Source of the DNA: an uncultured Verrucomicrobiae bacterium | GTDB lineage: Bacteria > Verrucomicrobiota > Verrucomicrobiia > Chthoniobacterales > JAFAMB01 | Assembly: GCA_963762565.1 (NCBI GenBank) | Contig: CAVXLD010000007.1 | Span: 384,001 to 448,000 of the forward strand | DNA: 64,000 bases | Direction of reading: 5' to 3' | Shown: positions 1 through 64,000 of the stretch, one piece after another | How positions within the stretch are numbered: position 1 is the stretch's first letter | How the letters are laid out: every line of letters begins with the position of its first letter | The notes under the pieces: model-generated | What the model saw: only the letters and a program-made list of their open reading frames with translations | Told to the model about the DNA's origin: nothing | Database searches by the model: none | Translations under genes and position numbers: made by a program

Positions 1-363
1 CAGTACTCCAACACTCCCACACTCCATCGCTCCGCGTGGCCGCATTCGAGGACAGCCTGTCCGACGAAGCCTATGCCCTATGTTGCCGACCGCTCGAAGT
101 CGGCCTCGCAAGCGAGGCGCGCTCCACAACCAGGCGTTGGCGAAGTCGGAAGAACGACGACGAGGACGAGAACGAAGCGCCTTGTGATGCGTTGGGCATG
201 CGATGCTGCTCTGTTCATTAGGCGAACGAAGCGCCTAAAAAGGCGAAACTAGACGTCTAAACTGGACAACGAACCAAACCTTCGATTCAATGAATAACCA
301 CGATTCCGGCTTGGTTTGACTGGAAGCCTGGCCCCCCGGCAGATCTGGAAAGAGCGACCTCAG

Positions 364-855
364 ATGAGCAAAGGACGTAAGATTCGCTGCTACGACTATG
401 TCAACCATCCCTATGAAGAGGTCCGCAGCGCGTTGAGCGAAGACGCTCCAGCGGTATTTCAGGCGGCCACCAAAGCCGCAGCCTCCCGCGCTCAATCGAT
501 CGCCTCCGAACTACGGATCGATATCCGAGGGATCGGCATCGAGGCCGATATTCGGGTTTCGGTCAAGAACATTGAGGTGAAGGAGCGCCAAGGCATGTCG
601 GGACCGAAGACCCGGTTGCAGCTTGAATGGGAGGCCGCGAGGATGGCCCACCTTTTTCCACTGATGAAAGCGGACCTGTTCATCTATCCAATAACCGCGA
701 CTGAAACCCAGTTGGATTTCAATGGTTTCTATGAGGCACCTCTCGGTCCTCTGGGAAAGGCCATGAACGCAATGGTCGGGCACCGCATTGCGGAGTTGTG
801 CGTTCACCGCTTCGTTAGCGACGTCGCGGAGTATCTTCGGAAAACGCTTAGCTAG
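364..855 (+). CDS. hypothetical protein (possibly SRPBCC/polyketide-cyclase-like fold)
   Basis: ORF 316-855; ATG at 364 (MSKGRKIR) is the likely start; no clear motif. Confidence 0.6.
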   Translation: MSKGRKIRCYDYVNHPYEEVRSALSEDAPAVFQAATKAAASRAQSIASELRIDIRGIGIEADIRVSVKNIEVKERQGMSGPKTRLQLEWEAARMAHLFPLMKADLFIYPITATETQLDFNGFYEAPLGPLGKAMNAMVGHRIAELCVHRFVSDVAEYLRKTLS

Positions 856-1699
856 GCGCGCGGCGCAAGAACTCTGCGACAATCGCAATCTGAGTCGAGT
901 CCATGAGCGCCGGCGCGTGGCCGATCCTCGGAAACTCGACCAGTTCTGCACGCGGCCCGCGTTGGGTCATTTCCTGCGCGATTGGCGCAGGTAGAACGTC
1001 GGAATTGACCCCATGGAGCAACAGGACGGGGCAGCGAACGCGGTCGTATACCGACCATAAATCCACGTCCTGGTTAATCGCGAGGAAAGGCTGGGCGATG
1101 GCAGGATCAAAGGCGAGACTGAATTTGTTGTTGCCTATGGGTCGCGCGCTGTAACGCGCGAGATGGCGCCAATTCTTGTCGGTCAGATCACCGAACGGGC
1201 TGTAGATCTCGCGCAGGTGTTTTTCGACGCCTTCGAGATCATCGAAAACCGGATTGTGTCCGAGATATGCGCCGATGCGCCGGAGCGCGGCGAGTGGAAT
1301 GAACGGCCCGGCGTCATTGATGACCAGCCGTCCAATCGGCGTGTTCGTTTCCGCTGCCAGCAGCATGCCGATGAGGCCACCCATCGAGGTGCCAATCCAA
1401 TCGACCGATTCGGCGCCGGTGCGCGCAATGAGGGCGGTCATGTCCATAAGATATTGCGAGTAAATATAATCCCCGGGATTGGTGAGCCAGTTGCTCTTGC
1501 CGCGGCCGACAACGTCGGGGCAGAACACGTGTCTCCCATCAGCCTCGAGCGCCCGGGCGAGATAATCGAAATCGCGCCCGTTGCGAACAAGGCCATGCAC
1601 ACAGATCACCGGGGGCTGCGATGATGCCTCGCCCCATTCGGTATAGGCAATGCGATGAAAACCGCGGGGCCCATATCCGTAGAAGTATTTTTCGCGCAT
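848..1699 (-). CDS. alpha/beta fold hydrolase
   Basis: CVHGL oxyanion motif, GTSMGG nucleophile elbow, GHAP catalytic His; start moved to MREKYF because the upstream part is tandem repeat. Confidence 0.9.
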   Translation of the reverse strand: MREKYFYGYGPRGFHRIAYTEWGEASSQPPVICVHGLVRNGRDFDYLARALEADGRHVFCPDVVGRGKSNWLTNPGDYIYSQYLMDMTALIARTGAESVDWIGTSMGGLIGMLLAAETNTPIGRLVINDAGPFIPLAALRRIGAYLGHNPVFDDLEGVEKHLREIYSPFGDLTDKNWRHLARYSARPIGNNKFSLAFDPAIAQPFLAINQDVDLWSVYDRVRCPVLLLHGVNSDVLPAPIAQEMTQRGPRAELVEFPRIGHAPALMDSTQIAIVAEFLRRAPS

Positions 1700-1710
1700 G
1701 CTGAGTATCC

Positions 1711-1880
1711 GTTTGGCGTTTGGCGTTTGGCGTTCGGCGTTTCGCGAGATTGGGATGGCGCTTGGGGCTAAGGATTGCACCTAAAAACCAACCCAGCACG
1801 TACCCTAGCCAATAATGATGAGCCCAGGATAGTGATGCTCGCTAGCAAGCGCCGAACGCCAAGCGCCGAACGCCAAACGC
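1711..1880. repeat. inverted 7-mer tandem arrays (GTTTGGC)n / (GCCAAAC-like)n
   Basis: gtttggcgtttggcgtttggcgttcggcg at ~1711-1740 and cgccgaacgccaagcgccgaacgccaaacg at ~1850-1880. Confidence 0.8.
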
Positions 1881-1882
1881 TA

Positions 1883-2280
1883 TCAACCCTTCGAACCCTT
1901 GATCTCTTGCAAAGTCCGTTCCGCTTCGGTTGCGCTCTCGTAGATATGCGGAGCAACGCCGCGTTTCTCCAGTGCGTCGCCTAGCTTCATGCGGAGGAAC
2001 CCGCTGTGGCGTGTAGCGCGTCACTCTCGCGCAATATTTATCCACCAGGCCACGCACCATGGCGGAGTAGCTGTCGAGCAATTCAGATTCTATCGTGAAA
2101 TTGTCATAGTTCACAATCGCGTAGACACGCTTGCCAAGCGGCGCGAGACGATCGACAGCGATCTGCCAGACGCGCTCGATATCGTCCTGATTGCGGATGG
2201 CAAAACGCTCAAAATTGATAAAGAAATGATTAGTCCCTTCGTCGTAGCTGAACCGCTGTTCGAGCGGGATCGATAGCCGG
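1883..2280 (-). pseudogene. 5'-truncated, frameshifted C-terminal domain of a propionate/acyl-CoA transferase
   Basis: Reads LSIPLEQRFSYDEGTNHFFINFE...KRVYAIVNYDNFTI...RVTRY, then after a frameshift near 2010 SGFLRMKLGDALEKRGVAPHIYESA; resembles the Pct C-terminal extension; no start codon. Confidence 0.6.
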
Positions 2281-2294
2281 TGCTTTTTCCCAGC

Positions 2295-2987
2295 TCAGCT
2301 CAGGTGATTACGCCCGGGATTTTCCAAAGGACTAACCCCGGTGATCACACCAAGGATTTCCCAAAGCACGCGTGCAGGCGTTTGGGTGGCGTCTATCTGG
2401 TGAATCAACGCCGGATCGTAATAGTCCAGGATGGGCTTGGTTTCGATGTCGTAAGTCTCTAGCCGTTTGTGGATGACGGCCTCGTTGGCATCATCCAGGC
2501 GATTGTCTTTAAGCGCGCGCTTCTTAAGCCGCTTGACCAGTTCTGAGCGATCGGGACAGGCCAAGTGGAAGATTTTTAGCACGTCAATCCGCGATGTCAT
2601 AAGCTTCGCCTGCTTCAGATTCCTGGGAATGCCGTCTAGCACTAAAGTATCCAGTTCGGGTTTGAACCGGTGAGTTTCCACTGCGCCTACAATCGACTCT
2701 CGCCACAATTCGAGGGAAAGCTCGTCCGGCACGAGTTCGCCCCGTCCGGAGTAATAGATGAATGCCTGACCAAGTTGAGTGCGCGTATCGATGGAGCGGA
2801 ATACTTCGCCGCATGCGCAGTGGAAAAAGCGTGGAACCGAGCCAAGCGCCTTACCCTGCGTGCCTTTGCCGCTCCCGGGCGGGCCGAAGAGAAGATAAGT
2901 GCGGTAGAGGCCGGAACAACCGTTCTGTAAGGTCTGGGGTGCAGAGTTAGCGCCTCCCAGCGGAGGCGCGAGGACCGTATAATTCAT
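2295..2987 (-). CDS. adk: adenylate kinase-like nucleoside monophosphate kinase
   Basis: LFGPPGSGKGTQ P-loop, GELVPDE, LDGIPR, RLDD; start uncertain (ORF open to 3056). Confidence 0.85.
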   Translation of the reverse strand: MNYTVLAPPLGGANSAPQTLQNGCSGLYRTYLLFGPPGSGKGTQGKALGSVPRFFHCACGEVFRSIDTRTQLGQAFIYYSGRGELVPDELSLELWRESIVGAVETHRFKPELDTLVLDGIPRNLKQAKLMTSRIDVLKIFHLACPDRSELVKRLKKRALKDNRLDDANEAVIHKRLETYDIETKPILDYYDPALIHQIDATQTPARVLWEILGVITGVSPLENPGRNHLS

Positions 2988-3061
2988 GTAGTTTGCATTG
3001 GCTGCGTTTTGGAATTTCAAGACATAATGATCAAACGACCACGGCATGGCGCACAAAGGGT

Positions 3062-4201
3062 TTACCGCTGCTCGATCGGAATGACGGGACGGGCGTCCGG
3101 TCCAATGTAGTCAGCACTTGGACGGATCAATTTATTATTGGCGCGCTGTTCCTTGACGTGGGCGGACCAGCCGGTTACCCGCGATAACACGAAGATCGGA
3201 GTAAACAACGGCGTTGGAATACCCATGAAGTGGTAGGCAGAAGCCGAATAGAAGTCTGCGTTTGCAAAGAGCCCTTTTTTCTCTTTCATGATTCGTTCGA
3301 TCTCCTCGGAAACCGCGAACAGATAGCCGTCAGCTTCCTTTGCCGAAGGCGCGAGTTTGCGGGCGCATTCCTTGATGATGGCATTGCGCGGGTCAGAATA
3401 GCGGTAGACGGCGTGCCCAAACCCCATGATCTTTTCTTTCCGCTCCAAGGTGTCAAAGATGGCGTCGCGTGCTTCTCGCGAAGTCTTGAATTTTGAGATC
3501 ATCGCCATCGCGGCTTCATTCGCCCCTCCGTGTAGCGGTCCGCGTAAAGTACCGATCGCCCCGGTGATGCAGGAGTAGAAATCCGAAAGCGTCGCGGCGC
3601 AGACTCGCGCCGTAAATGTGGAAGCGTTGAACTCGTGCTCGGCATAGAGAATCAGCGAGGTGTCCATGCAACGCTGATGATCAGCGGGAGGCTTCACCTC
3701 GTTGAGTAAGGTCAGCAAGTCGCCCGCCAATGTATCCTCATCGGTCTCGGTCTCGATTCGTTTGCCGCCATGGTGAGCAAAGTGATACCAGTAGCAAAGC
3801 ATGGAGGGCAGACTGGCCAGTAACCGCTCAGCGATGGCATCTTGCTGCATGAAAGCGAACTCCGGTTCCAGTACGCCTAGCATCGATGTGCCGGTCCGGA
3901 GCACGTCCATCGGCTGGGTTTCCCTGGGAATGCGCTCCAGCACTTCTTTGAGCGCCGGCGGCAGAAGTCGCAACCTTTTCAGCCGTTGCTTGAAATCGTG
4001 CAGCTCTTGCCGGTCTGGCAGGTTACCATTCAACAGGAGGTGCGCGACCTCTTCGAAAGTGGTGTTTTCCGCGAGGTCCTCAATATTATAACCGCGGTAA
4101 GTCAGGCCCACACCTTCCTTACCGACGGTGCAAATAGCGGTCGAACCTGCGGATTGTCCGCGCAGCCCGCCCGGGGAACTGATTGGCTTAGCGTCGCTCA
4201 T
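3062..4201 (-). CDS. prpC: 2-methylcitrate synthase
   Basis: GLRGQSAG N-terminus, YAEHEFNASTF, GPLHGGANE, MGFGHAVY, NKLIRPSADY. Confidence 0.9.
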   Translation of the reverse strand: MSDAKPISSPGGLRGQSAGSTAICTVGKEGVGLTYRGYNIEDLAENTTFEEVAHLLLNGNLPDRQELHDFKQRLKRLRLLPPALKEVLERIPRETQPMDVLRTGTSMLGVLEPEFAFMQQDAIAERLLASLPSMLCYWYHFAHHGGKRIETETDEDTLAGDLLTLLNEVKPPADHQRCMDTSLILYAEHEFNASTFTARVCAATLSDFYSCITGAIGTLRGPLHGGANEAAMAMISKFKTSREARDAIFDTLERKEKIMGFGHAVYRYSDPRNAIIKECARKLAPSAKEADGYLFAVSEEIERIMKEKKGLFANADFYSASAYHFMGIPTPLFTPIFVLSRVTGWSAHVKEQRANNKLIRPSADYIGPDARPVIPIEQR

Positions 4202-4433
4202 TTAATTACAACTGTTTTGTTTTAAGTATAAAATAACCGTACCTATTCAATTCGCGTGAGGATCTCTGCTCACCGCCTCTCGCGCATTCAATCCTGCAGA
4301 CTCAGATCAACCTCCGTCGTGGAGGTCGCAGTAGGGCTCGAATTATTCACCGGGGGATTGGGCCGTTGCCGTAAATAAGATCAATGAAGCTTCGGCAGGC
4401 GGACATCGGAATTACTTTGTTTAAGTCGGAGCG

Positions 4434-4448
4434 ATAGGTTATAGCTAT
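4434..4448. promoter_or_regulatory. LysR-type T-N11-A box (ATAG-N7-CTAT)
   Basis: Palindrome 15 bp upstream of the LysR start, divergent from prpC. Confidence 0.6.
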
Positions 4449-4463
4449 TGCCGTTCTCCCCCT

Positions 4464-5402
4464 ATGGAACTTCGCCACGCGCGGTATTTCGTCGCAGTTG
4501 CCGAAGAACTCAATTTCCGGCGTGCCGCCGCGCGTCTTCGTCTGGCCCAGCCATCGCTCAGCACGCAGATTCGCTTGTTAGAAGAAGACGTCGGAGTTCA
4601 ACTGCTTGAGCGAGACAGTCATAAAGTCGAATTGACTCCTGCGGGCCAGAGCTTTCTCGAAGGGTGCCGAAGGCTGCTTCAGGATGCCGACAGCTACGCG
4701 GTCACGGCGCGCCAGATTGCTCGCGGGGAGAGCATACCTCTGTCAATCGGCTTTGTTCCTTCGCTCGCTCACGGGCTGCTGCCGAGCGTTCTGCGGCGTT
4801 TTCGGCAACGATTTCCAGACGTAAAACTTCTTCTGAATGAAATGGATTCAACGGCTCAAATCGAGCAGATCGCCGGGAATCGCATTGACCTGGGCTTAAT
4901 CGGGCTTGGGTTACCGAAAGCGATGCCGGAACTGGAAATTGTCGTGGTAGCCGAAGAGCGCTTGGTGGCGGCCATCCCCCAGGATCATCCCCTGGCGCGG
5001 AGACCGCGGAAGGTAATCCCATTAAAGACCTTGGCGGCTGAACATTTTCTGCTCGGTTCGAGATTGAACGCACCGGTATTCAATCCCTGGATTATCGTCT
5101 TATGCCAGCAGGCTGGATTTCAGCCCCACGTACTTCAAGAGTCGGGCCAACCAATGACGGTGCTGAACTACGTCGCGGCGGGTCTAGGGATAACTATTTT
5201 GCCGGAACAATTCAGTCGTTTAGTGACGGCCGGCATCCGTTTTATACCATTAGCTCGGCCGACACCCGGGTATCGCTATTGCGCGGCTCGTATGCGGCAC
5301 AATCGCAATCCAGTTGTGGCAAATTTTATCCGGATCGCCGGCGAGGTTGGTAAGGGCGTTCGAGGCAGCGGCGAAGCCGTTTGTCCCGTAGGGACTAAAT
5401 GA
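4464..5402 (+). CDS. LysR family transcriptional regulator
   Basis: MELRHARYFVAVAEELNFRRAA...QPSLSTQIRLLE HTH; stop codon lies inside the adjacent REP arm. Confidence 0.95.
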   Translation: MELRHARYFVAVAEELNFRRAAARLRLAQPSLSTQIRLLEEDVGVQLLERDSHKVELTPAGQSFLEGCRRLLQDADSYAVTARQIARGESIPLSIGFVPSLAHGLLPSVLRRFRQRFPDVKLLLNEMDSTAQIEQIAGNRIDLGLIGLGLPKAMPELEIVVVAEERLVAAIPQDHPLARRPRKVIPLKTLAAEHFLLGSRLNAPVFNPWIIVLCQQAGFQPHVLQESGQPMTVLNYVAAGLGITILPEQFSRLVTAGIRFIPLARPTPGYRYCAARMRHNRNPVVANFIRIAGEVGKGVRGSGEAVCPVGTK

Positions 5403-6411
5403 GGATAGCCAGGCAATTTATTGCCGGGATGCGTGTAAAAAGTCGTCCCGTCCCAGCGGGACGGTATGATTCAGTCGGTTAACGGCGTCCTGAGATCCAA
5501 GGCATAGTCAGGGTAAAGACCACACCGTCCCTCCGGGACGGGACGTTTTTTTCTAACCTATTCCAGGCAATGAATTGCCAGGCTAGTGCGCCGTGGAACG
5601 CGCATCACAGCAGGTGAGAGTCCTGCATTGTTAAACCGTGAAAGAACAAGAAGTACAAACTAAGGGCGTCGTCGAGAGGCGGGGTCTGAAGCAACCGAGT
5701 ACGAGACACCTAGTCCGCAACGCAAGTGAACACGATTCGGCAAGGCAAGCTGGTGAGCCTGCTAGCCAAGAGCGAAACCAAGTCCGCCAAGAGCGGAACC
5801 AGTGGCATTCACAGAGCACGGGAAAGGATGGCCATTGGAGCTTGTCGGGTGGTTGGTGGTGGAATGGGAGTCGAAGTGATGAGCGGTTAACACGGGAGAA
5901 CCACGTAGAGAACGAGACTGGCGTTCATTCCGCTGAGAGGGCAAAGAGGGCGGACAAAGAACCAGGCTACGTGGAAGTCAGAGCGTCCATAGTAGCGAAG
6001 AAGCGGGGTAACGCCCGTGGAGCCAAGGGACGTAGGAAGATAGAACGAATCAGGTCAGCCGGAAGGAAGAAACCCCCGTTAGTGATCAACCTCTTGAGAG
6101 CTCGATCTATACAAGGGTGGAGAACTCTGTCCCGCGAAGGGAGCACAGAGGAATACCTTCCAGCCAACACTGATCCATTGCTGGCAGGCTGCCGCAAACG
6201 GCAGTCAGACACCAGGGAAAAGCAAGCCCGATGTCGCCGAACCTCGAACTTTCTCGTTGAGGTTCCCAGGTTCAATTCGGCATGTCAGTCTCACTGTAGA
6301 CCCTATCGACTGGAGAGCCGGATGCGGGAAAACCGCCTGTCCGGTTCGGAGGGAGGGGCGGCTCCAATACAGTCGTCCCTACCCCTATCCTTCATTCAGT
6401 CCCTTCGGGAC
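5383..6411. mobile_element. non-autonomous REPIN-like element (GTCCC-NNN-GGGAC family), right arm interrupted by a group II intron
   Basis: Left arm gtcccgtagggactaaatgaggatagccaggcaatttattgccggga; right arm ttccaggcaatgaattgccaggcta|ccttcattcagtcccttcgggac, split at 5585/6389. Confidence 0.85.
5586..6388 (+). ncRNA. ORF-less group II intron (IIB-like, 803 nt)
   Basis: 5' GTGCG at 5586; GGTGAGAGTCC in DI; GGAAGTCAGAGCGTCCATAGTAGCGAAGAAGCGGGGTAACGCCCGTGGAGCCAAGG (DII/DIII-like); DV GAGCCGGATGCGGGAAAACCGCCTGTCCGGTTC with AGC triad; DVI ending CCCTACCCCTAT. Confidence 0.9.
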
Positions 6412-6456
6412 GGATCCTGCGGTTCAAGGGACACCACCGTTTTTTCAACAGCCCGC

Positions 6457-7365
6457 TTATGCGGCTGGACGCCAGCCAGCATCAGCCCAAAGTTCGCCGC
6501 TGACGGCGGCGTTGGTTAACATAAAACAGATGGCATCGGCAATTTCCTCCGGCTTGATCAACCGTTTCAGTTGCGTTTGCGGAATCACTTTGGTGCGAAT
6601 GTAATCTTCGCCAAGGGCCCGCACCATGGGGGTGTCGGTAAACCCGGGATGGATCACGCTGCAGCGGACCCCGTAATACATGGCCTCCGCCATGAGTGTA
6701 GAAGCAGCGCCTTCCAAACCTGCTTTAGTTGAGGAGTAAGAGATCTGCCCCGCATTGCCAACTGAGGCAATCGAACCAAGGAAAACGACGGCTCCTTGCA
6801 ATCCTTCCTCAGGCTGCCAGCGTTTGAGCCCGCGAGACACCCGATCCTTTGCCACTGCGGCTACAAGCTCGATCGCCCAATAAATCGGAGCGATCATATT
6901 GATTTCCACCACCTTGCGAAAATCATCCATCGGGTACATCACCACTTGGCCGCTCTGTTTATCGACTCTTACTGCCAGGGCGTCTTTGGTGATAGCCGCC
7001 GCCGGCACACAGATGCGCGGCAGGCCTGCCTTCGCCATGATATCGGCGTAAACTTCCTGCCGGAAAGCCGTATCGGTCGTGTCCCCACGATAGGCGATGG
7101 CGACCGCACGGCCAAACTCCGTATTGAGGTCGCGGGCCACTTGCGCAACCCGGTCACTGAAATCCACCATGGCGATACCAGCTGCCCCGCGCCTTGCCAT
7201 GTCGAGAGCCAAAGCTTGACCAATGCCGCCGGCGGCTCCCGTGATAACGGCAACTTGTCCTTTGATCGTTTGCATATGTAGAACGCTATCTGACGTCTCC
7301 AGGGTGCCAGCTTTCTGGCTAGCGAGGCCCGGCTCCTCGATAGTTCCAGGAATAATCGAGTTCAT
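6457..7365 (-). CDS. SDR family oxidoreductase (3-oxoacyl/acetoacetyl-CoA reductase-like)
   Basis: TGAAGGIG, YSSTK, PGFTDTPM; alternative start at 7275; paralog of 17254-18075. Confidence 0.9.
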   Translation of the reverse strand: MNSIIPGTIEEPGLASQKAGTLETSDSVLHMQTIKGQVAVITGAAGGIGQALALDMARRGAAGIAMVDFSDRVAQVARDLNTEFGRAVAIAYRGDTTDTAFRQEVYADIMAKAGLPRICVPAAAITKDALAVRVDKQSGQVVMYPMDDFRKVVEINMIAPIYWAIELVAAVAKDRVSRGLKRWQPEEGLQGAVVFLGSIASVGNAGQISYSSTKAGLEGAASTLMAEAMYYGVRCSVIHPGFTDTPMVRALGEDYIRTKVIPQTQLKRLIKPEEIADAICFMLTNAAVSGELWADAGWRPAA

Positions 7366-7524
7366 AACTTTAAATTACAATCCTCTGATTGGTTGTCTCG
7401 ATTTTTTTGCATTAGCGTCAGTCTTTTTTTGCGATTGCAGTATGATTTTGACAAAGGAGGGCGACCGGCCGAAGCTTGGTGGTCCCTGACATCGACGGGG
7501 AGCCGTTCTTTGGAAAGCGACAAC

Positions 7525-8154
7525 ATGGCGAATAGCACGGACAACGACGAACCTCGAACCCTGGAAATCCGGAAATACCAAAACCGGCGCTACTACGATA
7601 GCACTCGCAGTCAACACCTCAGCCTGCAGCAAATTCACAAGTTAATCATCGAGGGATACAATATCCGGGTGTTGGACGCCAAGACCAACGAGGATATCAC
7701 AGCAAAGGTTCTCACACAGATTCTCCTCGAATACGAGCCGGTTAAATTGACGATGTTCTCTAACGAATTGCTGACTCGAGCGATTCGTGTAAACGACCGA
7801 TTGCTTAAAGATTTCGTTGACGTTTACTTTCGCCAGGCGTTCGAGGCATTCTGTGGATCACAACGGCATGTCGATCAGATGCTGCGACAGGCTCATCATT
7901 TAACCTCCTTCCTGCCCGCAGCGGCATCAGCAGCCAATCTCTTCCGGCCATGGGTGCCCCTGACCACGCCGTTCTCGCCGCAGCCGGCGCCGGGCAGCGA
8001 ATCAGGCGCGGATACCGGCGCCGCCGCGGTGCAAAACGAGATTGCTGCGCTGCGCGAAGAGGTTTCGAAATTAAAGGCCCAATTAAAGCCGGCTGGACGG
8101 CCGCGGGGCAAAAAAAAGAACAGAGACAATCGAGGGATAGCAAATAGCAAATAG
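7525..8154 (+). CDS. phaR: polyhydroxyalkanoate synthesis repressor PhaR
   Basis: IRKYQNRRYYD...IRVLDAKTNEDITAKVLTQI DNA-binding domain. Confidence 0.85.
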   Translation: MANSTDNDEPRTLEIRKYQNRRYYDSTRSQHLSLQQIHKLIIEGYNIRVLDAKTNEDITAKVLTQILLEYEPVKLTMFSNELLTRAIRVNDRLLKDFVDVYFRQAFEAFCGSQRHVDQMLRQAHHLTSFLPAAASAANLFRPWVPLTTPFSPQPAPGSESGADTGAAAVQNEIAALREEVSKLKAQLKPAGRPRGKKKNRDNRGIANSK

Positions 8155-8216
8155 CGGGTAGCAAATACTAGTGTCCCTCTCGAAGGTGTTTCCGAAGGAC
8201 CTGCTATTTGCTATTT
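8137..8216. repeat. inverted 7-mer arrays (TAGCAAA)n / (TTTGCTA)n
   Basis: atagcaaatagcaaatagc ... tgctatttgctattt. Confidence 0.7.
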
Positions 8217-9728
8217 ATGGTCAAACCGGAGCAAACTCATCCCAGTAACCTTAGTACCGCCGCGGATCTGGTAGAATTTCTGACGCTGGAGGCTTGGATT
8301 CCCTCGGCGCACGCTCGCTGGCTCCCGGTTATTAAGGCACTACTGGAAGCCTTTCTGCAGCGGTTTGACTCGGCGTTGCTGGCCCAGCTACTCGACCATC
8401 AGCACACCCTTCCGCCGACCGCGCCGGCCGCTGTGCGCGCCGCCCGAATGGCACGGGAACTAACCGCGTTGCACAAGATCTGTCAGATGCTGGCTCGGAA
8501 CCCGCGGCTTCCAGCAGAGGCTCGGGCAGCGCTCGCGCCCTTGGAAAGCTTGCCACCCGAAGCAATTCCGGATAGCTCCGTTCAGGAAGCCATTGCTCTA
8601 GTTAGAGAGATGCGCCCCGATTTGGAGCTGGACCCGCAGAATCCGAGAGTGGCTCGGGGAAGCGTGGCCGACGTGTTCCGGCTCCGGCATCGAACTTCTG
8701 AAGGCACCGTCATGGCGTTCAAGACCGTGCGGGCCGACGCAATGCTTCGGATTCAAAACGAAGCCGCTGTGTTGATGGAAATGGTTCATGATGCTCCGGC
8801 CGTAGGCGCCCTGGCGGGACCCAATTTCGCAGCTGCACTAGGAGAAGCGCTTCGAGATGCGGCAACTGCGCTTCTCCGCGAAATCGACTTCGCCGGGGAG
8901 GCAGCGAATCTGCAGGAGGCGCGCGCCTTTTATAAATCAAATCGGCGCATCCGCGTTCCTGCACCCGTCGGGGTTCCACTCGATCGCGGAATCTATATGG
9001 AGTTTGTCGAGGCCGCACCGCTTTTCGAGGCTCCGCTCGACGCCGAATCTCGGCGCGATGCTGCCCGGTTGGTCTTTCGACGCCTGCTTCTCGATCCGCT
9101 GTTTTCGGGACTTTCCGAGTCCATTTTTCACGCCGATCCACATGCTGGGAACCTGATGGTGCAAACGCAGAAGCATCGGCCGCTTACGCTGGTGCTCCTG
9201 GATTGGAGCCAAGCCGGCCGGCTTTCCGCGTCGTTACGCCATGCGCTCATTGAACTTTGCCTTTACTGCTTTACCGGCGAAGAGCCGTCGCCCGACCTCC
9301 TGATGCGCCTACTGGAGAGCAATCAGACAGAAATTCGGATCTCGCTGCCTGCGGGAGACGATCCACTGGAGGTTGCGTTTGAAATCGTACAACAACTTGC
9401 GCTGCAGGGCCATCCGGTGCCGCTCGATCTTCTCCTCATGCGCAAATCGTTTATGACGCTGGACGGAATCACGCGCCAGCTCGACCCTGATTTCAATCCT
9501 TGGCAGGAAACGCTTGCCTATGGGTCTGAAATGTTTGCCAGTGAAGCGGTCTTCCGGGGCTGGAGCCTGCCATTCCCATGGCTCGACCGGACCGACTTCT
9601 ATCGTTCCGGGCTCTCCAACCGAGCGCTAGCGGTTCATTTGACCCGTACGATCCCTAAATTTTGTGCAACTGCACAAAATTTGCTGGCCCATTTCCGAAA
9701 TCCATGGGATGTTCATTTAGAGGCCTAG
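8217..9728 (+). CDS. ABC1/UbiB/AarF-family atypical kinase
   Basis: KICQML, ARGSVADV, EIDFAGEA, MEFVE, FHADPHAGNL, LLDW. Confidence 0.8.
   Translation: MVKPEQTHPSNLSTAADLVEFLTLEAWIPSAHARWLPVIKALLEAFLQRFDSALLAQLLDHQHTLPPTAPAAVRAARMARELTALHKICQMLARNPRLPAEARAALAPLESLPPEAIPDSSVQEAIALVREMRPDLELDPQNPRVARGSVADVFRLRHRTSEGTVMAFKTVRADAMLRIQNEAAVLMEMVHDAPAVGALAGPNFAAALGEALRDAATALLREIDFAGEAANLQEARAFYKSNRRIRVPAPVGVPLDRGIYMEFVEAAPLFEAPLDAESRRDAARLVFRRLLLDPLFSGLSESIFHADPHAGNLMVQTQKHRPLTLVLLDWSQAGRLSASLRHALIELCLYCFTGEEPSPDLLMRLLESNQTEIRISLPAGDDPLEVAFEIVQQLALQGHPVPLDLLLMRKSFMTLDGITRQLDPDFNPWQETLAYGSEMFASEAVFRGWSLPFPWLDRTDFYRSGLSNRALAVHLTRTIPKFCATAQNLLAHFRNPWDVHLEA
9658..9681. promoter_or_regulatory. putative PhaR operator, perfect palindrome AATTTTGTGCA-AC-TGCACAAAATT
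   Basis: TGC-N4-GCA core ~100 bp upstream of phasin 1; related boxes at ~14882-14900 and 7430-7439. Confidence 0.6.
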
Positions 9729-9782
9729 GGATTACCGAAAGCCTCACACCGAAAACCAAAAAACTAACTTAAAGAGATACAT

Positions 9783-10253
9783 ATGAGTGCAACCCATAGC
9801 AAAAAGGCAACTGGGACAACGCCCGAGACGTTTAATGACGTCTTTCGTGAGGCGATGCTTTGTTACGAAAAAGCCCTGAAGTCGGGCATTCAATTGCAAG
9901 AGGAATCAGTGAACATGTGGAAAGACCTGCTCACTAAACTTGGCTCCCCTGAGGAGTTCCGAGGCAAACTGGAAGCGATGACCGCAGAGATATTCCCAAC
10001 GACCCGCAAGCGGATGGAGGAATTTGTCGAGACGTTCAACCAGGCGAGCAATCAGACCATTGATCTGTTCGAGAAAACGATGGGCGTTTATCAGGCGTCC
10101 TCGGTAACCGATGCGCAGCACCGTGTGCAAGATCTGATCGAAAGCTCGCTGAGCACCCTGCGGGTTAACGTGCACAGCGCTCTCAACACAAACGCGAAAA
10201 TCATCAGTTCGTGGAAGGAACTTGTTGATCGTTTCGGTCCGGCCGTGAAGTAA
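9783..10253 (+). CDS. phasin-like PHA granule protein (copy 1)
   Basis: Small amphipathic helical protein directly before phaE-phaC; call rests on context. Confidence 0.6.
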   Translation: MSATHSKKATGTTPETFNDVFREAMLCYEKALKSGIQLQEESVNMWKDLLTKLGSPEEFRGKLEAMTAEIFPTTRKRMEEFVETFNQASNQTIDLFEKTMGVYQASSVTDAQHRVQDLIESSLSTLRVNVHSALNTNAKIISSWKELVDRFGPAVK

Positions 10254-10295
10254 CCAACGAGCAGCTGAAACGGAGCTGGTGATAGAACAAATCCT

Positions 10296-10835
10296 ATGAG
10301 CGGTGATATAAACAAGGGCTTCGAGCAGGTAACCGCGTTCCAGAAGCTCTGGCTGGATTCCTTCGGGAAGATGGCGGACGTCTGGTCTCAATATTCACCA
10401 GGTTCTCCGCCTATCGACGAAATGCGGAAGATGCGGGGCGGGATGCTGCAGGTGCTGGCCGAAATCTGGGATGAATACATGCGCACGCCTCAATTCATGG
10501 AAATGATGAAGGCGTCGCTGAACGGCGCCCTCGACCTCAAACGCATGGCTCGGGAAGGCATGAACCGGGTGCATGAACAATTCGAAAACCCCAGCAAAGA
10601 GGATATCGATGGCGTGTTGCTGGCGATCCGGCATGTGGAACGACGGCTCTTAGAGCGACTCGAAGGGCTCGATGACCGGGTAGCAAACCTGGACGAAAAA
10701 ATCGATCGAGTCGATCAGCGGATCGCTAAACAGGAGCATGCTGTCACCAGCCGGAGAGCGACTCCGGAGACGAGGGAACAGAAAACAAACGCTAAGGCGC
10801 CAAAGAGAAGGCGCGGTAAAGCTTCCTCCGGATAG
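10296..10835 (+). CDS. phaE: PHA synthase accessory subunit, short PhaE/PhaR(Bacillus)-like (copy 1)
   Basis: YMRTPQFMEMM...PSKEDIDGVLLAIRHVERRL coiled coil, upstream of phaC. Confidence 0.7.
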   Translation: MSGDINKGFEQVTAFQKLWLDSFGKMADVWSQYSPGSPPIDEMRKMRGGMLQVLAEIWDEYMRTPQFMEMMKASLNGALDLKRMAREGMNRVHEQFENPSKEDIDGVLLAIRHVERRLLERLEGLDDRVANLDEKIDRVDQRIAKQEHAVTSRRATPETREQKTNAKAPKRRRGKASSG

Positions 10836-10856
10836 GCGAACCGGGTTCCCGCTGAA

Positions 10857-11951
10857 ATGGACCAGAAAACTAGCGATGGGGCAGATTGGGAGGCTTGGCA
10901 GGCTTCCTTTGTGGACGAGGCATTCACGAATTTAAGGCGAATCACCAGCATTCCGTTCCTGCCGGAGAAAATGGACCGAGTCCGCAAAGGCGTGACTCCG
11001 CGCGAAGTGGTTTACGAGGAAGACCGGCTGAGAGTTTACCATTACCTCGGAGAGAGTGAACCCAGATTCAAGACGCCGCTCTGTTTCGTGTTTGCCCTGG
11101 TGAACCGGCCATACATCATGGATCTGAAGGAAGGCCGGAGCATCATCGCGCATTACGTTAAAGCCGGCTTCGATACCTATCTGATCGACTGGGGTACGCC
11201 GACGCGAGCCGAACGTTTCCTGACAACAGATGACTATGTCAACGGCTACATGCTGAACGTCGTCAACTATCTGCGGGAAAGGACCGGCTCAAGTAAGATC
11301 AACCTCTTAGGTTACTGCATGGGTGGCACCTTGAGCACGATGTTTACCGCCATCCACCAGAAGCTGATTAAGAATTTGGTGCTGCTGACCACCGGGATTG
11401 ATTACTCAACGCGCGACGGCCTGCTTAATCTGTGGACCGATCCACGTTACTTCGATGTCGATAAATTCGTCGATACCATGGGCAATATCCCAGCGGAGTT
11501 TCTTCAGGTCGCGTTTCTCATGTTGAAGCCCATCGCCAACCTGGTGGAAAAGCCCATTAACCTGATGGAAAACATTCACCGAGACGAATTTGTCGATGAT
11601 TACCTCTACATGGAAACGTGGCTGAACGACAACATTCCTGTGCCGGGCGAGGTCTATCGCGAGTTTGCGAAATATCTCTTTCAACAAAACTTGCTGGTGA
11701 AGAATCGAATGCCCTTGGGCCGGCACCTGGTTGATTTGCGCAAGATCACCTGTCCACTGTTGAACCTGATGGCCCGTAACGACCACCTGGTGCCATGTTC
11801 CCAGACCGAGCCGCTAAACGATTTGGTCAGTTCCAAGGACAAAGAAAAGATCATCTGGCCAGCCGGGCACATCGGATTGGCTGTCAGTTCAAAGGCTCAA
11901 AAGGAGCTATGGCCGCGGGCGGTAGAATGGCTCAGCCGGCGTACCGACTGA
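10857..11951 (+). CDS. phaC: class III/IV PHA synthase PhaC (copy 1)
   Basis: GVTPREVVYEED, ALVNRPYIMDL, GYCMGG lipase box, DHLVP, GHIGL; 364 aa. Confidence 0.95.
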   Translation: MDQKTSDGADWEAWQASFVDEAFTNLRRITSIPFLPEKMDRVRKGVTPREVVYEEDRLRVYHYLGESEPRFKTPLCFVFALVNRPYIMDLKEGRSIIAHYVKAGFDTYLIDWGTPTRAERFLTTDDYVNGYMLNVVNYLRERTGSSKINLLGYCMGGTLSTMFTAIHQKLIKNLVLLTTGIDYSTRDGLLNLWTDPRYFDVDKFVDTMGNIPAEFLQVAFLMLKPIANLVEKPINLMENIHRDEFVDDYLYMETWLNDNIPVPGEVYREFAKYLFQQNLLVKNRMPLGRHLVDLRKITCPLLNLMARNDHLVPCSQTEPLNDLVSSKDKEKIIWPAGHIGLAVSSKAQKELWPRAVEWLSRRTD

Positions 11952-11960
11952 CTGATCGAT

Positions 11961-12402
11961 CCTAGCCAGGCAATTTATTGTCTGGTGTGCATGCGCAAGA
12001 AGGGACCTCGTCCCGTAGGAACTGAATGATCGTAGCCAGGCAGTTCACTGCCTGGAACCTCGCACCTAAGTCGGACCCGTCTCCTAGAGACGGTATGATT
12101 GGTGGCTCGTCCTCGTGCTCGTTGAGCGCTAACGCACAGGGACTGGTGTCGTGATTGGAGAAAATCGAATCGCTGGGCAACTCTCGAACGCTCGGCAGAA
12201 CACGCTTTCGAACACGAGCAGGAACACGCGATCCATTAACTAATCATACCGTCTCTACGAGACGGGATCGATCTAGGCGGGAAGTTCCAGGCAGTGAACT
12301 GCCTGGCTATCGATCACTTAGTCCCTACGGGACGGACACCGCCCTTTGCAGCATCCCAGGCAGTTGAAACTGCCTGGCCACCATCATTAGTCCCTACGGG
12401 AC
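11961..12402. mobile_element. nested REPIN-like elements (GTCCC-NNN-GGGAC family)
   Basis: Inner element 12010-12333 lies within outer arms at ~11961 and ~12355-12402; the same tagccaggc...gcctgg hairpins recur. Confidence 0.85.
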
Positions 12403-12429
12403 GAAATCCGTGACCCGGAGCTCTTGCTA

Positions 12430-13173
12430 TTACATATAAGCGCCGCCATTGACGTTGATCTGTTGGCCGGTGATGTAGTCGCCGTCTGCTACCAGGAACA
12501 GGACCGCTTTGGCCACTTCTTCAGGATGCGCGAAACGGCCCATTGGGATCCTACCCTTGATGATCGTCTGCAGTACCGGCGATACGGCGTCAAACATGTC
12601 GGTTTCAGTATAGCCGGGACAAACAGCATTCACCGTAATCCCGGAATTCACCAACTCAGCCGCGGCCGTCCGGGTAAAAGCGATGATTCCGCCTTTGCTA
12701 GCGCTGTAGTTAGCCTGGCCCAGCGCCGGGATCTGGCCGTTCAATGAGCTGATGTTGACAATCCGGCCGTAACTTTGGGCGGTCATGATCGGGATAACCG
12801 CCGAGGTGCAGTAAAAGCACCCGTTAAGATTCGTCTGGATCACCTGGATCCACTGATCGTCGGTCATTCGAGGCAGCAAAGAGTCGCGGGTGATGCCGGC
12901 ATTGTTCACCAGGATGTCCAGATGAGTGAACTCCTTGGCAACATCCTCCACCATCGTCCGGACTTCCTTCGAATTGCTGATGTCTGCTTTGTAGATGATA
13001 GCAATACCACCTAATTCGTGGATCTCTTCCGCCACTTGCTTCGCCTTGCTATCGCTGCTGGAATAATTAATCGCCACTTTGGCGCCCTCGCGGGCAAGTT
13101 CGATAGCGATTGCCCGCCCGATTCCGCGTGAAGCGCCGGTAACCAGCGCTGTTTTTCCTTCAACTCTTCTCAT
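12430..13173 (-). CDS. phaB: acetoacetyl-CoA reductase
   Basis: TGASRGIG, NNAGITRD, GQANYSASKGG, PGYTETDM, NGGAYM; follows the thiolase. Confidence 0.85.
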   Translation of the reverse strand: MRRVEGKTALVTGASRGIGRAIAIELAREGAKVAINYSSSDSKAKQVAEEIHELGGIAIIYKADISNSKEVRTMVEDVAKEFTHLDILVNNAGITRDSLLPRMTDDQWIQVIQTNLNGCFYCTSAVIPIMTAQSYGRIVNISSLNGQIPALGQANYSASKGGIIAFTRTAAAELVNSGITVNAVCPGYTETDMFDAVSPVLQTIIKGRIPMGRFAHPEEVAKAVLFLVADGDYITGQQINVNGGAYM

Positions 13174-13236
13174 GAGACTCTCTTTCTTATCTTAGTGTTC
13201 TTTCGGTTGTGTTTCTGTTGCTTGACGGGTGGCCCC

Positions 13237-14418
13237 TTACGGGCGCTCAAAAATCGCCGCGATCCCTTGACCACCGCCGATGCACATCGTGACCAGCGCC
13301 CGCTTGCCGCCGGTCCGAGCGAGCTCGTACAGCGCTTTGATCGTCAGGATAGCTCCGGTAGCTCCGAGAGGGTGACCCAGCGATATGCCGCTGCCGTTGG
13401 GATTGGTGCGGTCCGCCGGAAAATTGAGTTCGCGGCAGACAGCCAGTGCCTGGGCGGCAAACGCTTCGTTAACCTCGAACACATCGATATCGTCAAGACC
13501 GAAACCGGTCTTTTTGAGCAGCTTTTGGACGGCCGGCACTGGTCCGATGCCCATATGCTTGGGATCGACGCCGGCATAGGCATAGTCAACAAAGCGGCCG
13601 ATCGGCTTCAGACCCCGCCTCTTGGCGTACTCGCCATCCGCCAGCACAAGCGCGGCCGCCGCATCATTGATGCTGGATGCGTTCCCCGCTGTCACGGTGC
13701 CTTCGGGATCAAATATAGTGGGCAGCTTGGCGAGCTTCTCGACGGTACTGCCCCGCCGCACGGTCTCGTCGGTCACGAAGGGCACTCTCTCCCGCTTGGC
13801 CCGGATCTCGATCGGAACGATCTGCGCCTTGAAGAATCCTTGATCGATGGCGCAACCGGCTCGCCGATGGCTTTCCACCGCCAGCGCGTCCTGATCCTGC
13901 CGGGAAACTTTGTACGTTTTAGCGACGTTTTCCGCGGTCACGCCCATGTGATAGTCGTCAAAAGGGTCGGTCAGGGCTCCAACCATCATATCGACCATCT
14001 TCGTGTCATTCATCCGGGCGCCGAAACGCATCGCTGCCGAGCTGTAAGGAGCACGACTCATATTCTCGGCTCCTCCGGCAACGGTCACGACGGCGTCGTC
14101 CAGCATGATCGTCTGGGCGCACGTAATGATCGCTTGCAGGCCGCTGCCGCAGAGCCGATTCAAAGTCAGGGCGGGGGTCTCGTCAGGCAGACCGCCCTTG
14201 ATCCCGGCAACCCGCGCTATGTAAGCATCATGCGCATCAGTGTGAATGATGTTTCCGAAGACGACATGACCGACGTCCTTGACGTCGACTCCCGAGCGGG
14301 CGACGGCTTCCCGTACGCAGGTTGCCGCCATCTCGCTGGGTGGGGTATCTTTTAAGCTGCCGCCGTAACCGCCGATTGCCGTCCGAACTCCGCTAAGGAC
14401 AAAAATTTCTCGTTTCAT
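13237..14418 (-). CDS. bktB: beta-ketothiolase, BktB-like
   Basis: MKREIFVLSGVRTAIG, VGHVVFGN, NRLCGSGLQA, NEAFA, GHPLGATG, CIGGGQG; resembles Cupriavidus BktB. Confidence 0.85.
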   Translation of the reverse strand: MKREIFVLSGVRTAIGGYGGSLKDTPPSEMAATCVREAVARSGVDVKDVGHVVFGNIIHTDAHDAYIARVAGIKGGLPDETPALTLNRLCGSGLQAIITCAQTIMLDDAVVTVAGGAENMSRAPYSSAAMRFGARMNDTKMVDMMVGALTDPFDDYHMGVTAENVAKTYKVSRQDQDALAVESHRRAGCAIDQGFFKAQIVPIEIRAKRERVPFVTDETVRRGSTVEKLAKLPTIFDPEGTVTAGNASSINDAAAALVLADGEYAKRRGLKPIGRFVDYAYAGVDPKHMGIGPVPAVQKLLKKTGFGLDDIDVFEVNEAFAAQALAVCRELNFPADRTNPNGSGISLGHPLGATGAILTIKALYELARTGGKRALVTMCIGGGQGIAAIFERP

Positions 14419-14995
14419 AATAATCTAGGTAAGAACGTTGTTTACTTCTTAAATTTGGTTTTAGAACGCTTCGCGGCCCTGTGCCTAGTCCCCATCGCTG
14501 CGAGCCGCTGATGCGCGCGATCATGTTCAAGTGATTAAACCAGTTAACTGAAGATCAGCTGCACCGGGCTTGTTGGATGCAGACCATCTTTTGCTCTCTG
14601 AGCATTGTGCGATAACCCGAGCCAGGAGACTAGATCCGGCCAAGCGTAGTTGAACGACGCGAGGTAGCCGCTGGCTGATCGACGCTCATCACCTCACCAT
14701 CTTTTTCCTTTGGATAACCTTATTTTGCCAACGCACAACGATCCAAAAAGTAAGAGGAAAATCGCTTCGTCTGTTTGTCCAGGGGGAGATCGGCATCTAA
14801 CCGCTATATAAAGGTATTCTTGCGGCCGAATGAGCGTCTATACCGGCATTAATCGGATCAACGGCCAGTTCATTTAGAAATGTTGTGCAAATGCAAAAAC
14901 TTATTGTGTATTTAGCGTAGGCGTGACATGTTCATTCAGAAGCCCAGGAATCAACCGAAGGCTTGAGAACTAAAATTAACCAGAAAGAAAAGAAC

Positions 14996-15469
14996 ATGAG
15001 TGCGACCGAGACAAAAAAGGCAACCGGTGGTGCGACTCCGGAGCCCGTCAATGACCTCTTTCGCGAAGCGCTACGCAGCTACGAGAAGGCCCTCAAGTCG
15101 GGTATTCAACTGCAAGAAGAATCAGTGAACCTGTGGAAAGACCTGTTAACTAAGCTGGGCTCCCCCGAGGAGTTCCGGGCGAAGTTAGAGTCGATGAACG
15201 CGGACATATTTCCATTGGCACGCAAACGCATGGAGGAGTTTGTCGGGATATTCAACCGCACGAGCAATCAGACGGTTGATCTGTTCGAGAAGACGATGGG
15301 CGTTTATCAGGCTGCCTCGGTGACCGATGCGCAGCGACGTGTCCAGGATCTGATCGAAAGTTCGTTGAACACCGTACGAGTGAACGTGCACAGTGCTTTG
15401 AACACGAACGCCAAGATCATCACTTCGTGGAAGGAACTCGTAGATCGTTTCGTTCCCGTGGCAAAGTGA
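14996..15469 (+). CDS. phasin-like protein (copy 2)
   Basis: Close paralog of 9783-10253. Confidence 0.6.
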   Translation: MSATETKKATGGATPEPVNDLFREALRSYEKALKSGIQLQEESVNLWKDLLTKLGSPEEFRAKLESMNADIFPLARKRMEEFVGIFNRTSNQTVDLFEKTMGVYQAASVTDAQRRVQDLIESSLNTVRVNVHSALNTNAKIITSWKELVDRFVPVAK

Positions 15470-15593
15470 AGGCTAAGCCGACAAGAGCTCTTGGCAAAGC
15501 AATGCTCAATAAAATCTGGCTCTGTGGGTCCCTTCGGGTAGCAGAAATCCGGCTGCCCGAAGCCCCGGGGCTAGCAACTTAGAACAGATCCCT

Positions 15594-16136
15594 ATGAGCG
15601 ATAAAATGAACAACGGCTTCGAGCAGGTCGCCGTTTTCCAAAAACTGTGGACCGACTCCTTGGCGAAGATGTCCGAAGTCTGGACTCAATATTCGCCGGG
15701 TTCGCCACCTATCGATGAGATGCGCAGGATGCGCGGCGGAATGTTGCAAGTATTCGCGGAAACCTGGGATGAATACATGCGCACGCCTCAATTCATGGAA
15801 ATGATGAAGGCATCGCTGAACGGCGCCCTCGACTTCAAACGCATGGCTCGCGAAGGCATGAACCGGGTGCATGAGCAATTCGAAAATCCCAGCAAAGAGG
15901 ATATCGATGGCGTGTTGCTGGCGATCCGACATGTAGAACGACGGCTCTTAGAGCGACTGGAAGGGCTCGATGACCGGGTAGCAAACCTGGACGAAAAAAT
16001 CGATCGGGTCGATCGACGGATCGTTAAACAGGAGCACGCGACCGAACAGCAGGCGCAGACTTTAGAGACTAAGACACAGAAACCGGCGGCTGCACCCGTT
16101 AAGGGAACAGACGCCAAACCCTCACCCAACAAATGA
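15594..16136 (+). CDS. phaE: short PhaE-like subunit (copy 2)
   Basis: Close paralog of 10296-10835. Confidence 0.7.
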   Translation: MSDKMNNGFEQVAVFQKLWTDSLAKMSEVWTQYSPGSPPIDEMRRMRGGMLQVFAETWDEYMRTPQFMEMMKASLNGALDFKRMAREGMNRVHEQFENPSKEDIDGVLLAIRHVERRLLERLEGLDDRVANLDEKIDRVDRRIVKQEHATEQQAQTLETKTQKPAAAPVKGTDAKPSPNK

Positions 16137-17251
16137 GCACAACTGTTTCTCCTGAAATGGATAAGAATACTAGCGATGGCGCTGACTGGGGGGCCTGGCA
16201 GGCTTCCTTTCTGAACGAGACGTTCACGAACCTAAGGCGAATTACCAGCATCCCTTTTCTGGCAGAAAAAATCGAGCGAGTCCGCAAAGGTGTGACTCCG
16301 CGCGAAATTGTTTACGAGGAAGACCGGCTAAAGGTTTACCGCTACCTCGGTGAGAGTGAACCCAAGTTCAAAACCTCACTCTGTTTCGTGTTTGCTCTGG
16401 TAAACCGGCCATACATCATGGATCTGAAGGAAGGCCGGAGTATCATCGCGCAGTACGTTAAAGCCGGCTTCGATACTTACCTGATCGACTGGGGTACGCC
16501 GACGCGAGCGGAACGTTTTCTGACAACGGATGACTATGTCAACGGCTACATGCTGAACGTCGTCAACTATCTGCGGGAAAGGACCGGCTCAGCTAAGGTT
16601 AACCTATTGGGTTACTGCATGGGAGGAACATTAAGCACCATGTTTACTGCCATTCACCAGGATCTGGTGAAGAACTTGGTGTTGCTGACGACCGGCATTG
16701 ACTACGCGGCCCGCGATAGTCTGATCAGTCTGTGGACCGATCCACGCTACTTTGACGTCGATAAGTTCGTCGATGTCATGGGCAACATCCCCGCTGAATT
16801 CCTGCAACCGGGATTTCAAATGTTGAAGCCCATCGCCAACCTGGTGGAGAAGCCCATCAGCCTGATGGAAAACATTCACCGCGAGGAATTCGTCGACGAC
16901 TATCTCCATATGGAAACGTGGTTGAACGACAACATTCCTGTGCCGGGCGAGGTGTATCGCGAATTTGCGAAATATCTCTTTCAACAAAACCTGCTGGTGA
17001 AGAACCGCCTGCCGTTGGGCCGACACATTGTCGATTTGCGAAAGATCACCTGTCCACTGCTGAACCTGATGGCCCGCAATGACCACTTGGTTCCATGTTC
17101 GCAGACTGAGGTGTTAAACGACCTGGTCAGCTCTAAGGATAAAGAAAAGATCATCTGGCCAGCCGGGCACATCGGGTTAGCTGTTAGTTCCAAGGCTCAA
17201 AAGGAGCTCTGGCCGCGGGCCGTCGATTGGCTTGCTCAGCGGACTGATTGA
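16133..17251 (+). CDS. phaC: class III/IV PHA synthase PhaC (copy 2)
   Basis: GYCMGG, DHLVP, GHIGL; close paralog of copy 1. Confidence 0.95.
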   Translation: MSTTVSPEMDKNTSDGADWGAWQASFLNETFTNLRRITSIPFLAEKIERVRKGVTPREIVYEEDRLKVYRYLGESEPKFKTSLCFVFALVNRPYIMDLKEGRSIIAQYVKAGFDTYLIDWGTPTRAERFLTTDDYVNGYMLNVVNYLRERTGSAKVNLLGYCMGGTLSTMFTAIHQDLVKNLVLLTTGIDYAARDSLISLWTDPRYFDVDKFVDVMGNIPAEFLQPGFQMLKPIANLVEKPISLMENIHREEFVDDYLHMETWLNDNIPVPGEVYREFAKYLFQQNLLVKNRLPLGRHIVDLRKITCPLLNLMARNDHLVPCSQTEVLNDLVSSKDKEKIIWPAGHIGLAVSSKAQKELWPRAVDWLAQRTD

Positions 17252-17253
17252 TT

Positions 17254-18075
17254 GTGAATATAGAAGGTCAAGTCGCGGTAATTACCGGTGCCGGCAGCGG
17301 CATCGGTCAAGCGGTTGCCGTCAGTCTGGCTAAGCGGGGCGTCAAAGCGCTGGGACTGGTGGACCGGAGTGAGTCCGTCCGGACAGTCGCCGAGATTATC
17401 AATGAGGAGAACGGCGGTGGGAAAAAGATCGCCGAAGCTTTCCTCGGCGACACCACCGACGAAGTATTTCAGAAGCAGACCTTTGACCGGATCGTTGGCG
17501 AGTATGGTACCCCCACCATCTGCGTTCCCGCTGCAGGGATCACGCGCGACCAAATTGCGACCAAGATCGATAAGGCAACCGGGCAGGCTCTTGTTTACCC
17601 ACGCGAAACCTTTCGTCTTGTGGTTGAGGTTAACCTGATCGCGCCCATCTATTGGGCGTTGGAGATGGTGGGGCGGATCGCAGAGGCGCGTCACCGCAGT
17701 GGCCTTGGCCGATGGAAACCGGAGGAAGGAATACAGGGATCGGTGGTTTTCATCGGCTCAATCTCGTCGCAAGGTATACCCGGCCAGATCGCTTATGCTT
17801 CTACCAAGGCGGGACTCGAAGGGGCCGAGGCGACACTGACCAAAGAGGCGATCTTCTATGGCGTCCATGCCGCGATCGTTCACCCGGGGTTTACCAACAC
17901 GCCGATGGTCCGGGTACTGGGCGAAGAATACATCAAAAAGAACATCTTACCTTACACCCGGTTGGGCCGGCTGATCGAACCTTTTGAAATCGCCGATGCG
18001 ATCTGCTTCCTGATCAGCAATTCCGAGGTCAGCGGGCGCCTTTGGGCAGACGCCGGTTGGCATCCACCTTTCTGA
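17254..18075 (+). CDS. SDR family oxidoreductase
   Basis: TGAGSGIG, YASTK, LWADAGW; paralog of 6457-7365. Confidence 0.9.
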   Translation: MNIEGQVAVITGAGSGIGQAVAVSLAKRGVKALGLVDRSESVRTVAEIINEENGGGKKIAEAFLGDTTDEVFQKQTFDRIVGEYGTPTICVPAAGITRDQIATKIDKATGQALVYPRETFRLVVEVNLIAPIYWALEMVGRIAEARHRSGLGRWKPEEGIQGSVVFIGSISSQGIPGQIAYASTKAGLEGAEATLTKEAIFYGVHAAIVHPGFTNTPMVRVLGEEYIKKNILPYTRLGRLIEPFEIADAICFLISNSEVSGRLWADAGWHPPF

Positions 18076-18092
18076 ATTCAGCGCTGCATTAG

Positions 18093-18353
18093 TCAGGTCT
18101 GCAACCCGTAGGTGTTGCGGAGGTACCGCGCATATTCCGGCGATACCAGATCGTTGGCTAACAATACCTCAGCAACTTTGACGCCTACGCTCTTTTCATC
18201 CGGGGACACAAACTGTTGCTCCCTCAACAGCGTCTCGATTGCTTCGACCACAGCGAGCAATTCGTTCCGCGTGAGCTCAGGCAACGAGTAGGTCTTATCT
18301 GCCGGAGCCACGTCAGCAGCCACAGAATGGCTAACCGCGTCATTCGTTTTCAT
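18093..18353 (-). CDS. hypothetical protein
   Basis: 86-aa ATG ORF filling an intergenic gap. Confidence 0.5.
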   Translation of the reverse strand: MKTNDAVSHSVAADVAPADKTYSLPELTRNELLAVVEAIETLLREQQFVSPDEKSVGVKVAEVLLANDLVSPEYARYLRNTYGLQT

Positions 18354-18492
18354 ATGCTTGCAAATACAATTCTACATACGGGCTGAGTGAGGTTTGGCTC
18401 GACGGCTTTTGGTGAAGATGCACTCTGTTTTGCTGCGAGTGACTATAGCGGGTCGTTCCGTCGGCTGCCTGGCGGCTGTCGGACCCAGCGCT

Positions 18493-18673
18493 GGGAGCGA
18501 TCGCGCCCTCGCGATCCGTCGTTCCCGAAGCCCAGCGCTTTTGTGCTTCGAGGGTTCTCACGCGCCTAGCGACCTGGAACGTCTTCGCGGCGCGCGAGGA
18601 TCCGACGTCGCCGGTTCGTCGAAGAAAATGACCCTAGACCGATGGCTATGTCGGACAGGCAGCGCGCCCTCCC
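18493..18673. repeat. palindromic element, family B (GGGAGGG..CGCG..CCCTCCC), degenerate and extended
   Basis: Same termini as the copies at 29221, 48993, 59504 and 62199. Confidence 0.65.
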
Positions 18674-18939
18674 GGGTCTGGGTCGATGGTACAATGCCTT
18701 AGGCTGACGCGCATGGGCGGCTTGCCAAGCCGCTGCCGGATCGCGCCGTTCTCTTTGTCCGCCATAGCCTTAGCGACGGAGGACGGCCCTGCGCAGGCGG
18801 GAGTGAGGCACGCTCCACGGTTAGCGGTCTTACTGATGCGTGTGCAAATAAATGGACAGAGGACAAAAGAGGGAAGGTAACCGCCAAACCGCGCTAAGAC
18901 CGGGGCGTCAAGGCAATGGTACTGCCTCTCAAGAGTTGT

Positions 18940-20397
18940 ATGAGCCATTTAGCAAGAAACCTGCACGTCTCGGAAGATTTTCCTCCTGTCTCAACCGCAG
19001 CCTGGGACGCCGCCATCCAAGTCGATCTGAAGGGGGCTGATTACGACAAGAAGCTGCTTTGGAAGTCGGATGAAGGAATCTCAGTTCGTCCGTACTTCCG
19101 GCGAGAGGACATCAAGGATCTAGAATCACAGATCGAGTCGATACCGGGAACCTTTCCGTTCGTTCGCGGACGCGGCTCGCAAAGCTGGAAGCAGGTGGAA
19201 TCTCCAGGAGAGATTCCGGTCGATGCGATCCGGATTGACGCTATTCATGACCGGGGCGGAACCATCGTTCAGGAGCTTGGTTACGGAATCGCGTTAGGCG
19301 TGGAAAAACTCATGGAACGGCTACAGGCAGGCAACAGCGTCGATGAGGCGCCCAAGAGTATCCGTTTTGTGTTTGCAATTGGTTCGAATTATTTTTTTGA
19401 GATCGCTAAATTGCGCGCGGCGCGGTCGCTTTGGGCGCGCGCTGTCTGGGCCTTCGGACCGCAGGATGAGTTGTCCTGTTTGATGAAGATCCATGCCTGC
19501 ACCGCTTTGTCGGACAAAAGTATCTATGATCCATTCGCGAACGTTCTACGCGCCACTACTGAGGCGATGGCGGCGGTGGTTGGCGGCTGCGATTTCTTGG
19601 AGATCAGGCCGTTCTGCTTCGCCGACCGGCTGGCGGTGAATATACAGAGATTGCTGAGAGAGGAGTCGCACCTGGATAGCGTAGCGGATCCAGCGGGTGG
19701 ATCCTACTATGTAGAATGGCTCACTGATGCGCTTGCCCACAAAGGCTGGGAACTCTTCCAGCAGGTAGAGGCGGAAGGCGGGTATACAAAGGCCGGTGCC
19801 TCCATTGAGAGTGCTCTAGCGCAATCGCGAGCCGCCAAAGAAAAAGCATTTTCATCCCGGCGGAGCACGCTGGTGGGCGTGAACAATTACCCTGACCTCA
19901 AGGAAACCAGCGCAAAGCCTATCGAAACGGCAACAGGCATCTGGCGCGCGGCGAGCGCCTTCGAGCGGATTCGCCTTCGAACGGAAGCTTATACTCGCGA
20001 ACGAGGGAAACGACCTAAAGTGCTGTTACTTGAACGAGGTGACCTGACGATGAGGCAGGCCCGTTCGCAGTTCAGCCAAAACTTCTTCGGATGCGCCGGA
20101 TTCGAGATCGAGATCTCGCACGAACACCAACATTCCGATGCAGACCTGATCGTACTCTGCAGCTCAGATCCCGAGTACCTGGCCCTAGCTGAAGAAGTTT
20201 GTCCGAACGTAAGGCAGCCGGTTGTAGTTGCCGGTGATCCTAAAGCTCAGCTTGATCAATTGAAAGCGGCAGGCGTTCAGGGGTTCATCCACATCCGCAC
20301 GGACGCAACAACCGCCCTAACCGAGTGGCAGCAGCGACTCGGCATTGGGGAACAAACCGCAAGCCATGGCAACCATAACCAGACCGAATTTCACTAG
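18940..20397 (+). CDS. mutA: methylmalonyl-CoA mutase small (beta) subunit
   Basis: [44 protein letters not shown]. Confidence 0.85.
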
Positions 20398-22597
20398 GAT
20401 CCCCTTGGATAACAGCGCCCATCCCCGGCGACCACAGAAGGCCGTTTGCGGATGGATGAGCCAAGAACCAATCCCTATCAAAGCTTACTACACGGCCGAT
20501 GATCTTGCCGGATTAGAGCATCTTGATTACGCCGCCGGCATTCCGCCGTTTCTCCGGGGGCCTTATTCGACAATGTACGCGCTCCGGCCTTGGACGGTTC
20601 GGCAGTATGCGGGGTTTTCAACGGCCGAAGAGTCAAACGCGTTCTATCACCGCAACCTGGCAGCCGGGCAGAAAGGTCTCTCGGTGGCGTTCGACTTGCC
20701 GACCCACCGGGGATACGACTCGGATCATGAGCGGGTGGTAAGCGACGTCGGCAAAGCCGGGGTAGCGATCGACACGGTCGAGGATATGAAGATTCTCTTC
20801 AACGAGATTCCTCTCGATCAGATGTCGGTTTCAATGACCATGAGCGGCGCGGTTCTGCCGGTAATGGCTTTCTATATCATTGCGGCCGAGGAGCAGGGCG
20901 TCCGGCCACAGCAGCTGAGCGGAACGATCCAGAATGACATTCTAAAGGAATTCATGGTCCGCAATACCTATATCTATCCGCCAGCACCGTCGATGAGGAT
21001 TGTCGGGGATGTCTTCCGTTACACCTCGGCGAACATGCCGAAATTCAACTCTATTTCGATCAGCGGGTATCACATGCACGAAGCAGGCGCAACCACCGAC
21101 CTCGAATTAGCTTATACGTTGGCCGACGGTCTGGAGTACTTGCGGACCGGCATCGCTGCGGGCCTTGATATCGACGATTTCGCGCCGCGCCTTAGCTTTT
21201 TCTGGGGCATTGGGATGAACCATTTCATGGAGATTGCCAAAATGCGGGCAGCGCGGGTGCTTTGGGCCAAGATCGTGAAAGGGTTCAATCCAAAGAAGGC
21301 AAAATCGATGGCTCTCCGCACTCACTCGCAAACCTCTGGCTGGAGTCTGACGGCTCAAGACACATCAAACAACGTAGTGAGAACCTGTATTGAAGCGATG
21401 GCAGCGGCCTTCGGGCATACTCAGTCCCTGCACACGAACGCCTTGGATGAAGCCATAGCGTTGCCAACCGACTATTCGGCACGCATTGCCCGGAACACTC
21501 AGCTCTACTTCCAGCAGGAGACAGACATTACCCATGTGGTGGATCCCTGGGCCGGTAGCTACTATGTGGAGGCGCTTACCGATGCACTGATGCAAAAAGC
21601 TTGGCACCTGATAAACGAAGTAGAGGCGCATGGTGGAATGACGAAGGCGATCGAAATCGGGCTACCGAAGCTGCGCATCGAGGAGGCCGCCGCCCGCCGC
21701 CAAGCGCACATTGATTCTGGCGAAGAAGTCATTGTCGGAGTGAACAAGTATCGTCTGAAAATTGAAGACACCCTGAACACTTTAGAAGTAGACGACCGCG
21801 CGGTGCGCGATCGTCAGATCGGACGCCTGAATGAAGTGAAGAAAGCTCGTAACCAAAGGGCGGTGGACGAAGCTCTGCGGGCGCTGACCGAGACTGCGGA
21901 AACCGGCAAAGGCAACCTGTTGGAGCGTTCTGTAAATGCGGCTCGGGTGCGAGCGACGCTAGGCGAGATCTCTATGGCCATGGAAAAAGTGTTCGGGCGT
22001 TATCAGGCTGCCAGCAAGACGATCAGCGGTGTTTATGCGCAAGCAAACCAGGGAGATGCCGCCTTCAAAAAAGCACAAGAGATGTCCAACGAGTTTGCTA
22101 AGCACGAAGGACGCCGCCCTCGCATCCTCATCGCAAAGGCAGGCCAGGACGGCCATGACCGCGGAGCGAAGGTGGTTGCCACGGCTTTTGCTGATATTGG
22201 TTTCGATGTTGACGTCGGGCCGCTGTTTGCTACGCCGGCCGAGGTCGCGCGAAACGCGGTCGAGAATGACGTTCATATTGTCGGCATATCCACATTGGCT
22301 GCCGGTCACAAGACCATCATCCCCGAAGTGGTCACCGAACTCAAGAAACAGGGGCGCCCTGATATCAAAGTGGTTGTAGGCGGCGTCATTCCGCAACCGG
22401 ACTACGAATTTCTGTACCAAGCCGGAGCGATAGCTGTGTTCGGACCAGGCACTGACATCCCTCAGTGTGCGCAAGAGATTCTGACTATTTTGATGGGAGT
22501 CGATCCGACAAAACTTAACACCTCCGATCGTAACGGTAATGGGATCGGTGGGCAGGAACGGTCGTTAGCAGAGAGTAACGCTGCCGGCCACCTGTAA
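20366..22597 (+). CDS. scpA: methylmalonyl-CoA mutase large subunit (AdoCbl-dependent)
   Basis: [31 protein letters not shown]12-binding motif. Confidence 0.97.
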
Positions 22598-22602
22598 AAA
22601 AG

Positions 22603-23679
22603 ATGATCACGACCAATATTCGCGAGGGAAAGGCTGGCTCAGGAAAGCAGGACATCAAGCGGCTCCCGGTTGAATATTACGTCCGCGGCATAGTCAATGG
22701 AGATCGGGCTGTGATGGGCCGGGCGCTCTCCGTGATTGAAAGTGATTTACCATCCGATGAAGCTCTAGCTGAACAAATCCTGGATGGGGTGCTCCCGCAC
22801 ACCGGGAAATCGCGGCGGATCGGCATTACCGGTGTGCCGGGAAGCGGTAAGAGTACGTTTATTGATGCGCTCGGTATGTATCTCCTGCTGGAGCGCGGCG
22901 AAAAAGTCGCGGTGTTGAGCGTGGATCCTTCCAGTCCGATCTCTGGAGGCAGTATCCTCGGTGACAAGACTCGCATGGAGCGACTGAGCGGGCAGCCTGG
23001 TGCCTTTATCCGTCCCTCGCCGACGCGCGGCTGTCTCGGTGGCGTGGCCCGGCGCACCCGCGAATGCATGCTGCTTTGCGAAGCCGCAGGATACCAGAAC
23101 GTTTTGATCGAAACCGTGGGCGTAGGCCAATCGGAAATTGAGGTCGGCTCAATGACCGACTTTTTTTTGCTCCTGATGATTCCCGGAGCTGGCGACGAGC
23201 TTCAAGGCATCAAGCGCGGCATTATCGAGATGGTGGATGGTCTCGTGATCAACAAAGCTGATGGCAAGAATTTAAGCGCGGCAGACCTGGCTCGAGGACA
23301 GTACGAAAACGCACTGCGGCTGTTTGCGCCAAGCCGGCCGGGATGGACGGCTCGAGTACTCACTTGTTCGGCTCTAGAAAACAGAGGTATCCGCGAAGTC
23401 TGGCAGATGATCTTAGATCAGCTGACTCAACAGGAATCGGGCGGCCAATTGCAACGCCGGCGTCAAGCGCACGCGTTGAGCTGGATGCATCAATTGATTT
23501 CGTTGGGTCTTCAGGAAGTCTTTCAGAGTGCTCCCGCGGTGCAAGAGCGCCTAGCCTGGTTGGAGCGTTCGGTCGGCGACGGCACCATCAGCCCATTCAC
23601 GGCAGCACGCGAACTGCTGGAGGTCTATCACGATTGGGGTCCAGGAACGCCAACGGACTCCGGCGTGCTTCGACGGTGA
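22603..23679 (+). CDS. meaB: methylmalonyl-CoA mutase-associated GTPase
   Basis: GITGVPGSGKST, GGSILGDKTRM, ETVGVGQSE, GDELQGIK, NKAD. Confidence 0.95.
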   Translation: MITTNIREGKAGSGKQDIKRLPVEYYVRGIVNGDRAVMGRALSVIESDLPSDEALAEQILDGVLPHTGKSRRIGITGVPGSGKSTFIDALGMYLLLERGEKVAVLSVDPSSPISGGSILGDKTRMERLSGQPGAFIRPSPTRGCLGGVARRTRECMLLCEAAGYQNVLIETVGVGQSEIEVGSMTDFFLLLMIPGAGDELQGIKRGIIEMVDGLVINKADGKNLSAADLARGQYENALRLFAPSRPGWTARVLTCSALENRGIREVWQMILDQLTQQESGGQLQRRRQAHALSWMHQLISLGLQEVFQSAPAVQERLAWLERSVGDGTISPFTAARELLEVYHDWGPGTPTDSGVLRR

Positions 23680-23756
23680 AACTATTGTAGCGATTCACTT
23701 TTTTTTTGCCGGCGGCAAAATAAACACCCTTTCAAACCAACTAGGAGGACAAGAAT

Positions 23757-24551
23757 ATGACCGAGGTAACTGCAAAGCTTGTGCAATCGAGCGCGAAAGA
23801 CCAGATCGGCACCATCACGCTGAACGACCCCAAAACCCTCAATTCCCTGAGTAGTGCTCTGATCAAAGATTTGCTGGACGCCCTGGACAGCTTTCGCGAG
23901 AACGGCGTACGGGTCGCGATCCTGCGGGCTCCTGCCGGTTCAAAGACGTGGTCGGCCGGACACAACGTCGGTGAACTCCCGAAGCATGCCCGTGACCCGC
24001 TCACCTATAGCGATCCGCTTAGAGTAGCAATTCGCAAGATCCAGGAGTATCCGTCCCCCGTACTGGCGATGATCGAAGGAGGTGTCTGGGGTGGCGCATG
24101 CGAATTGGCAATGGCCTGCGATATGGTCATAGCGGCGGAGAGCGCGACCTTCGCCATTACTCCTGCTCGGTTAGGTGTTCCCTACAACATTGGCGGTGTC
24201 CAGAACCTGATCGGCTCTGTGCCAATGGTAGTGGTAAAGGAAATGCTTTTCCGGGCTAAGCCGATCAGTGCGCAACGGGCGTACGAAGTTGGAATTGCGA
24301 ACTATGTCGCTGCTGCTGACCAACTGGAATCCAAGACGCTTGAGTTCGCCCAAGATATGTTAGCCAATTCACCACTGGTTATTACCTTGCTGAAGGAAGA
24401 GACTCACGTGTTAGCGCATGCTTATGCTCTTAGCGCTGAAACCTTCGAACGTATTCAATCCGTACGCCGCCGGATCTACGACAGTGACGACTACCAGGAA
24501 GGAATCCGGTCGTTTTTCGAAAAACGGAAGCCGATCTTTGAGGGTAGATAG
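23757..24551 (+). CDS. scpB: methylmalonyl-CoA decarboxylase (crotonase family)
   Basis: GSKTWSAGH..ELP...RDPLTYSDPLR and VWGGACE match E. coli YgfG/ScpB. Confidence 0.88.
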   Translation: MTEVTAKLVQSSAKDQIGTITLNDPKTLNSLSSALIKDLLDALDSFRENGVRVAILRAPAGSKTWSAGHNVGELPKHARDPLTYSDPLRVAIRKIQEYPSPVLAMIEGGVWGGACELAMACDMVIAAESATFAITPARLGVPYNIGGVQNLIGSVPMVVVKEMLFRAKPISAQRAYEVGIANYVAAADQLESKTLEFAQDMLANSPLVITLLKEETHVLAHAYALSAETFERIQSVRRRIYDSDDYQEGIRSFFEKRKPIFEGR

Positions 24552-24583
24552 CCTCAGCAAAAACCGTCACCAGCGCGTGTATT

Positions 24584-25344
24584 GTCCCGTAGGGACAGAA
24601 CGATAGTAGCCAGGCACGTTGTGCCTGGGATGGGTAAAAAGACGGCTCGTCCCGTAGGGACGATTGAGACGCGCATTAGTCCAGGGCGTATTTCTCCTCA
24701 AAATCCAATCCGTGCCGTTTCAGAATAGCCAAATACTCTTCCCGAAAGGTCCGAGTGCGATGATGCTCCGGTTGGTTTTGGATGTATGCCATCGTCTCCG
24801 AAAGCTGGGAGGTGCTGACGCTGAAAGCGCCGTAGCCCTCTTGCCAACTAAAGTTACGGAATTGCCGAAAATTCTGGTGGATCCAGGCCGAGGATCCACC
24901 CTTGATCAATTGAATGGCTTTAGCAACGGACAGTGTCGTCGGCATCGATAGGAGCAGATGAACGTGGTCTGCGACCCCACCGACGCATCTTGGTTTGATG
25001 CCGTTTTGTTTGGCGATGCCGCCTAGGAAAGGCCATAGACGTTCTCTAAGTTCAGGGTTCAGAACCGGGACGCGCTCTTTGGTGGTGAAAACACAATGGA
25101 TGTTCAGAGAGAAAAACGTATTCGGCATAGACTAGAGATTATCCGAGATCACCAGATAAAGAAACATATTTTATTACTGTGTTTACGATGCAAACCGGCG
25201 ACCGAAATTTTAACTGTCCCAACGGGCGAGATGTTCGCAATTTACCGTTCGGCCGGAATCAAGCGTCCCTACGGGACGCGATTCTTTCTCTGGCGCATCC
25301 CAGGCACTTCGTGCCTGGCTACTATCGTTCTGTCCCTACGGGAC
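24584..25344. mobile_element. RAYT/IS200-like element with ~80-bp inverted arms
   Basis: gtcccgtagggacagaacgatagtagccaggcac... and ...gtgcctggctactatcgttctgtccctacgggac flank the transposase gene. Confidence 0.9.
24676..25128 (-). CDS. tnpA: IS200/IS605-family Y1 HUH transposase (REP-associated tyrosine transposase-like)
   Basis: HCVFTTK, DHVHLL (HUH), WQEGYGAFSVS, YIQNQPEHH (catalytic Tyr). Confidence 0.92.
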   Translation of the reverse strand: MPNTFFSLNIHCVFTTKERVPVLNPELRERLWPFLGGIAKQNGIKPRCVGGVADHVHLLLSMPTTLSVAKAIQLIKGGSSAWIHQNFRQFRNFSWQEGYGAFSVSTSQLSETMAYIQNQPEHHRTRTFREEYLAILKRHGLDFEEKYALD

Positions 25345-25414
25345 GCGATCGTAGTCGACAACGGCTAAGAGGGTAGGTCGAGGTCCGATGTCTCGGTTGA
25401 ATCCCGAAAGCGCT

Positions 25415-26293
25415 TTATGGCTTCCGCCAGTGTTTGCCGACCTTATCGACGAACCGGCGCGGTTTCTCCGCCCAAATCTTGTGGCCAAGTGGTATTGAAA
25501 CGCAACGATGCTTACGGCTCTCGTTGTCTAAACAACGAAGAACCCGTTTCACCGCTTCGGGTTCACTAAAAGCATCGGGATTTTTCTGCAGCCGCAATCT
25601 TAAAACCGAAATATCGTGATCGAGTCCTAGTTCCTCTTGCAACTTGGTAAGATCCGAAATCATTCGATGCAGCCGCTTTGGCCAGACCGACTCGAGAAAC
25701 TGAAGTTCATAGTAGAGATTCTTGGCCCTAATCCGCCAGCGATGAAACGCTTCGTCTTGCCCCTGTTTGCAGGCGATATGCATTCGCTTACGGCCCTGGC
25801 GATAAACAGTGTGTAAACCAGTTTCTACCAGCTCACGTTCGTTTCCACGAAACTTCCAGCGATGCAGGTTACGCCTGGTTAACTGCAGATCCATTCTGAC
25901 CCCGGCTATGGATTGATCCAAATCCTTCGATGGTGGGTAGCTGCGGTTGAAGCCGGCAAGCGCCGCAGCCACAGCTGCTTTCTCCGTCGAGTCTGAGACT
26001 GGTAGTGTCTGCAGAGTTTCGCGGGCAGCGTCGGTGTCCCGGGTAAAGCCCAGACGGCGGGCGGCGGCTTTAAGGCGCGCGTTTTCGCGATCGAACAGCT
26101 CCGGAATAGCGGGACGAATGAGGCGCAGTAACGCCCGTAAACCTTTAATAGAGGTGCGGAGCTGATGTAACGATTCTTGGGTTGCCATCTGCCCCATGCT
26201 ATCTGTGGCCGAGTCGACGAGAGCGTCAACTACTCGAAGTAGTTCCGCTCTTAGTGGCTCTTGAGCGTTGAGGGAAAGATTTGCTGCCTTCAT
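25415..26293 (-). CDS. CHAD domain protein
   Basis: LHQLRTSIKGLRALLRL, LGFTRD, FHRWRIRAKNLYY, LGLDHD. Confidence 0.85.
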   Translation of the reverse strand: MKAANLSLNAQEPLRAELLRVVDALVDSATDSMGQMATQESLHQLRTSIKGLRALLRLIRPAIPELFDRENARLKAAARRLGFTRDTDAARETLQTLPVSDSTEKAAVAAALAGFNRSYPPSKDLDQSIAGVRMDLQLTRRNLHRWKFRGNERELVETGLHTVYRQGRKRMHIACKQGQDEAFHRWRIRAKNLYYELQFLESVWPKRLHRMISDLTKLQEELGLDHDISVLRLRLQKNPDAFSEPEAVKRVLRCLDNESRKHRCVSIPLGHKIWAEKPRRFVDKVGKHWRKP

Positions 26294-26342
26294 CCTTGAA
26301 TGATTCTTTAAACCAACTGAGTGCGTGGGTAGTCAGCCGATC

Positions 26343-29072
26343 CTAGTCGATCCTAAAGTCAGCTCGCATGGCACTATTATAGCGGTCGTAGTTAACCTCG
26401 AAGCCGAGTCTTTTCGACACCTGTTGCATCACATAGTTCTCCGGCAGAATCAGTGAGGTTAACCGTTTAACTCCTTCCTGCCGGCCAATTTCGACCAAGC
26501 GAGAGAGTAATTTGGTCCCAAGCCCACGTCCTTGAAACGAATCGCTAATAACGATGGCGAACTCCGCTTCATTCAAGCCCGACATTTTGACCAACCGCCC
26601 TACGCCAATAATCTCCTCGGCTTTTGTAGCAGGGTTTTGGTGAACGGCCACTAACGCGATCTCGCGAGCATAGTCGTTGAAACAGATTTTGGTTAGGCGG
26701 TCATGCGCCACTCTCTGGTCCAGGCTGGGGAAGCCGAAGTATCGCAAGCCCACGGTATCTTCCGATAACGTACCGTGGAACTTCACCATTAACGGTTCAT
26801 CCTCAGGCCGGATGGCTCTGAGCGTGATCGGAGTTCCATCATTCAGATTCCAACTACTGGTATATTGCTGCGGGTAGGGCCGAATCGCCAGGCGAGGAAG
26901 ATCTTTCTCTGTTTTGGTCGATTCATGCAGCACCATCCGGGCATCAAGAGCCAGGATCTGACCGCCCGAGATTACCAGCGGATTAATATCAATTTCTTTG
27001 ATCCATCGTTCCCCGGCTACTAGCAAACTGAACTCAACCAATATTCTTTCGAGTTCGGCGAGATCCGCGGCATGCTTGCCCTTACTTCCTCGCAAAGCGG
27101 CGTAGATATGAGTCCGTTCGATTAGCCTGCGAGCCAAGGTGGCGTTTAACGGCGGCAGGCCCAGAGCGTAATCCCTTATGACCTCGACCAGTTGACCGCC
27201 AGATCCGAACAAAAGAACCGGCCCGAATTGCGCATCGATACTGCTGCCAAGTATCAATTCGTAACCTTCCGACTTGATCATGGGTTCGACGGTGACTCCG
27301 CGAAATGCTACTGGTTGGTTCCGGAACACTTCCTCAATTTGCCGATAAGCCAGCCGAACTTCGCTCTCGGTTTCTAGATCCAGTTTAACACCACCAGCGT
27401 CGGCCTTGTGGGTAATCGTTTCAGAATAAAGTTTCAACACCACGGCGCAGCCTAGCTCTCTCGCAGCCTGCACTGCCTCGTCTTCGCTGGCAGCGATCAG
27501 TGTCCTTACCGTCGGTATCCCGTACGCCTCTAGAACTTCTTTCGATTCGACCTCGGTTAAGAGCGTGCGATTCTTTTTGCGTACCTCCTCAATGACTTTC
27601 TCCGCGCGTGAACGGCCTGCTAGCGCATCGGTCCACTTGCCTGAGAGGGCGGGAGTTTCATAGAGCGCACGCAGATTGTCACTGTACCGCCACATGTAAC
27701 AAAAGGTGCGAGCAGCAGCGTCTGGAAACTGGAACGTCGGTATTCCGCATGCGGTCAGGATGGCTTCACCCTCAGCGACGTCCGCTGCTCCCATCCAGCT
27801 TGCCAGGATCGGCTTCTCGGAGAGGTTTTGGAATGTTTCTAATCCTTTCGCGATTGCGGTTGGATCTGTCTTCACTTGCGGAGTCACAATCGCCAGTACG
27901 CCGTCGACATTGGGATCGGCCGTCGCTATTTCAATCGCTTTGAGATAACGACTCGCGTCTGCATCGCGAAGAACATCCACCGGATTGTTTGCTCTCCAGT
28001 GGCCGGGAAGGATCGCATTCAATCTTTTCATGCTTTCACGAGAAAGTTGAGCAATTTCGCCACCTTCAGCTGCCAACATATCGGTAGCGAGGATGCCCGG
28101 TCCAGCGGCGTTCGTGACCACGGCCAAACGGGGGCCTTTTGGTCGTGGTTGTTTGCTCAATACTTCTGCCATACAGAAAAGGTCTTCGATGGTCTTGACT
28201 CGCAGGACACCTACTCGGCGGAAAGCGGCTTCTATTACCGCATCATCGCCACTGAGCGCGCCTGTGTGAAATGCGACTGCTCTGGCCGCGGCCTCAGTAC
28301 TGCCGGCTTTGATCACGATAATGGGTTTTCGCAGGGCTATTTCTCGTGCTGCCGACAGAAAGGACCGGGCATCATCGAGCGACTCCATATAAAGGAGGAT
28401 ACTTTGCGTGTGGAAGTCATGACCGATGCAGTCAATCAGATCTCCCCAACCGACATCGAGCATCGAACCGGTAGAAAGAAAAGCACTAAATCCGACCTTT
28501 TGGCGAATACTCCAGTCCAGCACCGATGTACACAAAGCGCCGCTTTGGCTGATGAAAGCAACATCCCCATTCAACGCCATCTTTCTGGCAAAGGTGGCGT
28601 TCAACTTCAGGCTCGGAATCATGAGTCCGATGCCGTTCGGCCCGATGATCCGCATGTCCCCACGGCGTTCTTGAATTTCTTGTTCAAGCTTTACCCCGCC
28701 GTCGTCGCTCTCTCTAAACCCGGCCGAAATGATGACCGCGCCTTTCACTCCCATCGCGGAGCACTCGCTGACCACATTTGGAACAGTCCCTGCCGGAGTC
28801 GCAATGACCGCCAAATCAACTGGTTCAGGCACCTCGTCAATCTTAGCGAACGCTTTAACGCCCAGAACGCTTGTTCGCTTCAGGTTGACCGGATAAACCG
28901 TTCCATCGAACGAGCTCAGGTTCTCCATTAACGTGCGGCCAACACTATTTTCTTTTTCAGTGGCGCCGATCAAAGCGATCCGCCGAGGATTAAACATTAT
29001 TTCCAGTCTCGACCTACGCTGATCGAGGGGCAGAAGAGGGGGGCTTGCATAGGGAGGTGATAGCGCGGTCAT
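26343..29072 (-). CDS. bifunctional NDP-forming acyl-CoA ligase family / GNAT acetyltransferase (Pat-like)
   Basis: IGPNGIG, SQSGA, HTGA, ATP-grasp [13 protein letters not shown]-terminal GNAT QGRGLG. Confidence 0.9.
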
Positions 29073-29220
29073 AACAAGAGAAATTTGAAGCTATTTGCGG
29101 ACCCCGGCTCATCTCGGGTTGTCCAAGGGTGGACCGATTTTGGCGTTCCGGTTGGGACGAGGACGACGACGAGTAACCCAGAAGCGGGCAGGCGCTTGAA
29201 GGGTGAGCAATGAACAGCTG

Positions 29221-29338
29221 GGGAGGGCGCGCGTCCCCGCGCGCCGCGAGGACGTGTGCTGCCTAAAGCTATACTATCGCCCACAAACTCGCCACGCGCT
29301 GGGCTTCGATACGGATCGCGGGGACGCGATCCCTCCCC
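29221..29338. repeat. palindromic element, family B
   Basis: gggagggcgcgcgtccccgcgcgccg ... cggatcgcggggacgcgatccctccc. Confidence 0.8.
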
Positions 29339-29386
29339 AGAAACGGCCCCCCGTGTTCATTAGGAGAACGAGGACGATCCACCGAA

Positions 29387-31054
29387 TTACAGCGGCAAAG
29401 TAAGGATCAGGATTTGGACCAGAAACACCCGCATGATCATGACAAGAGGATACACCGCCGCGTAAGCGGTGAGCGGACGGTCTGACTCCGTGAAACTAGT
29501 GGCAAAGGCTAAAGCGGGAGGATCGGTCATGCTGCCGGCCAGAACACCACAGAGGGTCGGAAAATCGATACACAGAAACTTTCGGGCAACGAAGCCGACG
29601 GCAAGAAGTGGGACCAGGGTAAGACAAGCGCCCCCCAACAACCAGGCCAAGCCGTTGCCGGAAAACAAGACTTCCAAAAAATGACCTCCCGCTTTCAACC
29701 CGACACAGGCAAGAAAAAGCGCAATACCAATTTCTCTGATCACGAGATTGGCGGCGGGGGTCATGTACCAAATCAATGGGCCTACTCTGCCGACTCGGCT
29801 TAAGCAGAGCGCCACAATGAGTGGTCCGCCAGCCAACCCTAGCCGCACCGGCGCCGGCATGCCGGGCAATACGATCGGCAGACTGCCAAGAACCACACCC
29901 AACATCAATCCTACAAACACGGGAACAATGTGCGGTAAATTTAAGGCCTCGAGCTTGTTCCCCACGATTTCACCGACCTTGCCTACACCAGCAGTGGATC
30001 CTACCACAAACAGCGAATCACCAAATTGCAAACGCGCGTGTTCAGTAGCGGGGAATTCGATCCCTGCTCGAGTGATCCGAGTCACAACCGTGCCATAAGA
30101 GTGTTCAAAGTTCAGTTCTCTCAACGTTTTTCCCAACACTGCCCGCTTGGTCACATACAATCGTTCGGTGGTGAGTTCGCTTGGGACATCGGCCAAACTG
30201 ATGGCACTCTTTGTACCGATGATCGTTTCGAACTCTGCCAGTTTAGCTCGGGCGCCAACGAGTCGCACGGAATCTCCGACGCGAATCACTGAGCCGACTT
30301 CGGGTACTACCACTTTGCCGTTACGACAAAGCCGGGAGAAGACGATGTCCGCCTCGGTTACAAAGGGCAAATCGCGGATCGGGACACCGTCGAGGTTTGG
30401 GTTTCGAACCTCGATATCAAGGAAATCGGTTGTGGATGTGTCTCCATTGGAGTCGCCAAGCGCGTTTGGTTCGAGACCAGATGATGCGGAGAACGTTCTT
30501 CGGAATAACAACATCGAAAGGATAATCCCGACCACTCCAAAGGGATAGGCAATGGCGTAAGCCATTCCCAATAGATCGCCACTTCCGGCAGGGACTCCTT
30601 TGACGGTCAGCAATGCTGCCTGGCCCGCAGCTAAACTCGGAGTGTTGGTAGTGGCCCCGGAAAACAACCCTGCGACTGCCGGCACAGAGAAGTGAAGCAA
30701 GAAACGATACCCGACGACAAGAATGCCGCCCAAAAGAACAATGCTTGCTCCGAGAATGTTAAGTTCCAGTCCTTGCCTTTTTAATGAGGAAAAGAAACTC
30801 GGTCCGACCTGAAGACCGACGGTGTAAACAAAGAGAATTAGCCCGAAATCTCGGGCGAATTCGAGGATGCTGGTATCGATGTGTAGTCCAGCCTGACCTA
30901 GAAAAAGACCGGCAAACAAGACGCCGGCTGTCCCCAACCGTACGCCCCGGACGCCAGGACTGCCGAGGGCTAAGCCCACAGCAATGACCAAGCTTAGAGC
31001 GAGAACAGCCTTAGCGACTGCTCCCTGGGCCAAATAATCGATCCAATCAAACAT
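29387..31054 (-). CDS. AspT/YidE/YbjL family transporter with TrkA-C domains
   Basis: GLILFVYTVGLQVGP, GATTNTP, GSMTDPPAL. Confidence 0.9.
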   Translation of the reverse strand: MFDWIDYLAQGAVAKAVLALSLVIAVGLALGSPGVRGVRLGTAGVLFAGLFLGQAGLHIDTSILEFARDFGLILFVYTVGLQVGPSFFSSLKRQGLELNILGASIVLLGGILVVGYRFLLHFSVPAVAGLFSGATTNTPSLAAGQAALLTVKGVPAGSGDLLGMAYAIAYPFGVVGIILSMLLFRRTFSASSGLEPNALGDSNGDTSTTDFLDIEVRNPNLDGVPIRDLPFVTEADIVFSRLCRNGKVVVPEVGSVIRVGDSVRLVGARAKLAEFETIIGTKSAISLADVPSELTTERLYVTKRAVLGKTLRELNFEHSYGTVVTRITRAGIEFPATEHARLQFGDSLFVVGSTAGVGKVGEIVGNKLEALNLPHIVPVFVGLMLGVVLGSLPIVLPGMPAPVRLGLAGGPLIVALCLSRVGRVGPLIWYMTPAANLVIREIGIALFLACVGLKAGGHFLEVLFSGNGLAWLLGGACLTLVPLLAVGFVARKFLCIDFPTLCGVLAGSMTDPPALAFATSFTESDRPLTAYAAVYPLVMIMRVFLVQILILTLPL

Positions 31055-31181
31055 TGTCTAGATGTGCTATCAATCAACGCTCTTGCCACAAGGGTGGGGA
31101 ATGACGATCAGCCGGTTAGTTGGGGAACCGTCTTGGGTCGTCCCATCATTGGCTGCATGACTGACTTATTTATGTAATCAG

Positions 31182-31679
31182 CTATTTTACCACCACGGTC
31201 GGACAAGGCGCGTGCTCAAGACTTTTCTCTGCGTAACTACCAAGCAGGAAATGCTGCCAGCCAGTTAACCCGTGCGTCGAAAGCACAAGAAGATCCGCGG
31301 GCAAGTCAGAGGCAACCTTAACGATTTCGTCTCGCGGCGAAATGGCCGTTCGCTGAATACTGTCCACTTTTAGGTACTGTCGCCTGGCTGCCTCCACCTG
31401 TTGCGAAAGTCGCTTGGCGGCTTCGCGTTGCCATCCAGCGATTTCTGCCGATGGTATTCCTTCCATTGGATAGTTTAGGGCCGATGGCTCAGGCACAACG
31501 TGCAGAATGGTAAGATGCGCCCCTAGGCCCTTAGCCAACTGAAGTGCGCAATTAACTGCTTGTAAGGCGTTGGGAGAAAAGTCGGTTGCGACTAGAATTC
31601 GTTTAAATTTGAATTGCCTATTATCGGACCGACGAGAGTGGTCTGGTACATGATTCAGGACATTGATCGCTTCGCTCAT
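31182..31679 (-). CDS. universal stress protein
   Basis: KRILVATDFS, LVLSTHG, GSYAE, APCP. Confidence 0.9.
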   Translation of the reverse strand: MSEAINVLNHVPDHSRRSDNRQFKFKRILVATDFSPNALQAVNCALQLAKGLGAHLTILHVVPEPSALNYPMEGIPSAEIAGWQREAAKRLSQQVEAARRQYLKVDSIQRTAISPRDEIVKVASDLPADLLVLSTHGLTGWQHFLLGSYAEKSLEHAPCPTVVVK

Positions 31680-31825
31680 ACTATTATGACCCTTTCTCGC
31701 AGAGATTGCTCTATAAAACGTCGACCTGCTCTCCACGGATTGGCGGGGACTACCCACCCTTTGGCTGCTGAGATTCGCCCGCATCGCTACAAGAGGCGTT
31801 GCGGACTCGAGCCGCCTGACAACGC

Positions 31826-33412
31826 TTACGCCTTTGGCCCAGAATTCACAACTTCCGGGCTGGCCTGCTGCCCAAATTTCTCGAAGTTCTTTCGAAATAG
31901 GGCAGCGAGTTTCGCAGCGGTTTCCCGATAAGCTTTCTCATCCGTCCAGGTCTTAGTCGGTCGCAGGATTTCGTCTGGCACCCCAGGGCATTTCGTAACT
32001 TGTGCCAGACCAAAGTACTCGTCGTATTCGACTGGAGCTGATTCTAATTCGCCGGAATTAATAGCATTAACGATCGCCCGAGTATAACTGAGTTTCATTC
32101 TGGACCCGACGCCGTAGCCTCCCCCTGACCATCCGGTATTCACCAGCCAGACATGAGCACCATGGCGCTCCAATTTTTCAGCCAATAACCGGGCATAAAC
32201 CGTCGGATGCCAAACTAAGAAGGGAGCTCCGAAAGAGGCGGAAAACGTCACTTGCGGTTCGGTAACACCAACCTCTGTGCCCGCGACCTTAGCGGTATAG
32301 CCGGAAAGGAAGTAATACATGGCTTGTTCCCGAGTTAGCTTTGCTACAGGAGGTAGTACGCCGAACGCGTCGCAGGTTAAGAAGATCACCTGGGTTGGAT
32401 GCCCACCCATGCATGGCACCTGGGAAGTTTTAATGAATTCGATGGGATATGCGCCCCGAGTGTTCTGGGTGATGCGAGCGTCTTTGAAGTCGACGATTCG
32501 TTCTTCCGCGTCTAAGACAACGTTTTCGAGGACTGCCCCAAATTGTAGCGCCTGAAAAATATCAGGTTCTGACTCCGGGGTTAGATCGATCGCTTTGGCG
32601 TAGCAACCGCCTTCGATATTGAAGACTCCGCTATCGCTCCAGACGTGTTCATCATCCCCGATCAGTACCCGATGTGGATCCGCCGATAAGGTGGTTTTGC
32701 CTGTACCGGACAAGCCAAAGAAGAGTGAGGTTTCGGAATTTCCTTTGGCCATGGTCGCTGAACAATGCATCGGTAACTGCCCTTGTTTCGGCATCAGGTA
32801 GTTCATGATGGTGAATACCCCTTTTTTCATTTCGCCGGCGTATTCCGTGCCAAGAATGACCATTTCCCGATCCTCAAAGCTAAGATCCACCGAGGTGGTC
32901 GAACTCATGCCTTGAGTGAGCCTATTGGCTGGAAAAGCGCCGGCGTTGAAGATGACGTAATCGGGTTCGCCAAAACGCTCCAGCTCTTCTTGCGTTGGCC
33001 GGATCAACATGTTGCGCATGAACAGCGCGTGATAAGGGCGAGAACAAATAACCCGAATGCGCAACCTGAAGGCCGGATCCCAACCAGCGAATCCGTCCAC
33101 GACGTACAAACGCTCCCGCGTCTGCAGGTAGTCAATCGCTCGCTCCCGATTGATCTTGAAGGAGAGCGGCTCGAGCGGGAAATTGACCGGCCCCCACCAG
33201 ACGTCGTCTTGTGAAGGAGCTTGTTTAACCACTCGCTTGTCCCGAGGAGACCGTCCGGTTTTTTCTCCGGAGTAGGCTACCAATGCTCCGGTGGCCGAGA
33301 TCGATGTTTTCTTATCGAAACGAATAGCCTCTTCGTAGAGAACCGCGGGGGAAAGGTTGCGCAGAATTTGGGGGCCGGTGATCCCGTATTGAGTAAGGTC
33401 AAATGTTTGCAT
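31826..33412 (-). CDS. pckA: phosphoenolpyruvate carboxykinase (ATP)
   Basis: TGRSPRDK, YAGEMKK, FGLSGTGKTTLS, IGDDEH, EGGCYAK. Confidence 0.97.
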   Translation of the reverse strand: MQTFDLTQYGITGPQILRNLSPAVLYEEAIRFDKKTSISATGALVAYSGEKTGRSPRDKRVVKQAPSQDDVWWGPVNFPLEPLSFKINRERAIDYLQTRERLYVVDGFAGWDPAFRLRIRVICSRPYHALFMRNMLIRPTQEELERFGEPDYVIFNAGAFPANRLTQGMSSTTSVDLSFEDREMVILGTEYAGEMKKGVFTIMNYLMPKQGQLPMHCSATMAKGNSETSLFFGLSGTGKTTLSADPHRVLIGDDEHVWSDSGVFNIEGGCYAKAIDLTPESEPDIFQALQFGAVLENVVLDAEERIVDFKDARITQNTRGAYPIEFIKTSQVPCMGGHPTQVIFLTCDAFGVLPPVAKLTREQAMYYFLSGYTAKVAGTEVGVTEPQVTFSASFGAPFLVWHPTVYARLLAEKLERHGAHVWLVNTGWSGGGYGVGSRMKLSYTRAIVNAINSGELESAPVEYDEYFGLAQVTKCPGVPDEILRPTKTWTDEKAYRETAAKLAALFRKNFEKFGQQASPEVVNSGPKA

Positions 33413-33473
33413 GGTATTTCTGTAGTCAATAAGTGACAGGTGGAGCGGCGGAGTATTGGAGTACTGGAGTTTG

Positions 33474-34850
33474 TTAGGAATGGCGTTTGCGATCGAAACG
33501 GCCTTGCAGGACTCGAATCATCGCCTCTGAAGCGCTTGGATGGATGAAGGATAGGTCTGCTAACTGGTGCACCGTGAGATTCGCTCTAATAGCGCTAGAA
33601 GCTAAGTTGATCAGCTCAGCGGCACGCGAGCCGACGGCTTGACATCCCAATATTCGCCCAGTGCTGCTTTGGACAACGAGTTTCAGCAAGTTCTTATCAG
33701 GTTCGATCATAGTCCCGTCGTCATCGGTTATTAAGGGCAACGTTTCTGAAATCACGTCGACGTTGTGCCCAGCCGCGAGTGCTTCGGCTGCCGTCCAACC
33801 GGCTGCCGCAATGGGTGGCTGGGTGTGCAGGCAGCGGGGGATCCAGTGAGCATCGAACCGAGCCGGATGACCAAGAATGGTTTGCACCGCTGCTCTGGCC
33901 TGCGCGAAGGCAGCGCTATCAAGCAGCATCACTCCGTTAACGTCGCCTATGGCAAAGATTGACGGTACGCTGGTCTGCATTTGCGCGTTCACCGGGATGA
34001 AGCCGGAGCTGGCAAGGCCGACTCTCTCCAGGCCGAGCCCTTCCACATTGGGGGTACGACCCACCGCGACCAAGGTGAGATCTGGAGGAACACTGACTCC
34101 CTTGAGCATGAAACGAGGTGGAGTATCCGAGTTCGCTTCGGGTAAGGTCACCTTTTCGTTCAGGAAGATTTCTACCCCAGCATCCTCTAAAACCTGTTGC
34201 ATCCGTTTCCCGATGTCTTCGTCCCAGGTGGGTAGGAGTCGAGATTCAGCCTCGGCTAGTGTAACTTTGACTTTTCTGGCCCGATAAATCGCGGCGAGTT
34301 CACATCCGATGTAGCCACCGCCAATGACCAGTAGCGTATTCGGCGTTAGGGTACTCTGCAGAAACTGGTCACTATTTAATACGCCCGCTTTTTCGTTGCC
34401 CGGAAAGCTTGGGCGAGAACCGGTCGCTAGGATAATATTCTCAGCGCTGACAGTTTCTTTTTTGCCCAGGTCGTCGGTGATCACCACTTTATGAGGATCG
34501 AAAATTTCTCCGCGCCCGAACTTCACATCAACCGAAGTGCTATCCAGTGCGCAGCTCAATTCTTTGGCCAAACGGTTAGTGACCCGGCTCTGGACCTCTA
34601 ACCAGGAGGCCCAGTGGGTTACAATCAGGTCGGTGTACACGCCAGAATGCTGGCTTTTCCTGACCCGCTCATAGTGGGTGGCGCAGGCCCGTAAAGTTCG
34701 GACAGCGTGACACCCGCGATGAATGCCGGTTCCGCCGATCCGACCCGATTCAATTAACAAAGTGCGCAATCCCGATCGCGCAGCCTGGAGGGCCGCGTCC
34801 TTACCAGCAGAGCCGGATCCGATGACAATAACTTGATACTGATAGCTCAT
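33474..34850 (-). CDS. pyridine nucleotide-disulfide oxidoreductase (dihydrolipoyl dehydrogenase / transhydrogenase-like)
   Basis: IGSGSAG, ATGS, GGGYIGCE, AIGD, HPSASE. Confidence 0.85.
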   Translation of the reverse strand: MSYQYQVIVIGSGSAGKDAALQAARSGLRTLLIESGRIGGTGIHRGCHAVRTLRACATHYERVRKSQHSGVYTDLIVTHWASWLEVQSRVTNRLAKELSCALDSTSVDVKFGRGEIFDPHKVVITDDLGKKETVSAENIILATGSRPSFPGNEKAGVLNSDQFLQSTLTPNTLLVIGGGYIGCELAAIYRARKVKVTLAEAESRLLPTWDEDIGKRMQQVLEDAGVEIFLNEKVTLPEANSDTPPRFMLKGVSVPPDLTLVAVGRTPNVEGLGLERVGLASSGFIPVNAQMQTSVPSIFAIGDVNGVMLLDSAAFAQARAAVQTILGHPARFDAHWIPRCLHTQPPIAAAGWTAAEALAAGHNVDVISETLPLITDDDGTMIEPDKNLLKLVVQSSTGRILGCQAVGSRAAELINLASSAIRANLTVHQLADLSFIHPSASEAMIRVLQGRFDRKRHS

Positions 34851-35380
34851 TTTTTGTCCAAATTGAGGTTTTTTGCCGATGGCGAGTGCCCGTGTGCAGT
34901 CGTCATTATGATTGGGCTGTCTGCGTGACGCAACACGGCGTCCGCTTGTGACTGGGTGAGACCGGCGAAGCTGTGACCGTGTCCATGGACCCGAAGGATG
35001 ATCAAATCCACCTTAAGCCGTGCAGCCACCTTCAGGATCTGCTCTGAACGATTGCCGCAACAAGCAGATACAGGAAAAGTACGAAAGTGACGCTGGCGTG
35101 CTTCGAGGACCAAGTCCCATAGCCGGACTTTCAGCCGATGGCTCCAGCTGTCGTGCACATAACTGGATAGACCTCGCATGTCGGCAACGATCCCAAGTTC
35201 CTTCGTTATCGGCATCAACCAGAGGTCGGCGTCGTAGTGCTCTGCTAGCTTTATTGCGTAGTCCGTTGCATCTGCTTCGGAGCCATCCAAATCAATCGGA
35301 GCGAGGATGCGTTTGGGAGACACTTTCGTCACCTGTTCAATCGTTTTTGCTGGTTTGCCTAAATCATTGTTCACATTCAT
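34847..35380 (-). CDS. universal stress protein (divergent)
   Basis: KRILAPIDL, VDLIIL, VLRHADSP. Confidence 0.75.
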   Translation of the reverse strand: MNVNNDLGKPAKTIEQVTKVSPKRILAPIDLDGSEADATDYAIKLAEHYDADLWLMPITKELGIVADMRGLSSYVHDSWSHRLKVRLWDLVLEARQRHFRTFPVSACCGNRSEQILKVAARLKVDLIILRVHGHGHSFAGLTQSQADAVLRHADSPIIMTTAHGHSPSAKNLNLDKK

Positions 35381-35493
35381 CTGTTTGCTCCGTTTGGGTG
35401 GGATTCACAGGCTGTAGCACGCATTTCAGCTGGCTTTCGTCAGTTTGCTTTTGTTTTCAACTTGCACTGGGACTCTAGCCTCCGGCGATGTGC

Positions 35494-36072
35494 TTAGCTC
35501 ACCGCGGAGTGTGCGGGACCATCCATCGGTTGCACTTTGCTGGCCGCGTTGCCGGCAGTTCCTGTGCCCTTATAGACAAGGATCGGACAGCTTAGATTTC
35601 GGGAGATTTCTTGGGCCCGATCTGCGGCAAAGAAAAGCAATGGCGATGCCGGATGGTGGCTCGCAATCACGACTAAATCGGCTTTTAGTAGCAGGGCCGC
35701 CAGCTCGATTTGCTCCGCGGGCGCTCCGCTGCGAAATTGCATGTCGCATTTGGGATAGAACTTACGGATCTCCTCCACAAGACTTGACAATCGCTCTTCA
35801 GCATCCCGACGGGCGTCGTCCAGCGTGTCGTAGACTCGATCACTGGCGATTTTGGCGATTCCTTCAGGATCGAACACATGAATCAATGTCACGGCGGCAT
35901 CGAAACGGCGAGCAATGCCGGCGGCGTAAACCGCGGTCGCCTTAGACCATCCGGAAAGGTCAACGGCCGCAAGTACCCTTTGGACCTTTGCATGGAAGTA
36001 GATTGGTTGTTTTCTACTTGATCCCCCCGCTGGTAGGACTGTGTTTACAACTCTGTTACGGCCTGCTTGCAT
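35494..36072 (-). CDS. universal stress protein
   Basis: RVLAAVDLS, ADLVVIASH, SCPILV. Confidence 0.85.
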   Translation of the reverse strand: MQAGRNRVVNTVLPAGGSSRKQPIYFHAKVQRVLAAVDLSGWSKATAVYAAGIARRFDAAVTLIHVFDPEGIAKIASDRVYDTLDDARRDAEERLSSLVEEIRKFYPKCDMQFRSGAPAEQIELAALLLKADLVVIASHHPASPLLFFAADRAQEISRNLSCPILVYKGTGTAGNAASKVQPMDGPAHSAVS

Positions 36073-36076
36073 GGCT

Positions 36077-36595
36077 TCACCGTCTTCCTGTGCTGATTTC
36101 TGGGTTAGAAGCGGTCCCTTCGCGATAGACCAGGACCGGGCAACCGGTGGCGTGGAGGATCCGGGCAGCCTCATCGGTTGCAAACATAGGCTGCATAAAA
36201 TTTAGACGATGACTACCGATAACGACTAAGTCGGCCTTTAATATGGACGCCATCAGCGCGATCTGCTTCAGAGGTTCTCCGATGCGAAATTCCATTTCGC
36301 AGTCAGAATGAATTTGCCTGATCTCTTCGTACACACACAGGAGTGTCAGTTCTGCTTCCCGGCGAGCAATCTCGAAAGCCTCGTTTGGTTGCGGAGTAGT
36401 GAAGGTGATCTCCACTGGCTCAAATACATGGACTAGCGTCAATGAGGCGCCGAAATGTCTGGCAAGTGCTACCGCATATTGAGTGGTCTTGCTGGATTGC
36501 TCAGACAAATCCGTGGCGAGCACTATCCTTTTAACCATCGAATTGGATTCTGTCGACCGTCCGGTGACTAGCTTTGTTTCAAGCAAATTGTTCAT
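36077..36595 (-). CDS. universal stress protein
   Basis: KRIVLATDLS, ADLVVIGSH, GCPVLV. Confidence 0.88.
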   Translation of the reverse strand: MNNLLETKLVTGRSTESNSMVKRIVLATDLSEQSSKTTQYAVALARHFGASLTLVHVFEPVEITFTTPQPNEAFEIARREAELTLLCVYEEIRQIHSDCEMEFRIGEPLKQIALMASILKADLVVIGSHRLNFMQPMFATDEAARILHATGCPVLVYREGTASNPEISTGRR

Positions 36596-36882
36596 GACTC
36601 GAATTTGTTGCTATGGAGATTTAGACGACGTCAGCCAGTCGAGCTCACCATCGGTTGGCCGTAGCTGCGCGTGGTTTGTCGCCCGCAGGAATTTGGAGAT
36701 TTCGGCCGCCCTTTCAGGGCGCGTTTTGATGGCGACCCACTCAGGGCCGAAAGACTTTCGGCCCTGGGCTATGCTCTGTAACCGCTTCGCCGTTTTTTCA
36801 ACAGGCTGCTAGCCCGGAATCCTGCAACCGATGGGAAGAGTTGAACAACGGAAGTTAGGCCCCGTTGTGCCTGTAATTTAAG

Positions 36883-37407
36883 TTGGCGGTGAGAATTAAA
36901 TATATGATTTCGATGAATCATCAAAGGCAGACAGCTTCGAGCTTTGGCGTGACCGTGCCCCCGGTTTCTGCATCCGGCTGCAAAGTCAAACACATCCTTG
37001 CCCCTACGGATCTCACGGAAGCATCGGCGCGTGCGGTGGAGTACGCGCTTTGCTTGGCTGACCAGTTAGACGCCGAGCTGACGCTTTTTCATGTTTGGGA
37101 TGTCCCGGGGCGAGTTGGTGGCGCCTCGAGTGCGCTGGATTATGATCGTCTAGGCAGGGACAGAGAACTGGCGGAACAAGCCTTTTACAATCTGTATCAG
37201 CAGACTCGCTCGCGACACTTGGCGACCGACTGCTTTTTCCTGGCCGGAGATCCCTGTGCGCTAGTTCTGTCGGCGGCGAAAACTCTCTCGATAGACCTTA
37301 TTGTTATAGCATCGCATCACCGCAGCTGGCTGAGCGACTTGATTGGGAGGAGCGATATCGAGAGAATCGCGCGAAGCGCCTCCTGCGCGCTACTCACGGT
37401 TCGCTGA
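36883..37407 (+). CDS. universal stress protein
   Basis: KHILAPTDL, IDLIVIASH; start uncertain. Confidence 0.85.
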   Translation: MAVRIKYMISMNHQRQTASSFGVTVPPVSASGCKVKHILAPTDLTEASARAVEYALCLADQLDAELTLFHVWDVPGRVGGASSALDYDRLGRDRELAEQAFYNLYQQTRSRHLATDCFFLAGDPCALVLSAAKTLSIDLIVIASHHRSWLSDLIGRSDIERIARSASCALLTVR

Positions 37408-37526
37408 ATTTACTTTTCAAGTCAGTCGGCCGGCCAAAAACAACTCTAGGACAGCTTTGAACAACCGGAGGTGAGCCAGGGCAACCAGACTGCATAGTTT
37501 GTCGTGTAGAAAATCTGGAACACAAT

Positions 37527-38024
37527 ATGACTAACATCCTAACAGAAGCACCGACGCCGCAAGCGGTGACGCCGGGCTCTAGCGTAAATATCAAGAAAAT
37601 CCTGGTGGCTGTGGATCTGTCACCGCAGTCAGAAAAAACCGTGGCTTTTGCAGTGAGTCTCGCCAAACCCTTGGGGGCCTACATCTCCCTTGTTCACGTT
37701 TGTTCGCCGGGAGAAAGCGCGGAAGTAACGGATAAGAAAGACAAGCGATTCGACGAACCGATTTTTGTTTCACAGGAAAAATTGGAAGACTTGGAGAGAG
37801 AAGTACGGAGGACCTACCCGAATTGTTCTGCACACCTTTGTGTTGGAGATGCTGCTGATAAGATCGCTCTTATGGCCGACATTCTGCGTGTGGATCTGAT
37901 CCTCGTGGGCGGTCATCAGCCGAACGTTTTAGCTCGACTCTTAGGACTCGGCCAGACGGAGCGGATAATGCATCAAGCTCCGTGTCCGGTATTAGCCTAT
38001 TCTTCCAGCACAAGCCGAGCGTAA
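37527..38024 (+). CDS. universal stress protein
   Basis: KKILVAVDLS, VDLILVG, APCPVL. Confidence 0.88.
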   Translation: MTNILTEAPTPQAVTPGSSVNIKKILVAVDLSPQSEKTVAFAVSLAKPLGAYISLVHVCSPGESAEVTDKKDKRFDEPIFVSQEKLEDLEREVRRTYPNCSAHLCVGDAADKIALMADILRVDLILVGGHQPNVLARLLGLGQTERIMHQAPCPVLAYSSSTSRA

Positions 38025-38159
<135 letters not shown>

Positions 38160-38182
38160 TCGCTTCGTTCGTGATAGCCCAA

Positions 38183-38572
38183 TCATGCTCCCTGTTTCCG
38201 CCGGTGAAACCAATCATCGAGATCTAAAACGAGACTGATCGGGTTGAGTTGGAATAGGAGCGCCCACGTAGCGATTTTTGTCTTATCTTGGACCTTGGAT
38301 TCTTTGGCAATCCAGTCGCCGACCTCTTGGTCGCTGACGCCGGTGGCTACGAAGGATTTGAATTGCTCTGAGTCAATCCCGGTGAATCTGAAGAAGGCTT
38401 GGTCAAGCGGGCAATTGAAATGATAGGAGCCGGAGGTTCCGGCCAGTTCCGCCCTGCACTTATCGAGCGCCCGGGCAGCGATGATTTTGTAATTCCCAAG
38501 GGGTGCGCGGGGGCTCCGGGGTGAGGTTTTGGTTAGATCCGGAGCGAGGGTTCTGACTCGTTGGTTAACCAT
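38183..38572 (-). CDS. DUF5069-like protein
   Basis: DLTKTSPRSPR..LG, RALDKCRA, YHFNCPLD..FF.FTGI. Confidence 0.75.
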   Translation of the reverse strand: MVNQRVRTLAPDLTKTSPRSPRAPLGNYKIIAARALDKCRAELAGTSGSYHFNCPLDQAFFRFTGIDSEQFKSFVATGVSDQEVGDWIAKESKVQDKTKIATWALLFQLNPISLVLDLDDWFHRRKQGA

Positions 38573-38577
38573 GTAGG

Positions 38578-38695
38578 GAGTGATTGGTGATTGGTGATTG
38601 TGTGTGTGGGATTGGTGATTGGTGATTGGTGATTGGTGATTGGTGATTGGTGATTGGTGATTGGTGATTGGTGATTGGTGATTGGTGATTGGTGA
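38578..38695. repeat. 7-mer tandem array (GGTGATT)n, about 15 units
   Basis: Directly visible; source of the spurious PITNHQS ORFs. Confidence 0.95.
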
Positions 38696-38788
38696 GCGCA
38701 CTGACGGACAGATAGCAACAACAAAGAGCGGGAATGTACGGTTTCGCGCCTCAGCGACGATCGACCGCTGCTTTTCACGCTTCACTTT

Positions 38789-39562
38789 TCACTTTTCTCC
38801 TTCTCTCTGGGACGCCGCTAACGCTGCTTCCCCCGCGGCCGGGGGGAAAATCTCCACCACATTTCCATCCAATCGCAGCGAGACAGAGGGTTCATGATCG
38901 TGATCGGTCGGGCCGCGGTTAATAATGACATACGGCACTCCGCGTTGGGCTGCGAGTAAAGGGAATGAGGCTGCCGGGTAGACAGAGAGAGTTGAGCCAA
39001 GCGCTACCACCAGGTCGCAACCGCGGGCGACTTCGGTCGCCTGTTCCAGATCGGCAGGATTAAGATTTTGACCAAAGCTGACCGTTGCCGGTTTAAGAAA
39101 ACCGCCACAATGGCAAAGCGGTGGTTTCCGGTGAAGGCGGAAAAATTCGTAGTGGGGTTCGGGGTCTCCGCGCCAAAGGCAGGTTTGGCACTCCACTAAC
39201 GCATTGGTTCCGTGGAGCTCGATCAAGGACTGGGTTCCGGCCAAGGTATGCAAGCCGTCGATATTCTGGGTTACAACAGCCAGGACTTTCCCGGCCTTTT
39301 CCAAATCGACGATGGCCCGGTGGACTTCATTTGGTCTGGCGGCTTTAAAAGCGGGCCAGGCTTCGAGTTTGTAATCCCAATGTTCGATCCGAGCGCGCTC
39401 CGAGCTCATGAAATCGTCGTAATAGATCGGAGCTCTTTTGGTCCAAACGCCGCCCGGTCCGCGGAAGTCCGGGATACCGCTAGCCGTGGATATGCCGGCA
39501 CCGGTGAAGATCATGATGCGGCGCGATTGCTGCAGGTGGCGGGTGAGGCGCGGGTCGGGCAT
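38789..39562 (-). CDS. cobB: NAD-dependent protein deacylase (sirtuin)
   Basis: TGAGISTASGIPDFRG, TQNIDGLH, ELHG, Zn-binding cysteines. Confidence 0.92.
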   Translation of the reverse strand: MPDPRLTRHLQQSRRIMIFTGAGISTASGIPDFRGPGGVWTKRAPIYYDDFMSSERARIEHWDYKLEAWPAFKAARPNEVHRAIVDLEKAGKVLAVVTQNIDGLHTLAGTQSLIELHGTNALVECQTCLWRGDPEPHYEFFRLHRKPPLCHCGGFLKPATVSFGQNLNPADLEQATEVARGCDLVVALGSTLSVYPAASFPLLAAQRGVPYVIINRGPTDHDHEPSVSLRLDGNVVEIFPPAAGEAALAASQREGEK

Positions 39563-39579
39563 TCTAGGAGTGGCGAGAA

Positions 39580-39731
39580 GGTGATTGGTGATTGGTGATT
39601 AGTGATTGGTGTCCATGGAGGTTGCCTATCGATCAGACTCAAGATGCTGTACGCGCTAATTAGCGCCAGCAGTTACGATAAGTCGAGCAAGCTCACCAAT
39701 CACCAATCACCAATCACCAATCACCAATCAC
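39580..39731. repeat. inverted 7-mer arrays (GGTGATT)n / (AATCACC)n with ~85-bp core
   Basis: Arrays at 39580-39611 and 39693-39731. Confidence 0.9.
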
Positions 39732-39737
39732 GTCTCG

Positions 39738-40199
39738 CTAGCGGTGTGCCTGCAGCCATAAGCATATCCAGGCCGCGAGAAAAACTGGTGGCAAGAGCAG
39801 GGGAGAGGCGATGCCGAGCCAGCGGGTGAGTCTGCTCCCTTGGATTGCGGGGATGAAATCGCCGGGAGCCACGTGGTGCGCGTAGGTACTACGCAGGCGG
39901 TGGAGCAAGATTACCCCGGCGATGACACTGGCGTAGATCAGGAGGTCTGATAAAGAGGCCACGGCTGGGATAATGTTAAAAAGGAGATCCTGTTGTTTTG
40001 CCAACAGTTGGTTACGAGGGGTCGGCGTTCCGTTTGCGATGATGGCGTATCCGGTGAAGAAGAAGGATTGGGCTGCCATGAGCCAGGCCATCCGCTGCAC
40101 GATCAAGTTATCCTCATGCTGGATCTGGTCGCGGATCGAGCGATACCAATCAAGAGGACTGAGGGAGTCTAGGGAAAGTTTCTTCAGGGGGCCGGACAT
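39738..40199 (-). CDS. hypothetical membrane protein
   Basis: 153 aa with about 3 hydrophobic segments. Confidence 0.65.
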   Translation of the reverse strand: MSGPLKKLSLDSLSPLDWYRSIRDQIQHEDNLIVQRMAWLMAAQSFFFTGYAIIANGTPTPRNQLLAKQQDLLFNIIPAVASLSDLLIYASVIAGVILLHRLRSTYAHHVAPGDFIPAIQGSRLTRWLGIASPLLLPPVFLAAWICLWLQAHR

Positions 40200-40440
40200 G
40201 AACGAGGAAAAGGAACACGCGTGAGCCGTATGACGGGATGGGACTTATACGACTTATGGGACCTATGAGTCCAGGGGACTGATACCCGGCTTATCCGGTT
40301 AAGTGCGCGGTGGCACGTCGGGGGTTGACGGCTCGGCGCGCTTTTCGACCGAACGATATCTAGAGTTTCGCATCACCAGCAGCCCTAGTAACATCTTAGG
40401 TCTTTCAGGAGCCTCGCCCCACCAAAAATCCGTTTCGCCT

Positions 40441-41007
40441 TTAGTCCGGCGGATGCGCTCGGGGTTCGCGATCTTTAGTTCCGCCCGGGTTGGGTGAAGT
40501 CACGAACGGACCGCCGGCGAGAGGGGCCCTGTCGCTGAAAGCGACCTCTGGCATCTCACTGGGCTTACCTTCCAACGGGAAATCTTTCCTGAGCGGAAAG
40601 TAAGGGTAACCTTCCCACATGAGAATACGGCGCAAATCGGGATGATTGGCGAAACGGATCCCCATCATGTCAAAAATCTCGCGCTCATGCCAATCGGCTG
40701 TTTCCCACAAACGCGAAACGGTGGGGACCTCGAGATTGTCCTCCGAGACCTTGGTCTTGAGCCGTACGTGAATCTTGTCTTCTAAAGAATAGAGCTCATA
40801 CACGACTTCAAACCGGGGCTCTTCCCCCATGTGATCGACGCTGGTGATATCGATTAGGAAGTTAAACCCGAGCTCATCCCGGCAGGCCTTGCACGTCGCC
40901 TCAATCTCTTCGAGTGGAACCGAGAGAGAAATCTCGTCCCGGAATTCGGTTTGAGGCAGCTGCGGGAAACGAGTTTTTACCTTTTGGGCGAGGTCGGAGG
41001 AAGTCAT
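40441..41007 (-). CDS. nuoC: NADH-quinone oxidoreductase subunit C
   Basis: [29 protein letters not shown]. Confidence 0.93.
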
Positions 41008-41537
41008 GAAACGGTTTCTACTAACGCTCGCTTCTGATCGCCGAGAGCGCGTTCGTGCTCGATTTTATGTTGCAGTTTCATCAGACCTTCCAGAAGCGCT
41101 TCCGGCCGTGGCGGGCAACCGCTGATATAAACGTCTACGGGTAAAAGATGATCGATTCCTTGAAGGACCGCGTAGCTCCGGTACATGCCACCGGAAGAAG
41201 CGCAGGCGCCCATGGCGATCACCCATTTTGGTTCCGGCATTTGATCGTAGATTCGTTTGACGGCCAGAGCCATTTTGTATGTGACGGTGCCGGCGACAAT
41301 CATGACGTCCGATTGCCTGGGTGAGAATCGCATAACCTCGGCTCCGAACCTGGCAATATCGAACCGGGCGGAGGCGGCGGCCATTAGCTCGATGGCGCAA
41401 CAAGCCAATCCCATCGGCATCGGCCAAAGCGAGTTCTTGCGCATCCAATTGATACAGGCATCGAGTCTGGAAAAGATGATATTGCCTTCGATTTTGGAAT
41501 CGTATGCGGCAGGCGCCGTGGTGACCATAGGGTTCAC
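41004..41537 (-). CDS. nuoB: NADH-quinone oxidoreductase subunit B
   Basis: [30 protein letters not shown]. Confidence 0.95.
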
Positions 41538-41594
41538 AGTATGATCGCGGTCATCAGGAGCAAGTGAAATATTTCACGAGGGAAGGGGATTGCG

Positions 41595-41775
41595 AAAGGG
41601 CGAAGGGGCGAAACGGCGAAGGGGCGCAGAAAGCCAGGGGTGCGAAGGGACGCGTCTCAGCGGCGCACATCTTTGGCTCCGCGAATGGACGGGACCTGTA
41701 GGACGAATGGGACTTATAAGAGGCGATGGATCGCCAGGTCGCCGTTTCGCCCACTCGCCCATTCGCCGTTTCGCC
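41595..41775. repeat. inverted short arrays (GGCGAA..)n / (..TTCGCC)n with nested GGGACCTAT-type units
   Basis: Directly visible between nuoB and the anti-sigma gene. Confidence 0.7.
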
Positions 41776-42576
41776 TCAGTCCGACCCGGCTTGGCCCTTT
41801 TTCTGCAGATCGACGAATTTCTTTAAGGCGTCGGGGTCGGCATCGGTGACAGCCCACATGATCAGACCGTTGGCTTCCCAGCCGCACATATTGAAGCCTT
41901 CTTTTTGCAAGAGAGTGTCGGTGACCTGCGTGGACTCGGTTTTGGGCCAAACAAACAGGTTAACATAATGTTGGCGGTGTTGAAAAACGACCGCCGCTAT
42001 CTCTTGATTCCCTAGATAATCGAGTCTGCCCCCAATCAGCTTAAATCCCTGATCGCTCAGGTCGTAAACGGGAGGCGAAAAACTGAGTTTTCCGGCGAAC
42101 CAAGGCTTCACCGTGTGTTGATCGGTCGAAACGACGTCGATTAAATGATCGGGCAACAATGAGCGCATGTGATCGGACACGAGTTGCGCTGTCACCGTCG
42201 CTAGAAGGCTACTGGACGGTCGGTTTCCAGTGGGAAAGACGGTGAAGCCGAGCCACAACAGGAGAACCGCCGCGGCACCGGCCAGGGACGGTAGAAGCCA
42301 ATTGGAGAATTGGAATGTCGGCAGGCGCCAGCTCCTCCGAGGAGCAGGACGGACTTGTTTCGATAATTCAGCCTGAATCTGACCCTGAAGGTCTACAGGA
42401 GGTGTAAACCGGACCTCCGGTTTCTGCAGTGCCTCGCGCACGGCGAGACGAGAGGCATAGATCGCTTCGCAAGCCGAGCATTGCTCGATGTGCCGCTGGA
42501 TTTTCTGCGCCTCGGCCAAGCCGAGCTCGTTATCGAAGAACGGATCGAGATGTTCCTGAAATTCGGCGCAGGTCAT
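41776..42576 (-). CDS. zinc-finger anti-sigma factor
   Basis: HxxxCxxC motif, TM segment, DQHTVKPWF. Confidence 0.9.
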   Translation of the reverse strand: MTCAEFQEHLDPFFDNELGLAEAQKIQRHIEQCSACEAIYASRLAVREALQKPEVRFTPPVDLQGQIQAELSKQVRPAPRRSWRLPTFQFSNWLLPSLAGAAAVLLLWLGFTVFPTGNRPSSSLLATVTAQLVSDHMRSLLPDHLIDVVSTDQHTVKPWFAGKLSFSPPVYDLSDQGFKLIGGRLDYLGNQEIAAVVFQHRQHYVNLFVWPKTESTQVTDTLLQKEGFNMCGWEANGLIMWAVTDADPDALKKFVDLQKKGQAGSD

Positions 42577-43088
42577 ACTAAGTCCTTTTCCCTCATTTGC
42601 TTCAGCGCCTCGGCAAGTTGTTGCCGGCCACGCGCCAGCCGCGACATGACCGTGCCAATTGGCACCTGGGTTATTTCCGAGATCTCCCGATAGGAAAGTT
42701 CTTCCATTTCCCTTAGCACCAGCACCGTACGAAAGTCTTCCGGTAAACTCGCCAGTGCAGAACGCACGGCGGCGATCTCCGACTTCACCTGCAGTTCGTC
42801 TTCAGGTGAGCTGTCACCGGGAATGTTTTGTAGCTCTTCGTCGGAAGAATACACTTTTCGTTTTTTGAGGTAGTCGTAGCAAACGTTACGAACAATGCGG
42901 AGCATCCAGGCTCTACTGGTCTCGCCACGTACTCCGCTGAAAAACTTAAAGGCACGCAGATACGCCTCCTGCACCATATCGCGGGCGTCGTGTTCGTTCT
43001 GCATCAACCAGCGCGCGAGGTTATAGGCGTCGTTCATTAATGGCAACATCTCGCCCTCAAAGCGCGTCAGCTTCTCCTCTTCGTTCAT
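42573..43088 (-). CDS. ECF RNA polymerase sigma factor
   Basis: AYNLARWL, DMVQEAYLRA, LSYREI, GTVMSRLARGR. Confidence 0.92.
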   Translation of the reverse strand: MNEEEKLTRFEGEMLPLMNDAYNLARWLMQNEHDARDMVQEAYLRAFKFFSGVRGETSRAWMLRIVRNVCYDYLKKRKVYSSDEELQNIPGDSSPEDELQVKSEIAAVRSALASLPEDFRTVLVLREMEELSYREISEITQVPIGTVMSRLARGRQQLAEALKQMREKDLV

Positions 43089-43117
43089 CGGTACGGGACC
43101 GAGGCTATCATACTGAG

Positions 43118-43145
43118 ATACCGTAACAGGAAGGAATTTATTCCC
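43118..43145 (-). promoter_or_regulatory. putative ECF promoter GGGAATAAA-N13-CGGTAT (toward the sigma gene)
   Basis: Same motif and spacing as the divergent copy at 43365-43392. Confidence 0.65.
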
Positions 43146-43150
43146 AAAAG

Positions 43151-43358
43151 TTGGTAGGGCGAGGCTCCCGAATCTCGAAAGAACGTCGTGGGGGGGTGAG
43201 ATTTCCCCGTATATCGGGTGCAACGTCTGAGAGCCGCCGAGCCGTGGGTTGTGCGACCCACGGCTCGGCAGCTTCTAGGTGTTGCGCATGATACGCCAAT
43301 GAAGTGCTACCTCGCGTTGCGCCCCCTATTCAGCTATTCGGGAGCCTCGCCCTACCAA
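43151..43358. repeat. palindromic element, family C (23-bp perfect terminal IR)
   Basis: ttggtagggcgaggctcccgaat ... attcgggagcctcgccctaccaa; inner gccgagccgtgg/ccacggctcggc hairpin. Confidence 0.88.
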
Positions 43359-43364
43359 GTTTTC

Positions 43365-43392
43365 GGGAATAAACCGCGCCGCTGACCGGTAT
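43365..43392 (+). promoter_or_regulatory. putative ECF promoter GGGAATAAA-N13-CGGTAT (toward the metallophosphoesterase)
   Basis: Mirror of 43118-43145. Confidence 0.65.
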
Positions 43393-43447
43393 TTCACGGT
43401 TAAACGGACAGTCAATCAGCTGCTCCAAAACCTGGGTAGAACTAACT

Positions 43448-44407
43448 ATGTCAGACCATATTCATGAGAATTTGAACGACGACGGCGTCGATCGGCGCGG
43501 TTTCTTAAAGTGCATGGCTTGGGCCGGTACAGGCCTGGTATTTACTATGAGCGCAGGGATCGCTAGATCGCGCATGTTGTTAGCAACTGCTTCTGATCAA
43601 GGTGGCGCTGCGGGCGCGGATTTCACCTTTGTCCAGATCAGCGATAGCCATATCGGCTTCAACAAAGATGCGAATAACAACGTTATTGGGACTCTGCAGG
43701 AAGCGATCAACCGAATTAAGGCACTTCCCACTAAACCGGATTTGATTATCCATACCGGCGATCTAACCCATCTAGCCGAGGCCGATGAATTTGATACGGT
43801 TGACCAGGCTTTGAAAGGCACCGGGGTCAGCGATATCTTCTATGTGCCCGGGGAACACGATGTTCTCAGTGATAACGGAGAACAATATCGGAACCGATTT
43901 GCGAAGGGTACGAATGGTGATGGTTGGTACAGTTTCACGCACCGGGGGGTCCACTTTGTTGGTCTAGTCAATGTGATGGGTAAATCTGAGGCTGGGCTGG
44001 GTTCATTGGGACAGGACCAACTCACTTGGCTGGAGAAGGACTTGAGTGGTCTGTCGACTTCCACACCGATTATTGTTTTTGCGCACGTGCCGCTCTGGGA
44101 AGTCTACCCCCAATGGGGTTGGGGAACTCAAGATGGAGCTCAGGCCTTGGCTTTCTTAAAGCGATTCGGCTCGGTGTCGGTGCTCAATGGTCACATCCAC
44201 CAGATCGTTCAAAAGGTTGAAGGAAACATTTCTTTTCACACTGCCATGTCGACAGCATTTCCACAGCCTGCGCCTGGAACTGCGCCTAAGGCAGGACCGA
44301 TGAAGGTTCCGGCAGATCAACTCAGAAAGGTCTTAGGTATTACCACGGTAAATTACCTGGAGACGCCGCATTCTTTGGCGGTCATCGATAAGCCTCTAAT
44401 ATCGTAA
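43448..44407 (+). CDS. Tat-exported metallophosphoesterase
   Basis: DRRGFLK Tat signal; DSH, GD, GEHD and GHIH motifs. Confidence 0.9.
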   Translation: MSDHIHENLNDDGVDRRGFLKCMAWAGTGLVFTMSAGIARSRMLLATASDQGGAAGADFTFVQISDSHIGFNKDANNNVIGTLQEAINRIKALPTKPDLIIHTGDLTHLAEADEFDTVDQALKGTGVSDIFYVPGEHDVLSDNGEQYRNRFAKGTNGDGWYSFTHRGVHFVGLVNVMGKSEAGLGSLGQDQLTWLEKDLSGLSTSTPIIVFAHVPLWEVYPQWGWGTQDGAQALAFLKRFGSVSVLNGHIHQIVQKVEGNISFHTAMSTAFPQPAPGTAPKAGPMKVPADQLRKVLGITTVNYLETPHSLAVIDKPLIS

Positions 44408-44435
44408 CCACGAATCGTAACCACGAGCGAGTAAA

Positions 44436-44650
44436 TCGTCCTCGTCCTTCGTCGGGTAACAGCGGATATGGCAATCGTTCTCGTTCTCGTCGTCGTTCTC
44501 GTCCTCGATTTGGTCCTGCAGCGATTGGCGTCTCGTAACTAATGAGTCGGGAGTTCAACACTCAACGCCGTAGCGACATCATGGGATCCTCGAGGACGAG
44601 GACGACGACGAGGACGAGAACGATTAGGCAGGACGAGGACGAGGGCGATT
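44436..44650. repeat. inverted (CTCGTC/GACGAG)-rich repeat element
   Basis: cgttctcgttctcgtcgtcgttctcgtcctcg ... cgaggacgaggacgacgacgaggacgagaacg. Confidence 0.8.
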
Positions 44651-44677
44651 ACGATTTGCGAGGACCAATTACAAAAA

Positions 44678-45115
44678 ATGGAACTATTTCTGGGAGCTAA
44701 CGTTTGGGAAATGATGCATGGAGGGAGTACTCACTTACCGATCGCGTTGATGTTAGTGTCGGCTGTTTTTGACGCCTTGGGGGGTGTAATCAGAACGGAA
44801 CAAGTGAAAGACCGGCTTCATGCGGCCGGTCTCTTTACTTTGATAGCGGGCACATTGGGCGCTTTTCCGGCGGTGCTGTCCGGGCTGATTTTGGCGCGTT
44901 GGGAGATTGGAGGAACCGGGGCGCTCTTCTGGCATCATGTCTTTCTTTGGCCGGCATTCGCTTTGTTAATCGCGTTGTCGGTGTGGCGGCTGATTGTCCG
45001 AGGCCGTCGTTCAAGAACTGGTTTCTTGATCTATATTCTAGCGGCTTTCGGAGCGGCATTTCTAGTAAGCGCAGCCGGCTTTTGGGGCGGTGAAGTCTTG
45101 CTGGGAGGCTCATGA
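44678..45115 (+). CDS. DUF2231-like membrane protein
   Basis: H...THLPIAL, 4 TM segments, GFWGGEV. Confidence 0.7.
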   Translation: MELFLGANVWEMMHGGSTHLPIALMLVSAVFDALGGVIRTEQVKDRLHAAGLFTLIAGTLGAFPAVLSGLILARWEIGGTGALFWHHVFLWPAFALLIALSVWRLIVRGRRSRTGFLIYILAAFGAAFLVSAAGFWGGEVLLGGS

Positions 45116-45504
45116 AACGGGCTTTATTCGGATTAGAATTTGCCGCTGCCGTTCTGGCTCTTGTGGCCGCCTGCACGGTTATCGGGGTCACCCTGGGCTC
45201 AGCGAGCCTGGTGCGAGCGGCAATAGAAAAAGCGAGAAGCGAATCGGCCGCTAAAGGGAATCTTTCTCCGCTGTCGCCGATGGTAGCGCAGGGCCAGAAA
45301 CTTTATGCGCTCAATTGTTCGCATTGTCACGCCGACGACGCCACCGGTGACGAAGGACCTGACTTGCATGGACTGACTAAGTCCGATGAACGCATCAAGA
45401 CGATTATTACGAATGGTATCAAAGGTGAGATGCCATCGTTTGGCAAAAAACTGCAGGAAGCGGACAAGGAGGCGTTGGTGGGGTTTTTGCGGTCTCTGAA
45501 GTAA
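45112..45504 (+). CDS. monoheme cytochrome c
   Basis: CSHCH heme motif, GPDL, MPSF, N-terminal TM/signal. Confidence 0.88.
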   Translation: MKRALFGLEFAAAVLALVAACTVIGVTLGSASLVRAAIEKARSESAAKGNLSPLSPMVAQGQKLYALNCSHCHADDATGDEGPDLHGLTKSDERIKTIITNGIKGEMPSFGKKLQEADKEALVGFLRSLK

Positions 45505-45540
45505 TCGGGTTAGGAGCTAGGAGGCGCGAGCTCCCTTATT

Positions 45541-45749
45541 TGGTGGGGCGAGGCTCCCGAAGAGCCAGATGATTCAACCAAGGTAACCCGCAAAAACGCC
45601 AACGATCGATGAGCAAGGCCCCTAGACGCGCCGAGCCGTGGCCTTATGACATACCACGGCTCGGCGCGTTTAATGGCCTAATAGCGCGACTGAACGAGGA
45701 TCACCGGCCACTTCGCGTCAGCAATCTGGCTATTCGGGAGCCTCGCCCC
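45541..45749. repeat. palindromic element, family C
   Basis: ggggcgaggctcccgaa ... ttcgggagcctcgcccc. Confidence 0.85.
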
Positions 45750-45764
45750 GGGGGGAGAGGGCGT

Positions 45765-45992
45765 GAGAGGTGAGAGGTGAGAGTTGAGAGGTGATTGGTC
45801 GCGCCCGGCTTGCCCGACGTAGCACTCGGAGTCTAAACGACATAGCGAAGTCGGGAGTATCGAACGACGGGGCGATGTTGGCTTTATTCTTGCGGGCGCG
45901 ATCTGGGAGATGACTTATGGCTTGTCACCTTTCACTTTTGTACCCGCCGCCACGACCTCTCACATCTCACCAATCACCTCTCACTTCTCACC
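45765..45992. repeat. inverted 7-mer arrays (GAGAGGT)n / (ACCTCTC)n with nested hairpin
   Basis: Directly visible upstream of lepA. Confidence 0.7.
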
Positions 45993-46043
45993 TAAGAAGC
46001 CTTCTGGATTCTCTGTTCGCGTCCTGTATAGTGCGCCCTCTGC

Positions 46044-47840
46044 ATGGGAAGACTTTTGACTCGGAATTTTTGCATTATTGCTCACATCGATCACGGAAAG
46101 ACGACGCTTTCTGACCGATTGCTCGAGTCCACCGGCACGATCGCCGATAGGGATAAGCAGGATCAGTTGCTTGATTCGATGGATCTCGAACGGGAGCGCG
46201 GCATTACGATCAAGGCGCATCCGGTCACTATGAATTATTCGGCCAAGAATGGTCAGACGTATCGGCTGAATCTGTTGGATACCCCAGGGCATGTGGATTT
46301 CTCGTATGAGGTATCGCGAAGTTTAGCGGCTTGCGAGGGAGCAATCCTGGTGGTGGACGCTGCCCAAGGGGTCGAGGCGCAAACGGTGGCAAACGTGCAT
46401 CTCGCTCTAAAACAAGGGCTGACCATTGTGCCGGTCATTAATAAGATCGATTTGCCCAATGCGGATATCCCGACGGTGCGCAAACAGCTCGAGGAAATCC
46501 TGGCTATTCCAGCCGATGAAGCCATTCTGGCCAGCGCCAAGACCGGGCTGGGTATCGAAGAGATTCTCGAAGCCATCGTGGCGCGGATTCCGGTTCCTCC
46601 GGCCCCGGTGGACAACAAACTGCGTACGTTGATCTTTGACTCGGTATTCGACATCTACCGCGGGGTGGTATCCTACTCCCGAGTGTTCTCCGGAGCGATG
46701 GCTCCAGGTCAGGCGGTGCGATTGATGACCACTGGCAATAGCTACGAAATCAAAGAGGTTGGGATCTTTACTCCCAAGCCTTTAGCCCGGGAAATCCTTG
46801 AGGAGGGCGATGTGGGCTATTTCATCGCCAATATTAAGTCGACGGCAGAAATCAAAATCGGTGATACCTTGACGGAACAGCGCAACCCGGCACCTGAACC
46901 GTTGCCTGGTTTTCAAGAGATTCATCCGATGGTGTTCAGCGGGATTTATCCCATCAACACTGCAGATTTCGAGCATCTCAAGACCGCGATGGGGAAACTG
47001 CAAATCAATGATTCCGCCTTTGTCTATCTAGCGGAAAATTCCGTCGCGCTGGGATTCGGTTTTCGGTGCGGATTTCTTGGGTTGTTGCACATGGAGATCG
47101 TACAAGAGCGGTTGCGCCGGGAGTTCGATATGGACATTATCGCGACTTACCCGAGCGTGGTTTACGAGGTGGTGCAGACCAACGGCGAGAAAGTCGAAGT
47201 CGATAATCCGGCTCACCTGCCGGATCCCAGCGTGATCGCGGAAATCAGGGAACCGGTTGTCGAATGTTTCGTGATGTGTCCGAACGAGAATATCGGCGAT
47301 ATGATGCAGCTGATCATGGAGAAAAGGGGCGAGGTCCAAAACACCGAGTCGCTCGACACGCGCCGGGTGATGTTGACAGCGGTCATGCCGTTAAACGAGA
47401 TTTTGGTCGATTTTAACGACAAGCTAAAATCATTGACCCATGGCTACGGATCGATGGACTATGAGTACGCCGGCTATCGGCCTGCCGAGCTGGTGAAACT
47501 CGACATGCTGGTAAACGCCGAACCGGTGGATGCATTTTCCAGTATTGTTCACCGGGACAAGGCCGAAAGCCGGGGCCGGTTACTCGCAGCCAAGCTCAAG
47601 GAAGTGATCCCTCAACAGCTTTTCCAAGTATCGATCCAGGCCGCAATCGGTGGAAAAATCATCGCGCGCGAGAATGTCTCTGCTCTCCGAAAAAATGTGA
47701 CCGCAAAATGTTACGGAGGCGATATCACGCGAAAGCGGAAGCTCTTGGAGAAACAAAAAGAGGGCAAGAAACGAATGAAATCGATCGGTAAAGTAAATAT
47801 TCCGCAGGAAGCCTTTATCGAAGTTCTGAAAACAAGCTAA
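46044..47840 (+). CDS. lepA: translation elongation factor 4
   Basis: [34 protein letters not shown]. Confidence 0.98.
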
Positions 47841-47844
47841 AACC

Positions 47845-48978
47845 GTGTTAACACCGAGATACGTCCAGGATTCCGAGACACTAATCAAAGCGGCAAAACG
47901 AATACTCAATTATCGCAAAGACATCGCTGCTCCTGATCAACTTGAGGCGGCCCGCGCCGGGATTGCCAGGGTGCGCAACGCGATAAAACAAAGATCTGCT
48001 CCAGCGGTTAAAGAAGCCGAGAAACCGCTGGTGGACGTTCTAACTAAGATTGATCCCCCGCAGCCTAACAGTTGGATCCGGGATAATGTCGAACTGATTA
48101 TTGTGGTGGTAGCAATTGCTCTGGGGCTGCGAGCCTATTATTTGCAGCCTTTCAAGATCCCGACGGGATCGATGCAACCGACTTTGAACGGCATTATCGC
48201 CAAGCCGATCGACGGGCCGGCCCCGAATTTTTTGGTGCAGACTTTTCAATTTCTGGTCCTAGGGCGCACATATGCAGATGTGGTCTCCGAGGAGGATAAC
48301 GATAGTATCGTGGATATCACCCCCGTGAAGCTAAGGTGGTTATGGGATGGTTCTCTGATCCGGATGTCTTCCGGGCGGGCGTATACGGTCGGGATCCCGC
48401 CGGATATATTGAAATACCAGCTTGGGGTCATGCCTTCGTTTTCCGAAGGGAACTCGCAGCTCGACAAAAAGTATCGGAAGGGGGAACCGATCGTTCGTGG
48501 TTATTCGGATCTGGGCGATCAGGTTTTCGTGGATAAGATGAGCTACAACTTCATGCCGCCCCATCGAGGAGATATTTTTGTGTTTAAGACGAACGGCCTG
48601 CCGATGGAAAGGCCGGGCGCCCCGAGCGAACACTTCATTAAGCGCCTGGCGGGAGTCCCAGGCGACACGTTGCGGATTGCTGAACCCGACCTTTTTATTA
48701 ATGGGCATCCGGCAGAAGACTTCGTTTTTAAGCGAGTCGAATCCCGCGAGAATGGGTACACCGGGTATACCAACCAGCAGTTGCCCCAGCCGATGCGATA
48801 CCTGGGGACGCCGAATGATACGGTGACAATTCCGCCGTACTCCTACTTTGCGTTGGGCGACAACAGCGCCAATAGCCTGGACAGCCGCTACTGGGGTTTT
48901 GTGCCGGCCGACAACGTGGTGGGTCGCGGCTTGTTTGTTTATTGGCCGTTCACCAGTCATTGGGGGGTTCCGCGGTAG
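47845..48978 (+). CDS. lepB: signal peptidase I
   Basis: PFKIPTGSMQPTL, FIKRL, GDNSANSLDSRYWG. Confidence 0.95.
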   Translation: MLTPRYVQDSETLIKAAKRILNYRKDIAAPDQLEAARAGIARVRNAIKQRSAPAVKEAEKPLVDVLTKIDPPQPNSWIRDNVELIIVVVAIALGLRAYYLQPFKIPTGSMQPTLNGIIAKPIDGPAPNFLVQTFQFLVLGRTYADVVSEEDNDSIVDITPVKLRWLWDGSLIRMSSGRAYTVGIPPDILKYQLGVMPSFSEGNSQLDKKYRKGEPIVRGYSDLGDQVFVDKMSYNFMPPHRGDIFVFKTNGLPMERPGAPSEHFIKRLAGVPGDTLRIAEPDLFINGHPAEDFVFKRVESRENGYTGYTNQQLPQPMRYLGTPNDTVTIPPYSYFALGDNSANSLDSRYWGFVPADNVVGRGLFVYWPFTSHWGVPR

Positions 48979-48992
48979 TCACACCCAGCGCC

Positions 48993-49110
48993 GGGAGGGA
49001 TCGCGTCCTTGCGATCCGTTGTCCGCGAAGCTCGGCGCAGACCCGACGAAGTTTTCAACAACGCCAACGATGCAGACCTGATCGCGGCGCGCGAGGACGC
49101 GCGTCCTCCC
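48993..49110. repeat. palindromic element, family B
   Basis: gggagggatcgcgtcc ... ggacgcgcgtcctccc. Confidence 0.8.
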
Positions 49111-49190
49111 TGTCTCGGGCGAACCACGCTATTCCTTCCGCCGAAATTCGGTGTTGTGTTTCCTGAAGAAAAGCGGCCTAAATCTAGCTT

Positions 49191-49976
49191 ATGGACTTGG
49201 TAGACATTTTGGTCGACCTCGGAAGGCAACTAGGAATTCATCCAGATAAATTAGTTATAGTCGACGAGGGCTTTGTGGCCGGCAAAGTGGACGGGCATCT
49301 GGTCATCAGCCGTCCAGGAGCCCGCTTAGGGAGCTTGGATCGCGGCGACCTGATTCATTTTAGCGCGGCTCCTTTGCTCGAGTTACTGAGAGCGGACCAG
49401 CCCAGACGGCCCGCCGAAGAGGAAGGGCTGTTGGCTTCCCGGTTGCAAGAGGATTCGCCGATGCCCAGCGCCGATGCCTACGTAGTCACAGACCTGTTCG
49501 AGCGTTGCGCGAGCCGGATGATCGTGCAAGTGCAACCGGTCGTGATCAACCAAATTCTAGCTTCTCCGCGAGCAAGGCAGTTTGCCGACCGTCGGATTAC
49601 CTTGAGCGAGGTGTTCAGTTGCGGACTGGCGACTACCTTGGTTCCTTATGCCGACCCGGGAACGGCGCTCGCGAAAGAGGTGCGAACCAAAGTGAGCCTC
49701 TGGCGTGATCGCGCGCGAACAGATCCGAAGGTGATATTGCTCCAGAACAACGGGATGATCGTGCTAGGCGATTCTCCTGAGGAAGTCGTGGAACACATCG
49801 AAAAGATGGTTCGCGCGGCTGAGGTGTTTGTCGGCGCCAGCTTACTCGGAGGACCACAATTCCTCACCGTGGCTAATGTTGGAAGAGCGACTGAATACCG
49901 GCGGGGACCCGACGCAAGCGGAAACAATCAAGCAACCGCGCCACAAGCTGTGTCGAGTGAGCTGGCAAATTCCTGA
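49191..49976 (+). CDS. class II aldolase/adducin-like protein (divergent)
   Basis: VPYADPG..LA, VILLQNNG; metal-binding His residues appear to be missing. Confidence 0.65.
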   Translation: MDLVDILVDLGRQLGIHPDKLVIVDEGFVAGKVDGHLVISRPGARLGSLDRGDLIHFSAAPLLELLRADQPRRPAEEEGLLASRLQEDSPMPSADAYVVTDLFERCASRMIVQVQPVVINQILASPRARQFADRRITLSEVFSCGLATTLVPYADPGTALAKEVRTKVSLWRDRARTDPKVILLQNNGMIVLGDSPEEVVEHIEKMVRAAEVFVGASLLGGPQFLTVANVGRATEYRRGPDASGNNQATAPQAVSSELANS

Positions 49977-51168
49977 ACTGCCAGGAATCGATTGGACTCA
50001 CGCCGCGATTGAGACCGGCGCCGGGGTATTGGGTTACCTTCTGCTGATTCTGTGCAACCCGGTCGCCCGATTTTTCCGGGACGGACTGCGCATCGTGAAC
50101 CGGCATCCGCGGATTTGGATCTGGCTGGCCGTGCTCGGCTGTTCATACTCTCTATTTCAGGCAGTGATCGCTTGGCGCCTGGGCGAGTTCCATCTGTCGC
50201 TTTACGACCTGGTGAACTGGCCGGCGGCTCGCTCCGTCGATTTAGTGTGGGCGGCGCAAAGATGTTGGCTGCCCGCGCTGGAGCTATTGTCCGGCGTTTT
50301 CAATCAGGTGGTAGTCAGCTTCCCGGCCTCGAGTTTGGCAGCGCTCCTGTTTTTGATGAACTGGGGCGGTGCTCATTTTAACTTGATCGCTGAGGCTCGG
50401 GTACGACTGGGAGCTTGGTGGATGCCCGTCTACCTGGGAGTTGTGATCTGTGCGTTTGGGGCGGTGGCTAAGCCGGTCTTCGCCATTTCCATTCATTGGC
50501 TGAACCAGTTCTTGGATGGCCTGTTTCTGTTGCGAGTTGGAGCGGTGCTGGATTGGCTCTCTTTCCAGTTCGAATACTTGTTCGGACTGGTAGTTCAGAT
50601 CTATCTGATCCTCCTGGCGTTTGTCTGGATCAGGGGCATTAAGTCTGATCCGGAACGAGTATTTGCACTTGCGCTCCGGCGGACGCCGCACGTAGCAAAA
50701 TGGGCGGGAATAATGCTGTTGATTAGCGCCCTCTTCATCCACCTACCGCTTTTGATCAGCTACCTCTGGATCGGACAATTCACCGATTTCACGAGTGCGA
50801 CGGTTGAGTACGTCGATCAGACGGTCCGGCCGCTCTTTGCGATGATCTTGATCTTTTTCTGCTCGGTTCAGATCACTTTGGTACTGCATAACCAGACATT
50901 GCAAAAGGCCTTACAAGAGCACGCCAACCTGATGCGGACGAGCTGGTACCGTATCCTTTGGTTTTTGATCGTGGCCGGTTTTCACTTGTTCGTTGTGTGT
51001 TGGGTTGGCGAGGCCGCTTTGGCGTGCTATCCGGTTATGTCGGTCCCGAGCGTGCTGGCATCTCTGATAGTGAGTTTCGCTAAAGCGGTCATAGCGGCAT
51101 GGCTTCTGACTAGCTGGGTTTGCCTCTATCGAGATGCTCGCCGTCCGCGTAAAGAAATCCGGTTTTGA
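49957..51168 (+). CDS. hypothetical multi-pass membrane protein
   Basis: About 10 hydrophobic segments; start uncertain (ORF open from 49828). Confidence 0.7.
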   Translation: MSWQIPELPGIDWTHAAIETGAGVLGYLLLILCNPVARFFRDGLRIVNRHPRIWIWLAVLGCSYSLFQAVIAWRLGEFHLSLYDLVNWPAARSVDLVWAAQRCWLPALELLSGVFNQVVVSFPASSLAALLFLMNWGGAHFNLIAEARVRLGAWWMPVYLGVVICAFGAVAKPVFAISIHWLNQFLDGLFLLRVGAVLDWLSFQFEYLFGLVVQIYLILLAFVWIRGIKSDPERVFALALRRTPHVAKWAGIMLLISALFIHLPLLISYLWIGQFTDFTSATVEYVDQTVRPLFAMILIFFCSVQITLVLHNQTLQKALQEHANLMRTSWYRILWFLIVAGFHLFVVCWVGEAALACYPVMSVPSVLASLIVSFAKAVIAAWLLTSWVCLYRDARRPRKEIRF

Positions 51169-51183
51169 GAAAGAAACGGTCCT

Positions 51184-51891
51184 TTGGTAAACCCTGAGCC
51201 AGAAGATATTTTGGTGGCGCACCAAATCAGTTGGCACGGTCCGAGTGATTCCGGCATTCAGATCCAACCCGTCAGCCACCGGTTTCAGCGTTCGTCATTT
51301 TACATACTCGAAAGCAGCGACAGCGAAGCCAAACATTGTTGGTTGCGTCTCCTTGGGTTGTTGGATGAACCGGCTGGAGGAGAGATGTTGCTGGAGGGAA
51401 GGGTGGTCACAGGCTTGGATTCTGAAGAGCTGGGAGAGATCCGGAACCGCAAGTTTGGATTTCTCTTTGCGGCGCCTTTCCTTTTGCCGTCATTTACGGT
51501 GTTAGAGAACGTCGCGATGCCGCTATTCAAAGTAGCGCAGGTCGATGCCCGTGAGGCGAAGAGCATCACCGAGACAATTCTCGAACTGGTGGGGATCTCT
51601 GAACTAGTGGAAGTGGAGGCTTATCGGCTGTCGCCTTTGCAACAACACCTTACCGCGCTGGCTCGAGCGATCGTACATCATCCACGGCTACTCATCATCG
51701 AGGAGTTAGGGCTGGGCCTCGACGCGGAGTCAGCGCTCCGCGTCTTCGATGTGGCACGTCGAATCCCTGAGCGGTTTGGAACCACGGTGATCGCAACGCT
51801 TTCAGCGGGGATTGACTTCGCAAGCGCAGATGTCGTACTCGAAATAGGCGCCGACGGAATCCGGGAAGTTCGGAAGGAACCGAGAACATGA
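51184..51891 (+). CDS. degenerate LolD-like ABC ATP-binding protein
   Basis: IRNRKFGFLF, LLPSFTVLENVAMPL, ALARAIVHHP; Walker A absent. Confidence 0.7.
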   Translation: MVNPEPEDILVAHQISWHGPSDSGIQIQPVSHRFQRSSFYILESSDSEAKHCWLRLLGLLDEPAGGEMLLEGRVVTGLDSEELGEIRNRKFGFLFAAPFLLPSFTVLENVAMPLFKVAQVDAREAKSITETILELVGISELVEVEAYRLSPLQQHLTALARAIVHHPRLLIIEELGLGLDAESALRVFDVARRIPERFGTTVIATLSAGIDFASADVVLEIGADGIREVRKEPRT

Positions 51892-52718
51892 GCAAAGCCG
51901 AAAACATAACGCGGAGAAGTGGATCGAACCTTGCTTTTGCCTTCTTTTGCTTACCGAAAGAGAAACGGCGCGACATCTCGACGTTTTATGCGTTCTGCCG
52001 GCACGTGGATGATATCGCTGACGATCCAGGGCTCCCAGTCGAAGATCGTCGGGCGCGGTTGGAAGGCTGGAGATCGTGGATCCGGCGATCGACTGAGGGC
52101 GAACCGGATTTTGCCGGCGAAGTTCGGCAGCTAATCAAGAAATACTCTCTCAAAGTATTGCACTTTGAAGACATTCTCAGCGGGGTGGAGATGGATCTGC
52201 AGCCGGTCCGGTTCTCAACTTTTGCGGAGCTCTCGGAATATTGTTATCGAGTGGCCAGCGCGGTCGGGTTAGTCAGCATAGAGATCTTCGGCTACAAAAA
52301 CGCACACTGCCGGGATTACGCCTATTATTTAGGCTTGGCGTTGCAGCTAACCAACATTATTCGGGACGTGGGCTCGGATCTGGCCAATGGGGGTCGTATT
52401 TACCTGCCGTTGGATGAAATGGCCCAATTCAGCTATCCCGAGGAAGAGTTGGTCCAGCGGAAATATAATGACCGGTTTATCGACCTCATGAAATTCCAGG
52501 CCGAACGAGCCCATGCGTACTTCCAAAGGGCCATCGAAACGCTGCCGGCCGAGGATCAGAAGTCAATGAAGGCGGCTGAATTGATGCGGGAAGTGTATTT
52601 CAAGCTGCTTACTCGGATCGAAAAGGACCGTTTCCGGGTCTTTAAGAAGAAGTACCGCCTGAGCCGGCCGGAAAAACTTTGGATTATTTCTCGGCATTTT
52701 GCCACAAATCTGACATAG
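51888..52718 (+). CDS. hpnD: squalene/phytoene synthase family, HpnD-like
   Basis: SGSNLAFAF, YAFCRHVDDIAD, YCYRVASAVG, LQLTNIIRD. Confidence 0.8.
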   Translation: MSKAENITRRSGSNLAFAFFCLPKEKRRDISTFYAFCRHVDDIADDPGLPVEDRRARLEGWRSWIRRSTEGEPDFAGEVRQLIKKYSLKVLHFEDILSGVEMDLQPVRFSTFAELSEYCYRVASAVGLVSIEIFGYKNAHCRDYAYYLGLALQLTNIIRDVGSDLANGGRIYLPLDEMAQFSYPEEELVQRKYNDRFIDLMKFQAERAHAYFQRAIETLPAEDQKSMKAAELMREVYFKLLTRIEKDRFRVFKKKYRLSRPEKLWIISRHFATNLT

Positions 52719-52783
52719 TGTGGTTTGTCTTTAGCAGGAACCAGGTCTGCAACCTGCTGCTAGGGAGTCTGCGGAGTCCTTAT

Positions 52784-53131
52784 ATGACAAAAATGATCTA
52801 CCTTGGGGCCGTCATTTTGATGGTTCTCGGGTTAGCCTCTTCAGAGGCATTTGGGCAGACAAATAGCAGTCTGTCATCGACTGCAGGCATCGCTCCGATC
52901 GGTGTCAGTAGCAGTTTGGTAGGAAATGCTCTCGGCTTCGTCGTTCACCTCGCCGGGAAAGATATTATCTACTTGTGGGACGGCAGTGTGATTCCGGTAG
53001 CGACTCGTACAAACCAAGCCGATATCGTGATTAGCCCGTACGTCCCCCATAACCGGGTTATTGTCCGCGGGATCCAGTCGGGAGAGTTGGTAATGGACCC
53101 GTCGGTAATGAAACCGTTTGTTCGGCCTTAA
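52784..53131 (+). CDS. hypothetical exported protein
   Basis: Signal-peptide-like N-terminus; SPY..DP...KPFVRP. Confidence 0.55.
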   Translation: MTKMIYLGAVILMVLGLASSEAFGQTNSSLSSTAGIAPIGVSSSLVGNALGFVVHLAGKDIIYLWDGSVIPVATRTNQADIVISPYVPHNRVIVRGIQSGELVMDPSVMKPFVRP

Positions 53132-53409
53132 AGATAAGGGAAGAGATTCCATAACAGAATAGCGCCGGTGTAGAGCAGGACGCCGGCGAACCCTGACCTT
53201 GGACGGTGCAGGTGGAGCGGTCAGTCAGTTCGGCTAACCGCACAGTGGGGTTTACTTTTTCGTTCTCAGTAGAACGTCTCTCGGGCGTAGCAGGCAAATA
53301 TCATCGTCCGCCTGAACGGCGTACTGGCCACGTCCGAATCGGTTATGGGCGGAGAAATTGAATTTGCGTAATCCGTGGAGCTGGTTGTCGGAATTCAGGG
53401 TGGGTATTG

Positions 53410-53820
53410 TTATTTTTTTAGGCTCGCGAGGGCCGGCACGCTTGAGAGCACGTTGTTAACTGTGTCTTCTCCGACCAATTTCTTGGCCTCGCCGATAAAG
53501 TTTTCTACGAACGGAGGGATCAACTCGGTCTGGAGCCCAGCGTTTTCCAGACCCGCCACAACCTTGCCGACCTCGGCAGTTTGGCCTCCAAAAAGGGAGC
53601 TCACACCCCCGATCAGATTTCCGAGAAGATTGCCGCCGCCAGCGTCAGGAGTCGGCGCGTTCGCTAGTTCATTTGCGCCCGGAATCTGATTCAGAAGAGT
53701 CCCGACTTCACTTCCACCCGCTTTTTGCTTCAGGTAGTTTAACAATACTGCTAATCCCGAGCGAACGACAGCCTCGGGGATCCCAAGTTTTTGCGCAATG
53801 GCTGTTACTATTTGGTCCAT
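53410..53820 (-). CDS. hypothetical protein (DUF2267/DUF2780-like)
   Basis: Gly-rich helical protein, IPGANEL. Confidence 0.65.
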   Translation of the reverse strand: MDQIVTAIAQKLGIPEAVVRSGLAVLLNYLKQKAGGSEVGTLLNQIPGANELANAPTPDAGGGNLLGNLIGGVSSLFGGQTAEVGKVVAGLENAGLQTELIPPFVENFIGEAKKLVGEDTVNNVLSSVPALASLKK

Positions 53821-54062
53821 ATAGCTGTGATGCTGTTACGATCTGTCAATTGATAGGTCTTCCCAAGGGTATGAGAGACGGTTCAGTTTCTGCAAGACAT
53901 CTCTTTTATCGCGAGTCGGACTGTAAGGTGCCTGCACTCACAAGGCGCTTCGTTCTCGTCCTCGAATCCGGCCACGCGGAGTGGTGGAGTGTGGGAGTGT
54001 TGGAGTACCGTGCCAAGTCCGAAAAGCCCCCGCGTAGCGAGTTAGGGATGCCGAATGAGGGC

Positions 54063-55163
54063 TCACGCCGAGCCCGCTTCTTGACGCAATCTCGCCATTT
54101 CTTCGGGCAGCGGCGGGAAGACGCCGAATTCTGTAACTAACCCGGAGACAAATCGGCGGGGAGTAACATCAAATGCGTAGTTTAGCGCATCGCTACCTTC
54201 GGGAGTGAGTTGCACACTACAGACTTTGCCATCCGCGGTCCGGCCTGAGATGAGCGTGACTTCTTCCGGGGCACGCGTCTCGATGGGAATACTCTTCACT
54301 CCGTCGTCAATAGTCCAATCGATCGTCGACACAGGTAAGGCTACATAAAAAGGGACTCGATTATCGTGGGCAGCCAACGCTTTAAGGTAAGTGCCGATCT
54401 TGTTGCAAACATCGCCGCCAGCGGTGGTGCGGTCGCTGCCGACGATGCAAAGGTCGACCCGCCCGTGTTGCATGAGATGTCCGCCAGCATTGTCTACAAT
54501 AACTGTGTGGGGCACACCATGATGACCCAGTTCCCAAGCTGTGAGAGAGGCTCCTTGGTTCCGTGGCCGAGTCTCGTCTACCCAAACATGAACGGGAATA
54601 CCGGCATCGAATGCCTTATAGATGGGAGCCAGAGCAGTTCCCCAGTCGACGGTTGCTAACCAACCCGCATTACAATGGGTCAGGACGTTCACTGGACGCG
54701 AGCGTTGAACATTGTCCCAAGCTTGCTCGATCAAGGCTTTCCCGTGTTCACCGATGGCAGAACAGTTGGCGACGTCTTCATCCGCGATGATTTTAGCGGT
54801 GGCCAGGGCGACGGATACGCGTTCTCTCGGCTCAAGCGAAAGCAGGACCGATCGCATCCGATCGAGCGCCCAGCGTAAGTTGTATGCGGTGGGACGCGAA
54901 GCGAACAACGCATCATAGGCATGCTCAAAGGCTTTATCACTCGGATCGGCGGCCATCGCCAGTGCGATCCCGTAACCGGCAGAAGCTCCAATTAACGGTG
55001 CGCCGCGTACGACCATGTTGCGGATACCGGCGACCACATCATCCAGTGTTCGCCATTCAACAACTTTGAAGACATGAGGGAGTAAAGTCTGATCGATCAC
55101 GCTAACCGAAATATGGTCAGCATTTGGCCAGATGGTTCGATAAGGTTGGCCGTCAACTCTCAT
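54063..55163 (-). CDS. mtnA: S-methyl-5-thioribose-1-phosphate isomerase
   Basis: [29 protein letters not shown]. Confidence 0.95.
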
Positions 55164-55511
55164 GGTGTGAATACTCCTGACGGTTTGCTAGCGGTTACTT
55201 AAGTAATTTCAGAGAAACTCTCAGATTCTATCACAACAAAAACGGTAGGGCGAGGCGCGCGGGAGAGGTGAAAAGTGAAGGGCCGGTAGGGCGAAAATCT
55301 CGGCGCGCATTAGATGAGCCATTCACAATATGCTTGTACGCGCCGGATTTGAGCCGCGCCGTGGACGTACCACCTCCCTAGCTTCGATGGGATGGATGAA
55401 AAATAACCTTCTTGATGATACACCGCGCACGCATGGCTCAAATCCGGCGCGGTTCAGCCAGGAAGGTGGTTTGCCTTGGCCGCGCCGAGATTTTCGCCCT
55501 ACCTCTTCCGC

Positions 55512-56855
55512 CTATCCGAACAATAATCGGCACACGAAAACAGCGGCGACAGCTCCGGCGAGGTCGGCAAGTAGGCCGGCAAAAATTGCATGCCGGATGC
55601 GCGTGATCCCAACAGAGCCGAAGTAAACGGCGACAACGTAAAAGGTTGTTTCAGCGCTGCCGTAGATCGTCGCAGCCGTGTAGGTGAGCAAGCTGTCAGG
55701 CCCGAATTGTTTAATCATGTCGCTTAGAACCGCGAGTGAACCGCTGCCACTGAGCGGTCGCATTAGGACCATCGGCAGCATTTCGCCCGGGATCTGAAGA
55801 ACGCCAAAAATCGGACTGAGCAGTAGTTTCAAAAAGTCTAGTGCTCCGGATTCGCGGAACACCGCAATCGCAACTAACATTGCCACGAGATAAGGGATGA
55901 TCCGGAGCGCAGTTTGAAAGCCTTCTTTCGCACCTTCGATGAATTCTGAGTAAATAGGCACCCCCCGTCCGAAGGCATACAGCGGGAAAAACGTCAGCAC
56001 GAACGGTACGGCGATGGGGGAAAGCGCCTTCAATACCAGGATCATGCCGGAGAGCAAATCAGAAGGCCAAGGGGCTGCGCCAAACAGGTAAGGAAACGCC
56101 TTGCTAACGAACGCACCGATAAAAACCAGTAACAGAATGACTAGTGCCCATCGAGCCCAGGACGGGCCTGCCTTTTTTTCGGATTGAGCGAGGTCCGGTT
56201 CTGGCTGTTCTTCCGTATTGTCTGCAGCCTGGTTCTGGATTGGGTCCGCGGGCGCCGGCTGGTTTTCCCAACGAAAAGGGCCAACTCGCTCAAGCAGCTT
56301 GACGGTGATGATCGCGCAGATGGTGGCAAACCCGGTGGAAAGCAAAGTCGATCCCACGATGGCGGACGGATTTTTCGAACCGTTAATCGCGAGCAAATTG
56401 ATGGCCGTGGCGGGGATCAACTGGATCGAAGCGGTGTTGATCGCCAAAAAAGTGCACATGGCGTTGGTGGCGACGCCGGGTTTAGAGTTGAGCCGGTTGA
56501 GCTCGGTCATCGCCTTCAGACCAAGCGGCGTTGCGGCGTTGCTTACCCCCAGCATGTTGGCGGAGATGTTCATCATCATGGCGCCGATCGCCGGATGATC
56601 GCTGGGGACATCAGGAAAAAGCCGTAACATGATCGGCCGGATCAATCGTCCCAGGCGTTGGATCAGACCTGATTTTTCTGCCAACCGCATCAGACCTAGC
56701 CACAGCGCCATCACTCCGACCAGCGGAAGCGCGAGATCCATGACCGCTGACTTCGCCGCGGTCAGCCCCCCTTGCCCAACGGCGTCAAGTTTCCCAGTAA
56801 ATACGGCTACCAATACGCCGGAAAGCAGTAGTGCTAGCCAGATTACGTTGAGCAT
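55512..56855 (-). CDS. fused SpmA/SpmB nucleoside-recognition (Gate) membrane protein
   Basis: ANMLGVSNAATPLGLKAM, RPLSGSGS, ETTFYV. Confidence 0.88.
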   Translation of the reverse strand: MLNVIWLALLLSGVLVAVFTGKLDAVGQGGLTAAKSAVMDLALPLVGVMALWLGLMRLAEKSGLIQRLGRLIRPIMLRLFPDVPSDHPAIGAMMMNISANMLGVSNAATPLGLKAMTELNRLNSKPGVATNAMCTFLAINTASIQLIPATAINLLAINGSKNPSAIVGSTLLSTGFATICAIITVKLLERVGPFRWENQPAPADPIQNQAADNTEEQPEPDLAQSEKKAGPSWARWALVILLLVFIGAFVSKAFPYLFGAAPWPSDLLSGMILVLKALSPIAVPFVLTFFPLYAFGRGVPIYSEFIEGAKEGFQTALRIIPYLVAMLVAIAVFRESGALDFLKLLLSPIFGVLQIPGEMLPMVLMRPLSGSGSLAVLSDMIKQFGPDSLLTYTAATIYGSAETTFYVVAVYFGSVGITRIRHAIFAGLLADLAGAVAAVFVCRLLFG

Positions 56856-56889
56856 GGGAGGGGGTGGCGCGTGTTAAGAGGTGGCGGCT

Positions 56890-57063
56890 GGAGTGATGGA
56901 GTGGTGGAGTGATGGAGTGGTGGAGTGGTGGAGTGGTGGAGTGGTGGAGTGGTGGAGTGATGGAGTGATGGAGTGGTGGAGTGGTGGAGTGGTGGAGTGG
57001 TGGAGTGGTGGAGTGAGTGAGAGTGATGGAGTGATGGAGTGATGGAGTGGTGGAGTGGTGGAG
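56890..57063. repeat. 8-mer tandem array (GGAGTGGT/GGAGTGAT), about 21 units
   Basis: Directly visible. Confidence 0.95.
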
Positions 57064-57089
57064 AACTGGGCTACTGAGGTATTTTGCTG

Positions 57090-57548
57090 CTACGGTTTGT
57101 TGCCGGTCGTTCCGAGATACACGGCGTTGGATTCTCGGACGATTAACGTGTCGATCCAACCCCCGGCATCTTGTTTGCGTTCAAGAGCTTCTACTAGACG
57201 AAGCAGCCCGTTTTCGAGCTTAAATGCTAGCTGGTCAAGTGTATCGAATGCCTCTTCGGAGAGCTGATTTGCGGTTAAGTACGCGTGGTACCCAGAGACG
57301 CTTTCTCCTAGTGATCCAAGGGCGATGTAAAGGTAATGGATGTACTCTCGGATTGAGCGACGACAATAGCCCTCGGCGATGTTCCGATGAACCGAGTCAG
57401 CCGACGCCATGGCCTGGGAAGCAATGCGCTTCATTTCGAACGGCCATTCAGCCACTAGGCGGCAGGTTTCAGCGTACAACTTAATCGCATCTTGCCAGAC
57501 TCTCAGCTGCTGGTAGCCACGATTCTTATTCTTTCGCTTTATACCCAT
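57090..57548 (-). CDS. four helix bundle protein (23S rRNA IVP-like)
   Basis: YQQLRVWQ, SVHRNIAEGYCR, YIALGSLGE. Confidence 0.88.
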   Translation of the reverse strand: MGIKRKNKNRGYQQLRVWQDAIKLYAETCRLVAEWPFEMKRIASQAMASADSVHRNIAEGYCRRSIREYIHYLYIALGSLGESVSGYHAYLTANQLSEEAFDTLDQLAFKLENGLLRLVEALERKQDAGGWIDTLIVRESNAVYLGTTGNKP

Positions 57549-57624
57549 CACCCCCAAATACCCCAATGCCCACCCGATCTACCACCCCAATCCTTCACCA
57601 CCGCCACAAACCATCCCAATACCC

Positions 57625-57842
57625 CCAACGCTCCAACGCTCCAACGCTCCAACACTCCAAGACTCCAACACTCCAAGACTCCAAGACTCCAAGACTCCAA
57701 GACTCCAACACTCCAACACTCCAAGACTCCAACACTCCAACACTCCAACACTCCGACACTCCGACACTCCAACACTCCAACACTCCAACACTCCAAGACT
57801 CCAACACTCCAACACTCCAACACTCCAACACTCCGACACTCC
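57625..57842. repeat. 8-mer tandem array (AACACTCC variants), about 27 units, inverted relative to 56890-57063
   Basis: Directly visible. Confidence 0.95.
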
Positions 57843-57937
57843 CCGTGCCACCTCTCGGCGCTCGCCATTCCTTTTTGCATACCACCGAATATTTCGTTGG
57901 CGAGATGGCCCTTTTTGCGGGTGATTAGGAGTGCCTT

Positions 57938-59467
57938 ATGAATCCTTGCCAACCGATTCCGCGTGCTGGTGAACCGTGTGCGATCGTCATCTTTGGAGCG
58001 TCCGGGGATCTCACAAAGCGTAAACTGATTCCGTCGCTTTATAATCTGGCTTCTTATCATCTGTTGCCGAAGAACTTCAGTATCATCGGAGTTGCTAGAA
58101 GCGACTGGAGCGACCAGGAGTTCGCCTCTCGGCTAGGGAAAGACCTGACCGAGCTTGGTACTCAGCCGGTTGACCCGAATATCTGGAGCGAGTTCCAGGA
58201 TCGGATGCTCTACTGTTCCGGAAGTTTTGACGATCCGAAAACGTACGAAAAACTTGGACAACGACTCGCCGAGTCTGCCAAGAGACTGGGGACAAATGGG
58301 AACGTCCTTTTTTATCTTTCGGTCCAGCCTTCGTTCTTTGCGACGATCGCAAAGATGTTGGCTCAGTACGGCCTGACTCGAGAAGAAGGTAATTGGCGCC
58401 GAGTAATCATCGAGAAACCGTTCGGCCATGATCTGTCATCGGCGTTGGAGTTGAACCGGAATTTAACCAGCGCATTGCAGGAGCATCAGATCTATCGGAT
58501 CGACCATTACCTTGGGAAAGAGACCGCGCAGAACCTGCTCGTATTTCGGCTGGGCAATGCGGTATTCGAACCGATCTGGAACCGCCGTTACATCGATCAT
58601 TTTCAATTGACGGTCGCTGAATCCATTGGGGTGGAAGGAAGAGGAGCATTCTACGAGTCCGCGGGCGCGTTTCGAGACGTGATGCAGAATCACATGTTTA
58701 TGCTGCTGGCATTGATTGCGATGGAACCTCCGAACTCGCTTCAGGGTGAGGCGGTGCGAAACGAGAAAGTGAAGCTTTTGCAAGCGGTGCGTAGCAGTAC
58801 TCCGGAAGAGGCGTTGGCGTCTACGGTTCGCGGGCAATATGGGCCGGGGCAGGTTGGCGGCCTGAGTGTTCCGGGCTACCGCCAAGAAAAGAATGTCAAT
58901 CCGGAATCAACCGTAGAAACATACGCAGCGGTGAAGCTAATGATCGATAATTGGCGTTGGGCGGGCGTGCCTTTCTACCTGCGCTCAGGCAAACGCTTGG
59001 CTAAGCGAACCACGAAAATCGTGGTTCGGTTTAAGGTACCGTCCTTAGCGTTATTCGGATCGAACGAGAATGAGATGATTGCTCCTAACCGCCTTATTTT
59101 TAATATCCAACCGGATGAAGGGATCACATTTCAGGTGCGGGCCAAGGTGCCGGGTCCGACGTTAGCCACGAACGCGGTGCATCTTGATTTCGATTATTCG
59201 CAGTTTGGTGATCGAGCGCCGACCACAGGATACGAAAAGCTCTTGTATGATTGCATGGTAGGCGATTCGACTTTGTTTCACCGATCGGACATGGTCGAAG
59301 CGGCCTGGCAAGCCGCTCAACCCATCCTGGATGCCTGGGGGAATAATCCGCCGAAAGACTTTCCGAACTACGCCGCCGGCGCTTGGGGACCGGCAGCGGC
59401 TGATGAGCTTCTCGAACGCGACGACCACAAGTGGTGGTATCCATCGGAATCGGGGATATCGGCATAG
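57938..59467 (+). CDS. zwf: glucose-6-phosphate 1-dehydrogenase
   Basis: FGASGDL, EKPFG, RIDHYLGKE. Confidence 0.97.
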   Translation: MNPCQPIPRAGEPCAIVIFGASGDLTKRKLIPSLYNLASYHLLPKNFSIIGVARSDWSDQEFASRLGKDLTELGTQPVDPNIWSEFQDRMLYCSGSFDDPKTYEKLGQRLAESAKRLGTNGNVLFYLSVQPSFFATIAKMLAQYGLTREEGNWRRVIIEKPFGHDLSSALELNRNLTSALQEHQIYRIDHYLGKETAQNLLVFRLGNAVFEPIWNRRYIDHFQLTVAESIGVEGRGAFYESAGAFRDVMQNHMFMLLALIAMEPPNSLQGEAVRNEKVKLLQAVRSSTPEEALASTVRGQYGPGQVGGLSVPGYRQEKNVNPESTVETYAAVKLMIDNWRWAGVPFYLRSGKRLAKRTTKIVVRFKVPSLALFGSNENEMIAPNRLIFNIQPDEGITFQVRAKVPGPTLATNAVHLDFDYSQFGDRAPTTGYEKLLYDCMVGDSTLFHRSDMVEAAWQAAQPILDAWGNNPPKDFPNYAAGAWGPAAADELLERDDHKWWYPSESGISA

Positions 59468-59503
59468 GGCGGGTAGGGCGAAACGGCGTATGGGCGGGAT
59501 TTG

Positions 59504-59611
59504 GGGAGGGCGCGCGTCCTCGCGCGCTCTGAATCGTCGATATAGCCAAATGCTCGATCTGGTCTGTCCTGGGCTTCGATAACGACTGATCGCGAGCACG
59601 CGATCCCTCCC
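59504..59611. repeat. palindromic element, family B
   Basis: gggagggcgcgcgtcctcgcg ... cgcgagcacgcgatccctccc. Confidence 0.8.
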
Positions 59612-59654
59612 TTGCTATTTGCGTGCTGAAGTCTACGTTTCCGACTCTTGGTTT

Positions 59655-60845
59655 ATGGCTGCTAGTATAATTCCGGAAAGTCGCTGGACCGACGTCCAGC
59701 TTAGCAACGACGAGATCGCCCGCTATTCCCGGCACTTGATCATGCCGGAGGTGACGCTTGAGGGGCAGAAGAAATTGAAAGCGGCGTCCATCCTCTGTAT
59801 TGGGGCCGGAGGATTGGGTTCGCCCATAGCGCTCTACCTTGCAGCTGCTGGAATCGGCCGCTTGGGGTTGGTCGACCCGGATGTCGTTGATTTCTCGAAT
59901 CTCCAACGCCAGATCCTGCATGGCACCGATGACGTTGGCAGAAAAAAACTCAATTCAGCGAGGGATCGGATTAAGGCCGTGAATCCAAACGTCCAAGTCG
60001 ATCTTTACGATTGCCTCTTTCGCAGCGAAAACGCGATGGAGATAGTCCGCGACTATGACGTTATCGTAGATGGTACGGATAACTTTCCAACGCGTTATCT
60101 ATCGAATGACGTCAGTGTGCTGACCAAAAAACCGAATGTTTACGGGTCCATTTTCAGGTTCGATGGCCAGGCGACCGTGTTCGCGCCGCACTTGGGCGGT
60201 CCTTGTTATCGTTGCATGTTCCCGGAGCCGCCGCCTCCCGGTATGGTGCCAAGTTGCGCTGAAGGAGGCGTTCTCGGTGTGTTACCCGGTATCATCGGAG
60301 TTCTCCAAGCGATCGAAGCAGTAAAGCTAATTCTTGGAGTTGGAGACCCGTTGATCGGAAGGTTGATCAGCTTTGATGCGTTAAAGATGCGATTTCGCGA
60401 GTTCAAAGTCCGGCCCGATCCGAACTGTCCGATTTGCGGAAAGAATCCCACGATCCATGAACTGATCGATTACGAGCAATTTTGTGGGTTACCGCAAGCG
60501 GATGCGGAGGCTAAACAAGAGATGGCCGTCCCGGCAATCTCTGTGATTGATCTGAAGGCTAAGCTCGATCGCAAGGATCCTTTCGTCCTCGTCGATGTCC
60601 GAGAGCCTTATGAATACGAGATTTGCCACATTGAGGGAGCTCGTTTGATTCCGTTGGGTGAATTGCCCGGGCGGCTGAGTGAATTGGATAGCGCCGACGA
60701 GATCGTGTTGCAATGTAAGGGCGGTACTCGAAGCGCCCGTGCACTCCACGTCCTTTCGGACGCAGGGTTCCGCAAACTCTACAATTTAGAGGGTGGGATC
60801 ACCGAGTGGGCCGAAAGGGTCGATCCTTCGATGCCGAAGTATTAG
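59655..60845 (+). CDS. moeB: MoeB/ThiF adenylyltransferase with C-terminal rhodanese domain
   Basis: RYSRHL, GAGGLG, SNLQRQ, CYRC, CPIC, rhodanese CKGGTRS. Confidence 0.93.
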   Translation: MAASIIPESRWTDVQLSNDEIARYSRHLIMPEVTLEGQKKLKAASILCIGAGGLGSPIALYLAAAGIGRLGLVDPDVVDFSNLQRQILHGTDDVGRKKLNSARDRIKAVNPNVQVDLYDCLFRSENAMEIVRDYDVIVDGTDNFPTRYLSNDVSVLTKKPNVYGSIFRFDGQATVFAPHLGGPCYRCMFPEPPPPGMVPSCAEGGVLGVLPGIIGVLQAIEAVKLILGVGDPLIGRLISFDALKMRFREFKVRPDPNCPICGKNPTIHELIDYEQFCGLPQADAEAKQEMAVPAISVIDLKAKLDRKDPFVLVDVREPYEYEICHIEGARLIPLGELPGRLSELDSADEIVLQCKGGTRSARALHVLSDAGFRKLYNLEGGITEWAERVDPSMPKY

Positions 60846-60908
60846 GCAGCGACTGTTTTACTGGCCAGATGCGCGCGCGGGCTGGAGGCGGGTTTGGGTA
60901 ATGACACC

Positions 60909-61101
60909 GGAGTGATGGAGCGTTGGAGTTTTGGAGTAATGCAGTAGTGGGTGCTGGAGTGATCGAATAGACTAGACTCGTCAGAGTTCACATCGAGCTC
61001 GACTTCTGATACAAAGACATCCTCACCCGAAGGCAAGGCTTCTTTCGCGACAGATGTCCGAGGACCACCAACACTCCAGAACTCCGATACTCCATCACTC
61101 C
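60909..61101. repeat. inverted degenerate GGAGT-type 8-mer arrays with short core
   Basis: ggagtgatggagcgttggagttttggagt ... acactccagaactccgatactccatcactcc. Confidence 0.75.
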
Positions 61102-61153
61102 GTTTTTCCGAGCTCCACATCTAGCCGCAGCCCCAGATGCGGACACCGTCGCT

Positions 61154-61402
61154 ATGGATCCCCAGCTTTTAGCTCTCCTCCGGTGCCCTGAAACCAGAGG
61201 GGTTTTGCGCAACGCGACGCCGGGCGAACTAGAACAAATCAACACGGCGATTCGCAATTCCGATGTTCGTAATCGGAACGGAGAAAAGGTTAGTGAGCTT
61301 TTAGACGACTGTCTGATTTGCGATTCAGCCGGATTGTGTTATCCGGTTCGCGACGGCCTGCCTGTGATGTTAACCGGCGAAGCTTTCGATACCCCCCATT
61401 GA
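61154..61402 (+). CDS. Trm112-family protein
   Basis: LLALLRCPE...YPVRDGLPVML. Confidence 0.85.
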   Translation: MDPQLLALLRCPETRGVLRNATPGELEQINTAIRNSDVRNRNGEKVSELLDDCLICDSAGLCYPVRDGLPVMLTGEAFDTPH

Positions 61403-61403
61403 T

Positions 61404-62177
61404 ATGCCCCGTTTAGACATTTCCATGCCTACGTCTAAAGAAGAACGACTGTCTCCTAAACGAATTGTTCTCGATTCTCTCGATCAGAATCGGGCAATCG
61501 ATCAGGAAGAATACAAGGAAAAGCTGAAAGATTATCAGCTAACTTTGCTAAACCTGCAGCGTGCTTTGACGGAGACTAAGCACTCGGTGATAATCGTGAT
61601 TGAAGGACCGGATGCAGCCGGTAAAGGTGGTGCCATCCGGCGATTAGTGGAGAGGTTAGACCCGCGGCATTATCGGGTTTACTCGATTGTGAAACCGACT
61701 CAGGAGGAATATAAGCACCATTATCTTTGGCGTTTTTGGAACAAACTTCCTGGCTACGGCCAAATGGTGATCTTCGACCGGTCCTGGTACGGCCGACTCC
61801 TGGTCGAAAGAGTCGAAGGATTCGCTACCGGACCCGAATGGAAGCGCGCCTATCGAGAAATCAACGAGTTTGAGCGGACGTTGGTCGATGACGGAGCGGT
61901 GATTATTAAACTTTATCTCCACATCACAAAGGACGAGCAATTAAACCGTTTTAAGAGCCGGGAAGCAGACCCGCTCAAACACTGGAAGATCACTGACGAA
62001 GATTGGCGCAATCGGCGGCATTGGGATGATCATAATCACGCCGCTGAGGACATGTTTGCGGAGACCTCGACGAGTGCGGCTCCGTGGACCGTGGTGGAAG
62101 CAAACTACAAATGGTATGCCCGGCTGAAAGTCCTCAAGGCAACGATCAAGGCCATCGAATCGCTAGATTTTAAGTAA
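61404..62177 (+). CDS. ppk2: polyphosphate kinase 2 family protein
   Basis: EGPDAAGKGG, FDRSWY, WKITDED. Confidence 0.92.
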   Translation: MPRLDISMPTSKEERLSPKRIVLDSLDQNRAIDQEEYKEKLKDYQLTLLNLQRALTETKHSVIIVIEGPDAAGKGGAIRRLVERLDPRHYRVYSIVKPTQEEYKHHYLWRFWNKLPGYGQMVIFDRSWYGRLLVERVEGFATGPEWKRAYREINEFERTLVDDGAVIIKLYLHITKDEQLNRFKSREADPLKHWKITDEDWRNRRHWDDHNHAAEDMFAETSTSAAPWTVVEANYKWYARLKVLKATIKAIESLDFK

Positions 62178-62198
62178 TCGCGAATGGACGTCTGGCGC

Positions 62199-62320
62199 GG
62201 GAGGGCGCGCGTCCCCGCGCGCCGCGAGGATATACCTTAGCCCAAGGGTGTATTTTCCCCGGTGATTAGAACACGTGCTCGGCTTCGTTAACAGCGGATC
62301 GCGAGGACGCGATCCCTCCC
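62199..62320. repeat. palindromic element, family B
   Basis: gggagggcgcgcgtccccgcgcgccgcg ... gatcgcgaggacgcgatccctccc. Confidence 0.8.
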
Positions 62321-62334
62321 GGGCGAAGTCTAGG

Positions 62335-62739
62335 TCAAATGTCCGTTCCTCCAACACTACGGACAGAGACGTGGATGTTATAGGGCGGTACCTCGTCAAA
62401 CGCGTCCGGACGAAGGCTGAGCAAACGCTCACGAATCTGAAAAAGGTGCTGTAAATCAAGGCCTTCAACCTTGATTTCGCCGGTGGAAAAGATTGCGCTC
62501 AAGCGGGGTTGCGGGTTGTCGACGATTTCGATGCTAAGGAGATCGTTGAGGAAAAGGCTGACCTGGACCTGCGTCTGGGTGGATTGCTGGCTGCGGGCGG
62601 TGATCGGTATTTTGTCCATAAGCACTGAAGGGGAAACAGCCGGGAGCCAGAATCCAGGCGCCAGGAGGCGGTTGGGTAACGCTGGCGCCACAAGGGCAGT
62701 CACCTCTTCGTACGGTAAGTCAGTATTCAATACCATCAC
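62335..62739 (-). CDS. hypothetical protein
   Basis: 134-aa ORF, no motif recognised. Confidence 0.5.
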   Translation of the reverse strand: MMVLNTDLPYEEVTALVAPALPNRLLAPGFWLPAVSPSVLMDKIPITARSQQSTQTQVQVSLFLNDLLSIEIVDNPQPRLSAIFSTGEIKVEGLDLQHLFQIRERLLSLRPDAFDEVPPYNIHVSVRSVGGTDI

Positions 62740-62951
62740 GCGTCGGCAACCCCAACCTCTGGTTTCAGCTCACCGTGTTGTCGGCGCTGACGGCGTTGAC
62801 GGCGTTTCCTGCAGGGTGACTCACTGGTCCCGTGTCTGGGATTTCATGTTCCCGATTTTGGGACGATTCTTGGTACCTCTGGACCATGCTCTTGATGCTA
62901 AGATAGCGTAACTTATTCGTAATGAAATAGTTACGAGCAATTACCTTACCT

Positions 62952-62966
62952 TGGCACGGGGCTTGC
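62952..62966 (+). promoter_or_regulatory. sigma-54 promoter TGGCACG-N4-TTGC
   Basis: Exact -24/-12 consensus, 22 bp before an ATG. Confidence 0.6.
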
Positions 62967-62988
62967 GTTAGGAAGAGAACGTAGCCCC

Positions 62989-63114
62989 ATGAACGAATTC
63001 AAAACCGGACTCTTAATGCTGTTGGTTTGCGCAGCCTTTTATGTGCTGGCAGATCCGAGAGTCTGGGGAGGATTGTGCCAATTGGTTGGCCATCTGATGG
63101 GAGGAGCTAACTGA
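62989..63114 (+). CDS. putative 41-aa small membrane peptide
   Basis: MNEFKTGLLMLLVCAAFYVLADPRVWGGLCQLVGHLMGGAN; purine-rich leader. Confidence 0.4.
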   Translation: MNEFKTGLLMLLVCAAFYVLADPRVWGGLCQLVGHLMGGAN

Positions 63115-63382
63115 GAGCGAGTCTTTATGCGCGTTGTGTCCAACCCGTTTTCAGGAATGCACTCCCGTTGCCGTCTGAGCAGTCTTTGGGAACGGCAGCG
63201 CCAGATCGGGGCAAATTTTTCCACGGTTGTCTGCGAAGGTTTTGAGGCAGTTAACGTCTGCGGGGGGCCATGCCTCGGAGCTTTCAAGGCAGGCGGCCGG
63301 GTAACCTGTTTGTTGCCCGGCCGCTACCAAACCGCCGCGCTCAGATATCTGGGGATTTCTGAGCGCGGGACTCTTTATTCCA

Positions 63383-63578
63383 GGAGCTAGGAGCTAGAAT
63401 CTAGGAGCTAGGAGAGGCGTTTGCAGCGGAGCGGATCCGCTGGATAGCAAACGGCTTCAGGGGTGGAACGGATGGGACCTATAGGACCTATGGGACTAAT
63501 ATGACTGGCGGACCACGCGCGGGAACGCCTTTATGCCGATCGGCTCTCCTAGCTCCTAGATTCTAGCTCCTAGCTCCT
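63383..63578. repeat. inverted 7-mer arrays (AGGAGCT)n / (AGCTCCT)n with nested GGACCTAT units
   Basis: Directly visible. Confidence 0.85.
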
Positions 63579-63627
63579 GCGCTGATTACTGAACCTACAG
63601 ATTACTTCAGTCGCGACCGCTCCTCGC

Positions 63628-64000
63628 TCACAGTGTCTCTGGATTCTCCAGTAAGGCCACGAGCCGACTAATCAGCTTCCCAGAGGCGCCGCCGTCGATA
63701 ACGCGATGATCAAAGGTCACGGTGAGGTCCGCCATCTGTTTCGGCTTGAATTGGGAGGTTGCGTCGTCCCAGACAGGGCGTTTTTCTCCGCGCCCTAAAC
63801 CGACGATCAAGGTTTCGGTCGGCTGCGGGATAGGCGTTCCCCAGGTGATTCCAAGCGGACCGAAATTCGTCACAGAAGCAATTGCGCCTTCTCTGGCGTC
63901 TTCGGGCAGCCGGCGGGTTCTCGCTGCCGCCACTAGTTGCTGGTATTTCTCTCCAAGCTCAGAGAGGGGCTCTTTATCGAGGCTGTTTAACACAGGAACA
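63628..64000 (-). CDS. 2-oxo acid dehydrogenase E2 acyltransferase, C-terminal part (runs off the window)
   Basis: SVTNFG, TFDHRVIDG. Confidence 0.85.
   Translation of the reverse strand, partial: VPVLNSLDKEPLSELGEKYQQLVAAARTRRLPEDAREGAIASVTNFGPLGITWGTPIPQPTETLIVGLGRGEKRPVWDDATSQFKPKQMADLTVTFDHRVIDGGASGKLISRLVALLENPETL

Follow-up and report, generated by a model that had tools for sequence, protein, structure and literature searches.

The window (the whole 64-kb stretch of DNA analysed here) carries a group II intron of 803 nt, at 5586-6388 of the plus strand. This is, as far as its sequence allows one to say, a compact ORF-less intron from which the IEP gene has been deleted and whose splicing is predicted; its insertion breaks up the right-hand of two REP modules that face each other as inverted repeats, each of about 90 nt and three hairpins. 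The coordinates of the intron, its domains and pairing elements and the surrounding repeats are collected in Table 1.

Table 1. Features of the intron, its target site and the related repeats in the window.
Feature	Position	Strand	Description
Left REP module of the REPIN	5383-5468	+	hairpin A 5383-5395; TAGCC + hairpin B 5406-5428; hairpin C ~5446-5465
Right REP module, 5' part (5' exon)	5523-5585	+	hairpin C' 5525-5541; hairpin B' 5563-5582
IBS1 GGCTA	5581-5585	+	pairs with EBS1
Domain I (DI)	5586-5896	+	folded alone, gives the family consensus architecture
Segment with second GGCAA copy	5744-5751	+	paired with 5839-5846 as the 5' side of an 8-bp helix
EBS1 TAGCC(A)	5763-5768	+	9-nt terminal loop 5761-5769 of hairpin 5752-5779
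EBS3 candidate G	5852	+	pairs with first 3'-exon base, C6389
Domain II (DII)	5897-5979	+	fold; helix 18 of the consensus
Domain III (DIII)	5983-6033	+	block common to most relatives (intron nt 391-454)
Domain IV (DIV) remnant, ORF-less	6039-6307	+	269 nt, without recognisable IEP remnant
Domain V (DV)	6315-6347	+	AGC triad, 2-nt bulge
Domain VI (DVI)	6348-6386	+	bulged A at 6381, 7 nt 5' of the 3' splice site
Right REP module, 3' part (3' exon)	6389-6411	+	IBS3 C6389; 10-nt spacer; hairpin A' 6399-6411
Further uninterrupted modules	12009-12100, 12240-12333, 12355-12402		alignment, motif matches
Y1 (IS200/RAYT-type) transposase gene, 150 aa	24676-25128	-	PF01797, 1.5e-28

The intron and its relatives

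The DV-DVI region provides the only match at gathering level in the 64-kb window: the group II Rfam model RF00029 aligns with 6313-6388 of the plus strand over positions 1-77 of its 77, at 54.8 bits (gathering threshold, 40). The Rfam models for DI-DIV remain below gathering on this intron (RF02003, 29.7 bits vs 49). Its ends, GTGCG at 5586 and ...CCTAT at 6388, follow the group II boundary rule (5' GUGYG, 3' AY), DV is accompanied by a DVI with a bulged branch-point A, and DI, DII, DIII, DV and DVI each fold alone into the architecture of the family. No RT was found in the intron, the 293-aa frame at 5638-6519 having no Pfam match, and Pfam and tblastn searches of DIV revealed no IEP remnant. 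When the IEPs of two relatives were compared by tblastn with the whole 64-kb window the best E value was 0.057, and neither a second copy of the intron nor an IEP was seen within it. With the RF00029 match and no RT by either Pfam or tblastn, the initial annotation of an ORF-less group II intron is well founded.

Relatives were collected by a DV-pattern scan of genome contigs, which gave at least 120 stretches, with full flanks for 80 of those listed. There was no near-identical copy of the intron among the matches listed, and in plasmids a blastn search with the intron found nothing beyond DV matches of 46-51 nt, in seven records. On the relatives, too, the Rfam DI-DIV models fall below gathering, the best being RF02001 with 31.3 bits vs 32. 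An alignment of DI-DIII from nine sequences, the window intron and eight relatives, has a consensus fold of 86 pairs in which 93.4% of the cells are paired. Compensatory changes occur in 52 of these 86 pairs, vs 22.5 +/- 3.1 in shuffled alignments, with slid controls reaching no more than 18; the six-domain secondary structure with covariation that defines a group II intron is thus found here. The window intron is the most divergent member of the alignment, being only 52-57% identical to its relatives among the matches listed, and it forms the fewest consensus pairs (62 of 86, vs 70-85 for the other members). Some decay of this copy may have occurred.

The IEPs of the relatives, where present, are 444-459 aa long, lack an endonuclease domain and match TIGR04416 with 384-396 bits. 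The nearest solved structure is that of the GsI-IIC RT (212 bits), followed by a second IIC RT (205 bits), with TeI4h (151 bits) and LtrA (138 bits) farther off. Among the matches listed, 8 of the 17 family members with readable status are ORF-less; this count leaves out seven members cut by contig ends less than 130 nt from DV, together with the unreadable L067. Two of the ORF-less introns, L031 and L077, are 81% identical (65% in DIV) and have unrelated flanks. A third relative, L059, retains only IEP residues 3-50, from which it is apparent that ORF loss by internal deletion occurs in the family.

The REP module and target recognition

In silico removal of the intron restores a right arm of which ~90 nt can be aligned with the left arm, and likewise with the other modules at 12009-12100, 12240-12333, 12355-12402, 24584-24661 and 25265-25344, of which those at 12009-12100 and 12240-12333 form another inverted pair. 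An empty site made by joining 35 + 35 nt of flanking sequence matches across the junction both 12057-12009 (85.7% over 49 nt, E 7e-6) and 5425-5383 (86% over 43 nt, E 1e-4). The precise insertion into a single arm of an inverted, REPIN-like repeat, as first annotated, is in this way confirmed from the sequence of uninterrupted copies. Motifs of the modules are strongly over-represented in the 64-kb window: a 20-nt module motif occurs 7 times vs 0.08 expected, GTCCCNNNGGGAC 10 times vs 0.09, and the 10-mer TGCCWGGCTA 7 times vs 0.23, always in modules and with one of the seven occupied.

The insertion point lies 3 nt 3' of the stem-loop at 5563-5582, right after the hairpin-GGCTA and ahead of the second hairpin of the module. 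GGCTA follows hairpin B in every module but one. At -6 (5580) the occupied arm has an A, where all six of the other 10-mer copies have T, and because of this A hairpin B' contains an A.A mismatch. Hairpin C' of the right module is followed by a T-run to 5551 and is terminator-like. A LysR-type gene lies upstream of the intron in the same orientation, and its stop codon (5400-5402) is inside the left REP module.

The association of these REP arms with a RAYT, also proposed in the initial annotation, is borne out by a Y1 (IS200/RAYT-type) transposase gene 19 kb from the intron, which is flanked by the inverted modules 24584-24661 and 25265-25344, in opposite loop orientation and of the same family as the intron-bearing module. 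The window thus has two features of a REPIN/RAYT system: a single Y1 gene between inverted repeats (at 24676-25128) and short palindromes arranged as inverted pairs (no fewer than 7 modules in the 64 kb, of which three are so paired). The curated RAYT model NF047646 does not reach its cut-off of 80 on the Y1 protein (24.6 bits), and the IS200 model NF033573 scores 72.3 bits vs a cut-off of 55. The modules also resemble RF01687, the Acido-Lenti-1 motif, which is sometimes located near group II introns. Their scores of 28.7, 23.2 and 18.8 bits fall below the gathering threshold of 37, so that they do not qualify as members of that family; the match of 18.8 bits is the left module (5382-5428, minus strand), and at the intron site the two halves of the motif appear as separate weak matches. 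Among the relatives, Acido-Lenti-1 gave no match in 13 family loci at gathering level or in 9 loci with E up to 10.

With regard to the 5' exon, nine family members have a mapped 5' junction (L032 and L059 were left out as their 5' ends were unmappable, and L056 and L037 have too little upstream sequence for the analysis). The segment TAGCCA at 5763-5768, an EBS1 candidate of the initial annotation, occupies a terminal loop and changes in step with the 5' exon: EBS1-IBS1 complementarity of 5 bp is found in 7 of the 9 members, with seven different IBS1 sequences, the exceptions being L031 and L062, whose 5' exons do not match their own EBS1. Cognate EBS1 duplexes are more stable than non-cognate ones (-6.1 vs -3.8 kcal/mol, permutation p 0.001), and the EBS1 loop was the sole cognate signal in an unbiased scan of DI. 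The assignment of TAGCC(A) as EBS1 is therefore confirmed by covariation. At the six unoccupied 10-mer copies 6 bp are possible, because TAGCCA can pair with the whole of their TGGCTA, its last base matching the T at -6. As for EBS3, complementarity to the first 3'-exon base in 9/9 members is confined, among 574 alignment columns, to column 355, that of G5852.

The companion proposal, that GGCAA (5739-5743 and 5744-5748) is EBS2, did not survive, for the motif is present but lies wholly or partly in helices. The first copy falls partly within consensus helix 14; the segments equivalent to 5744-5751 are hypervariable and pair with their own partners in 9/9 members (permutation p 5e-5). There was no cognate signal for an EBS2-IBS2 pairing (p 0.35), a scan across DI found no segment with cognate complementarity to exon positions -6 to -14, and GGCAA is ruled out as EBS2 by these results together with the covarying helix. 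Of the two candidates, EBS1 is thus in a loop and the supposed EBS2 in a stem, which refutes the latter by the standard that the initial annotation itself had set.

A hairpin precedes the insertion point in 9/9 members with a mapped 5' junction, the sequences being unrelated, and in 7 of the 9 the minimum free energy of positions -40 to -1 is among the lowest 10% of local 40-nt windows. The upstream hairpin of the window intron is weak as RNA because of its A.A mismatch (-7.1 kcal/mol, 59th percentile of the local background). In the relative L064 the upstream hairpin is a locally repeated element as well. A downstream hairpin was also considered as a family rule and was ruled out, only 4 of 9 members being at or below the 10th percentile. 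Concerning the insertion sites of the relatives, the expectation that they too would lie in the REP family failed, the 10-mer TGCCWGGCTA being absent from all 120 loci listed; what those with a mapped 5' junction have in common is the hairpin. Given the hairpin 5' of 9/9 junctions and IEPs nearest to IIC RTs, recognition in this family is IIC-like, by hairpin, short IBS1 and IBS3, with the REP arm as the hairpin of this copy.

Competing explanations of the insertion

We consider it likely that the window holds an IEP-deleted compact group II intron with IIC-like targeting of a REP module. The intron reverse-spliced into the module right after the hairpin-GGCTA, its target apparently being chosen through the stem-loop upstream, a 5-bp EBS1-IBS1 pairing and a single EBS3-IBS3 pair, with no EBS2-IBS2. 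Since GGCTA follows hairpin B in every module but one, the REP modules of the genome would offer many equivalent insertion sites, and the consensus module would actually fit the EBS1 better than the occupied copy does. As the intron has no RT/maturase, efficient splicing or movement would require the IEP of a related intron elsewhere in the genome, acting in trans; otherwise this would be a stranded copy. Its transcription would be by read-through only, because it lies downstream of the LysR-type gene and behind the terminator-like hairpin of the REPIN.

A more specialised life-style could be envisaged, in which a non-autonomous lineage, with an EBS1 adapted to the REP/REPIN consensus, spreads mainly or only among REP arms by means of an IEP supplied in trans, as a hyperparasite; this was the interpretation of the initial annotation. 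The fit of the EBS1 to all six bases at six unoccupied sites speaks for this, as do the seven target sites in 64 kb vs 0.23 expected, the 8 ORF-less introns among 17 readable members (some of them at unrelated loci, among the matches listed) and the locally repeated hairpin upstream of L064. However, just one of the seven sites in the window is occupied, with one intron copy seen there, the relatives follow unrelated hairpins, which makes the family-level rule a structural one, and an IBS1 of 5-6 nt is too short to serve as proof of adaptation. We therefore rate such strict specialisation as possible but short of an even chance. Specificity for REP rests on one copy and the fit of its EBS1. 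That the intron specialises on the REP arms of its own genome and is mobilised in trans would be plausible.

It is also conceivable, though rather unlikely, that this is a dead relic: a once-autonomous intron that landed after a REP hairpin by chance, lost its ORF and became immobile and possibly dead for splicing. Such an origin would suit the 269-nt DIV without a detectable IEP remnant, the position of the window intron as the most divergent member with the fewest consensus pairs, the changed target at -6 with its weakened hairpin, and the internal deletion in L059. Nevertheless, GTGCG, the AGC triad and bulge of DV, the bulged A of DVI, the EBS1 loop and EBS3 are all intact, DI alone folds into the family architecture, and EBS1 still pairs with IBS1 over 5 bp.

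Finally, that there is no intron insertion at all, the DV-like match being fortuitous or co-opted and the 803 nt being unrelated DNA between half-modules, is hardly credible: Rfam does recognise only DV/DVI at gathering level, with RF02003 falling short, but DI-DIII are common to eight relatives with strong covariation, the EBS1-IBS1 and EBS3-IBS3 pairings show covariation with the flanking sequence precisely where these ends were placed, and the flanks rejoin as a complete module.

If we return to the likely reading, an IEP-deleted intron with IIC-like targeting, its significance is that the class C hairpin rule would be at work on a REP module, and this in a family whose EBS1 is longer and of which many members are ORF-less. 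A second, unrelated mobile element would then find in REPINs a safe place to land, and if this pattern is genome-wide, surveys based on RT genes would under-count bacterial ORF-less introns. The EBS1 and EBS3 assignments, along with the empty-site copies in the window, allow tests of mobility and splicing to be designed directly. On a broader scale, one might speculate that there is a widespread and largely unrecorded lineage of compact hairpin-targeting introns in the Acidobacteriota and the Planctomycetota-Verrucomicrobiota-Lentisphaerota group, about half of them IEP-less and non-autonomous, and that in some genomes, the present one among them, their EBS1 has been tuned to the GGCUA box that REP modules with two hairpins offer as a multicopy landing pad. 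We put this forward as doubtful; were it true, there would be a reason for Acido-Lenti-1, an Rfam candidate sRNA, keeping company with group II introns, and a parasitism of three tiers, namely the transposase, the REPINs that belong to it and a ribozyme making use of the RT of another intron.

Relation to known introns and REP-targeting elements

Reviews present hairpin-directed insertion, with terminators and attC sites as its targets, as the defining trait of class C introns, and group IIC introns, like those of types g6, U1 and U2, insert just after terminator or attC stem-loops. Class C introns also have a "hiding" life-style in which transcription is by read-through only. The family described here resembles them in having a hairpin a few bases upstream (9/9 members), a short IBS1, an EBS3-IBS3 pair, no detectable EBS2 and a compact ribozyme, with the IEPs of the relatives lacking an endonuclease domain and IIC RTs as their nearest solved structures; the window intron itself is intergenic and behind a terminator-like hairpin. 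In contrast to the IIC introns described, it lacks an IEP, and its hairpin belongs to a REP module, where theirs is an attC site or the terminator of a gene. According to PMC4424553 and PMC8919778, hairpin targeting occurs in class C and in the neighbouring IEP types g6, U1 and U2. The IBS1-EBS1 pairing of IIC introns is given as 3-4 bp in PMC7923331, whereas here it is 5 bp in 7/9 members, with 6 bp possible. Thus the stem-loop, the EBS3-IBS3 pair and the lack of EBS2-IBS2 expected of class C are all found, but not an IBS1 of 3-4 bp, and membership of class C is putative.

ORF-less bacterial group II introns that are served in trans by related IEPs are known, a cyanobacterial case being cited in PMC4424553. 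The window intron is comparable, with no IEP, intact ribozyme domains and IEP-encoding relatives in its family. In the same review ORF-less bacterial introns are called rare, in contrast to the 8 of 17 readable members of this family among the matches listed.

As to the target, the window modules align to the full 46-position model of RF01687 (Weinberg et al. 2010, PMC2864571), sharing with Acido-Lenti-1 a P1 hairpin, GGCUA, ~10 nt and a P2 hairpin; the intron splits this motif right after GGCUA. Acido-Lenti-1 was filed as a candidate sRNA, whereas this similar two-hairpin motif behaves in the window as a transposase-associated repeat.

Mobile elements that target REP sequences include ISPpu9, ISPpu10, ISPa11 and IS1397 (Tobes and Pareja 2006, PMC1525189), and that paper also tabulates a group II intron of Pseudomonas putida KT2440 as REP-associated in 2 of 9 copies. 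Our full-text search, within the limits of the library searched, found no report of a group II intron inside a REPIN, this table entry in PMC1525189 being the nearest. The window intron is similar to these cases in being a mobile element inserted in a REP element, and the association of group II introns with REP had thus already been tabulated. It differs in that the table of PMC1525189 gives an association ratio only, whereas the present case resolves the junction, the rule of pairing and the place of the intron between the two hairpins of the module, and concerns an ORF-less copy. The insertion broadens a targeting behaviour already known from these introns and is not a new kind of element.

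Insertion into a REPIN arm

The sole gathering-level Rfam match across the whole 64-kb window is to the group II DV/DVI model (54.8 bits versus a gathering score of 40) and, taken with a GTGCG at 5586, it delimits an intron of 803 nt. The frame 5638-6519 has no Pfam match, and a tblastn search of the window with the intron-encoded proteins (IEPs) of two relatives gave at best E 0.057; the window intron is thus ORF-less, with no RT nearby.

The interrupted element (5383-6411) lies between two convergent genes, and its arms are inverted relative to each other, which is the REPIN arrangement. Each REP module spans some 90 nt and comprises hairpin A (GTCCCnnnGGGAC), some 10 nt, TAGCC leading into hairpin B (CCAGGCA...TGCCTGG), some 20 nt and a third, A-like hairpin. 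The window holds 10 copies of GTCCCNNNGGGAC (0.09 expected) and seven of the hairpin-B motif (0.08 expected). After in-silico removal of the intron, the right arm (5523-5585 plus 6389-6411) can be aligned end to end with the left arm (5383-5468) as well as five further modules, and two uninterrupted modules match the empty site (35+35 nt) through the junction (E 7e-6 and 1e-4). Judged from these alignments, the insertion is precise, with nothing duplicated or lost, and the rejoined arm is a complete module, just as the initial annotation of an ORF-less group II intron set precisely in a REPIN arm had held.

Inverted modules of the same family also lie on both sides of a Y1 transposase gene (150 aa; PF01797, 1.5e-28). 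Its product scores 72.3 bits with the NCBIfam IS200 model and 24.6 bits with the curated RAYT model, below the cut-off of 80, so that the label "RAYT" rests on context and not on the protein model. Elsewhere, another inverted repeat (12060-12270) lies within an inverted pair of modules (12009-12100 / 12240-12333) and consists of a CCGTCTC...GAGACGG hairpin and TATGATT on each side of about 150 nt of non-repeat sequence; it resembles a nested element or an extended form of REPIN. In the interrupted REPIN, each inner hairpin, 5525-5551 (+) and 5463-5444 (-), leads into a T-run on its own strand, so that the pair resembles a bidirectional terminator between the convergent genes. The gene set downstream (7393-11951) suggests a polyhydroxyalkanoate locus.

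Features of the window, with the readable members of the intron family
Feature	Position	Strand	Score or members
LysR-type regulator gene	4464-5402	+	
RF01687 alignment, full length	5382-5428	-	18.8 bits
Group II intron	5586-6388	+	
DV/DVI match	6313-6388	+	
Short-chain dehydrogenase gene	6457-7365	-	
PhaR-like PHB regulator domain	7393-8154		
ABC1-type kinase gene	8208-9728		
Alpha/beta hydrolase gene, PhaC N-terminal match	10857-11951		
RF01687 alignment, full length	24583-24628	-	23.2 bits
Y1 transposase gene	24676-25128		
RF01687 alignment, full length	25300-25345	+	28.7 bits
ORF-less members			window, L031, L069, L077, L073, L062, L059, L087
Members with IEP sequence			L066, L012, L056, L032, L064, L037, L110, L081, L107

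Ribozyme fold and exon recognition

An alignment of DI-DIII from nine sequences yields a consensus of 86 pairs (93.4% of cells paired), with compensatory changes in 52 of them; shuffling gives 22.5 +/- 3.1 such pairs, and sliding the partners no more than 18. Most divergent of the nine, the window copy forms 62 of the 86 pairs in the alignment; folded alone, its DI has the same architecture as the family's.

The proposed EBS1, TAGCC(A) at 5763-5768, is borne out: it occupies the 9-nt loop that caps a covarying hairpin, and in seven of nine members this loop can pair with the final five bases of the exon, in seven different sequences (complementarity to their own 5' exon fails in L031 and L062). 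Cognate pairings are better than non-cognate ones (permutation p 0.001), and a scan of all DI places the cognate exon signal at this loop only. For EBS3, there is a single alignment column (G5852 in the window) whose base can pair with the first 3'-exon base in all nine. The suggestion of GGCAA as EBS2 has to be abandoned. Its second copy lies in a segment (5744-5751) that forms one strand of a covarying 8-bp helix with 5839-5846; in 9/9 members the corresponding hypervariable segment pairs with the partner in its own intron (-10.2 versus -6.6 kcal/mol, p 5e-5), and exon positions -6 to -14 have no cognate partner anywhere in DI in the nine members.

Relatives and their proteins

A DV-pattern scan of genome contigs returned at least 120 stretches. 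Among the matches listed there is no close kin of the window intron, but its DVI type occurs in at least 24 loci, from Acidobacteriota, Verrucomicrobiota, Lentisphaerota, Planctomycetota, an Eisenbacteria MAG and an Acidimicrobiia MAG. The 5' end could be mapped in eight relatives among these matches, five ORF-less (L031, L069, L077, L073, L062) and three encoding an IEP (L066, L064, L012). The relatives' IEPs (444-459 aa; 384-396 bits with the group II RT/maturase model) lack an endonuclease domain; among solved structures they match two IIC RTs best (212 and 205 bits), followed by a IIB RT (151) and LtrA (138). Window included, 8 of 17 readable members among the matches listed are ORF-less, a count that leaves out L067 and seven members cut by contig ends. 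L031 and L077 share 81% identity and have related DIV remnants, yet their flanks are unrelated, which suggests that the ORF-less form persists at different sites.

Some loci have peculiarities of their own. In L032 (Verrucomicrobiae MAG), what looks like a transposase gene (489-aa ORF, 5059-6528, opposite strand) interrupts the IEP gene. In L064, the 45 nt immediately 3' of the intron are present twice in tandem (3872-3963) and the upstream hairpin has at least three further copies in the 8-kb locus, so this intron too sits among local repeats. A second, larger group, mostly from Acidobacteriaceae MAGs (L053, L007, L008, L013, L015, L018, L035, L036, L039, L046, L051, L058, L080 and others), shares the DV and has a different, longer 3' tail starting GATGAGCGGGAACAGGAAAC; in four of these loci (L039, L080, L018, L036) the IEP is ~40% identical to that of L066, and L053/L054 has two tail-type DVs in tandem, 811 nt apart, with no room for an ORF (L053 4001-4031, 4812-4842).

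Target-site choice and known systems

A stem-loop ends 0-7 nt 5' of the junction in all nine members, and for seven of them the 40 nt preceding the junction form a more stable fold than 90% of local windows. Because these hairpins are unrelated in sequence and none of the at least 120 loci listed contains the 10-mer target of the window, the family rule is a hairpin plus short IBS1 plus IBS3, as for IIC introns. PMC4424553, PMC8919778 and PMC7923331 describe such sites for IIC introns and IEP types near class C; the family's IBS1 (5-6 bp) is longer than in the IIC introns described there.

Within the window, TGCCWGGCTA occurs seven times, always in a module. The six copies free of an intron have T at -6, a base with which the sixth EBS1 base would pair; the seventh, occupied by the intron, has A, which also weakens its hairpin. 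This fits an intron that may be tuned to the module consensus, although it is a single copy with a short match, and the REP specialisation and putative mobilisation in trans first proposed for it are a reasonable reading. A full-text literature search found no description of a group II intron inside a REPIN; an association with REPs was tabulated earlier for Pseudomonas putida KT2440 (2/9 copies, in a table of PMC1525189).

The modules beside the Y1 gene align over all 46 positions of the Rfam model Acido-Lenti-1 (RF01687), although the three window scores are all below the gathering score of 37. Both share a P1 hairpin, GGCUA, a spacer and a P2 hairpin (for Acido-Lenti-1, from seed rows in the supplement of PMC2864571), and the window intron is placed directly 3' of the module GGCUA. 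Whereas Rfam lists Acido-Lenti-1 as a candidate sRNA, in the window this architecture is dispersed and flanks a Y1 transposase, and thus behaves as a REP/REPIN repeat.

Follow-up and report, generated by a model that had tools for sequence, protein, structure and literature searches.

A four-helix-bundle gene bracketed by inverted octamer arrays in an uncultured verrucomicrobial genome, and the repeat words found around its relatives

Organization of the locus

The 64,000-nucleotide stretch of DNA considered here (the window) comes from the genome of an uncultured Verrucomicrobiae bacterium (G000, assembly GCA_963762565.1), and in it a small minus-strand gene lies enclosed by two long arrays of tandem octamers between two host genes. 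Downstream of the cassette and outside it is a minus-strand gene with two Gate domains (55512–56855), which we take to be spmAB, and on the other side, likewise outside the cassette and divergent from it, is zwf (57938–59467, plus strand). In the direction of transcription (minus strand), the cassette opens with a 5′ arm (57625–57842) of 27 tandem 8-mers that are G-rich on the transcript, made up of GGAGTGTT (14 copies), GGAGTCTT (seven), GGAGTGTC (three) and GGAGCGTT (three). This is followed by a G-rich leader running from the array to the start codon (57549–57624), by the gene itself (57090–57548) and by a 3′ arm (56889–57063) of 21 tandem 8-mers, C-rich on the transcript (ACCACTCC, ATCACTCC) and counted on the plus strand as GGAGTGGT (13 copies) and GGAGTGAT (six). 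A preliminary description of this DNA had reported 21 and 27 inverted units around the gene, and both arrays were recovered with a period of 8, at 21.6 copies and 93% matches for 56889–57063 and at 27.2 copies and 94% matches for 57625–57842, the two being mutually inverted at 79% over 160 nt.

The same description had envisaged an imperfect stem of about 170 bp, which is right as a prediction: the folded minus-strand transcript (1082 nt, −500.7 kcal/mol) contains 168 arm-to-arm pairs, and a unique 9-bp pair (56877–56885 with the complementary 57847–57855) closes the predicted stem. The exact complement of any one arm’s unit is absent from the opposite arm, such that every unit contains a mismatch, and the longest unbroken helix in the predicted stem is 10 bp. 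On the coding strand, the stretch from 57549 to 57630 holds seven runs of 3–5 G ahead of the start codon, a possible G-quadruplex; the leader is much shorter in the orthologous cassette of a congener (G003), and the G runs are absent there. An Rfam scan of positions 55000–60000 returned one chance match only (E 0.95), and no sigma-70 promoter-like or terminator-like site was found.

The open reading frame spans 57090–57566 on the minus strand; the likely start is the ATG at 57548, which gives a protein of 152 aa, and an upstream TTG at 57566 would give 158 aa. The protein scores above the cut-offs of both family profiles (71.8 vs 33.8 bits for PF05635 and 73.9 vs 24 bits for TIGR02436), and its predicted structure (pLDDT 89.9) is matched by Foldseek to Xcc0516 (2GSC) with an rmsd of about 1.0 Å and a target TM-score of 0.93–0.95, as well as to BT_0352 (2RLD) and to Avd (4DWL, at an rmsd of 1.9 Å, and 8UB7). 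The earlier assignment to the four-helix-bundle family, and the likeness to Avd that came with it, are borne out by the profile scores and by the match of the model. By analogy with 2GSC, 2RLD and Avd, the protein is predicted to form a five-part ring. In the accessible part of a preprint on the structure of a DGR (bioRxiv 10.1101/2023.10.23.563531), all five Avd protomers touch RNA, and flipped-out RNA bases enter crevices between the protomers.

Inverted arms around other family members

The flanks of family members were compared at 156 distinct loci, comprising eight from G000, 30 of the 54 matches in five congeners, 89 of about 210 matches from a 60-genome sample of the phylum (mostly the better-scoring ones) and others that include a few Bacteroidota; full flanks were available for 147 of the 156. 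Inverted arms above the 99th percentile of cross-locus pairings were present at 98 of these 147 loci and arms in direct orientation at 11, whereas 73 of 1629 ordinary G000 genes of 300–700 nt passed the same inverted-arm test, and inverted arrays are thus strongly enriched around family members. A stricter tandem test was passed by 54 of the 147 loci, as compared with 28 of 1500 cross pairings and none of 31 spm/zwf controls. The 49 loci that fall under the 99th-percentile line include a whole arm-less sub-clade (L126, L127, L162, L163 and L182). Within G000, inspection by eye shows inverted arms around all seven PF05635 matches that exceed the cut-off, with a word distinct for each clade, such as GGTGATT, TAAGCAG or AATAGCC in clades other than the focal one, and six of the seven pass the computed test (p 5e-8); an eighth match, below the cut-off, is without inverted arms. 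The cassette layout is therefore real and general for the family.

These counts bear on the simplest alternative, namely that the gene is a passenger that came by chance to lie in repeat-rich intergenic DNA. Such a reading can point to the 1266 arrays of the genome, to the 73 ordinary genes that are bracketed as well and to near-identical cyanobacterial plasmid copies that ride in larger mobile elements, but it is already contradicted by the record of the seven G000 members and by the fact that the word goes with the protein from site to site and from family to family (described below), and we regard it as extremely improbable. As for the plasmids themselves, all five of the cyanobacterial plasmid loci that were read have downstream heptamer arrays, and three of the five have upstream ones too. 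Plasmid matches comprise 11 records, in which near-identical copies ride in integrase or ISL3 elements, so that they give no evidence of autonomous jumping; no phage matches to the gene were found.

The arms hug the reading frame: the first 3′ unit begins at most 20 nt from the stop codon in 60 of 84 loci, the last 5′ unit of 66 out of 86 loci ends at most 60 nt before the start, and several relatives have their start codon incorporated in that unit, an arrangement that would allow autoregulation. Variations on this plan occur. In one clade (L007, L176, L183, L186, L274, L279 and L282) the polarity is reversed, with the C-rich arm first, and the units are 6-mers (TCGTCC, TACTCT). At L092, both arms (1100–1196 and the downstream arm) contain a unique inverted repeat of about 40 bp that is nearly perfect, which suggests that arms may copy from each other. 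A similar build is also seen at 12 G000 loci of another gene, GxxExxY (TIGR04256/PF13366; L078–L087 plus two), where the inverted arms consist of units of about 9 bases, lie within 200 nt at 10 of the 12 loci and in one case contain a near-perfect 33-bp inverted repeat.

The repeat word and the protein clade

When the words of 103 loci with a called unit are compared with the proteins they enclose, a 5-mer is common to all 25 locus pairs above 75% protein identity, to 81% of the 43 pairs at 60–75%, to 41% of the 68 pairs at 50–60% and to 7–12% of pairs below 50%. Arms of the form TGGAGT-NN are present on both sides in each of the 13 intact relatives that reach 59% identity, and these occupy 12 different sites, with only G000 and G003 sharing one; beyond G003, synonymous sites are near saturation (pS 0.77–0.83). 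Relatives at 48–57% identity have the words TGGAAT, TGGAAG, TGGATT or TGGGGT. Conservation of the central unit, position by position (n = 206), is 0.70/0.93/0.89/0.91/0.95/0.85/0.56/0.47, and the two weakest positions of a unit lie side by side in 41.6 of 77 loci, where 24.6 would be expected. Each unit thus combines a fixed core with a free spacer, the focal core being TGGAGT plus two free bases.

Because selection on pairing alone would let the word drift, we infer a sequence-specific reader, and by analogy with Avd the focal protein would be the simplest candidate for that role; co-inheritance of arms and gene accounts for part of the match between word and clade. A residue-to-base code was not readable by eye from an alignment of 93 loci, in which the register is ambiguous. 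Two distant members of the focal clade, L222 (in G012) and L175 (in G067), lie behind one and the same host gene, which is 57% identical between them and presumably prfB.

History of the insertion sites

The flanking Gate-domain gene was found in four of five other congeners at 91–92% identity, and two of five congeneric genomes (G000 and G003) hold the cassette between spmAB and zwf; at the same place G002 and G005 have a different, 7-mer-armed element and G004 has a GTAG-type palindrome. The ortholog in G003 matches at 88% over 152 codons, with a dS of 1.4 and a dN/dS of 0.049, and the focal gene is thus under purifying selection. Since G000 branches first in the genus (95/91), the cassette is old at this site and was probably replaced in the others. 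The gene tree joins G000 with G003 (99/97) and the host gene places G003 with G002, G004 and G005 (95/91), which is a mild discordance. The G003 arms have about six units each, which pair in register. The long arrays of the preliminary description are real, but their length is peculiar to the focal lineage, in which the arrays of 27 and 21 units have expanded locally, likely because different units underwent slippage in the two arms.

Other sites tell of gain as well as persistence. An 80% relative lies at another site in G002, where G005, G003, G001 and G000 hold other hairpin elements; G005, the close sister of G002 (dS 0.17), has the same element at that site as G003, which suggests that G002 acquired its copy fairly recently. 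Two of the hairpin elements at this site look like the arms that enclose Y1-transposase genes in G000. A perfect-looking inverted repeat of 60 bp around the G002 copy was set aside, as it reaches the end of the contig and may in part be an artefact of assembly. A member behind a second zwf is present in G000 and four congeners, which is to say in five of five genomes in which the site was found. No target duplication was visible at the junctions compared, and the near-identical copies at multiple sites, with target duplication, that characterize IS elements and MITEs were not seen, there being one copy per genome in 10 of 10.

The gene is accordingly not syntenically fixed, as the spmAB–zwf site differs among congeners and relatives lie at 12 sites. 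A fixed gene with no enrichment of inverted arrays around its relatives, the outcome named beforehand as counting against the proposal, is not what is seen, since the arrays are enriched and the gene is not fixed. The insertion of a mobile cassette between housekeeping genes can be upheld in so far as the site varies, but the copy is an old one, shared with G003 (dS 1.4, dN/dS 0.05), and not a fresh arrival.

Gene-less arrays and decay of the cassette

The array detector finds 119 arrays on the focal contig and none after shuffling, and across G000 it finds 1266 arrays of 6–9-mers, of which 40 lie inside called genes; array pairs within 1.5 kb are inverted in 212 cases and direct in 41. The joint occurrence of gene and arrays was surveyed in 43 genomes of the taxonomic family, with the protein counted at E 1e-30 or better and a pattern match defined as three exact tandem TGGAGT-NN units. 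The protein is present in 10 of the 43, always in single copy, and at least 20 pattern matches occur in 8 of the 10 genomes with the protein vs 4 of the 33 without it (Fisher p 1.2e-4, in a sample whose kin are not independent); one of those four array-rich genomes carries a truncated copy. Among 150 other genomes of the phylum, the protein was found in four, and any pattern match occurs in two of the four vs 7 of the 146 without it (p 0.018), so that the link between protein and arrays is weak at phylum level. Pattern matches in the absence of a matching gene number 164 in G112 (96% complete), 55 in G055 (96%), 72 in G113 (83%) and 29 in G004 (84%), and TGGAG arms were found at none of the PF05635 loci read in G112, G055 and G113, which comprise all but one G113 locus and one weak G055 match. 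In G096 and G102, the protein is present with zero exact pattern matches.

Some of the gene-less elements can be traced to cassettes. Three remnants in G000, each about one-third of a gene, lie beside the arrays of their own clade, and two of them keep both arms; a further four-helix-bundle gene is split at C3:44245 by a multi-copy, MITE-like insert of about 220–270 bp (G000:C3:44497–44712); and several abundant words of G000 have a matching gene only in congeners. From the remnants, the split copy and the congener-only genes, we conclude that cassettes decay into gene-less elements and that arrays outlast genes. The MITE-like insert itself is found at about 50 other G000 sites. Of 159 short spacers, 119 are unique and not one matches the four-helix-bundle protein, and most gene-less elements are therefore not visibly gene remnants. 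Within the window, the 7-mer elements at 38580–39731, 45763–45993, 63382–63578 and 1710–1880 (words GGTGATT, GTGAGAG, AGCTAGG and CGTTTGG) match other four-helix-bundle clades of the genus and not the focal 8-mer. The suggestion that the focal gene is the coding member of the window’s gene-less elements is therefore right only in part: some gene-less elements do derive from such cassettes, as the remnants indicate, but most of those here use other words. Cassettes of this type likely account for some of the unexplained short intergenic repeats of bacteria. Genes for Y1 (IS200/RAYT-like) transposases in G000 also sit in long inverted arms, one of them at 24772–25116 of the window (minus strand), and their arms match elements found at gene-less versions of cassette sites.

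The dispersal of gene-less arrays could also be read in a REPtron-like manner, with the protein as a dedicated mobiliser (an enzyme or a cofactor) that spreads gene-less hairpins as single-stranded DNA. This would be in keeping with the single copy per genome (10 of 10), the co-occurrence of gene and arrays, the intergenic position of the arrays (40 of 1266 in genes) and the Y1-transposase genes of G000, which share the gene-between-arms build and whose matching gene-less sites hold similar elements. We nevertheless consider it quite unlikely, given that no catalytic motif and no nuclease or RT partner was found for the focal protein, that the focal ORF has only PF05635-type matches and none to the HUH/Y1 transposase of a REPtron, and that the RT matches of G000 are group-II-like and far from four-helix-bundle genes. 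No fusion to a partner enzyme recurs among 98 longer homologues (from 8000 candidates scored), and the only recurrent fusion, in 25 of the 98, is to a beta-propeller; the spacers of the gene-less elements are mostly unique, array-rich genomes without the gene exist and the compared sites show no target duplication. The fusion proteins (P0035, P0040, P0044 and 22 more, about 690 aa) join the four-helix bundle to a PF13360-type domain, which we take to be the beta-propeller, and this lineage is possibly domesticated.

A model for the cassette

On the transcript strand, G·U pairs are not in excess among the arm mismatches (91 G·U vs 112 A·C), and an RNA-level stem is therefore not supported. Co-directional neighbours account for 83 of 119 called cases as compared with a background of 63–64%, which is no clear enrichment. 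The arrays that adjoin gene ends obey a strict strand rule: they are G-rich after stops and C-rich before starts.

One reading in which the stem is central takes the cassette for an mRNA version of the rRNA intervening sequence (IVS): RNase III would cut the arm stem and free the ORF as a loop, and the protein would act on the excised RNA or matter little. The Coxiella IVS has the same build, with tandem GACAGAT just before the ORF and a 28-bp stem cut by RNase III in vitro according to the accessible text of PMC4990558, and the available part of a preprint on CPR bacteria (bioRxiv 2024.02.27.582315) places the PF05635 family in 16S and 23S insertions. The 168 pairs predicted for the focal stem and the in-register pairing of the short G003 arms are consistent with this, but the arm mismatches lack a G·U bias, every unit is mismatched and no helix exceeds 10 bp. 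Moreover, pairing alone leaves one word per clade unexplained, an mRNA cut without ligation would split the host transcript, and the focal ORF is under purifying selection, whereas the Coxiella ORF is reported to be decaying. Taken together, we think this reading unlikely.

The TRAP attenuation protein is a ring oligomer that reads tandem core-plus-spacer repeats, and the four-helix-bundle protein might likewise be a settled host regulator, whose ring binds arrays near starts and stops and tunes translation or termination, its own arms being autoregulatory. Purifying selection, single copy number, core-plus-spacer units and arrays that abut gene ends under a strict strand rule would all suit such a role, and a similar idea has been proposed for the Beggiatoaceae TAACTGA repeats in the accessible text of PMC4679880. 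A settled regulator would hardly be expected to show so patchy a presence (10 of 43 genomes in the taxonomic family, 4 of 150 in the phylum sample), with frequent broken copies, unrelated neighbours and sites swapped for other elements among close relatives; the strand rule, for its part, follows also from the geometry of a two-armed element. This role appears highly improbable to us.

The reading that we prefer, and to which we assign about an even chance, is that of an old, slowly relocating cassette whose predicted pentameric protein likely binds its own repeat. A ring protein like Xcc0516 or Avd would bind the TGGAGT word in single-stranded nucleic acid, likely RNA, with about one repeat unit bound per ring subunit. 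Translation of the gene itself would be controlled either by attachment of the protein to the start-proximal arm or by the two arms pairing with each other, and the same binding or pairing would keep the insert tolerable in a host transcript. As the cassette encodes no recognisable enzyme, its movement is likely to be rare and to depend on help in trans, which might come from recombination between matching arrays or flanking genes, or alternatively from a Y1 transposase or a reverse transcriptase encoded elsewhere. Internal deletion turns cassettes into gene-less arms.

Relation to known systems

Dispersed intergenic arrays of comparable units are in print for Xanthomonas (GGGAATC) and Nostoc (GGGGA(C/T)T) in PMC4692102 and for Beggiatoaceae (TAACTGA) in PMC4679880, and in the accessible parts of both papers many of them form convergent pairs or abut start codons, and G-quadruplex or translational roles are proposed. 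The Xanthomonas arrays occupy 186 sites, 70 of them in convergent pairs; row 27 of supplement file 2 of PMC4692102 gives an array of four GGGAATC units that starts 6 nt past bccP and runs into the xcc0516 start codon. This array is scored there as lacking an inverted partner, and the main text leaves the gene unnamed. The Beggiatoaceae repeats abut start codons and have no known binder in the accessible text of PMC4679880. A word search of the main texts found no mention of S23 in either paper or of four helix proteins in PMC4679880. The four-helix-bundle family has been noted near DGR and cas genes, as the accessible portions of PMC10053308 and PMC3936711 record, and no description of inverted tandem arrays around the PF05635 family was found in the literature, of which few subscription papers were covered.

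A generalization, which we offer as tentative and more doubtful than the model for the focal cassette, is that PF05635 could be a large family of pentameric, sequence-specific repeat readers, each clade with its own 6–9-base word, whose cassettes would seed intergenic heptamer and octamer arrays such as those of Xanthomonas (GGGAATC), Beggiatoaceae (TAACTGA) and cyanobacteria. ORF-bearing rRNA IVSs would then be copies that landed in rRNA, and the whole would form a transposase-free class, sister in layout to REPtrons and to the GxxExxY nuclease cassettes. This would link three puzzles, namely what S23p/IVP proteins do, where ORF-bearing rRNA IVSs come from and why intergenic 7–9-base tandem repeats are in excess. 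A very common family of hypothetical proteins gains a specific and cheap test, which is to ask of each protein whether it binds the word on either side of its gene. Should binding prove to be clade-specific, the family would provide a natural collection of small proteins that read repeats of many different kinds.

Among known systems, Avd (4DWL, 8UB7) has the same fold at an rmsd of 1.9–2.4 Å, and its pentamer binds RNA with repeated base pockets, but identity to the focal protein is 8–10% and no RT, template or variable repeat lies nearby; the neighbours are the Gate-domain gene and zwf and not the components of a DGR. TRAP serves as a working analogy, its fold and ring size being different and no ligand or attenuator having been seen at the focal cassette. 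The S23p IVS of Coxiella burnetii (and of Leptospira as cited in the accessible text of PMC4990558) encodes the same protein family in an ORF within a stem loop, with tandem heptamers of variable copy number just before the start codon. The focal cassette resembles it in the terminal inverted repeats that are predicted to close a stem around the ORF, but it lies between two protein genes, outside rRNA, and both of its arms are tandem arrays. REP/REPIN-RAYT systems and TIRtrons, as described in the accessible text of PMC3733652, likewise consist of a single gene in inverted arms with repeat-specific gene clades, and REPtrons and TIRtrons share with the focal type the gene-less intergenic relatives and the mutual occupation and replacement of the same sites. 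The focal gene, in contrast, is not of the HUH/Y1 type, its arms are tandem 6–9-mers without a GTAG/CGTC tag, and the spacers are mostly unique. The focal cassette therefore combines an IVS-like build with REPtron-like behaviour in the genome and is a member of neither class, as it lies outside rRNA and encodes no transposase.
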